In this document: positions 1 through 37,127 of the stretch, piece by piece
Layout: each line of letters begins with the position of its first letter
Numbering within the stretch: position 1 is the stretch's first letter
From: a virus
Lineage: Duplodnaviria > Heunggongvirae > Uroviricota > Caudoviricetes
DNA: 37,127 nucleotides
Strand: one strand, 5' to 3'
Virus record (IMG/VR): IMGVR_UViG_2923339551_000001
The notes under the pieces: model-generated
What the model saw: only the letters and a program-made list of their open reading frames with translations
What the model was told of the DNA's origin: nothing
Database searches by the model: none
Position numbers and translations under genes: made by a program

Positions 1-996
1 TTAACGAACCAGCCAGACCAGCATCAGGATAATCGCGACTAACAGTATCCACAGCGCGGGACGCGTTGCCATATTTTGCAACGTGTCCATCATCGGTGGA
101 AAAGGATTAAGCAGCGGTTGCATATCACGCGGATCAATCCCTTTAACCCGCCGTTGATAAAGCTGATTAAGAATATCCTCGGCCTGGGCAGAAGAAAGCG
201 ATGATTGCGCAGAAAGGCCATATTTTTGCTGGATATATGCCGATAACGCCGCCAGTTCACTGGCATCTAAAGGTTGTTTCAGCGCCATCTGTAGTGATTC
301 AAGCGTCGGCGTATTTTGCTGGCTTAGCGTCTGACGCGCCTGCAGCCAGGTCACCAGATGGTTAAACAGTTTCGCTGGAATTAACTCGCCATCTTTCACC
401 CCGGAAAGTTCCAGCATCGATTGCCAGATCTGTTTGCTGGGTTCTCCCGTTGCCGCCGCAAGTTTGGTCACCAGCTGTTTGAGCGCATTGTGCTCCGCCG
501 GTAATAACGGACGGTCGGTCGCCTCGCGCTGCTGCGGTTGCGGAATAACCATCTTCCCTTCCTGCAACAGGGTTAGAATGGTTTTTAATTGCTCCGGTGA
601 GAGCTGATTCAGCGGCGTCTGACCAAAGTTATGACGGATATAATCCGTGACCGCCTGACGATTATTCCCCAGACGTAAATACTCCCCTAATTGCGCTAAA
701 AGCTGGCGGGCAGAATGGCTTTTTTGCGCGGCCAGCAGACGTTGCGCCAGATTGTGCTCAGCGGCAGGGAAGTGACGCGAAAGCAGCGGTGAATCTCCCG
801 ACAGACCAATATCGTGCCTGATACCCGCCCACAGTTCTGCTCTTTGCTGTTGCGTCAGTGAGGTCACTTTCGTCATTAAGCTTTCCAGCGAAGTACGTTG
901 CTGACTGGATAAAGGCTGATTGCCCGCGCCAGACGGCAGGTTATCTCCCTGACCTGGTGGTTGCCCAGGAGGAGGGCCGGAAATAGGTTGTATCAT
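1..996 (-). CDS. flk: Flk-like flagellar regulator, C-terminal membrane anchor (host gene)
   Basis: 331-aa ORF; ATG at 994-996 verified; Pro/Gln-rich N-terminus and hydrophobic C-terminal tail (ALWILLVAIILMLVWLV) match my recollection of enterobacterial Flk. Confidence 0.7.
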   Translation of the reverse strand: MIQPISGPPPGQPPGQGDNLPSGAGNQPLSSQQRTSLESLMTKVTSLTQQQRAELWAGIRHDIGLSGDSPLLSRHFPAAEHNLAQRLLAAQKSHSARQLLAQLGEYLRLGNNRQAVTDYIRHNFGQTPLNQLSPEQLKTILTLLQEGKMVIPQPQQREATDRPLLPAEHNALKQLVTKLAAATGEPSKQIWQSMLELSGVKDGELIPAKLFNHLVTWLQARQTLSQQNTPTLESLQMALKQPLDASELAALSAYIQQKYGLSAQSSLSSAQAEDILNQLYQRRVKGIDPRDMQPLLNPFPPMMDTLQNMATRPALWILLVAIILMLVWLVR

Positions 997-1195
997 TACG
1001 TATCCTTATACCTGAAATCTTCGCAAGTATGCCTGGCCGCGAGATTATGGCACACTTGTCCGGTTAACTCTCGTCTCATACAGGTAACACAAACGTGAAA
1101 ATCCTTGTTGAGGAAAATAATAGTGGTTTAATCTTTTGATATAAAAGGATTTATATCATCGTATGTCCACGCAATGACCACATTTTCGAGTTACA

Positions 1196-1233
1196 GATGA
1201 CAAAACGCCCGTTTTCACGGGCGTTTTGTCATC
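1196..1233. terminator. Perfect 16-bp-stem hairpin downstream of the 1254-2147 gene
   Basis: gatgacaaaacgcccg / ttttca / cgggcgttttgtcatc read directly; no clean U-tract on either side, so function as a terminator is uncertain. Confidence 0.4.
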
Positions 1234-1253
1234 TGATATTGGGGAGGTATATA

Positions 1254-2147
1254 CTATTTCCAGTTACAAGCATCTTGAAGCGGTTTTAGTGCATTTGACA
1301 GGCCGCTTAAATTGAAAGTTGCACTTACAGGGCTTTCATTATAAGGGGTTATTTTTGTGTACATTTTATGTGAGTTGGCAAGTTTTCTTATGAAATCAAT
1401 ATCATTACCTTTATAAAAAACAGCCTTTGTATCTGTAGATATTAGCCAGTTTCTTTCAACTGCTTTCTGTTTATCAAGACGATACAGCATGCTGGTTTGT
1501 TCAAGGCCTAAATATACATCCCAACTAAGAAATACTTCGGTTTTCTTTTCTCGGCAAGCTATAAACAGAGTGGGAGTAACAGCTTCTCCAAATGGAGTTC
1601 TGATATAATCATCACTTTCTAACGATAAAATTATATTTTTCGAATCATCAATTGGCGATGTAGTAATGGACGTGTGCCATTTTCCTGCATCTGTGGCTTT
1701 CTCTAATTGTGATTCAGATTGAACAGCTTCATCCTGTGGGAATAGTTTATCGTAGCAGTTTAGTCTGGCTTCTTTATCATTTTCTGCTCGGCATTTAGAT
1801 ATTTCAGAAAGATTTGGTTGCTGAGCCTTTGTTGTTACTAGCTTTTCCGTTTTAGATTTTGAGTTTACAGATGGAGTAAATGTTGGAGAAAAAAAACGAT
1901 CATAACAAGATAAACGTTTGTCATCATCTTTCTCATCAGGGCATTGATCCCTGCTTTCAAATTTTTCAGCAACTTTCGTTCGAGTCGGTTGTATTGACTT
2001 ATCGTAACAAGAAAGTCTGTCTTTATTGTTTTCTATCGCTCGGCACTGGAGCACTGCATTGAAATTCTTATGTTCAGTTGCTGCATGAACAGGCAGTACA
2101 CTAATTGATATAAATAATGCACCTATAGAAAAAATCATATTTTTCAT
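1254..2147 (-). CDS. Hypothetical secreted protein with three Cys-containing repeats
   Basis: 297-aa ORF, AT-rich; N-terminal signal-peptide-like segment (MKNMIFSIGALFISISVLPVHA); three repeats of C-x8-9-RLxCYD(K/R)xF; family not recognised. Confidence 0.6.
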   Translation of the reverse strand: MKNMIFSIGALFISISVLPVHAATEHKNFNAVLQCRAIENNKDRLSCYDKSIQPTRTKVAEKFESRDQCPDEKDDDKRLSCYDRFFSPTFTPSVNSKSKTEKLVTTKAQQPNLSEISKCRAENDKEARLNCYDKLFPQDEAVQSESQLEKATDAGKWHTSITTSPIDDSKNIILSLESDDYIRTPFGEAVTPTLFIACREKKTEVFLSWDVYLGLEQTSMLYRLDKQKAVERNWLISTDTKAVFYKGNDIDFIRKLANSHKMYTKITPYNESPVSATFNLSGLSNALKPLQDACNWK

Positions 2148-2151
2148 TTTA

Positions 2152-2484
2152 TTATCCCTTTGGTTTAGTAAGAAATACTAAAATTCCGATAATGATATCG
2201 CCAATAACCCATAAGCCTCCAATGACAATTAAACCTAAGCCCGTACCAATAACTGCCCCAGCTTTTTCGGCATCGGATGTGGTATTGTTTATTATTTCAT
2301 CAGCGCCTCCTAGTCCAACTAAAAGTGTATAGATCATAAAAATATTAAAAAATATAAAAGTCCATTTAATGAGTTTTCCAAAAAATGAACGCTTAAGTTT
2401 TTTCAGTTGTTTACCACAAGCAGGGCAACATAATGCTGAATCGCTTACCTCTTTCTGGCATTCAGGACATTTGATTAATGTCAT
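2152..2484 (-). CDS. Hypothetical zinc-ribbon membrane protein
   Basis: 110-aa ORF; N-terminal CPEC-x10-CCPAC zinc-ribbon motif followed by two hydrophobic helices; 4 nt upstream of the secreted-protein gene, likely one operon. Confidence 0.6.
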   Translation of the reverse strand: MTLIKCPECQKEVSDSALCCPACGKQLKKLKRSFFGKLIKWTFIFFNIFMIYTLLVGLGGADEIINNTTSDAEKAGAVIGTGLGLIVIGGLWVIGDIIIGILVFLTKPKG

Positions 2485-2683
2485 GTAATCCGTCTCCTTT
2501 GGAACACTACAAGCTGAAATTTGTTACAAAACATTTTGATTTTATCAGATTTTTTGTTGTTGATAAGTGCCAATTGATTAACTGGTTTAGAGTGATACAT
2601 ATAGAAAGGTAGAGCAGTGTCAGTGTGTGATGAAATACCCACAGTTTCATGGGATTTTTGCATTTAGAGCTGTGAGATAGGGT

Positions 2684-2790
2684 AATGTAGTTCAGTTAAG
2701 GAATTGAGGTTCGATAGCTCGAACCTCGCGCAGAGGCAAGATGACTGAAAGCCTGATTCCTTAATGCACAAAAATGAGTCTCTATTCATA
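2684..2790. repeat. Left terminal inverted repeat of the cassette
   Basis: Reverse-complements to 4056-4166 at roughly 93-95% identity (hand alignment); contains nested internal palindromes ttaaggaat/attccttaa and gaggttcga-tagc-tcgaacctc. Confidence 0.6.
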
Positions 2791-2996
2791 GAAGTGTATT
2801 AACTAATCGACATCGCCTGTTGTGTGGATTGCCCCCATAAACACGGGCTTTCTGCTTGTTTAGTAGTCACAGTATGTCTAAGCTTTCTCGTTAGCTTCTT
2901 CTGAAATGACCTGCACTACAAGCCCGCGCTTCCCATACACCACATGCAGTGCAAACTGACGCATCGGTTTTTCAATCAGCTAACTAAAAGTTTGGC

Positions 2997-3830
2997 TCAC
3001 CAAACGATGCGCCCATCTGATGTATGTCCTTTGGCTTGTTTTACTATACTGAAATCTACTATTCCATATGGATAAATTTTATTTACTTTAAACACAAGAT
3101 TAGCAACTAAATGCATTCTCGATTTAACTGTTTCTGTGCGCAAAGCGATATTTGAGGCCCCTTTTATTTTAGCGCTAGGATAAATGAGACCATCAACATC
3201 AGGGTATTTATCAAGAAGAAGACGGCAAAAAATTCTTGAGTAAATATAATTTACCTCATGGGCATTGATACTATTAAGCAACTCAGCAGAAAGGGCATCC
3301 ATATACAAATATGATAGCAAAGCACGGATGTCGTCCTTACCAATTCTGCTAATGATGCCACGAATTTCATTAAACACTTCAATTGAAATTGTATTTACAC
3401 CGTGATACACATTAAAGACCTCACCGATAGCAAAACATCGCATTCCAGACTCTGAATTTTCCGGCATCTTAAAGTGAGCTATGTGAACATAATCCCCTTC
3501 TTTTGCATTAATTTCGGCTAAAGCTGTTCCGATACTATAAGCGCCATAGAAGATAGCTTGTCCATCATCATTCATTCGGCCTATTTTACATTTTTCTGGT
3601 GGAGGGGGATATATTTCACTGATGTTATTATATCCGCATTCATTTGGGCACTTTCGCGCTCTAAAAATTGGTCTGTCATAACCGAACTTGAAATTAACAC
3701 CGCCATATGATTGAAGATACCATCTAAGTAATCTCTCTACTTTCTCTGGCTTTATAGTAGTTAGTAATTCTTTACGAAACAGATCAAGACTATTTAACTC
3801 AATTACCTTTAGCTTATTATTCATGACCAT
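2997..3830 (-). CDS. RES-domain protein (putative NAD+-targeting toxin), no adjacent antitoxin gene
   Basis: 277-aa ORF, AT-rich; motifs FRAR, GRMNDDGQAIFYGAYSIGTALAEI and GLIYPSAKIKGASNIAL match the Arg/Glu/Ser signature regions of the RES family as I recall them; no Xre-like partner ORF in the cassette. Confidence 0.55.
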   Translation of the reverse strand: MVMNNKLKVIELNSLDLFRKELLTTIKPEKVERLLRWYLQSYGGVNFKFGYDRPIFRARKCPNECGYNNISEIYPPPPEKCKIGRMNDDGQAIFYGAYSIGTALAEINAKEGDYVHIAHFKMPENSESGMRCFAIGEVFNVYHGVNTISIEVFNEIRGIISRIGKDDIRALLSYLYMDALSAELLNSINAHEVNYIYSRIFCRLLLDKYPDVDGLIYPSAKIKGASNIALRTETVKSRMHLVANLVFKVNKIYPYGIVDFSIVKQAKGHTSDGRIVW

Positions 3831-4055
3831 CCCTATAATTTTAGAGTTTCGTTATTCACTTTACACTTCATGCTGACCAGTTACCGCCACTGAGTCTACT
3901 GCACAGGCTAACAATTTATGGTTATTTTTCAATGTACAAGTACAAAAAATCAAGGCGTTCTAGAACTAGAAGTCGTCAGTTGACCGCGAAAGGTAAGAGG
4001 CGGCATTCAGACAATGCGGGGGATACACCGCCAATGTCGAGTAGTTAAGCGCTTT

Positions 4056-4166
4056 TATGAATAGAGACTCATCTTGGGCATTAAGGAATCAGGCTTTCGG
4101 TCATCTTGCCTCTGCGCGAGGTTCGGGCTATCGAACCTCAATTCCTTAACTAACTGAACGGCATTG
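4056..4166. repeat. Right terminal inverted repeat of the cassette
   Basis: Reverse complement matches 2684-2790; followed by the 12-bp direct repeat. Confidence 0.6.
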
Positions 4167-4239
4167 GTGAGATAGGGTGCCTTATCGACCTTACCCTGGC
4201 AACCGATTGACGGGGGATTGCTCCCCCGTCGCGGTTTCC

Positions 4240-4380
4240 TTACTGCTTACACTGTAAGAACGCCGCAAACTCCGCTCCCCAGAAGCTCATCCGTATTTCG
4301 CACAGCGAACCGTGCAGCATCCAGATGATGAGGATTGCCGTCACGCAGAACGTGATGGCCGTAAGCGATTTTTGCGACAT
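4240..4380 (-). CDS. hok: Hok/Gef-family type I toxin (small membrane peptide)
   Basis: 46-aa ORF not in the track (under 60 aa); hand translation MSQKSLTAITFCVTAILIIWMLHGSLCEIRMSFWGAEFAAFLQCKQ; SLCEIR and E-x-AAF motifs and the TM segment fit Hok/Gef; AAGGAG Shine-Dalgarno 8 nt upstream. Confidence 0.6.
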   Translation of the reverse strand: MSQKSLTAITFCVTAILIIWMLHGSLCEIRMSFWGAEFAAFLQCKQ

Positions 4381-4570
4381 AGCGCTTGCTCCTTTTTCAG
4401 GGAGGCGCTAACCTATCACTTGCTAAGGTTAGACGGTTAGGGCCTCGGTTAAACAGAAATGTTTTCCGGGGCCTTTCCACATCTGGCCTTCGGGTATTCC
4501 CTCCGACCATCAGCCGAAAGGCACCCGCGCGTAATCTATCGCTTTTTTGTTACTCCGGCAATTCTGCCTG

Positions 4571-4831
4571 TTAATTCTGAGATAAAGGCAAACTCATCTG
4601 ATTGTTTCCCCTGTGTGAAGCTGGCAACTCATGCCACGGGATACCTTCTGAAGAGTGAACGCCGGGGGCGTGTTTCGATGTGAATTTATGGAAAGCTTCC
4701 AGTGTTGAGAAACTTATGCCGCATTCCAGGTTGTTACACTGGTAATATTTTTTCCGTACGGTGTTTGAATCATTTTCCGAACGACTGGTGCGGATACGGG
4801 CAGATGCGCCACAAAGCGGACAACGGAACAT
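4571..4831 (-). CDS. ogr: Ogr/Delta-family zinc-finger late transcription activator
   Basis: 86-aa ORF; CPLC-x19-CNNLEC zinc finger and N-terminal similarity to P2 Ogr; position next to D. Confidence 0.8.
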   Translation of the reverse strand: MFRCPLCGASARIRTSRSENDSNTVRKKYYQCNNLECGISFSTLEAFHKFTSKHAPGVHSSEGIPWHELPASHRGNNQMSLPLSQN

Positions 4832-4873
4832 AGCGACCTCCCTTAACGTGGTGCTGCTGCTATTCTAAGTTGC

Positions 4874-5983
4874 TCACTCTGTTTCTGCTATCCATTCCGG
4901 GATTTTTGCTTCAAGCTCAAGCTGCGTGGTAAAGCCACTGTTATCAATGGTGTGCTCGGCTTTCGCAATAATCCAGTCCTGATTATCAATCTCGCTTTTA
5001 AATCCTGTTACCGTGCCATGCATTTCGGGGTAGAGTTCTGCGCGTCCACGAGCCAGTGTGATGGAGAATGATGCGGCTCCGCGTTGTAGCTGCTGCCACT
5101 TTGCCGCCGCTGCGCGTCTTGCTGCCAGCTCGTTCTGATAAGTCTTGCGTAACACAAACACATTGCCATCCGCGCCTTCCATATAGTCACCTTCACGGCT
5201 GCTGCTTTTCTCCTTTTTGGGTTTTGGCGGTTTACGGCGTTTCACGCTGACTTTTTTCTTTTTCCCGTAATTAAGATCAAGCCAGTAGGCGCGTACCCCC
5301 GTATACGCCTCGCGGTCAGCAATACGGAATTGATGGCGATCGCCGCTGCTGCGTGTAATGGCGAACGAGGGCAACGGCTGGCCCTGTGCGTTCACGCCAC
5401 CACCTGGCATGATGAATAACAGATTACCGCTTTTTACCGTGGTGATTGCGCCCAGCATTTCCGCCATGCGCGTAAGGAAAGACATGTCGCTTTCTTCGGT
5501 CTGGTCGGCGTGGTCGATTTCGATATCCATCAGCATTTCGCTGATTTGCGGTTTCAGGCCGTACCGATGAGCGATGGCGGATACCACGCGCTCAACGGTC
5601 ACATCATGCCAGGATACTTCACGTTTAACGTTAAATTCATCCCGAAAATCTGCGCTTCTGGCTGAAACAGTCAGCCTGTCCGGCGGTCCTTCGTGAGCGA
5701 TTTCATCAACAATGTAAGTGCCTTTTTCTGTCAGCGGTTCTCCTTTCCAGCCAATGAGAACCGTCAGGCGCGCGCCCCGTGGCGGTAGCTGCAACTGACC
5801 ATCCGCATCATCCAGCGTGATGGTGAGCTGGTCCGCTTCAAATCCCCGGTTGTCGGTCAGTGACAGGTTCATCAGGCGCTCTGCCACGCCGGACAGCGTT
5901 TTACCCTCCGCGAAAATATCCAAATCCGGCATTTTCACGGGGTCTGTGCCCTGACTGAGCAATTGCATGGTGGTATCGGTCAT
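4874..5983 (-). CDS. D: Tail protein D (late control gene D family)
   Basis: Track ORF 4874-6115; I place the start at the internal ATG at 5983 (MTDTTMQLLSQG) because of a GGGAGGG Shine-Dalgarno 6 nt upstream; gpD-like sequence throughout. Confidence 0.8.
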   Translation of the reverse strand: MTDTTMQLLSQGTDPVKMPDLDIFAEGKTLSGVAERLMNLSLTDNRGFEADQLTITLDDADGQLQLPPRGARLTVLIGWKGEPLTEKGTYIVDEIAHEGPPDRLTVSARSADFRDEFNVKREVSWHDVTVERVVSAIAHRYGLKPQISEMLMDIEIDHADQTEESDMSFLTRMAEMLGAITTVKSGNLLFIMPGGGVNAQGQPLPSFAITRSSGDRHQFRIADREAYTGVRAYWLDLNYGKKKKVSVKRRKPPKPKKEKSSSREGDYMEGADGNVFVLRKTYQNELAARRAAAAKWQQLQRGAASFSITLARGRAELYPEMHGTVTGFKSEIDNQDWIIAKAEHTIDNSGFTTQLELEAKIPEWIAETE

Positions 5984-6140
5984 CTGTTCCCTCCCTGTGC
6001 GGCATGGTCGCATGTGCGTGCGGAAGGGGTTACTGCTTTTTGTTGTCGCCGAATCGGGAGAACGGCGCAGGGGTGAGATTACGCGCGTGGTGGGTGATGA
6101 TTGTTGCCGAATCATTTAACGGATACAAGGGGCTGAAGCT
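5984..6140. promoter_or_regulatory. Divergent intergenic region between D and FI (putative late promoters)
   Basis: 157 bp between divergent starts; contains direct repeats TTGT(C/T)GCCGAATC at about 6042 and 6098; no clean TGT-N12-ACA late-promoter motif identified by eye. Confidence 0.3.
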
Positions 6141-7325
6141 ATGAGTGAAACTCGTTTTCATGGTGCCCGTGTTACGGAAAATACCGACCTGGTAACAGCG
6201 ATTAACGATGTTGATTCCAGCGTTATCGGTATCGTGGCAACGGCGGATGATGCGGACGCGAAGCTGTTCCCGCTGAACAAGCCCACACTGCTGACCCGCG
6301 TCAATGACGTGCTGGGAAAATGCGGAACAACGGGGACGCTTTATCGTGCGCTTAAGGCCATCGCAGACCAGGTGAGCACAAAGGTGATCGTCGTTCGCGT
6401 GGCTGAACACAAAGAAGAAGACGGAAAGACGCAGGATCAACTGGTTATCGGTGGTTCTGAGGATGACGGCAGCTATACGGGGATGTATGCGCTGCTTGTT
6501 GCAGAGCAGGATGAAAGCATCGGATACCGTCCGCGTATTCTGGCCGCGCCGGAGCTGGACACGGAGGCGGTAACGAAATCCCTGTGCGTGATTGCAGGTA
6601 AACTGCGCGCGTTTGTGTATGCCTCATGTCACGGCTGTAACACGATGGCTGAGGCGATTACCTACCGCCAGAAATTCAACGAACGTGAGGTGATGCTCTT
6701 ATGGCCGGACTTCATCGCCTACAACCCGAAAAGTGGCAAAAACGAAACGTTCCCCGCGCCTGCCTATGCGTGCGGCCTTCGTGCGTACATTGACCATGAA
6801 CAGGGATGGCACAAATCACTGTCCAACGTTCCGGTTAAAAATGTGCTGGGGATGTCGAGGCATGTGTTCTGGTCGTTGCAGGCCGAAGACAGCGATGCCA
6901 ACAGCCTCAACAACAAAGAAATCACGACCATTATTCGTCGTAACGGGTTCCGCTTCTGGGGTAACCGCACACCGGAAACGAACGCCTACATCTTTGAGGT
7001 GTATACCCGAACCGCACAGGTGCTGGCTGATTCAATTGCGGAAGCGCAGTTTGAAACCATCGACAGTCCACTGACGCCTGCGAACGTGAAGGATGTTATC
7101 AGTGCCATCAGAGCAAAACTGGATTCGCTGGTTACTGCCGGGAAACTGATTGGCGCGGAGTGCTGGTATGACGTGGTGGATAACGGCACCACGGATTTAC
7201 GTCAGGGGCGTGTGCGTATTCGCTACAAATATACGCCCGTTCCCCCGCTGGAAGACATGGAGCTTTACCAGACGTTTACTGATGAATTCTTTGGTCCCGC
7301 ATTTGCGGTGCTGGGAGGTGCCTGA
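6141..7325 (+). CDS. FI: Tail sheath protein FI
   Basis: 394 aa; clear similarity to P2 gpFI (for example ADDADAKLFPLNKP...GTTGTLYRALKAI); ATG at 6141 verified. Confidence 0.9.
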   Translation: MSETRFHGARVTENTDLVTAINDVDSSVIGIVATADDADAKLFPLNKPTLLTRVNDVLGKCGTTGTLYRALKAIADQVSTKVIVVRVAEHKEEDGKTQDQLVIGGSEDDGSYTGMYALLVAEQDESIGYRPRILAAPELDTEAVTKSLCVIAGKLRAFVYASCHGCNTMAEAITYRQKFNEREVMLLWPDFIAYNPKSGKNETFPAPAYACGLRAYIDHEQGWHKSLSNVPVKNVLGMSRHVFWSLQAEDSDANSLNNKEITTIIRRNGFRFWGNRTPETNAYIFEVYTRTAQVLADSIAEAQFETIDSPLTPANVKDVISAIRAKLDSLVTAGKLIGAECWYDVVDNGTTDLRQGRVRIRYKYTPVPPLEDMELYQTFTDEFFGPAFAVLGGA

Positions 7326-7837
7326 TGGCTGTACCAAAACATCTTCGCTTTTTTACGTTGTTTGTGGATGGTGAAAACGAAGTGGGTAAAGTGACATCCG
7401 TCACGCCGCCCAAACTGACGCGCAAAACCGACAGTTATCGTGGTGGTGGCATGATGGGGGCGGTAAGTATTGATCTCGGTCTGGACGACTCTGCGCTTGA
7501 TGCGAGCTTTGTCATGGGTGGAGCTGTTCGTGCACTGTTTCTTAAGTATGGCGGCACGATTGACGGCACGCTGCTGCGTTTTGCGGGTGAATATTACACC
7601 GATGCAGAAAGCGATCTGTATGAAATCGAGATGCGCGGGCGTGTGACGGAAATTGATATGGGGGAGGCCAAACAGGGCGAAGCCACATCACACACATACG
7701 CTGTCAAAAACACCTACTACAAGCTGAGTGTTAACGATCGCCCGCTGTGGGAAATCGACCTGTTGAACCACATCTACCGGAAGGACGGCAAGGATATTGT
7801 GCCCGATCGCATCCGTTCCGCGCTTGGGCTTGGCTGA
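7325..7837 (+). CDS. FII: Tail tube protein FII
   Basis: 170 aa; similarity to P2 gpFII (KLTRK..YRGGGM.GA..IDLGLDD). Confidence 0.9.
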   Translation: MAVPKHLRFFTLFVDGENEVGKVTSVTPPKLTRKTDSYRGGGMMGAVSIDLGLDDSALDASFVMGGAVRALFLKYGGTIDGTLLRFAGEYYTDAESDLYEIEMRGRVTEIDMGEAKQGEATSHTYAVKNTYYKLSVNDRPLWEIDLLNHIYRKDGKDIVPDRIRSALGLG

Positions 7838-7891
7838 TAAGTAATATGCAGGCGACGCAGTGCGTCGCCTCTGACTGAAAGGAGTTTCCTG

Positions 7892-8257
7892 ATGAAAGAG
7901 ACGAAAAACATCGATACCGAAAACACGGTAGTTACTGACACTGTGAAAGAAACCAGTGAGCGTGGCGTAAAACTTACCCAACCCATTGAGCGAGGCGGCG
8001 AAAAAATCACGTATGTGGAGATCACCGGGGCTATTGAGCAGGCTGGATCTCTGCGAGATTTGTCGCTGTCTGATGTGCTGAATCTGAAAGCGGAATCCAT
8101 GTTTACGCTGCTGTCACGCGTGACATCACCGCGACTGGATGAAGTGACGATCAAAAAAATGGCATCCCGTGACTTTATTCAGTTATGTGTGGTTGCCGTA
8201 AATTTTTTGAGCGGTGCGGACTCTGGCGGGAAGAACGAACAGGCGACGGAAGCCTGA
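7892..8257 (+). CDS. E: Tail assembly chaperone E (zero-frame product)
   Basis: 121-aa ORF immediately upstream of the tape-measure gene; contains the TTTTTTG slippery site. Confidence 0.75.
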   Translation: MKETKNIDTENTVVTDTVKETSERGVKLTQPIERGGEKITYVEITGAIEQAGSLRDLSLSDVLNLKAESMFTLLSRVTSPRLDEVTIKKMASRDFIQLCVVAVNFLSGADSGGKNEQATEA

Positions 8258-8421
8258 TCACGGTTGTGTGCTTTGAGCACATAGAAGACTTTGTGGCGGA
8301 TATTGCCGCCATTTTTAACTGGTCGCCCGCCGAAATCTTCATGATGACGCCCGGCGAAGTGGTTAGCTGGCGTGAGCGGGCGGCACTTCGCAGCGGGAAT
8401 GCAGACAATGAAGACTCTTGA
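7892..8421 (+). CDS. E+E': Tail assembly chaperone E+E' (programmed -1 frameshift product)
   Basis: Slippery heptamer T_TTT_TTG at 8203-8209 in the E frame; the -1 frame continues as the track ORF 8185-8421; same arrangement as P2 E/E'. Confidence 0.65.
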
Positions 8422-11215
8422 TATCCGGGTCGCTTTCAGCGCCGTTGACAGGCTGACCCGACCTGCCGAAAACGCCCGCCGCCTGATGGGGCAGTTTGGT
8501 GACTCCATCCAGCGAACGCAGGGGGCGATCAAAAATCTCGAGCGTCAGGCGCGATCATTTGAGCGCGCCCGCGACGCTGTCAGTAAAGCGGATGCTGGCG
8601 TCGTGAAAGCACGACGCCAGCTTAACGCCCTTAATCAGTTACAACGCACGGGTACAGTGCTCAGCGAAAAACAACAAAAGCTGATGCAGCAGTTAAGCAC
8701 CCGGCTTGAACGCCTGAATGAATCGCGTACACGGGAAATTCAGAAAATGCGGGAGCTTGGCGGAGAGCTGAAACGCCACGGCATTTCCCTGACAGGCAGC
8801 GATAACACCATCCAGCAGGCCATCAGACGCACCGAACAGTACAACAACCAGCTTGAACGCGAACGGCAGGCGCTTGCGCGTGTAACGCGGGCGCGTGAGC
8901 GGTATTCGCGCGCGCAGGAAACCGCGGAAAAACTGAAAACAGGTGGTGCGCTGGCAATTGGTGCGGCAGCGGCTGGCGGCTATGCTGCCGGGCGTTTTTT
9001 GCAGCCTGCGATCGGGTTCGGGAAAGAGATGTCCCGCGTTCAGGCACTGACGCGAATCGACCAGAACAGCCCGCAGTTTAAGGCGCTGCGTGAGCAGGCG
9101 TTAAAACTTGGCTCTGAAACGCAGTTCACCGCAGGCGATGCCGCCAGTGGGCAGGCATTTCTTGCAATGGCTGGCTTCACACCGCAGGCCATTCAGGCTG
9201 CGCTTCCGGGCGTGCTGAGCATGGCAACGGCTGGCGGCATGGATCTCGGCGAGACGGCGGATATTGGCTCAAATATCCTGACGCAGTTCGGCCTTTCTGC
9301 TGACCAGATGGACCGGGTTGGCGACACGCTCACCGCAGCGTTTACCCGTACCAACACTGACCTTCGCGCACTGGGCGAAACCATGAAATATGCAGGTCCG
9401 GTGGCGGGTAAGCTGGGAATATCGCTGGAGCAGACCGCAGCGATGGCGGGCGTGCTGGCGAATATGGGTATCAGAGGGAGTGATGCCGGGACGGCAATGC
9501 GTGCCAGCCTGGCTCGTCTGGCATCACCGCCAAAGGCAGCAGCAGAGGCGCTGAAAGAGCTTGGTGTGGCAGTCTCTGACGCGAACGGCAAAATGCGCCC
9601 GATGGAGGATGTGCTGGCTGACCTTTATAAAGCCACCCGCAAATACGGGGAAGTTGACCGGGTATCGTTCTTTAAGGACATTGCCGGAGAAGAGGCTTTC
9701 ACATCGTTTATGGCGCTCGTTGATGCAGCGGGTGACGGTTCCTTACCCAAACTGAGAAAAGAACTTGAAGGCGCGCGCGGTGAGGCTGAACGCACAGCAA
9801 AGGTTATGGCCAACAACCTTGACGGCGATCTGAAATCACTCGGCAGTGCATGGGAAGGGTTGCGCATCCGCATTGCAGATCTGATTGACGGTCCGCTGCG
9901 TTCTGTCACGCAGTGGCTCACGCGGGTGGTATCAAGGGTGACGGCGCTGGCGCAGGCCCATCCGGTACTGACGCGCCAGCTACTGATAGCAGGCGGTGTG
10001 TTGCTGGCAATGACTGCAACGGTTGGCTCGTTGTCGCTGGCTATTGGTGTGCTTGCTGGCCCGCTGGCAAAACTGCGTCTTGGTTTTTCTCTCCTGACCG
10101 GATCAATGAATGCTGTCAGGGTCCTGCCAGCACTATGGGGAATGGTGACGGGTTCCGTTTCTTTGCTGGGAGGTGCTATCGGGGCGCTATTCAGTCCGGT
10201 TGGTCTTATCGTGGCTGCGCTTGCCGGAGCTGCCGTTCTTATCTCGAAATACTGGGATCCCATCAGGGCATTTTTTGCCGGGGTGTTCAGCGGGATTATG
10301 GAAAGGCTGATCCCGTTGCGCGAAACCTTTGAACAGTTTGGTCCTGTTTTTGACGCAATCGGAAGCGGGATCAGCCAGGTGTTTAACTGGTTTAAATCGC
10401 TGCTGTCACCGATGGAGTCCAGCAAGGAAACGCTGGATAAATGTACCAGTGCTGGCGAGATATTCGGTAACGTTCTTGGTGGCGCGTTACAGCTTGTTCT
10501 GACGCCTGCAAAAATGTTGCTGGATACGCTGGCGTGGATACTTGAAAAACTCGGTGTTCTTCCGGATGAAGCGGAAAGGGCGAGAAAGAAAATCGAAGAC
10601 GCACAGCGTGCGGCCATTCTTCAGGACAAGGTTGCCTTGCTTCAGGGGGACCTGGCGAAAATCAATCCGCCGAAGCCTGTGGAAAATGGCAATGGCACCG
10701 GAGGTGATAAACCCAAAGACAATAAACCGCTCACAGACAGCAATACCGGGACGCTACGCAGACTCAGCAAAATTGCTGATAACACAGGTAAGCTGGTTGA
10801 TGAGACGAAAAAACGCATTGGCCCCGGCGATATTGTCTTTAAGAACCTGCCCCGCGCACTTGTTGTTCGTGGGGAGTGGCAGGAGCGGAAGATTGCGCAG
10901 GTCAGTAAGCCTGCCACCGCAATTAATATCACACCCGTGGTTCCGGCTCCGCTGCCTCCGGCGCTGGTCCCTGTTGTTGCGGCCAGCTCCCGCCCGGTGG
11001 CGGAGGCCATACGATCGCCAGTGGCATCAGTTCCTGCAACTTCCCGTAACCGGGAACCTGTTGCCTCCGGATTTGGTGGTGAAATTCATGTTCATCTGCA
11101 TAACGTTGTGACGCAGAATCCCCGCGAACTGGCGAAACTGGTCGGTGAAATGGTCAGGGCAGAAATGGAACGGCGCGCCCGTGCCGGGCGTGGCAGTTTT
11201 TACGATAAAGATTGA
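8372..11215 (+). CDS. T: Tail tape measure protein T
   Basis: 947-aa ORF (GTG at 8372; in-frame ATGs at 8399 and 8408 are alternative starts); coiled-coil N-terminus, Gly/Ala-rich hydrophobic middle; position between E' and U. Confidence 0.85.
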   Translation: MSGRHFAAGMQTMKTLDIRVAFSAVDRLTRPAENARRLMGQFGDSIQRTQGAIKNLERQARSFERARDAVSKADAGVVKARRQLNALNQLQRTGTVLSEKQQKLMQQLSTRLERLNESRTREIQKMRELGGELKRHGISLTGSDNTIQQAIRRTEQYNNQLERERQALARVTRARERYSRAQETAEKLKTGGALAIGAAAAGGYAAGRFLQPAIGFGKEMSRVQALTRIDQNSPQFKALREQALKLGSETQFTAGDAASGQAFLAMAGFTPQAIQAALPGVLSMATAGGMDLGETADIGSNILTQFGLSADQMDRVGDTLTAAFTRTNTDLRALGETMKYAGPVAGKLGISLEQTAAMAGVLANMGIRGSDAGTAMRASLARLASPPKAAAEALKELGVAVSDANGKMRPMEDVLADLYKATRKYGEVDRVSFFKDIAGEEAFTSFMALVDAAGDGSLPKLRKELEGARGEAERTAKVMANNLDGDLKSLGSAWEGLRIRIADLIDGPLRSVTQWLTRVVSRVTALAQAHPVLTRQLLIAGGVLLAMTATVGSLSLAIGVLAGPLAKLRLGFSLLTGSMNAVRVLPALWGMVTGSVSLLGGAIGALFSPVGLIVAALAGAAVLISKYWDPIRAFFAGVFSGIMERLIPLRETFEQFGPVFDAIGSGISQVFNWFKSLLSPMESSKETLDKCTSAGEIFGNVLGGALQLVLTPAKMLLDTLAWILEKLGVLPDEAERARKKIEDAQRAAILQDKVALLQGDLAKINPPKPVENGNGTGGDKPKDNKPLTDSNTGTLRRLSKIADNTGKLVDETKKRIGPGDIVFKNLPRALVVRGEWQERKIAQVSKPATAINITPVVPAPLPPALVPVVAASSRPVAEAIRSPVASVPATSRNREPVASGFGGEIHVHLHNVVTQNPRELAKLVGEMVRAEMERRARAGRGSFYDKD

Positions 11216-11221
11216 GGAGTC

Positions 11222-11716
11222 ATGGTCATGATGATGATCTACGGCATGTTTGTTTTTGAGTTGCGCACATTGCCGCATCAGCAGTTACAGCAAAACAAAA
11301 GCTGGCGGCATGTGAAGAATGAACGCGTTAACCGCTCAGCAAGCTGGCAGTATATCGGTGCAGGTGATGATCGCATCGTGCTTTCTGGCGTGCTTTATCC
11401 TGAAATTACAGGTGGCGAAGTGTCGCTTTCGTTGCTGACCACGCAGGCATATACAGGACGCCCCTGGCCTCTGATTGATGGTGTCGGGCAGATTTACGGC
11501 ATGTATGTACTGACTGAAACGAATACGACCCGCTCCGAGTTTGATCGCTACGGTAAGGCGAAAAAGATAGAGTTTTCACTGACTCTTGAACGCTGTGATG
11601 AGGATTTGCGGGAGCGCCTGCAATCCTCATCGTTCAGCGATATGCTGTCCGGCTTCAAAGATAAGGTGACAGCATCCATTAACAACGCAGCCAGTTCAGT
11701 TAAAGGGCTGTTCTGA
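11222..11716 (+). CDS. U: Tail protein U
   Basis: 164 aa; similarity to P2 gpU (GMFVF...LPHQ...AGVLYPE.TGG). Confidence 0.85.
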   Translation: MVMMMIYGMFVFELRTLPHQQLQQNKSWRHVKNERVNRSASWQYIGAGDDRIVLSGVLYPEITGGEVSLSLLTTQAYTGRPWPLIDGVGQIYGMYVLTETNTTRSEFDRYGKAKKIEFSLTLERCDEDLRERLQSSSFSDMLSGFKDKVTASINNAASSVKGLF

Positions 11717-11886
11717 TTTAATGCTGGCCACTCATACCCTCATACCTGGTAATAAGTGGCCTGTCTTAACACTCACCATTTGATTGCACCCGTGTTGACG
11801 ATTTGTTACTGGATATCAGACACGCTGGATAGCCAGTAGAAACATACCATTAAAATTATTACAATAATTGGTCACATGATTATCTT

Positions 11887-12450
11887 ATGCTGAATAATAG
11901 AGATATGAATATTAATGAACTTAAAGACTGTATTCACTATGAAGTAATCGGTAGCGAGCGTCCTTTCTCCTGGCGAAAGGCAATTGTTCGCGCAATAAAA
12001 CATAGAAGAGTTCGTTATTTATTTTGGTGGCGCATAGCCAAATACCTTTTTGATAAAGGCGGATACTGTCGGAAGATTGCGGGGAAAATAGAACGTTTCA
12101 TTCTTGATAAATATAATGTAACAGTCCCTTTAACTGTAAATATAGGGAAAGGCTTTGATATTTCTTATCTCAACAGTGTTGTTATCGGTCACAAAGTAAC
12201 CATCGGTGAAAATTGTTCAATAAAACCAGGGGTAACTATTGGGCTACGTGGTGATTTTAATGATATGGATATTGTTATAGGACATAATGTGACCATTGGT
12301 TGTAATGCCACCATTCTTGGTGGCAAAGTGCGTATAGGAAACAATGTCACAATAGGTGCTCATGCATTGGTATTGCATGATATTCCTGATGATTCAACAT
12401 TCATCACTAAATTTCAGTCTGAAGTTATCTGCTCGTCCTCCCGCACATAA
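11887..12450 (+). CDS. Hexapeptide-repeat (left-handed beta-helix) acetyltransferase, WcaB/CysE-like; cargo gene at the G/FI (Z/fun) hotspot
   Basis: 187 aa, AT-rich; repeated [LIV]GxxxxIG hexapeptide motifs ([55 protein letters not shown]); 3' end overlaps the 3' end of G by about 37 nt. Confidence 0.7.
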
Positions 12451-13031
12451 CCCTGATTCATCAGCTCTGGCCATACGATATCCGGAGCTGTACTGGTGTC
12501 AATTCGACTCACTAATACTCTGTATTTTCTCCAGGAATCCAGTTGTGAAGTTTCCTCGTTTGTTGCTATTTCAAGATTAACTGCATCCTGCAGAATTGCG
12601 ATGTTATCTGTTGCCTCCTGGATCAACCTTGCCTTTTTCTCTTCCGCTTCCCGTATACGAAACAGTTTTTCTGCCTCCTCATCCTTCACCCAGGATACGC
12701 CGTCCCACTTCTGATACTCCCCTGCTGGCGACAACCAGGTGACATTCCCGGGTAGCGGGCCGGGTTCAGAAATGAACAACGCGTCCCCCGATGCCACGTC
12801 ATAGACCGTTTTACCACGATGGTCTTCAACAATATTCCACGACTCATTTTCACTGTTAAAAACTGCCACAAAGCCAGCCGGAATATCCGGTGGGGCGATA
12901 TCTGTAGAATTAGCTGGCAGCCCTGTATGAGCTGGAATATATGCGTCACCTTCACCAATAAACTCATTAGTTCCGGCCAGCAGGTTATAAATTTTTACAG
13001 TACGTGATTGTTCACTCATTCTGAATGCCAT
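12414..13031 (-). CDS. G: Tail fiber assembly protein G
   Basis: 205 aa directly downstream of the tail fiber gene; Tfa-like sequence. Confidence 0.8.
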
Positions 13032-15031
13032 TATGCAAGCCTCACAATATAATTAAATGCGATGTTTTTAACGGTGTTTTCCGTGTTACCAGTAGCGTTA
13101 ACAGTGATGGTGTGTCCATGTGAACCAATCGCAACGGAGTGTGTATGAGCGCCAATACCAACTGTATGTGCATGCGCCCCTGCACTTGCAGCAGTGCCTG
13201 ATACTGAGTGGGTGTGTGCACCAGAAGAAGGCACTGTTCCATTCCCCACGACCGTGCCACTTGATGCACCATCAAGCCAGTCGAAATTCATACCTCCACT
13301 GTTTGGTCTCCTTAATGGAACGGTATGAGTATGTGCGCCAGCACTATTTGCAGTACCAGATACATTATGGGTATGTGCACCTGTGTTATTCGTTGATTTA
13401 GTACCGTAATCAAACGACGATGTGGTTTTCGTACCCAAATCCGTACTGGATGCGCTGGCACTGTGGGTGTGCGATTTAATGCCATCCTGTTCCTGAGACA
13501 ATACGGCTCGACCACTTGCGGGTTTGCCCTTGATTGTCCAGCCACGCATATCGGGGAGTACACCAGAGGGATAAGCTGCTGCAAGCAGGGGATAGGTTGT
13601 TTTATCAAAAGTCTGCCCCTGCATAACGGCATAACCTGTAGGCACTGAATCAGATGGCCACGGAATCGCCGCACCTACAGGAAATGAATCCTGCGGCGTC
13701 CATGGTGTCCAGCCCCCCGTTGAGGGCTGGCTGCGGGTATAGCTTCTGGATGTGTTATACACATAGTAAATCTGTGTTATCCCGGCATTTTTAAGCACAA
13801 CCAGTGTACCCGCAAAATTCTCTGGGTATTTCAGCGCTGCACTTGTATTGGCATTCAGGGGCTGATGGTACAGCCCCGGCGTTTTGTAATTATCCAGATT
13901 CTGGTTTGCACCAATCTCAATACTCTGACCGTTAAAAATATCCTGTGATGTAACATTGACATCATTGGTCAGTGGTTTGCCATTAACCTTACGTCCAGAG
14001 GGCACACGCCCGTTTGCATTGTCATTAGCAGCTTTAACCGCTTTCGGGGTCGCGGCAAGCGTTTCAGACGTGCTGTTGGTTGCACTAGTAAGCTGGACTA
14101 TCCCTTTTTGTGCTGTTGTTGCATCCTGTGCGGTGTATTTGCCATTAGCAAGGTCATATGCTGCCTTTACCGCCTTTGGCGTTGCCGCCAGCGTTTCAGA
14201 ATCGCTGTTGGTGGCACTACTGAGCTGGACAAGACCTTTTCGCGCTGTGGTAGCGTCCTGTGCGGTATATTTCCCGTTAGCAAGGTCATTTACTGCCTTT
14301 ACTGCTTTTGGCGTTGCAGCCTGTGTTTCAGACACGCTGTTAGTGGCGCTACTGAGCTGAACAAGGCCTTTTCGCGTCGTGCTGGCATCCTGCGCAGTAT
14401 ATTTCCCGTTAGCAAGGTCATACGCGGCCTTTACTGCTTTCGGCGTTGCAGCCTGTGTTTCAGACACGCTGTTAGTGGCGCTGCTAAGTTGAACAAAGCC
14501 TTTTGCGGTCAGCGAGGCGTCCGGGTGACGTCGTGACTGTTCATGCTCTTTCAGTTTGTCATCCACGTAATCCACTGTGGCCATCACCATGGTGTTATCC
14601 ACGGTAAGCGCCACAGTGGCAGTGCTGGATACGGTCAGAATGGTGCGAAATGTTTGTGCACGCCCAGACCCTTCGGCAACGGTTGGCTTGTAACTTTCGG
14701 CAGTATTGCCCACCGCGATTAAATCGCCGTGCTCATCAAACACACCAATTTCCCGGATCCAGAATCCGCCCGTTTCAGGAGGAATAACCAGCTCTGCAAT
14801 AATGCGGTTCTGATGTGTTGCGTCCAGGATGATGCGATTAACAGTGTGTCGCCACACCTCATGAACCAGACGGGTCTGCTTACTGTCTGGTGTGGGCAAC
14901 GCGCCGCCACCGTCGCCCACGGCCATATGAGTCAGGCGGACAGGCTTACCATCTGGCGCGGCTGCCTGAGCTAATTTTTTTGCACCCGTATCGGTGATAA
15001 CGGTTTTAAATTTTCGTGTTGTGGTACTCAT
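13031..15031 (-). CDS. H: Tail fiber protein H
   Basis: 666 aa (P2 gpH is about 669); conserved N-terminus, four tandem ~41-aa repeats in the shaft, His-rich HxH-containing C-terminal tip. Confidence 0.85.
14000..14510. repeat. About four tandem ~120-bp coding repeats within tail fiber gene H
   Basis: DNA repeats visible by eye, encoding repeated KG(L/F)[39 protein letters not shown] units. Confidence 0.6.
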
Positions 15032-15033
15032 GC

Positions 15034-15564
15034 TTAATCGCCTGGATAAATGGTAATAACTTCACCGTCATAAGTTGCCGCCGCTGCGAAAATATCCCCC
15101 GGAATTTCCTGAATGATATTCAGCCCTGTCATGTGGCGGCTGACCGGGCGGGCATCAGCAATCAACCGCTCCATTTCCAGATACATTTCCTCCGTCACGC
15201 CACTGTCCAGCGTGCCGACTTCAACGGTAAATGTTCCCGGTTCTCCGCCGAACTCCCACCACTCAGACACGCGAATGAGGTATCCCAGCGGCTCAATGGC
15301 CCGGCGTAGTGCGCTGATGGTCCCTTTGTGTCGGTGTATCAGCCATGCATCACGAATAACCTGTCGCTTTGTCTCTTCCGGCCAGTTGCGATCCCAGCGG
15401 TCAACGGAAAACGCCCAGGCGAGATAAGGCAGCAGATGCACCGGGCAGGTGTCCGGCGACCACAGCGTGTTGAGGTCTACCGGAATGTCTGTAATGCGCG
15501 CTCCGACAGCTTCGGCGCAACGCATGAAACTGCTGGCTGATGGCGGTAACAGTGAATTACTCAT
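15034..15564 (-). CDS. I: Baseplate/tail protein I
   Basis: Track ORF 15034-15597; start placed at the ATG at 15564 (MSNSLLPP...), giving 176 aa as in P2 gpI and an 8-nt overlap with J. Confidence 0.8.
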
Positions 15565-16453
15565 TACGCCCACCTTCGCTGATGGTGAATGACTCACAGC
15601 GCGCCGCCTGTATGTCGCTGATGGCCATATTCTGTGTGGGTTCGATTATCTCCACGCGTTGCACACCGTGCACATGCAGTGCGGCAGCAATGGCGGACAA
15701 CGCCACGTCCTGACCGATAAGCCCCTGCTCAGCCAGCCACTTCCTGAACGACGATTCAGCCGCAGCCAGAATAGGTTCGGATTCCGGGCCGGGATAAAAG
15801 TACAGTTTTGCATTCAGCCGCCATGTCACGATTCTGGCACTCTGTACGGTCAGGCGGTCGGCCACCGGGCGGGTATCCTCTGCATTCAGAACGGCGCGAA
15901 CGGTATTAAGCAACGCCTCCGTTGCTGTGCCGTCGCCCTCAGTGGACAGGATGGAAACCGTCACATTTGCCGGAGACGGGCTGATGGCCCGCGCATCACG
16001 CACCAGACCGCTGGCGCTGCGGGCAAAATACTCGTATGCACCTGACGGGCCAGCAACACTCAGGCCGTCGTACGCCCGCTGCGCCCGCAGTCTCAGTGAG
16101 GTGTCGCTCTCCATCACCGCGTCGGTGGTATCCGTTGCCGGAGTGATAACCAGGCGCTTTGTGTTCATATTGCCCGCGAGGTTGTCCAGGTTTGTCCCTG
16201 AACCGTGGCTTAACATGCAGGCGCGTGCGCCCTCGTTAACCCGCTGGCGTAACAGCATTTCACGAAAAGACATGGTTTGAGCGATAACGTTCAGGGGTTC
16301 CGATTCCAGCTCCAGCGCGGCGGAGACGGCTTCACGCTGTTCGGCAGGATAGGACGCAATCATCATGGCCTTTGTGTCAGCCAGAATTGCTTCAAAATCA
16401 GGCTCCGCGATGATGGCGGGTTCCGGTAACTGTGAAAGGTCAACGGCGGGCAT
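15557..16453 (-). CDS. J: Baseplate assembly protein J
   Basis: 298 aa; gpJ-like; position between W and I. Confidence 0.85.
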   Translation of the reverse strand: MPAVDLSQLPEPAIIAEPDFEAILADTKAMMIASYPAEQREAVSAALELESEPLNVIAQTMSFREMLLRQRVNEGARACMLSHGSGTNLDNLAGNMNTKRLVITPATDTTDAVMESDTSLRLRAQRAYDGLSVAGPSGAYEYFARSASGLVRDARAISPSPANVTVSILSTEGDGTATEALLNTVRAVLNAEDTRPVADRLTVQSARIVTWRLNAKLYFYPGPESEPILAAAESSFRKWLAEQGLIGQDVALSAIAAALHVHGVQRVEIIEPTQNMAISDIQAARCESFTISEGGRNE

Positions 16454-16456
16454 GAT

Positions 16457-16807
16457 TTACTCCCTCAGCGTGATGGTTAATTCAACATTCTGCATGGTCT
16501 GCATGACAGTGCCCGACAGCGTCACCCCGGCGCGGCCTCCCGCTTTCCAGACAACGTCGATGGCATCCAGGGCAATGCGGGGTTCCCATCGTGTCAGCGC
16601 AATCACGGCAGCACTCATGCATTGCAGACGCGTGGTGTTATTCATGGGTTCGTCAATCAAATCAGGCACAAGGCTGCCATATTCCCGTCGCATAACCCGG
16701 CTTGCCAGCGGGGTGGTCAGGATGTCCCTGACTGACTGTTTCAGGTGCTCCATATCGTTCAGGTTTCCCGTTCCGTCCGGGTTCATTCCTGTGTAGCGGG
16801 TTGTCAC
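16457..16807 (-). CDS. W: Baseplate protein W (gp25/GPW family)
   Basis: 116 aa; size and position as P2 gpW. Confidence 0.85.
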   Translation of the reverse strand: MTTRYTGMNPDGTGNLNDMEHLKQSVRDILTTPLASRVMRREYGSLVPDLIDEPMNNTTRLQCMSAAVIALTRWEPRIALDAIDVVWKAGGRAGVTLSGTVMQTMQNVELTITLRE

Positions 16808-17385
16808 TGCGGGCCTCCTGTCGAATCGCTGCCACCTTTAACGCCACCGTGCTTATGCGTATGCACTGTGATGCCGTTTGAGGTGAAATCGCCGCCGCTG
16901 TGCGTGATATTGCCGCTCATCTTTCCCCCTTTTGTGACGTCAATCTCGGCTGTTTTCAGAAGGTTTGTGCATTCCACGACGGGCGTATCCAGTGTCACGC
17001 TGACGGATGCCTGCAGGGTGGCCGTTTTCATGCCGCTGGCGCTCAGTGCGCCTGCGTCCGCGTCGTAGCGGAACACCGCGCCATCCGGCGCGCTGACCAC
17101 GATTTCTTTCAGGCTTTTGCCGGGGGCCGGACTGGCATCACTCCACAGGCTGCCAATTATCATGGCGGTTTCCGGGTTGCCGCCAATGCAGGCAATTACC
17201 ACCTGTTCGCCGGGTGATGGCGGCAGCCACACATTGAAGGCTCCCGCGCGCGTGGTGTTCCAGCGTAACCAGCCTGTTTCCAGTTCGCCGCTGCGAACGC
17301 GCACGCACCAGGACTTCTCATCAACTTCAGAGATGATCCCGGTGCGGATGACATTGCTCAGCAGTCGCATGAGTTCTGCGCTCAC
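16804..17385 (-). CDS. V: Baseplate spike/assembly protein V
   Basis: 193 aa; gpV-like; overlaps W by 4 nt. Confidence 0.8.
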   Translation of the reverse strand: MSAELMRLLSNVIRTGIISEVDEKSWCVRVRSGELETGWLRWNTTRAGAFNVWLPPSPGEQVVIACIGGNPETAMIIGSLWSDASPAPGKSLKEIVVSAPDGAVFRYDADAGALSASGMKTATLQASVSVTLDTPVVECTNLLKTAEIDVTKGGKMSGNITHSGGDFTSNGITVHTHKHGGVKGGSDSTGGPQ

Positions 17386-18026
17386 CGTACAGCCTCCGCA
17401 ATCCGGCCCAGCACCGTGTTATAAATCAGGCGCTCATCTGCCTGGCTGATACCCAGCAGCTCACGTACCGGGTAATCGGTGAAAATGCCCGGCGCAACCT
17501 GATCGCGCTCACCGAACTGATGAACGCGTGCAATACGTGCGGCCACGCCGCTGTAACCCACCGTCACACCGGATGCATCTGCACGGGCTTTCAGGTAGCG
17601 GGCGGTGCGCAGTTTTACGAACATGGGGACGTGCCTGGTGCTGTCCTGGTCGATGCGCCGGGTGCGTATTTCCAGAAAACGGTCGATGTCATCCCGGTAA
17701 AACGTGCGGATGCTGTTTTTATCCTCATCCCACCCGGTGATGGTTCGCCCGTATTTCCCCGTGTCGTGATGCCAGTTTTTCAGCGTGCGTGCTTCGTTAT
17801 TCCAGATAAAACGAATGCGCTCCTGTATCCGGGTTACGCGGCGTCTGCGTGGTGTCCACGCGGTCCCGTCCGGCGCTTTCTGTGACCGGATACGCGCCTG
17901 CTGGGCGCGACGTAAATCCTGTGCCAGCTTTCTGGCGATGTTATTGATGGCCTGCTGATTCAGGCTGTCGCGGATGGCCTCAAAGGTTTCATCCACGCGG
18001 ATGAATGCCTTATCCATCGCTTTCAC
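17382..18026 (-). CDS. S: Tail completion / virion morphogenesis protein S
   Basis: 214-aa ORF at the gpS position between R and V; exact start uncertain. Confidence 0.65.
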   Translation of the reverse strand: MKAMDKAFIRVDETFEAIRDSLNQQAINNIARKLAQDLRRAQQARIRSQKAPDGTAWTPRRRRVTRIQERIRFIWNNEARTLKNWHHDTGKYGRTITGWDEDKNSIRTFYRDDIDRFLEIRTRRIDQDSTRHVPMFVKLRTARYLKARADASGVTVGYSGVAARIARVHQFGERDQVAPGIFTDYPVRELLGISQADERLIYNTVLGRIAEAVR

Positions 18027-18477
18027 CCCACGTCACATCCTGGAATACATGCGACCAGTCGCCTTCGGAAGAGGGCAGACGGGGTTTTGGCTCCGGCAGG
18101 TGTTCTGCCTGCGGTGTGCCCTGATTGCTGTGCGTGATGCGAACGCGTTCCCGCAGGGGGAGCGTAAACAGGAGATCGGCGCTGTCATCGTCATTGATAA
18201 CGGCGGAAAATTTGATGTCCTGATTACGCTCCGGATTGAGCAACAACTGCGGCTGATTTTCGGATAACCACGCCAGCAGCGGTAGCGTGAGGTCGTCCAG
18301 CTCTCCGGCGTAATCCATGACAAACATCACCATCTGATAGCGGTAAACAAACGAGGGCGTTTCTCCGGTCGTTTCAATGTTGCCGCTCTCCACGAAAATG
18401 GTGAATTTTTCCGGGTTAGCCTGACACCATCGGCATGAACGGGTCATGGCTTCACGCAGGGAATCAGTTTTCAGCAT
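18010..18477 (-). CDS. R: Tail completion protein R
   Basis: 155 aa, same length as P2 gpR, at the expected position. Confidence 0.8.
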   Translation of the reverse strand: MLKTDSLREAMTRSCRWCQANPEKFTIFVESGNIETTGETPSFVYRYQMVMFVMDYAGELDDLTLPLLAWLSENQPQLLLNPERNQDIKFSAVINDDDSADLLFTLPLRERVRITHSNQGTPQAEHLPEPKPRLPSSEGDWSHVFQDVTWGESDG

Positions 18478-18784
18478 GGTTGTTGTCCTCGTTGTTCAGC
18501 CGTTGCAGCCTGCGCTGTTCCAGTAATTCAATGGCCCGTTTGTCCGCGTTACAGGTTTCCAGTGCATCCAGAAGGCGGTCGCCCCATATACCGAGATTTC
18601 CCCATGTGGGAGTATCAGGGAAGGGGGGAGACGTCACCGGTATGGTCAGCGTCTGCGGTATAAGCCGGACTGACGGCGCTGGCCGTGGCGCGTTCTGTGT
18701 GCCTGCGCAACCTGTCAGTAAAACGAGCGTCAGGCAAAGCGTGGGCGCATTCATCTTTTGCAATATCGTTGCGTAGCTGTTCAC
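18464..18784 (-). CDS. lysC: Outer-membrane lipoprotein spanin (LysC/Rz1-like)
   Basis: Lipobox LLTGC after a short signal sequence, Pro-rich; starts inside and extends beyond the i-spanin gene (overlapped architecture); true start probably the internal ATG near 18754. Confidence 0.7.
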   Translation of the reverse strand: MNSYATILQKMNAPTLCLTLVLLTGCAGTQNAPRPAPSVRLIPQTLTIPVTSPPFPDTPTWGNLGIWGDRLLDALETCNADKRAIELLEQRRLQRLNNEDNNHAEN

Positions 18785-19022
18785 GTCTGGCCTCTCCGTC
18801 CTGATTTCGCTGTTGATTTTCCACGCGGAGTTGCGCCAGCACCTGCTGCATATCCTGTACCCCGGTGCTGATGATATTCAGGGTGTCGGCGGTACTTTTC
18901 AGGGCGCTGGCCTGCGCTTCGTTTCTGGCGTTCTCCCGGCCCAGCGACCATGACAGACGCATGGATGTTCCCCATGCGGCAATCAGAAGGAAAGCGACGC
19001 CCAGCGTGGGCCAGAGCTTCAT
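18615..19022 (-). CDS. lysB: Inner-membrane spanin (LysB/Rz-like)
   Basis: Track ORF 18615-19166; start placed at the ATG at 19022 (MKLWPTLGVAFLLIAAWG...), giving an N-terminal TM helix plus coiled coil and an ATGA-type overlap with the endolysin stop. Confidence 0.7.
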   Translation of the reverse strand: MKLWPTLGVAFLLIAAWGTSMRLSWSLGRENARNEAQASALKSTADTLNIISTGVQDMQQVLAQLRVENQQRNQDGEARREQLRNDIAKDECAHALPDARFTDRLRRHTERATASAVSPAYTADADHTGDVSPLP

Positions 19023-19411
19023 GCCGGATAGGCTCCGTGTGGTAACTGAAAATGCGGTCCGTCTTTCAGGGTCTTCCAGTCGCCGCCCCATTCCACCGGA
19101 ATATTCAGTTCCCGGCTGGCCTGTCTGAATGCTGTTGCGATTTTTTCGTACAGCGGCCATTCCCATGACACCTGGCTGCCGATATAAGCCACAACATCCA
19201 CGGCATGTCCCGTAAGGTGGCGGCTGTTCATGGTCTGGCTCTTACCCGTGGCCACCAGTTGCTTCTGGCGGTAACGGCTGCGCAACCCTTCGGTGATACC
19301 AAAATCCACTTCCGAGATTTCCAGTGCCCGTCGGGTCACTTTTACCAGATCAGGATTTACGCCCTGCAAATTCTTTTCGCTCCGGCTGCTGAATTTAAAT
19401 GTGTTGCTCAT
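19019..19411 (-). CDS. Endolysin, peptidase M15-type
   Basis: 130 aa; motifs SRHLTGHAVDV and DGPHFQL fit M15 (L-Ala-D-Glu peptidase-like) endolysins; sits between holin and spanins. Confidence 0.7.
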   Translation of the reverse strand: MSNTFKFSSRSEKNLQGVNPDLVKVTRRALEISEVDFGITEGLRSRYRQKQLVATGKSQTMNSRHLTGHAVDVVAYIGSQVSWEWPLYEKIATAFRQASRELNIPVEWGGDWKTLKDGPHFQLPHGAYPA

Positions 19412-19731
19412 TCGTCCTTCTCCTTCACCCTGCGATTAAAGGCCGCAATAACCTTGTCGCGTGCTTTCTCTGCCCCCATAAAACCGATTGATGCGCCGAT
19501 AAACGTCACGGCATCTTCAGGAAACCCGAAGAAGCGCAACGACCCGGCCACGGCCATGGCAAGAACGCCGCACGCCAGCGATCCCGTTACGGTCTGAACC
19601 AGTGTTCGTCCGTCATAAAGACTCATCAGCGCGGAAATGCTGACCGCCGCGCCTACTGCATACACCGTTGGCAGGTGGTCAAAGAGCCACGCAATAACCT
19701 GCTCTGTGATCCCTGTTTGAATGGTGCTCAC
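19408..19731 (-). CDS. Putative holin
   Basis: 107 aa from a GTG at 19731 preceded by a GGGGGAG Shine-Dalgarno; two or three hydrophobic helices, charged C-terminus; between X and the endolysin as holin Y is in P2. Confidence 0.5.
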   Translation of the reverse strand: MSTIQTGITEQVIAWLFDHLPTVYAVGAAVSISALMSLYDGRTLVQTVTGSLACGVLAMAVAGSLRFFGFPEDAVTFIGASIGFMGAEKARDKVIAAFNRRVKEKDE

Positions 19732-19733
19732 TG

Positions 19734-19934
19734 CTACTCCCCCCACAACTGAATCATTTCTCGTTTCTTCTTCTCCGGCTCCGGCATCTCCACTTCCTGC
19801 CCGGCGTCCAGAAATACCTGCTGACAGAGTCCGGGGTTGGCATCCAGCACCTTTTCGGTGACGCCCTGCGTCGTGCCGTAGTACCGGAAACAGAGCGAAT
19901 CCACGGTGTCGCCTTCCAGTGCCTTCACTTTCAT
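19734..19934 (-). CDS. X: Tail protein X
   Basis: 66 aa from the ATG at 19934; similarity to P2 gpX (ALxGDTxDxxCxRYYG...ANPGL). Confidence 0.8.
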   Translation of the reverse strand: MKVKALEGDTVDSLCFRYYGTTQGVTEKVLDANPGLCQQVFLDAGQEVEMPEPEKKKREMIQLWGE

Positions 19935-20437
19935 CAGCACAACTCCGCAAAGATTCGCGGGCGGCACAGAATGTCAGAGATGGCCCAGCTCACATCGCGC
20001 CACAAATCTGATGTCTGTATATCCAGTGCGTCCGCCCGGCGGTCGCCCTTGTCCGTTGTGTCCGCATCGCGGTAACGCTCCAGAATCAGGGCGCGTGTGG
20101 CGGTATAAACAGCATTGCGCCAGTGCCAGAGATTGACGCTTTCTCCGTTAATTACGGGTGCCGGAACATCGGCCAGCGTCTGATGGCCAGCCGCCTGCTG
20201 TTCCTGCTGCCATGCTTCCAGCTCGCGGGTAACGTGAGCCACCGCCCCGGTGGCGGTATGCAGCAGGCGGGAGGTGGTCACACGGCCCGGCAGTCGTATC
20301 GCCAGACGCAGCTCACGCAGCACAATATCCGGCCAGAATGCGCCCGCTGAAATACGGGTCTCACCATCATCGGTATCGGTGATGTCGTCCTCTGCGGGGC
20401 CGGGGTTGGTTCTGGCAACCATACTCATGGGGTTCAC
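19934..20437 (-). CDS. L: Head completion/stabilisation protein L
   Basis: 167 aa (P2 gpL about 169) between M and X. Confidence 0.8.
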   Translation of the reverse strand: MNPMSMVARTNPGPAEDDITDTDDGETRISAGAFWPDIVLRELRLAIRLPGRVTTSRLLHTATGAVAHVTRELEAWQQEQQAAGHQTLADVPAPVINGESVNLWHWRNAVYTATRALILERYRDADTTDKGDRRADALDIQTSDLWRDVSWAISDILCRPRIFAELC

Positions 20438-20530
20438 TCCTGAAAAAAATCGGGCGGTGGGTGCGCGGTGTAAACGGTCACGGAGTCAAACCGGAACACC
20501 GCGTACGCCGCCCGCTGACGGGGTCAGTCG

Positions 20531-21331
20531 TTAACCGCGCTTCGCCTTCTGCGTCGCGGTGGTTTTTCGTGTTGCAGGCTTCCGCGTTGTCTTTTTACTT
20601 TTGCTGCTTTCGTCCTGCGCCTGCTGTGCGCTGGCGTCTTCTGGTGCTGCTGCGGAATCGGCTTTTTTCAGGGCGCGGGAAAGGGTTGCAATCTCGCGTT
20701 TCACACCTGCGTTCGGGTTCAGGTGCATTGCTTCGCGCAGCAGCTTCAGTGACAGGGCCATGCTGTCCGCATCGCTCAGGCCACGGCGGGCAAAGGCGCA
20801 CGCCTTGCATAATTTGGCGCGCACTTCGTCCGGCATGTCCTGGTCGGTGACAATCTCCCGGAGGGTATCCAGTGGTTCGATAAAGGCGGACAAATCCGCG
20901 TCGGCATCCGTCCCGGTCTGCGTCAGTACCGGGTTGCAGATTTCTTCGGTCAGCACTGTGGCAGCAGTACGGCCAAAGTTATCCGGCATAATGAGGTTAT
21001 GACGGACCACATACGCACCAATACGCAACGCCAGCGGAAGATCGCCGCAGTCAATCGCCCACACCATCAGCGTGGCAATCACTTCATCCTGCTGCCCGCC
21101 GTCAGCCTCCAGCGTTCCCTCAATCCAGCCGGAAAAATCCGGTAACAACTCTTTTTTGATGGCGGCTTTCGCGCTTCTGGCCTGTACGCCCTTAAGCCGG
21201 GCCTGTGCCAGACGCAGACGATACAGCACCTCTTCATGCGCGGTACGCGCGGCGTGGTCCACGCCTTCATTCGCCCGGCCTGCGCGCTGTGCCATCACGT
21301 TCTGCCAGTGTTGTTGTGCAGGAGTAATCAT
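20531..21331 (-). CDS. M: Terminase endonuclease (small) subunit M
   Basis: 266 aa; gpM-like; basic K/T-rich C-terminal tail. Confidence 0.8.
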   Translation of the reverse strand: MITPAQQHWQNVMAQRAGRANEGVDHAARTAHEEVLYRLRLAQARLKGVQARSAKAAIKKELLPDFSGWIEGTLEADGGQQDEVIATLMVWAIDCGDLPLALRIGAYVVRHNLIMPDNFGRTAATVLTEEICNPVLTQTGTDADADLSAFIEPLDTLREIVTDQDMPDEVRAKLCKACAFARRGLSDADSMALSLKLLREAMHLNPNAGVKREIATLSRALKKADSAAAPEDASAQQAQDESSKSKKTTRKPATRKTTATQKAKRG

Positions 21332-21348
21332 TTTTTCTCTCCGTTACA

Positions 21349-21367
21349 GGCGGGCATGATGCCCGCC
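21349..21367. other. Perfect palindrome/stem-loop between capsid gene N and terminase gene M
   Basis: ggcgggcat-g-atgcccgcc read directly; possible attenuator or processing site. Confidence 0.3.
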
Positions 21368-21376
21368 GTGAGTTGA

Positions 21377-22429
21377 TTAGCTGTCGGCGAACTTCAGGCC
21401 AGTGACCATCGCGCACTTGCCATAGTCTTCAACGACATAAGCGTCATTGATGGACTGGTAGGTGGCGATGCGGTTGTATTCCGGCTCGTCTTTCATCAGG
21501 CGACGCATTGAACCTTTCTGCCAGTAAATCGACAGGTTGTTGAACGAGGTGATCAGCATCGTTGCATCCGGGAAGAACGGCGCAAGGAACACGCCCAGCC
21601 CGCCAATGGTGCGCGATGACAGGATGAGCTGCCCGGCGAGTAATTCCGCATTGGGATTCTGGCCGCTGATGCTGTTCAGCACGGGCAGACGCAGCGAGTT
21701 AAACAGGTTGCGCCCCATAATCACCACGAGGTCGTCAGCTTCCTTGTGCCATTCATCCAGCAGGGATGAACGCGCGTCCTGTACCAGTGCATCAGCGTTC
21801 GCATACTTACCCGCGTGCGCCACGGTGTTGTCCATGTTGCGGGAGGTCAGCGTCACGTCATTCATAACGCGTTCGCTGGCGTCGGTTCTGATGTGCTCCA
21901 GCCATCCCACGTTAACGTCCTGAAGCAGTTTGTTAGTGCTGAAGTTGGACTCATCTGCGTGAGACGTGCCGTTGAAACCGATCATGATGCGGTCAAGCGC
22001 CACCTGTCGGGCAATCTGTGCGCTGATGCGGGACTGAAAATCGCTGTGTGCCGACCAGGCATCAAGCTGCGGATACGAAATAAAGGTGTCGTAGTTCACC
22101 TGTTCGCACTGGTATTTGCGGTTTTTCAGATCAACCACGTTATTCGGGTTACGGCGTTTTGTGCCGTCATAACTGGTATTCGTGCGCGCAATTGGCCCGG
22201 TGGTGTTCAGGAGGATTTTTTCGCCTTTCTGGTCGGTCACGCCGATCACGTTAATTCTTTTTGTAAATTCGGTGCTTTCCTTTGAGGCGTTTTCAAAACG
22301 CTGCTGTACCGAGGGTTCCACGGTAAATCGCGATACCAGTGCGGAAACCGGGATATTGTTAAGCGACGCCTGCTGCGCCATATAGCAACCCAGCTTGTTG
22401 CGGGTAATATCTGACATCACCAGATTCAT
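21377..22429 (-). CDS. N: Major capsid protein N
   Basis: 350 aa; strong similarity to P2 gpN (FTVEPSV..., LQDV.VGWL, DYVVEDY). Confidence 0.9.
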   Translation of the reverse strand: MNLVMSDITRNKLGCYMAQQASLNNIPVSALVSRFTVEPSVQQRFENASKESTEFTKRINVIGVTDQKGEKILLNTTGPIARTNTSYDGTKRRNPNNVVDLKNRKYQCEQVNYDTFISYPQLDAWSAHSDFQSRISAQIARQVALDRIMIGFNGTSHADESNFSTNKLLQDVNVGWLEHIRTDASERVMNDVTLTSRNMDNTVAHAGKYANADALVQDARSSLLDEWHKEADDLVVIMGRNLFNSLRLPVLNSISGQNPNAELLAGQLILSSRTIGGLGVFLAPFFPDATMLITSFNNLSIYWQKGSMRRLMKDEPEYNRIATYQSINDAYVVEDYGKCAMVTGLKFADS

Positions 22430-22452
22430 AAAAAATTTGCTCCTTTGTCTTA

Positions 22453-23289
22453 TCAGAAGTCAGCCAGCTGGTCGGAGGCTGCACCTGTTGCGGTGAACCG
22501 GTTCTGCGGATCGCCGTCCTGCGTGCGCAGTTTTTCCTTCAGTGCTGCCAGCTCTGTGGTCAGTGACGTAATTTTCTGGCTGTCCTGCTGATGGCGGGTT
22601 TCCAGCACATTAAAACGGTCGATAATGTCGGCCTGTGACGTTGCGACGCCTTCCACCGCTTCCTGAATACGGGAAAAACTGGCGTCATCCGCTTTGCGGC
22701 CACGGCCAATAATCCCCATTACGCGGTTAAACCACTGGGTGCCTTCTTCCTGGCGTTGTTCTGCCATTTCGATGATTTCAGACTCGATGGCTTCGGAGAT
22801 AAGCGGCGCTTCACCCTGGATACTGTTGAACGTCATCACCGCCTGACGTTGCTGTGCCGTGAATTTCAGGCGCTCAGTGCCCAGGCTTGCCGGGGTGTCG
22901 GTCATCGCCAGCCCGACCAGATAGGCGCGCCCGTTAACGGAGAACTGCGGGTGCAGTTCGATACTGGAATAGATTTTCTTGCCGTCCGCGACAAGCTGCT
23001 TCATGCGCTCGGTCGGTTCGATTTCTGCATACAGCGCAGTACGTCCGGCCAGCGGACCTTCCGTAATGTCTTCCGTACTCAGTGCGGTGACATCGCCCAT
23101 TGCGGAAAATTCGCTTGACGGGCATGGCGAGAGATAGTGCTCAACGTTCACGCGGGCAGCGTAAACATCCGGGTTGAAGTTCTCGGCGGCTTCACGCAGA
23201 TGCACCGGACTGATTTCACGGCCATCAACAGTTGATCCGGAGACAGCCACGCGAAACTTTTTGCGGGATGTCTTTTTTTCATTAGCCAT
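22453..23289 (-). CDS. O: Capsid scaffolding protein O
   Basis: Track ORF 22453-23322; start placed at the ATG at 23289 (MANEKKTSRKK...) with a GAGGGG Shine-Dalgarno; gpO-like. Confidence 0.85.
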   Translation of the reverse strand: MANEKKTSRKKFRVAVSGSTVDGREISPVHLREAAENFNPDVYAARVNVEHYLSPCPSSEFSAMGDVTALSTEDITEGPLAGRTALYAEIEPTERMKQLVADGKKIYSSIELHPQFSVNGRAYLVGLAMTDTPASLGTERLKFTAQQRQAVMTFNSIQGEAPLISEAIESEIIEMAEQRQEEGTQWFNRVMGIIGRGRKADDASFSRIQEAVEGVATSQADIIDRFNVLETRHQQDSQKITSLTTELAALKEKLRTQDGDPQNRFTATGAASDQLADF

Positions 23290-23443
23290 AGTTTTTGCCC
23301 CTCTGACTGGTTCTTCAGTCATGATGGCAAAGCGTAACAGGCTGATACAAAGGGCTTTTGTTGTAAGAAAACGGCCAGAACAGGGGGTTAAGGAGAACAG
23401 TTTCGCGCGCGGGTAATCTTCCTGTAATTACTCAGGGGGAGCA
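23290..23443. promoter_or_regulatory. Divergent late promoter region between O and P
   Basis: Inferred from P2 organisation; no canonical TGT-N12-ACA element confirmed by eye. Confidence 0.35.
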
Positions 23444-25195
23444 ATGATTCAGGACGCTTTTGTGCGCCAGCGTGCGCGGCAACTTTACTGGCAGGGTTAT
23501 CCGCCCGCAGAAATATCACGTCTGATGGGAATAAACCCGAACACGATTTATGCGTGGAAAAAACGTGACCAGTGGGATGAAACGCCACCCGTGCAGCGTG
23601 TCACGCAGTCCATCGATGCGCGCCTCATCCAGCTTACTGAAAAACAGAATAAAACAGGCGGTGACTTTAAGGAAATAGACCTGCTGACCCGGCAGCTTAA
23701 AAAGCTGCATGATGGCCAGCCGGATGTGATGGCCGCAGGAAAGAAAGGCCGGGCGAAAAAACTCAAAAATCATTTCACGCCGGAACAGATTGCCGCACTG
23801 CGGGAAAAAATCATCAGCAGGCTGGAGTGGCATCAGCGGGGCTGGTTTGACTCCCTGACCCTTTGCAGGGAAGCCGGGATACGTAACAGGATGATCCTGA
23901 AATCCCGACAGATTGGGGCGACCTGGTATTTTGCACAGGAAGCGCTGCTGATGGCGCTGCGTGACGATGTGGCGCAACCTTACCAGCGTAACCAGATTTT
24001 TTTGTCTGCGTCGCGTCGTCAGGCGTTCCAGTTTAAAAGCATTATTCAGAAGGCCGCGGCTGAAGTTGATGTGGAGCTGAAAGGGGGCGATAAAATCATC
24101 CTCTCCAACGGCGCAGAGCTGCATTTTCTCGGCACTTCTGCTGCGTCGGCACAGTCCTATACGGGCAATTTTTATTTTGATGAATTTTTCTGGGTCAGTC
24201 GCTTTGCTGAACTGCGCAAGGTGGCTGGCGCTATGGCAACCCTCAGCGGACTGCGGCGCACCTACTTCTCCACGCCATCCACCGAAACGCACGAGGCATA
24301 CGCCTACTGGAACGGCGACCGCTGGAACGAGAAAAAGGCCTCGCATAAACGCCAGCGTTTTTCTGTGGACTGGAAAACGCTGCATAACGGGCTTATCTGC
24401 CCTGACCGGACGTGGCGGCAAATTGTCACGCTGGAAGATGTGGTTAATCACGGCTGGAAACACACCGATATCGACGAAATTCGTGATGAAAACACCGAAG
24501 ACGAGTTCCTCAATCTCTATATGTGTGAGTTTGTCCGCGAAGGGGAATCGGCATTTAACCTGAATATCCTGATTGGCTGCGGTGTTGACGGATACGACGA
24601 CTGGAAAGACTGGAAACCTTTTGCTCCCCGCCCGATGGGGAATCGTCTGGTATGGATTGGGTATGACGCAAACGGCAGTAGTGGCAACGGCGACAGCGGC
24701 GCTGTGTCCGTGGTGGTTCCTCCGGCTGTTCCTGGTGGCCGTTTTCGAACGGTGGAGACGCGACGCGTTCAGGGGCTGGAGTTTGAAGAACAGGCCAGAG
24801 TCATTGAAGAGTTCACGTATCGCTACAACGTGGAACACATCGGCATTGATGTGACGGGCGGGAACGGGGAGGCTGTTTATCAGATAGTGAAACGGTTTTT
24901 CCCTGCTGCTATTCCGTACACCTTCACGCTGTCATCAAAACGGTCGCTGGTACTGAAAATGCTGCAAATAATGCGTGCCGGGCGGTGGGAATACGATCGC
25001 GCCGAACGCGAGCTGGTCGCGGCCTTTAACGCCGTGCGTAAGGTGAAAACACCGGGCGGCTTTATCACTTACGAAACGGACCGCGCGAGGGGGATCAGCC
25101 ACGGCGACCTTGCGTGGGCAACCATGCTTGCTGTCATTAACGAACCGATTGGCGGCGAAGGAGAAAACGAGCGTTTCACGGTTATGGAGTTCTGA
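23444..25195 (+). CDS. P: Terminase ATPase (large) subunit P
   Basis: 583 aa (P2 gpP about 590); gpP-like sequence. Confidence 0.9.
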   Translation: MIQDAFVRQRARQLYWQGYPPAEISRLMGINPNTIYAWKKRDQWDETPPVQRVTQSIDARLIQLTEKQNKTGGDFKEIDLLTRQLKKLHDGQPDVMAAGKKGRAKKLKNHFTPEQIAALREKIISRLEWHQRGWFDSLTLCREAGIRNRMILKSRQIGATWYFAQEALLMALRDDVAQPYQRNQIFLSASRRQAFQFKSIIQKAAAEVDVELKGGDKIILSNGAELHFLGTSAASAQSYTGNFYFDEFFWVSRFAELRKVAGAMATLSGLRRTYFSTPSTETHEAYAYWNGDRWNEKKASHKRQRFSVDWKTLHNGLICPDRTWRQIVTLEDVVNHGWKHTDIDEIRDENTEDEFLNLYMCEFVREGESAFNLNILIGCGVDGYDDWKDWKPFAPRPMGNRLVWIGYDANGSSGNGDSGAVSVVVPPAVPGGRFRTVETRRVQGLEFEEQARVIEEFTYRYNVEHIGIDVTGGNGEAVYQIVKRFFPAAIPYTFTLSSKRSLVLKMLQIMRAGRWEYDRAERELVAAFNAVRKVKTPGGFITYETDRARGISHGDLAWATMLAVINEPIGGEGENERFTVMEF

Positions 25196-26241
25196 TGAGC
25201 AGAAAAAATAAAAAAGTGCGCATGAGTTCACGCATTGATCTCGCTGATGCGCTCAGGAAAGAATCATCGCTCAGTGCATTCACATTTGATGGTCCTTATC
25301 GCCTGACCGGGCATGACCTGCTGGACAATATGTACTGTGCTGATAACGGGCGGTGGTATGAAACCCCGGTGGACTGGTACGGTCTGGCAAGAGCTGCCCG
25401 GCAAACGTCCTGGCATCAGTCTGCGCTTTACTTTAAGCGCAATGTATTACTCGGTTGCTACATCCCGCACCCGCTGCTTTCCCGGCAGGATTTCTCGGCG
25501 CTGGCGCTGGACTGGTTTGTGTTCGGTAACGCATTCCTTGAGCTTCGAAGCAATATGCTCGGCGAACCGCTTAAATTACGGCACGCACTGGCGAAATACA
25601 TGCGACGCGGAAGCGATCTTGAATCATGGTGGTATGTGCAGGATGGCAAGGACGCGTTTCAGTTTCGCCCTGGCAAAGTGTGCCACCTGATGAATCCGGA
25701 CATTAACCAGGAAATTTACGGCATGCCGGAATATCTTGGCGCATTACTCTCGGCCAGCCTGTCTCATTCGGCGGACATGTTCAGAAAACTGTATTACGAC
25801 AATGGATCCCACGCCGGGTGCATCATCTACATCGGTGCAGCGCAGGTAAACCGCGAAAGCATGGACTCCCTGAAAGAAACGTTACAGGGTGCGCGTGGTG
25901 GTGGTGCGTTTAAAAACGTGCTCATCCATGCGCCCAACGGGGGCAAAGAGGGGGTGCAAATTTTGCCGTTCCAGCAGATCACCGCAAAGGATGAGTTCAT
26001 GAATGTTAAGGCGGCATCCCGTGATGATGTGCTGGCTGCGCACCGCGTTCCGCCGCAACTGATGGGGGCGATGCCGGGCGAAAAAAGTGCGTTTGGTGAT
26101 GTGGAGAAGGCCGCGCGGGTTTACGCAATTAACGAGCTGATGCCCGTCATGGAGGCTATGAAGCACATCAATGACTGGCTTGGCGAAGAGGTGATCCGCT
26201 TTAACCCTTACGCACTGCTGGACACCCAGCCCACATCCTGA
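25195..26241 (+). CDS. Q: Portal vertex protein Q
   Basis: 348 aa (P2 gpQ about 344); overlaps the P stop. Confidence 0.9.
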   Translation: MSRKNKKVRMSSRIDLADALRKESSLSAFTFDGPYRLTGHDLLDNMYCADNGRWYETPVDWYGLARAARQTSWHQSALYFKRNVLLGCYIPHPLLSRQDFSALALDWFVFGNAFLELRSNMLGEPLKLRHALAKYMRRGSDLESWWYVQDGKDAFQFRPGKVCHLMNPDINQEIYGMPEYLGALLSASLSHSADMFRKLYYDNGSHAGCIIYIGAAQVNRESMDSLKETLQGARGGGAFKNVLIHAPNGGKEGVQILPFQQITAKDEFMNVKAASRDDVLAAHRVPPQLMGAMPGEKSAFGDVEKAARVYAINELMPVMEAMKHINDWLGEEVIRFNPYALLDTQPTS

Positions 26242-26767
26242 CGCGCTTCGCTTGTCTGCTGCTTCGCCGGGGCATAAAAAATTTATGCCCCGACTCTCCA
26301 GCTCCTGTATCAATCAGATAATTTCACGACGCTTTCCTGCTTATTGCCATCATCGACAGTTAGACTCTTACGCAATCCCACCGCGTTGACTGCATGTTCT
26401 CGCCGTCTCAGTGCGATTTTGACGGCCTTTTCACCCCATCAAATCAAAAGCCCTCACGTCTTTTTCACGCTCAGCGTGAGAAATACAGCCATTCTGTTGT
26501 GTCGCTGCGACATCGTTCAGGGGATGCTATTTACCCCCTGAAACGCGGGCTGTTCCCCCGTCACCTGCGCGCAGAAAAAACGCGTTTTTTTGTGCATGCA
26601 CGGATCCTTGACGGATCCAGCCGCCATGCGGGCCGGAAGGGTAAAAAGTCGTTCAAAAAAATTGTGCAAATTTGTGCACTGTCGTGCAGTGTGCATCGTG
26701 CTGTTTTCTGCGCAAAAAACGGATGGTAAATTTGTTCGTAGCAGGGAAATTTTAATGAGCGCAAGAC
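26242..26767. other. cos/packaging region (expected by synteny), palindrome-rich
   Basis: Noncoding stretch between the Q 3' end and the tin/old-position cargo; contains GGATCC-TTGAC-GGATCC and a GTGCA repeat array; the exact cohesive end was not identified. Confidence 0.35.
26263..26290 (+). terminator. Stem-loop downstream of Q
   Basis: ccggggcat-aaaaaattt-atgccccg hairpin read directly. Confidence 0.45.
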
Positions 26768-27298
26768 ATGAAGAAAGATTCATATCCTTATTTGATTTGC
26801 ATGACTGTTTCAGTGCTAGGGATTATTTTCCTCTTTTACTGGTGGAGGGCAGATATCTACAGGATTACATATCTTAATTCGCGTATATCCAATTATTACA
26901 TCTTGTGTAGTATGGGTATGTCCTTTTTCTTCTCCTTGTTTCTGGTGAAGAGGGGGGTAGTGAAGCAAAGTGGCTGGAAAGGACTGTCGGAATACCTGAA
27001 GGTTTATGCTGGCTCTTGCATTCTTACAGGGATATTCCTGATTATCCCTCTTATGATGGTGACTTATTTTTTACCAGGAGTAACATCATCATATGTTGCA
27101 CCGTATGAGTATACATCCGGTAGTTCAAGAAGCTGTTCCGGAGCGTTTGTTGATGATCCCGATCTGCATAAAAATATTCTTATTTGCTATCCGTATGGTA
27201 ACTATGAATATGACAATATTATCTATGTTGAAAAGAAAACTAATGCATTGGGCGTTGTTGTGACGTATGCACAGACTGCACGAGACGATGCTGAATAA
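26768..27298 (+). CDS. Hypothetical 3-TM membrane protein with Cys/Tyr-rich C-terminal domain; cargo at the P2 tin/old hotspot
   Basis: 176 aa, strongly AT-rich versus the phage backbone; three hydrophobic helices then a soluble tail; occupies the position and orientation of tin/old in P2. Confidence 0.65.
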   Translation: MKKDSYPYLICMTVSVLGIIFLFYWWRADIYRITYLNSRISNYYILCSMGMSFFFSLFLVKRGVVKQSGWKGLSEYLKVYAGSCILTGIFLIIPLMMVTYFLPGVTSSYVAPYEYTSGSSRSCSGAFVDDPDLHKNILICYPYGNYEYDNIIYVEKKTNALGVVVTYAQTARDDAE

Positions 27299-27388
27299 GA
27301 TACTACAGAGATAGTCCACTTTTTTGTTTATTTGTCGGGATAAAAACAAATTACCCCGACTCACCATGTATTAATCTTCCGCTTTAAG

Positions 27389-27772
27389 TTAGTCTTGTAG
27401 CTGCGCTGTCCTGCTATGCAGCAAAGCGGCGTACTTTAATGCGTCCTGTGCTTTCTGGAATTTAAGTGCATAGTCAGTGGCGATTTTTTCCAGTTCAGCG
27501 ATTCGGTTGTCTTTGGTTTCCAGCCAATCAAGTAGCGCCAATACTTCAGGATCCCCGACATCCAACACTGTTACGCGTGATTTTTCATAATGTTCGTCGG
27601 CAAGAGTTCGACCAATTTTGAAATCTCCATCATCACCATAACCGGAGCAGCCATAAACAACCTGTGCTCCAGATATTCGCTGAATTGACATTTCTTCGCC
27701 GCAAATAGGGCATTTTGGTACTGGTGCAGGTGAATAACGTTCACGTAATGCCTGATAGTTGATTTTGCTCAT
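27389..27772 (-). CDS. Zinc-ribbon protein (topoisomerase-type C4 zinc finger) with coiled-coil tail
   Basis: 127 aa; CPICG-x14-GCSGYG motif resembling the zf-C4_Topoisom ribbon; last gene of the A-parM-parR transcription direction. Confidence 0.6.
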   Translation of the reverse strand: MSKINYQALRERYSPAPVPKCPICGEEMSIQRISGAQVVYGCSGYGDDGDFKIGRTLADEHYEKSRVTVLDVGDPEVLALLDWLETKDNRIAELEKIATDYALKFQKAQDALKYAALLHSRTAQLQD

Positions 27773-27835
27773 TAAGTCGCTCTTCTTGTTTATGTTCTGA
27801 GATGGAGATCAGGGCGAACTCGCCCTGACGTTGTG

Positions 27836-28147
27836 TTATTCAGGAAATAACGCCCTGATATTTCCGGCCATCTGACTGGTTATCTGTGCGGTTGGTACTG
27901 GCTGTGACAGGGGGCGTTCTGTCCTGGTTTGTGTCACTGATAACGCCTCATCGTCAGCCCATGCTGCCAGTCGGTAAGCCTCTGCCGGATTCATTTTCAG
28001 AAGCGCCAGCCCAGCCAGAAAAGCCACGCGTTGGCCGTTTTTACGGGCTTCTGGTGTAAGGCTGTCCAGCCAGGCGCATGCTTCGCCTTCGTTCTTGACG
28101 GCGGCGGGCTTCAGATAGAAACTTATTCGTCTGGTTGGTGTCGTCAT
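27836..28147 (-). CDS. parR: ParR/StbB-like partition adaptor
   Basis: Track ORF 27836-28282 overlaps parM; start placed at the internal Met (MTTPTRRISFYLKP..., about 103 aa); resembles plasmid R1 ParR (ISFYLKP / LDSLTPEAR / AFLAGLAL); immediately downstream of parM. Confidence 0.6.
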   Translation of the reverse strand: MTTPTRRISFYLKPAAVKNEGEACAWLDSLTPEARKNGQRVAFLAGLALLKMNPAEAYRLAAWADDEALSVTQTRTERPLSQPVPTAQITSQMAGNIRALFPE

Positions 28148-28151
28148 TGGT

Positions 28152-29111
28152 TTACTCCTTGTCCATTGCGTACAGCCCATTAACCAGAGCAAACTGTGGC
28201 ACCCCGTCCGCGATGAAAGTCGCATTAACTCCGCAGGCTTCGCGGATAGCGGGTGCCACAATCTCCGCCCCGCCACCGACAACCATCACCCGCCCGTAAC
28301 CCGAAAAACCCGCCAGCGCGCGGATCACGCGTTGTTTCAGTGTTTCTTCCTTTTCACGAATAACCGCCATCAGGCTGGCGTAATGCGCGTCATTGTGGAT
28401 GTGCTGGCGCAGCCAGGCTTCATCATGGCGATGTTCGATAATGGTATTGGCGATGTGGTGACTGGTACGCATACCGTTAGTGGCCATCACCGACAGTACT
28501 GCATCGGCCATCAGGGAAACGCCTACGTGTGGATCGCAAAACACCTGGCTGATACCTGCCAGTTGTCCCTGAACCTTTGCCACATCCAGCGTGGTTCCAC
28601 CTAAATCCACAATCAGCAGGGATTCAAACGGACTCATGTCAGCCAGTGCTTTAAAGCCAGCCGGAATGGATTCAGGCATAACCCGTACATTACGGATAGT
28701 GAATGCTTCGCCGTTCTGGTATTCCACCGGGCGCATAACGTTTGCTTTTTTGCGGTTGATGTTGGCCATGTCCGGCTGTGCGTTTGTGTCGAAATACTCG
28801 CTCAGTGGCAGGGTGACAACCACATCCACCTCCTGTGGCGTGATGCCTGATTTGACCAGCGCGTGATGAATGGCAATGACATTCACATCGCTGTACTGGT
28901 ATTGCGTGTCGGTCGTCTGGACAAAGCGATCGCTGACCGGATCAAAACCATAGCGCACGCCATCAAGCATGTAGTTCGCGGGCTGCGTGCCACCGAACGG
29001 CGCAGACCATTCCGACTTGAAGCTGTTCGGGCTGATGGCGTTGCGGCGTTCGCCGTTCTCAGTCCATGCCAGCTTGATGTTGGTGGAGCCGTCGTCGATA
29101 CAAATTTTCAT
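28152..29111 (-). CDS. parM: ParM/StbA-like actin-family partition ATPase
   Basis: 319 aa; N-terminal MKICIDDGSTNIKLAW, LIVDLGGTTLDVA and VVGGGA motifs closely match plasmid R1 ParM as I recall it. Confidence 0.8.
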   Translation of the reverse strand: MKICIDDGSTNIKLAWTENGERRNAISPNSFKSEWSAPFGGTQPANYMLDGVRYGFDPVSDRFVQTTDTQYQYSDVNVIAIHHALVKSGITPQEVDVVVTLPLSEYFDTNAQPDMANINRKKANVMRPVEYQNGEAFTIRNVRVMPESIPAGFKALADMSPFESLLIVDLGGTTLDVAKVQGQLAGISQVFCDPHVGVSLMADAVLSVMATNGMRTSHHIANTIIEHRHDEAWLRQHIHNDAHYASLMAVIREKEETLKQRVIRALAGFSGYGRVMVVGGGAEIVAPAIREACGVNATFIADGVPQFALVNGLYAMDKE

Positions 29112-29146
29112 GTCGATTTTCCTTATGTTGATTAATTAATCGTTTA

Positions 29147-29255
29147 GGGGATTCTGAAATCCCGTTTTTGCCTGTTTTGTGCGCGCTTCATATATCACTG
29201 CGCGTTTTTTGCTCATTTACGGGATTCGTGAGTCCCGTTTCTGTCTGTTTTTTGT
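29147..29255. repeat. Two ~34-bp direct repeats, each a GGGATTC...GA(A/G)TCCC hairpin plus T-run, straddling the A stop and parM start
   Basis: ggggattctgaaatcccgtttttgcctgttttgt (29147-29180) and cgggattcgtgagtcccgtttctgtctgttttttgt (29220-29255) read directly. Confidence 0.45.
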
Positions 29256-32010
29256 TTCCACTGGTCAGGCCACCCCGCAGCAGGTCTGCTTTGCGGCGGG
29301 CGCGTTCAGTGGTTTCACTGATTCTCTGTGCGTGCTCTGCGTCGCGGATGGCGCGCAGCATGTCAGAAAGCACGGTAACGGGTGTTTTCATGGTGTTCTG
29401 GTCTTGCTGAAGTGTGGATGCCAGGCGTGCGGCGGCTTCGGGGTCTGATGCCGCCAGCTGTTCCAGATAGCTGGCGACCGGGTTATGGCGGATCTCCGTG
29501 CTGCTTACGCCGTGGTTACGGCTCAGGCGCTGCCAGAGCTGCGTGATCCGGCTGTCCGGTCGGGTATCCGGTTTGCGTACAATTTCAAATCCCTGCGGTG
29601 CAATGATGCTGCCGTCAACGTACAGACTGCCGCCCCGTAACAGGTGCTGCATCTGCTGTTCACCGATATGCAGGCCGAGAGATTCAGCAGACTCCCGCCA
29701 TTCTTTAGCGAGTAATTCGTGGTTATCAGGCAAAGGCCGCTGCTGTTTGCGGCTCTGTGTCCAGCTCTGCATTTCATCACTGCTGTTTTTTGCCTGTTTG
29801 TCACGAAGCGAACGCATCAGCGCCCGGCGTTCGTGCCGTTTCAGTGAGCGCATCCATTCGTTCACTTCAACGCCGTCAGGGAGCTGCGGCCACGGTGCTG
29901 GCCGTTCTTCCGGCTGTTCTGTCCCGTTGTTGTCCGTTTCCTGTACACGGGGACAGTTATTGCCACGAGTCCAAGGGGCGGCAGGGCCGCCCTGAAGGTC
30001 AAAACCATTTTCGTGGGCGCTGTCTTCCGGTTCTGGTTTACGTCTTACCAGCTTCCAGTTATCCGGATGCGTGCACACACGGGAGGATTCCCCGATGAGT
30101 GGTGACCAGATCCCGTAAATCTGTACGCTCTGTTCGCCGTAATCGTTCAGCTCATCTGCGAGGTCGTAGGCGGTGCGAATCAGGTAGTCTTTGCGTGGAA
30201 CAAGCACGCCGCCCTGTTTCTCTATGTAGGTGGCAAAACATCCGGCATCAGCGGCAGCAAGAACCGCATCCATTGCGTCATTTTCCAGACGTTGCGGTCC
30301 CTGTGGGTTACGTGCCATCTGACAGGCAAGGCGGCGCAGTTCACGCCACACCTGACGGGAAGGGATGCCAAAGAACTGGAACTGGCGGACCCGGTGAAGG
30401 CGCGCCCAGCCGATGGCGCGTTCCACGCTTTCTGCCATCGTCTTTCCTGATTCGTCGTCGATGCGCGGTTTGCCTGTTTTCGGGTCAATGCCATCCACGG
30501 CGCGGCTGTCCAGGTTCTTTCCGATGTAGGTGGCGATGTAGCTGGTCGGCGTACCTTTCGAACCGTCGACGTACTCTGCCTTAAAGCGCGGAGTTATGTC
30601 ATTGCCCAGCTCGTGGCGGTCTTCGCGAATGGCAATATCACGGGTGATGTCCACGATGCTGTCGATTTCTTCAGGATGTGCAAAGACCATCATGTGCCAG
30701 TGCACGGTGCCGTCATGGTGAGGCTCCACCGTGCGAATGCCATACCAGCGCAGGCCGTCGCGGTTCAGTTTTTTGCGGACCGCCTTAAAAAACGTGTTAA
30801 CCAGGTAATCGCTGGAATCGCGCATGGTGGCCCCGTTCCATTTGGGGTTCGGATGACCGTTCTCCGTTGTTGCGTGGTACTTCGAAGGGGTAGTGACAGT
30901 CAGAAACACCGCTTTGTCGCCACGGGCTTCGGCCAGAAGTTCCAGCCCCTTCATGGTGGCCATCATTTCTGCCTTACGGTGAACCGGGTTACTTACTCCC
31001 GCGTAATACACCGTCTCGAGATCAATCGTGAACCCGTCTTCATTTTCCAGCATGAAACTTTTCAGGAAATCGCGTGTTTTCTCGCGCTGTGCGCGAAACT
31101 CGCTTAACGCGTCCTGGCTCAGATAGGGTGATGTTTTTCTGGAAACCAGACAGGCGGCGCGGAGTTGTTCTTCTCTCCACTCGCAACGTAACAGCCACAG
31201 TTTGCGTTTCCACCATTCCGCACAGGTCAGGCGAAGGATTGCGCCCGGCAGCAGCTCCGTGTCCGGTTCGTTCCTCCGGTCTTTGTCTGTTGTCAGTGCG
31301 TCATAATGTGAAGGCATGGCGTGCAGGTGTAACGCCATGCGGGCCAGCATCTGATACGCCTTCAGCGTCACCTCCATGGTCAGCTCTCCATCGGTCGCGC
31401 CAAAGCCATCGCAGAGTTTTTCGAAGGTGCTGCTGAACATCGCCGCCGTCATGGTGGCCAGCGTCTGTATCTGGTGTTTGTTGAGTTGCGGCAGGTAAAG
31501 CAAATCGTCCAGGCGTTCGCGTCCGGCAAGGGAGCGATAACCCGGTGTCAGCCAGCGGTGATCGGTGCGGTCCAGACGTTCGAATATTTTGCGCAGGGTT
31601 CCGCGTGCGTAGCGTTCAGCCTGCCAGCTCTTTTTGCCTTTCCGGCGATCGGCTTCCTGTTTTTTGCGCAGGAAGGAGAGGTGGCGAATAAGCGGATCGC
31701 GCAGATAGGACGGCAGTAGGCGCAGCGAGGCCATGGCTTCATCCACCGCGCCGCGTGCCTGTTTTCTGGCGTCTCCTGCCAGTGTGATGGTTTTGTCCTG
31801 TTTTTCCTGTGCGTCCAGGCTTTTATTAATCAGGTTGCCCAGCGGCGTTGCGGAGAACGCCGCATCAGCCATTTCCTGGCGGCGCTCGTTCTCTGCCCGG
31901 TAGGCATCCAGCCAGGAGGAAAGCGCGGATTCAGGAGCGGGGATCCCCGTTCCTTCACGCCCCACTGCGTGGCGCGGTTGTTGCCAGTCCCTGATGTACT
32001 CTGCCGTCAT
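29188..32010 (-). CDS. A: Replication initiation endonuclease A (rolling-circle Rep)
   Basis: 940-aa ORF; long block of similarity to P2 gpA (SPY.S...LTVTTPSKYH...VEPHHDGT.HWHMM...YIAKYI.KN.D); true start and C-terminal extent uncertain. Confidence 0.85.
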   Translation of the reverse strand: MTAEYIRDWQQPRHAVGREGTGIPAPESALSSWLDAYRAENERRQEMADAAFSATPLGNLINKSLDAQEKQDKTITLAGDARKQARGAVDEAMASLRLLPSYLRDPLIRHLSFLRKKQEADRRKGKKSWQAERYARGTLRKIFERLDRTDHRWLTPGYRSLAGRERLDDLLYLPQLNKHQIQTLATMTAAMFSSTFEKLCDGFGATDGELTMEVTLKAYQMLARMALHLHAMPSHYDALTTDKDRRNEPDTELLPGAILRLTCAEWWKRKLWLLRCEWREEQLRAACLVSRKTSPYLSQDALSEFRAQREKTRDFLKSFMLENEDGFTIDLETVYYAGVSNPVHRKAEMMATMKGLELLAEARGDKAVFLTVTTPSKYHATTENGHPNPKWNGATMRDSSDYLVNTFFKAVRKKLNRDGLRWYGIRTVEPHHDGTVHWHMMVFAHPEEIDSIVDITRDIAIREDRHELGNDITPRFKAEYVDGSKGTPTSYIATYIGKNLDSRAVDGIDPKTGKPRIDDESGKTMAESVERAIGWARLHRVRQFQFFGIPSRQVWRELRRLACQMARNPQGPQRLENDAMDAVLAAADAGCFATYIEKQGGVLVPRKDYLIRTAYDLADELNDYGEQSVQIYGIWSPLIGESSRVCTHPDNWKLVRRKPEPEDSAHENGFDLQGGPAAPWTRGNNCPRVQETDNNGTEQPEERPAPWPQLPDGVEVNEWMRSLKRHERRALMRSLRDKQAKNSSDEMQSWTQSRKQQRPLPDNHELLAKEWRESAESLGLHIGEQQMQHLLRGGSLYVDGSIIAPQGFEIVRKPDTRPDSRITQLWQRLSRNHGVSSTEIRHNPVASYLEQLAASDPEAAARLASTLQQDQNTMKTPVTVLSDMLRAIRDAEHAQRISETTERARRKADLLRGGLTSGNKKQTETGLTNPVNEQKTRSDI

Positions 32011-32016
32011 AGTGAT

Positions 32017-32382
32017 TTACTTCGTCATGCCATTCAGGGTGTCGCGGCAGACTGTAGCCAGCCGCTGAATTTCCAGCACGGTGTCTTCTGTGTCGGCATG
32101 GCGATGTGTGATGCGGATGCTGTCGGCAATCACATCGACGATTGCAGAGGATGGGCGCTGGTAAATGCCAATAACGGACGGGGTGCCACCTTCAATGCGG
32201 TAAAGCCTGTAATTTCCCTCATGGCTGTCGATCACGTAGCGACCATCAATAACAATTTTTCCGTCAGCGAGCTGCGGTACAGGCAGGGATTTCAGGTACA
32301 TGTCATAACGATCACGCACGCGAGCGGCAAGATCACGTTCTGTGTTGAGCAGGTATTCAAGAAAGTCGTTGGCGAGAATCAT
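32017..32382 (-). CDS. Hypothetical early-operon protein
   Basis: 121-aa ORF immediately upstream of A on the same strand. Confidence 0.5.
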   Translation of the reverse strand: MILANDFLEYLLNTERDLAARVRDRYDMYLKSLPVPQLADGKIVIDGRYVIDSHEGNYRLYRIEGGTPSVIGIYQRPSSAIVDVIADSIRITHRHADTEDTVLEIQRLATVCRDTLNGMTK

Positions 32383-32454
32383 TGCGGCAATCCTCTTGTT
32401 ACAGATGTGCGAAGGCCTCCCGCCGCAAGGTGCAGGAAAGGCCCGGAACAGGAA

Positions 32455-32685
32455 TTAATGGAGTTTGTTTTGCTGCTGGATGAGCTGTTGAAGCTCGTGC
32501 AGATCATCCGCCAGATAGCTGAAAACAGAGGCGGAATAAATGTTTGATAGTGCGTGGCTGCGTTCATGCAACATATTGATGTGCATGATTTGCGCGACGC
32601 GTGATGCGCGGGAAAGTCTGCGGTTGATTTCAGTCTGGATGTGACGACGCTCCGCGATAGCGCGGTGTGGTTTGCGGTTTGCCAT
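32455..32685 (-). CDS. Hypothetical small early-operon protein
   Basis: 76-aa ORF with protein-like composition, unlike the overlapping 205-aa frame. Confidence 0.4.
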   Translation of the reverse strand: MANRKPHRAIAERRHIQTEINRRLSRASRVAQIMHINMLHERSHALSNIYSASVFSYLADDLHELQQLIQQQNKLH

Positions 32686-33007
32686 GGTGTGGCCCCTTGT
32701 GTAGTAAGTTGTGAAAACTCACCATCCAGAGCTGCGAAACTGTGGGTGGCGAGACGTACGAGGTTCGCAGTACCGGCTACACAAGAACCCGGCCCGACCG
32801 AAGTCGGCCCCGTACGCCCCGCCATAATTCTGACGCGAAAAAAACGTGGCAATACAGTACGCACAAAAAAACCGCTGGCGCGGTTGTGCGCTTGTGTAGT
32901 CAGCAGGCTGCGAAACCCGGCACCCGTTTTGTGAGGTGCAGCGGAAATGTAACCTGACTGATTGCGGCATGGCAAGCGGTTTTTTTGTGTGTGCATGTTC
33001 TGGTTTC

Positions 33008-33307
33008 TTAGTGGTTCAGAAAAAAATCAAAAACCTTGTCAATGCGTTGCAGCAGCTCTTTCTGTATTGCTTCCGGCGTTTCCGGTTCGCCTGGCGCCTC
33101 CAACGTCGCGCAGAAATCCTCGATTTCATGACGGAGCGTCAGGCGAATGGCGAGAGGTGTGGTTCTGGCGTGCTCCAGCTCATCCAGCAGCGCCAGCACA
33201 GCAGACGGCGAGAGCATTGCGCGAAACGCCAGTAATTTTTGAGGCGTTGCCATTCGTTGCAGGTCAGTCGCCAGTTCGCGTAATTCCTTGTGGTTGATGG
33301 CGCTCAT
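33008..33307 (-). CDS. Hypothetical early-operon protein
   Basis: 99-aa ORF with stop/start overlap with the next gene. Confidence 0.5.
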   Translation of the reverse strand: MSAINHKELRELATDLQRMATPQKLLAFRAMLSPSAVLALLDELEHARTTPLAIRLTLRHEIEDFCATLEAPGEPETPEAIQKELLQRIDKVFDFFLNH

Positions 33308-33549
33308 GCTCTGGCTTCCTTCAGTAGCTGGTTAAACATGTTGGTAAGTGGATTGCCGCACCCGAACGGCATCGGGTTTATCTGGTAAAAAAAGCGACCG
33401 CCTGTTTTGCGCTCTTTTCTTATGACTGAACCGCTGCGCCAGAGTCGGCGTAACTCCGCATTAATGGCTGTGGTTGGGGTATTCAGTGCTGCGGCGATTT
33501 CTCCACCGCTACACCCCGGATTGGCGGCGATATAGTCCAGAATGGTCAT
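33304..33549 (-). CDS. Hypothetical small protein, possibly winged-helix DNA-binding
   Basis: 81-aa ORF, translationally coupled to neighbours. Confidence 0.5.
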   Translation of the reverse strand: MTILDYIAANPGCSGGEIAAALNTPTTAINAELRRLWRSGSVIRKERKTGGRFFYQINPMPFGCGNPLTNMFNQLLKEARA

Positions 33550-33749
33550 CTGCGTGACTCCTGTACCTGTCGGATAAGGTTCACCCGCACCACATTCGTG
33601 GCGCAGAAGTAAGTGCCGTCAGTGAGATAGATGTGATGTGCATCCTTTTCTGAACGGTGTTTGTCGATTGTGGTAATCAGGCGTTCGTCGACTTCGTATT
33701 CACGCCCTCTGGAGGTAAAACGAACGACAGGAAAATGCTTAATTGCCAT
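33546..33749 (-). CDS. Hypothetical small early-operon protein
   Basis: 67-aa ORF; AAGGAGG Shine-Dalgarno upstream of the ATG. Confidence 0.5.
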   Translation of the reverse strand: MAIKHFPVVRFTSRGREYEVDERLITTIDKHRSEKDAHHIYLTDGTYFCATNVVRVNLIRQVQESRR

Positions 33750-33945
33750 TACGCCTCCTTGGCGTGTGCGAATACCTCCGCGAATGCGGATTGTTTTTAC
33801 ATTTTCTTATTTAATCTGTGGTTTTATTTGCTCTGTTATTCGCCAGTGAAAAAGCGTTCAATCTTTTTTATTGAATGAATAATTCGCATAATCCCAATAG
33901 CGCAGGCCACCGAAATAATCAGAACAAGCCATGAGATAAATATAC

Positions 33946-34191
33946 TCATGCGATATTCCCCAGCTTATACGGTTCAATATGTTCCCCGCATTCTGCGGCA
34001 CAGATCAGCTCGGAAAGTTCGTTAAGTGCATCCAGATCATCAGCGTAAAAAGCCACGTCATACAGACTTCGGATTGCTCTGGTCAATGAGTCACGGGCCG
34101 CACGTTCAGCATGAGCGCCTGATGCACTTAAGCGAAAATAAAAACGCTCAAGCGCTTTGTTAATGAGAGTTTTATATTCTTTGCCCATCAC
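33946..34191 (-). CDS. Hypothetical small early-operon protein
   Basis: 81-aa ORF. Confidence 0.5.
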   Translation of the reverse strand: MMGKEYKTLINKALERFYFRLSASGAHAERAARDSLTRAIRSLYDVAFYADDLDALNELSELICAAECGEHIEPYKLGNIA

Positions 34192-34199
34192 AACGCCCT

Positions 34200-34487
34200 T
34201 TAATCTGCATTCTGTATTTCAGCTTCTGAATCCATACAAATAATTTCGATATAGGGTTCATCGCCATTAACCTGGCGTGCCTTTTCAGCTTCGCTAATGA
34301 TTTCTCGTACGGTCTGGTACGGAAGTTCCACAAGCAGTCGCGTGCCGTTCAGATAAACGTAAGTGGCTTCGTCGGCTCCGTTTTTACCCGCCGGAGTCAC
34401 TCCGTCAATAGCGGATGCACGTAATAACAGTTCACCGCGAAAATCAATAAAACGGATAAATACACCTTGTGCATGGTCTTTGGTCAT
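34200..34487 (-). CDS. Hypothetical early-operon protein
   Basis: Track ORF 34200-34601; start placed at the internal ATG (MTKDHAQG..., about 95 aa) to avoid overlap with the upstream gene. Confidence 0.45.
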   Translation of the reverse strand: MTKDHAQGVFIRFIDFRGELLLRASAIDGVTPAGKNGADEATYVYLNGTRLLVELPYQTVREIISEAEKARQVNGDEPYIEIICMDSEAEIQNAD

Positions 34488-34497
34488 AAAGCACCTG

Positions 34498-34839
34498 TTA
34501 TAAATCAGCCTGTTTAATAAAACTTTGCCCGCGAAGCAGACGATCAACCGTGCGAAGTGCTTCGTATAATGTGAAATCCTGCCCGAACTGATTGTCGCCA
34601 CTGCTTAGAGCAAAAATGCGGTTTCCGGTAAACGGATTGCGTGGGCATTTGTGGATCACGATTCCAGCTTTCTCAATCAGCCAGGCATGCTCGCCGATTT
34701 GTTTTACTGGGTAGCCATCCGGCGTTGCGTGTGTATCACTCAGGCTGTAGCGGATGTTGCTGCGTGATGCACTGGTAGCAAAACGGTTAGCGTGGCGTTC
34801 TGCACCATTGCGAAAGCGTGAATTACGTTGCTGTTTCAT
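34498..34839 (-). CDS. Hypothetical early-operon protein
   Basis: 113-aa ORF. Confidence 0.5.
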   Translation of the reverse strand: MKQQRNSRFRNGAERHANRFATSASRSNIRYSLSDTHATPDGYPVKQIGEHAWLIEKAGIVIHKCPRNPFTGNRIFALSSGDNQFGQDFTLYEALRTVDRLLRGQSFIKQADL

Positions 34840-35091
34840 GTTAAAGACTCTGTACAGATTTAATTATTCCGGCATAGAGGCCGAACTCAAAATATTTGCG
34901 ATTAAATCGCATCGCATTGTTTTCACGTTTTGCGGACTGCTGGTTCATTTTCGTTTACCTCCGCACATGAGAATTGCGCCGCTTAAGAGGTAACCGAAGT
35001 TAATTGATAGTATTACAATTAACATAAGGTCCAATTTGTCCATGCCACACATAATTACCCTCATTGCAGTAGTTGTGGGTTGTCAGGTTTC

Positions 35092-35298
35092 TCACCCGAT
35101 AAACCAGATAACAAACGCTATAAACATCGCCCCAATAGCTGCCGGGAAAAGTCCTTTGGTATAAGCGGCGATATATTCAATGCTGAGTTCAATAAAGCGT
35201 TCTTCATGTCCCGTTAACTTGCGAAACAAATAGATCGCTATTACGCCTATCTCAATAAAAACAAGGGTCAGAATGGCGCTGATGATATGGCTGGTCAT
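35092..35298 (-). CDS. Small two-helix membrane protein downstream of cox
   Basis: 68-aa ORF with two hydrophobic segments; occupies the orf78 position of P2. Confidence 0.45.
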   Translation of the reverse strand: MTSHIISAILTLVFIEIGVIAIYLFRKLTGHEERFIELSIEYIAAYTKGLFPAAIGAMFIAFVIWFIG

Positions 35299-35304
35299 TT
35301 ATGA

Positions 35305-35592
35305 CTAAAGTCCCAGCCACAACAACCATGCGTCGCGGCGTTCTTTCGGTTGCTCAAAAAACGCTTTGCGCATGCCTTCGTTAAATGCTGGCAGATATAC
35401 CCAGTTTTCTGATGCACGCGTCTTTACTGAACCTGGTTTCACAAAGTCAATTGTCGGTAGCTTTGCTGCGTCAATCATGGTTCTGACTGTGGATTCCTTG
35501 CGGCCGATCATCTTGGCGAATAGTTGATATGGCACCGCTTCAAGTGGATATGGTGCTACCTGAATGAACCCCCCAAGCTCTGATTCGCTCAT
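35305..35592 (-). CDS. cox: Cox excisionase / early repressor
   Basis: 95 aa; clear similarity to P2 Cox (PYQ.FAK.IG....VR.MID..KLP.ID...WVYLPA.N.G...WL.WLGL). Confidence 0.8.
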   Translation of the reverse strand: MSESELGGFIQVAPYPLEAVPYQLFAKMIGRKESTVRTMIDAAKLPTIDFVKPGSVKTRASENWVYLPAFNEGMRKAFFEQPKERRDAWLLWLGL

Positions 35593-35720
35593 TGTGGTAA
35601 TCTCCCTAATTCGTTCGAATGGCTCAAAATGGCTTATATCGGCTTATTTGAGTGTTTTTATGTTTGTGCCCGATGTGGCATGTTTCGATGGAGGATATGC
35701 CCGATATGGCATCTTTGTCA
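35593..35720. promoter_or_regulatory. Lysis/lysogeny switch region with two ~20-bp direct repeats (candidate C operators)
   Basis: tgcccgatgtggcatgtttcg (35667-35687) and tgcccgatatggcatctttg (35698-35717) read directly; the second overlaps the C start codon. Confidence 0.45.
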
Positions 35721-36026
35721 AGCATGGGTGAAAAATTTCGCCTGATTCGTGAAGCAGAAGGTATGACCCGCCAGGAGTTTGCGGATTGTGTTGGGCTGCC
35801 TTATGGGACGGTAACTAACTATGAGGTGAGGGGGAAGCAAGTAACAGAGGGTGCCTTACTTAAGGTTACGAAACACCCTAAATTTAAGAAGTATGCTTAT
35901 TGGTTATCAACAGATGAAACGATGCCGGAGGTCGGGCAAATTTCTCCGGCTCTCTCTCTTGATGGTTCCTGCAATTCGGAGGGAGATCGCGTTTCAACCG
36001 AAACAATCCAAAAATTATCCCGCTGA
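35706..36026 (+). CDS. C: Immunity repressor C
   Basis: Track ORF 35652-36026; start placed at the ATG at 35706 with a GGAGGA Shine-Dalgarno; similarity to P2 C (GVPYGT..YE...GALLK....P.F.KY..W..T....PE.GQI.PAL). Confidence 0.8.
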   Translation: MASLSSMGEKFRLIREAEGMTRQEFADCVGLPYGTVTNYEVRGKQVTEGALLKVTKHPKFKKYAYWLSTDETMPEVGQISPALSLDGSCNSEGDRVSTETIQKLSR

Positions 36027-36122
36027 GGCCAGAAAACTGGTTAGACCTGCTTTTTGTCTGGTCTGATTATTGCTGGAAAGAGGCTGGAGAAATTGTAGAG
36101 CGGTTCATTGGAGGGCTTCGTA

Positions 36123-37127
36123 ATGTCGATTAAGAAGCTCGAAGATGGTCGTTATTTGCTGGACATCAGGCCGAACGGACGCAAGGGAAAGCGCGTGCGT
36201 AAGGTATTTGACAAAAAATCGGTAGCGGTGGCCACTGAACGCTACATCATGGCGAACGCTGAAAAGCGGGAATATATACAGGGCTACCGTGATCGTCGAA
36301 CGCTAAATGATTTGCTTGAGTTGTGGTGGATGTATCACGGCCAGCACAGGCGTAAGGCGGAAGAAGACCGAAAACAACTGCGCAACATAATCAATGAGCT
36401 TGGCGCTGATATGCAGGCTGTGGATCTTGATAAGCTGAAAATTATCGCGTGGCGTTCTCAAAAGATAGCTGAAGGATTGAAACCGTCATCTGCTAACAGG
36501 TACATGAATCGGTTATCCGGAATGTTTACCGTGCTGAAAAAAATAGGTCTTTGGGATGCAGAACATCCAGTAAGGGGAATTTCTATTCTTTATGTATCTC
36601 CACGAGAAATGGCGTTCCTGTCACAGAAGGAAGTGGCGCTATTGCTCGATACACTGGAGGGCGACTACTGGCGTGTTGCGCTTTTGTGTTTAAGCACAGG
36701 GGCGCGCTGGAGTGAAGCTTGTAAGCTTCGTGGTGAACAGATAGTTCATAACCGTGTAACGTTTCTTGAAACCAAAAATGGCCGGAAGAGAACAGTGCCA
36801 ATTTCGCAGGCAGTTTGTGAGGCGATCAAAACCAGAGAAACAGGCGGCTTGTTTGAGGTGAAGTACCGGGAATTCTGCCTGGCGCTGAAAAGAGTTAAGC
36901 CCGATTTACCAAAAGGCCAGGCTGCACATGTGCTGCGGCATACGTTCGCCAGCCATTTTGTGATGAACGGAGGAAACATTATTGCGCTTCAGAAGATTCT
37001 TGGTCACGCAACCATTCAGCAAACAATGGCATATGCGCATTTTGCACCGGATTACCTGCAGGATGCGGTGGCCCTTAATCCGCTGAAAGGTGGCGTAAGT
37101 GTCCACGCAGTGTCCACGGGGGATTAA
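36123..37127 (+). CDS. int: Tyrosine integrase
   Basis: Track ORF 36108-37127; start placed at the ATG at 36123 (GGAGGG Shine-Dalgarno), about 334 aa; C-terminal HxxR...Y catalytic region (VLRHTFASH...MAYAHF); ends at the window edge. Confidence 0.9.
   Translation: MSIKKLEDGRYLLDIRPNGRKGKRVRKVFDKKSVAVATERYIMANAEKREYIQGYRDRRTLNDLLELWWMYHGQHRRKAEEDRKQLRNIINELGADMQAVDLDKLKIIAWRSQKIAEGLKPSSANRYMNRLSGMFTVLKKIGLWDAEHPVRGISILYVSPREMAFLSQKEVALLLDTLEGDYWRVALLCLSTGARWSEACKLRGEQIVHNRVTFLETKNGRKRTVPISQAVCEAIKTRETGGLFEVKYREFCLALKRVKPDLPKGQAAHVLRHTFASHFVMNGGNIIALQKILGHATIQQTMAYAHFAPDYLQDAVALNPLKGGVSVHAVSTGD

Follow-up and report, generated by a model that had tools for sequence, protein, structure and literature searches.

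The stretch of DNA analysed here (37,127 nucleotides; the window below) is an E. coli prophage of the P88-like branch (Xuanwuvirus) of the P2-family phages. Directly after its replication initiator gene gpA, and on the same strand, lies a cassette of two genes, parM and parR, with two short palindromes just upstream of parM. The features discussed are the following, in window positions:

1-996: host gene flk, at one end of the window
26768-27298, plus strand: predicted membrane protein, 176 aa (phrog_1416, 1.6e-45, function unknown)
27389-27772, minus strand: truncated Ead/Ea22-like gene, 127 aa (Pfam Ead_Ea22)
27809-27828: GC-rich hairpin just past the parR stop
27836-28147 (ATG at 28147), minus strand: parR, ribbon-helix-helix adaptor, 103 aa (Plasmid_stab_B)
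28152-29111, minus strand: parM, actin-like segregation ATPase, 319 aa (Pfam, PDB 1mwk)
29127-29141, minus strand: conserved A/T box GATTAATTAATCAAC, between site 2 and the ribosome-binding site
29148-29163, minus strand: parC-like site 2, GGGATTTCAGAATCCC, 73 bp from site 1
29182-29204, minus strand: GC-rich inverted repeat CGCGC-N13-GCGCG, between the two parC-like sites
29221-29236, minus strand: parC-like site 1, GGGACTCACGAATCCC, core of the palindrome ACGGGAyT-N4-AATCCCGT
29188-32010, minus strand: gpA, rolling-circle replication initiator, 940 aa (Pfam Phage_GPA, 6.9e-129)
29953-29976, minus strand: predicted origin (nick-site region), within gpA; the parC-like sites follow about 0.75 kb downstream
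36108-37127: integrase, at the other end of the window

The cassette, its cis region and the predicted origin

The parM product matches both Pfam StbA_N (1.8e-82, 275 bits; cut-off 24.6) and the Pfam ParM C-terminal domain (1.3e-68, 230 bits; cut-off 27.4), and aligns end to end with R1 ParM (PDB 1mwk; E 9e-93, 46.7% identity over 315 residues, residues 2-316). The nucleotide-binding motifs IDDGSTNIK, PESIPAG, VDLGGTTLD and GGGAE are present at R1-equivalent positions of this alignment, and we take their roles to be, in R1 ParM numbering, those of the phosphate 1 motif DxGxxxxK, E148, D170 in DLGGTT, and the adenosine motif GGGA. The mechanically called open reading frame at 27836-28282 comprises parR with an upstream extension; parR itself starts 4 nt past the parM stop, with an AAGGAG ribosome-binding site 8 nt ahead of its ATG. 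Its product matches Pfam Plasmid_stab_B (5.4e-24, 84 bits; cut-off 25), and the ParR family profile also matches pB171 ParR (PDB 2jd3; 7.8e-17). An earlier note on this DNA had placed a ParM/ParR cassette downstream of gpA on the gpA strand and held that loss of the ATPase motifs would overturn the assignment; the Pfam, 1mwk and 2jd3 matches uphold the cassette, and all of the motifs are kept. The position assigned to it, that of P2 orf91, also agrees with P2, in which orf91 comes immediately after gene A.

Among 11 aligned phage, ICE and plasmid ParRs, the N-terminus is conserved and the C-terminal motif N96-x4-F101-P102 is nearly invariant; the C-terminal tail aligns with the end of pB171 ParR and is predicted to make the contact with ParM. 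The P88-type ParR is a short form lacking the central ~25-45 residues found in plasmid and other phage ParRs, and its alleles fall into at least three classes whose linkers have diverged, against a nearly invariant ParM.

Upstream of parM, the repeats that had been reported at 29147-29255 are indeed present, as two copies of a 42-nt repeat lying 73 nt apart (29140-29181 and 29213-29254), each with an 8-4-8 palindrome. Site 1 is located within the last gpA codons and site 2 lies 37 nt from the parM ATG; both are kept in 12 P88-like loci, and across the 37-kb window the motif matches only at these two positions. A two-site element of the form GGG-N7-WAWCCC (a motif derived from the same sites on which it was counted), with a spacing of 72-73 bp and the second site 37-43 nt before the parM ATG in every case, is common to three lineages, including Hafnia and Plesiomonas prophages. 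The ParRs of these three lineages have in common the strand RR(I/V)SFYL; those of Serratia and Enterobacter, where the repeats differ, read RKISFYL. An iteron array such as that of R1 or of a plasmid-like relative (L014, with 11-bp iterons) is absent from the P88-type cis region, which has the two candidate palindromes instead; R1 parC consists of ten iterons. The two sites could be an operator only. As a candidate centromere, the pair is small and well defined (two 16-bp sites 73 bp apart).

Between the sites, the GC-rich inverted repeat spans the gpA stop codon and its stem also appears in the predicted RNA fold; in two of the aligned loci (L018 and L019) both arms are changed, giving CGTGC...GCACG. 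The A/T box is a possible weak -10 region, and its core, ATTAATCAA, is found in Plesiomonas and Hafnia too. Searches found neither a consensus sigma-70 promoter for the cassette nor a coding-strand terminator between gpA and parM. The gpA product is 30% identical to P2 A over ~750 residues, and within the gene the annotated nick region of the P2 ori, GCGCCTCGGAGTCCTGTCAATAACTGT, aligns with GCCCCTTGGACTCGTGGCAATAACTGT in the window, with a similar sequence in Hafnia; by this homology we infer that 29953-29976 is the origin.

Beyond parR, the hairpin at 27809-27828 is kept in P884B11 and similarity to other relatives stops there; it is the end of the conserved module, and the variable slot begins past it. 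The 127-aa protein encoded next had been described as a topoisomerase-type zinc ribbon and as the third gene of the cassette, and neither description holds. Instead, the protein matches Ead_Ea22 (PF13935; 3.3e-29, 102.7 bits, cut-off 27, profile positions 1-111 of 139) and shares 97% identity with residues 1-124 of the 196-aa P884B11 gp56. That is, the gene consists of the first 124 codons of the P884B11 homologue with its 3' end replaced by a low-GC insert; RefSeq marks it as incomplete, and P88, phiSM and others lack it. All zinc-ribbon Pfam models score below their cut-offs on this protein (Zn_ribbon_Top1, 15.2 bits vs. a cut-off of 32), as does the NCBIfam topoisomerase I model (18.7 bits vs. 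930), and the protein has three cysteines only (C21, C24 and C42) rather than a four-ligand CxxC...CxxC site. The insert with the 176-aa membrane protein gene is low in GC (~0.43), and PADLOC gave no match for this protein. In relatives, the genes in the gpA-to-portal slot include DUF3800, HicAB and a KAP NTPase. The known P2 gpA-portal hotspot thus holds the Ead/Ea22 remnant and the membrane protein as cargo that is unrelated to the cassette.

Distribution, conservation and integration

Every one of the 14 phage records with a P88-type gpA has the parMR pair, and among 50,697 phage records a ParM homologue outside the P88 type was found only in the plasmid-prophage D6. Of 5426 complete E. coli genomes, 1359-1478 (about one quarter) have the pair as well. 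Since P88-like prophages occur in such a share of sequenced genomes, probably few ParMRC systems in E. coli are more abundant than this cassette. The order gpA-parM-parR-variable genes-portal is found again in P2-like prophages of four other genera, with ParMs that are 63% (Plesiomonas), 62% (Hafnia), 58% (Serratia) and 54% (Enterobacter) identical to that of the window. Phage-borne ParMs form two clades (bootstrap 100% each), and the homologues with at most 50% identity whose contexts were read are located in an ICE or a plasmid-like region. RefSeq annotation already gives the cassette as ParM plus a partitioning/stability protein, and its occurrence in P88-like phages was noted earlier, with speculation about an episome (Pfeifer 2021; Rousset 2022). 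The pair belongs to the standard core of the P88-like branch and had been reported before, and the view that it is unexpected in a peduovirus does not stand. What the present analysis adds is the cross-genus gene order, the comparison of parM with gpA by dN/dS, the shared two-site element, and the chromosomal predominance described below. For the earlier note, a routine occurrence of parMR in this lineage together with a documented role would also have counted against its reading; routine it is, while the searchable literature yielded no experiments on the P88-type cassette and no documented role.

Purifying selection on parM is strong (dN/dS of 0.06 vs. 0.13 for gpA in the P88-like loci), and parM is the most constrained gene measured in these loci. 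Of 13 P88-like sequences (the window and 12 loci), 12 have a full-length parM with all its motifs intact, the exception being a record (503458) in which other genes are fragmented too. Truncated parM forms account for about one fifth of the database member sequences (P0006, P0010, P0017), which indicates that many lysogens tolerate the loss of parM. The cassette, which is linked to gpA and to the predicted origin, belongs to the strongly constrained core and not to the hotspot cargo.

With respect to its state, the window runs from flk to the integrase gene, and in a near-identical genome the prophage is located between flk and pdxB; hence, the prophage is integrated, as had been proposed. Integration sites vary among relatives (the btuC side in SCU-176 vs. 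flk/pdxB here), and both cox and the integrase are kept in P88-like elements. The only replication gene among the genes scanned is the P2-type initiator gpA (Phage_GPA), and no plasmid-type replication module was found among them. In the 5426 complete E. coli genomes, the gpA-parMR region occupies 1772 chromosomal places vs. 2 on plasmids, that is, >99.8% are chromosomal.

Proposed function and alternative explanations

Judging from sequence comparisons, we favor, at a probability of roughly 55%, the hypothesis that the cassette is a type II (ParMRC-type) segregation module in the replication region that acts on transient phage circles; it is probably not for stable plasmid lysogeny or defence. 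Under this hypothesis, ParR dimers would bind the two palindromes just upstream of parM, and the C-terminal tails of ParR would capture ATP-ParM filaments, as homology with R1 and pB171 suggests. The growing filaments would then push apart or position the circular phage genomes that bear the sites. The substrate is most likely a transient extrachromosomal circle, formed after infection or excision, since the integrase is kept, the element is nearly always integrated, and the predicted gpA-nicked origin lies ~0.75 kb away. Replicating copies may in this way be kept distributed to both daughters, or well placed, until integration or packaging. Of the episomal phase suggested by the earlier note, the stable form is disfavoured (1772 vs. 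2 places), and a transient phase remains the best reading.

A tentative variant, to which we would give a minor share of the probability, is that ParM and ParR are a phage cytoskeleton for establishment or lytic growth rather than an inheritance device. P2-type phages package from monomeric circles, and ParM filaments on a two-site centromere by the origin could separate or position the monomers made by gpA rolling-circle replication. If so, an actin-like spindle would be needed in a quarter of E. coli strains for the phage to replicate, be packaged or lysogenise efficiently. It is rather unlikely that the element is instead a facultative phage-plasmid, with lysogeny by integration or as a low-copy plasmid and with parMRC serving the plasmid state. 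The completeness of the partition cassette is consistent with this idea, which was raised by Pfeifer 2021 and Rousset 2022, and the P1-like plasmid-prophage D6 also relies on a ParM homologue. In addition, the sole phage-sized circular record (34,461 bp) among the PLSDB plasmids is a whole P88-like genome; however, this circle is 100.0% identical to the integrated prophage of another strain over the 7-kb gpA-to-portal region queried. Further, only 7 of 72,556 PLSDB plasmids match gpA-parMR at >90% identity, mostly large replicons or fragments, and the 1772 vs. 2 places speak against extrachromosomal maintenance. The integrase and cox are retained, and a plasmid-type replicon is lacking, unlike in KS14, which has RepB and ParA and no gpA homologue (PMC3091744).

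A repurposing for competition, whether by partition incompatibility with plasmids or phages or as one of the anti-phage systems in the P2 hotspot, appears improbable. The cassette does adjoin the gpA-to-portal hotspot, a site of defence systems in P2-like phages (PMC9122126), and the ParR allelic classes with diverged linkers beside a nearly invariant ParM would fit such a role. Yet its presence is not variable (14 of 14 lineage members, syntenic across genera), the variable slot starts only past the parR hairpin, parM has a dN/dS of 0.06, and PADLOC gave no match for the cassette; exclusion or defence, as proposed in the earlier note, is consequently disfavoured. Ordinary plasmid parM genes share only ~67% DNA identity with that of the window and their iterons differ, making cross-incompatibility unlikely. 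We are more doubtful still that ParR is mainly a repressor at two operators and ParM a hitch-hiking or decaying remnant of an old plasmid capture that plays no part in segregation. There are two sites only, overlapping the expected promoter region, ParR is shortened, and truncated parM alleles are common in databases, but a relic would hardly be constrained beyond gpA, complete and with its motifs preserved in 12 of 13 P88-like sequences, kept in other genera at 54-63% identity, and paired with a ParR whose C-terminal tail is nearly invariant. Least probable of all is an action on the integrated prophage, moving or anchoring sister chromosomal loci to the benefit of the host. As this explanation would have it, E. 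coli carries the element very often and nearly always on the chromosome; nonetheless, with insertion sites that differ (btuC side in SCU-176, flk/pdxB here) there is no constant chromosomal locus for it to serve, the linkage of the cassette is with gpA and the predicted origin and not with host genes, parM truncations are tolerated, and no precedent was found.

Comparison with known systems

Like the P88-type cassette, R1/NR1 parMRC (stbAB) and pB171 par1 have the order cis site-parM-parR. R1 ParM resembles the P88-type protein over its full length and shares the nucleotide-binding motifs, and pB171 ParR belongs to the same Pfam family, the profile match including the C-terminal tail. Unlike R1 and pB171, the P88-type cassette belongs to an integrative phage of the P2 family, where it follows immediately upon the gene of a rolling-circle initiator; its cis element is two palindromes 73 bp apart and not an iteron array as in R1, and its ParR, at 103 aa, lacks the central segment of plasmid ParRs.

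The best functional analogy for the proposed segregation of transient circles is SrpMRC of the SXT/R391 ICEs, which lowers the loss of the excised, rolling-circle-replicating element (Carraro et al. 2015, PMC4489591). It is likewise a type II partition system on a normally integrated element that uses a rolling-circle enzyme when excised, and its centromere has few repeats (four), akin to the two candidate P88-type sites. However, SrpM and SrpR are no more than remote relatives of R1 ParM and ParR, SrpR being without ParR homology (PMC4489591); the host element is an ICE and not a phage; and the function demonstrated for Srp is a proposed one for the P88-type cassette. A second parallel is AlpAC/alpS of the Corynebacterium glutamicum prophage CGP3, also an actin-like ATPase and adaptor on an integrated prophage, the adaptor binding sites upstream of the operon. 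These genes are induced early, and the excised phage DNA needs them to replicate efficiently (Donovan et al. 2015, PMC4446434). AlpAC belongs to another actin-like family in an actinobacterial host, while the P88-type proteins are closely related to plasmid ParM and ParR. If the favored hypothesis is true, the need for active partition during a brief extrachromosomal phase, as in the SXT/R391 ICEs and CGP3, would extend to tailed enterobacterial phages.

Finally, it is important to note that the cassette is not evidence of a plasmid lifestyle. The ParM of the plasmid prophage D6 is 47.8% identical to that of the window (its record reads 'similar to phage P88 StbA protein'), the plasmid prophages P1 and N15 use ParAB/SopAB types, and the P2-like Burkholderia phage KS14, with RepB and ParA, shows that a P2-type virion module is compatible with plasmid lysogeny (PMC3091744). 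These elements show no chromosomal integration or have plasmid replicons, whereas the P88-like phages keep integrase, cox and gpA.

Identity and conservation of the parMR cassette

The cassette lies directly after the replication gene, and the local features are arranged as follows:

29188-32010, minus strand: gpA, 940 aa (Pfam Phage_GPA, 6.9e-129)
28152-29111, minus strand: parM, 319 aa, the next open reading frame after gpA
28147-27836, minus strand: parR, 103 aa (Pfam Plasmid_stab_B, 5.4e-24)
27809-27828: GC-rich hairpin just past parR, where similarity to other relatives ends
27389-27772, minus strand: Ead/Ea22-like gene, 127 aa (Pfam Ead_Ea22, 3.3e-29, 102.7 bits)
26768-27298, plus (opposite) strand: gene for a 176-aa membrane protein, inside a low-GC insert

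The identification of ParM and ParR in the earlier note is correct, since both proteins have Pfam and PDB matches (PDB 1mwk and 2jd3) that agree with it. Both Pfam ParM domains match the 319-aa protein (1.8e-82 and 1.3e-68), which also matches PHROG 691 ("partition protein"), and R1 ParM (PDB 1mwk) aligns with its residues 2-316 at an E-value of 9e-93, with 46.7% identity over 315 aligned positions. The ATPase motifs, checked against R1 ParM, are present; that is, IDDGSTNIK, PESIPAG, DLGGTTLD and GGGAE are all intact, their R1 ParM counterparts being phosphate 1, E148, D170 and the adenosine motif. The parR gene starts 4 nt past the parM stop, with an AAGGAG ribosome-binding site, and a profile made from 11 ParR homologues matches pB171 ParR (PDB 2jd3) at 7.8e-17. 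In the ParR alignment, the N-terminal strand and helices are conserved (including R6, F10, Y11, L12 and P14), the linker is variable, and the C-terminal tail (N96, F101, P102) is nearly invariant, common to plasmid and ICE ParRs, and aligned with the end of pB171 ParR. The P88-type ParR is without a central segment of ~25-45 residues that is present in all other aligned ParRs.

Among 11 P88-like loci, dN/dS is 0.06 for parM vs. 0.13 for gpA, and ParM is thus constrained more tightly than the essential replication initiator; for ParR the values are 0.14-0.23 in the N-terminal domain and 0.64-0.72 in the linker. The P88-like group holds at least three ParR alleles, which differ chiefly in the linker and sit next to ParMs that are 96-100% identical. 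Linker sequences are unrelated between the ParR classes (window 27836-28147 and the related loci L005, L007, L018 and L020), and the L005 and L020 proteins are just ~53% identical to the window ParR. This pattern suggests recombination or diversifying change restricted to parR.

Cut-short forms of parM are common in the databases, with ~1,600 member sequences in the ParM-homologue clusters P0006, P0010 and P0017 vs. ~5,600 in full-length clusters, and part of these short sequences may be genes cut off where a contig stops. The three are large clusters of N-terminal fragments (188-261 aa), some from megabase contigs, and fusion products among them involve tail protein I, Ead/Ea22 and macro domains. 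The fragments and fusions indicate that deletions running through parM have arisen repeatedly in some lineages of E. coli. Separately, the record of phage 503458 (L019, NC_049341.1) has only fragmented versions of parM, parR, gpA, the portal gene and the terminase gene, a pattern more in keeping with sequencing frameshifts than with true gene disruption.

Distribution of the cassette and the neighboring cargo slot

With 27300-29300 as the megablast query, the matching phage records number 14 and are all P88-like, and matches also occur in 1359 of 5426 complete E. coli genomes; a tblastn search with ParM against 50,697 phage records recovered those 14 and the plasmid-prophage D6 (47.8% identity), and no others. 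At ≥92% DNA identity, the same 14 phage records are the only ones with a gpA of this type; hence, the cassette and this gpA co-occur in 14/14 cases. That is, the cassette is routine in its lineage, among phage records and E. coli genomes alike, and not "unexpected", as had been claimed. The literature searched on ParM together with P2-like phages, Peduoviridae, Xuanwuvirus or P88 held annotation-level mentions only, and no experimental test of the role of the cassette was found in it; P88 had been placed among candidate phage-plasmids by Pfeifer et al. 2021, and the cassette was also remarked on by Rousset et al. 2022. The original finding is therefore real, but ordinary for the lineage and already reported, and one of its three genes was misidentified (below).

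Searching with the lone ParM protein returned near-identical loci only; the more distant contexts came from a search for homologous proteins and the contigs encoding them. In other P2-like prophages the order runs from gpA, followed in some by one or two small genes, through parM, parR and the variable genes to the portal gene, with ParM identities to the window of 63% (Plesiomonas), 62% (Hafnia), 58% (Serratia) and 54% (Enterobacter ludwigii). For homologues at 49-50% identity, the contexts read were an ICE (Dickeya) and a plasmid-like region. Judged from this sequence context, the cassette is a core module, not cargo. By neighbour-joining, with genomic context established for only some clade members, the phage-borne ParMs form two clades (200/200 bootstrap each), whose union (99/200) is compatible with one old capture or two. 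We also noted a 226-kb contig labelled Vagococcus sp. (L006, NZ_JBQPOM010000071.1) with a P88-like gpA-parMR and a 98% identical ParM; the label probably reflects enterobacterial contamination or a mislabelled assembly.

The third gene, previously described as encoding a topoisomerase-type zinc-ribbon protein, was wrongly labelled. Its 127-aa product matches Ead_Ea22, every zinc-ribbon model scored under its cut-off, and the NCBIfam topoisomerase I model reached 18.7 bits vs. a cut-off of 930. The protein corresponds to residues 1-124 of a 196-aa protein of phage P884B11 (97% identity); in the DNA alignment, a low-GC insert substitutes the 3' end of the gene, and RefSeq marks the gene as incomplete in a 99.8%-identical genome. 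This region is the gpA-to-portal hotspot of Rousset et al. 2022 (PMC9122126), which in the P2 map holds old and tin, and relatives carry ClpX-like and other small genes (P88), DUF3800, HicAB or a KAP NTPase in the slot. The 176-aa protein in the insert is a predicted multi-pass membrane protein (its phrog_1416 match is limited to residues 90-175), and its gene is annotated as frameshifted in the near-identical genome SCU-176; within the hotspot, it is a candidate for superinfection exclusion or defence. A PADLOC scan of all five local proteins gave no match.

Candidate partition sites and the predicted origin

The region upstream of parM has a 42-nt repeat in two copies, at a distance of 73 nt, and both copies contain the palindrome ACGGGAyT-N4-AATCCCGT (candidate sites 1 and 2, at 29221-29236 and 29148-29163), of which the window has no further copy. 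Site 1 is within the last gpA codons, and both sites are kept in 12/12 P88-like loci examined. The Hafnia prophage has GGGATTGAGGAAACCC and GGGTTCATTAAATCCC at a spacing of 73 bp, and the Plesiomonas prophage GGGACAACAAAAACCC and GGGACAACACTAACCC at 72 bp; in the three lineages alike, the distance from the end of the second site to the parM ATG is 37-43 nt, and a ATTAATCAA box follows that site. These lineages also have in common the ParR strand RR(I/V)SFYL; Serratia and Enterobacter have RKISFYL and, in place of the two-site element, a 14-20-nt inverted repeat with ATAGAAAAAT motifs. The plasmid-like relative L014 has an R1-style array of 11-bp iterons. Because the site consensus was derived from the same sites, shuffle counts are not independent tests of them; the real evidence for these putative sites remains that position and spacing are kept at ~62% ParM identity.

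The sites share the leader with a possible RNA element. A GC inverted repeat, CGCGC-N13-GCGCG (29182-29204), lies between them and spans the gpA stop, and may form an RNA hairpin between gpA and parM. At L018 and L019 this repeat reads CGTGC...GCACG (i.e., both arms changed), and at L015 it reads CGTGC...GCGCG, where a G-U pair would persist on the sense RNA. Folding of the parM leader as RNA gave a z-score of -2.9, a modest value, and in the minimum-energy structure the two palindromes, which are similar, simply pair with each other; the fold does not separate an RNA structure from a protein-binding site. The stretch from gpA to parM has no terminator on the coding strand, and a scan for consensus sigma-70 promoters gave no site upstream of parM; the missing promoter says little, since the same scan on plasmid parC regions gave a promoter-like site on the parM strand of L021 and none in L014.

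In the P2 record, the annotated nick site falls within gene A, and P2-type nick-region DNA (CCTTGGACTCGTGGCAATAACTGT) is conserved at window 29953-29976 (minus strand) and in Hafnia, which places the predicted origin ~0.75 kb from the parC-like sites. This stretch encodes AAPWTRGNNC (P2 counterpart, AAPRSPVNNC). The window gpA has 940 aa vs. 761 aa in P2, with P2 residues 42-740 aligning to window residues 77-800, and its C-terminal extension of ~140 residues overlaps site 1.

Chromosomal state and proposed role

The P88-like prophage (genus Xuanwuvirus, family Peduoviridae) is integrated, with host flk at 1-996, the integrase at 36108-37127, and the same prophage between flk and pdxB in a 99.4%-identical genome. 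A btuC-adjacent position, as in the best BLAST hit, was ruled out by the window's own flank (flk/pdxB).

The alternative of stable plasmid lysogeny was weighed against the places where the phage is found. A shorter query had 43 plasmid places, which might have been taken for episomes; a longer, phage-specific 7-kb query (portal end, cargo, parR, parM and gpA) leaves 2, vs. 1772 chromosomal places, in the 5426 E. coli genomes, and most of the 43 are probably ordinary plasmid parM genes. In PLSDB, 7 of 72,556 plasmids match at >90% identity: five replicons of 228 kb-1.4 Mb, one linear 26.7-kb fragment and one circular record of 34,461 bp. The latter (L003, NZ_CP148288.1), recorded as a "plasmid" of an E. 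coli isolate from a cat, comprises an entire P88-like genome, integrase included, and is 100.0% identical across the 7-kb query to an integrated prophage of the human isolate Z1323HEC0067, which has the same strain-name prefix; the record appears to be the excised state of a phage that normally integrates. In contrast, P2-type virion genes occur in one established plasmid prophage, KS14, which has RepB and ParA and no gpA homologue (PMC3091744). Hence, stable plasmid lysogeny is unlikely. A transient circular phase is expected in any excising or infecting P2-type phage.

We observed homology, conservation, selection, synteny, conserved sites and the chromosomal state. The reading with the most support is that of a working ParMRC-type module, part of the replication region, that would act on this transient extrachromosomal circle. 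In the mechanism that we infer, ParR would bind the two candidate sites and contact ParM, and filaments would drive DNA movement; the proposed stage of action has the same standing. The reading is qualified because there are only two sites, ParR is of the short form and short parM forms are frequent. The closest functional precedents are SrpMRC of SXT/R391 ICEs, which are integrated elements that use a rolling-circle enzyme to replicate when excised (the centromere has four repeats, and loss rises without the system; PMC4489591), and AlpAC of prophage CGP3, on which efficient replication depends (PMC4446434).

Finally, a low-GC (0.36-0.38) cargo block at 1254-4380, between host flk and phage ogr, encodes a TagO-like protein (1254-2147), a zinc-ribbon domain protein (2152-2484), a RES-family NAD+ phosphorylase (2997-3830) and a Hok/Gef gene. 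This att-proximal block is possibly an island of toxin or defence genes. In the circular relative L003, a methyltransferase and Com stand in place of these genes.
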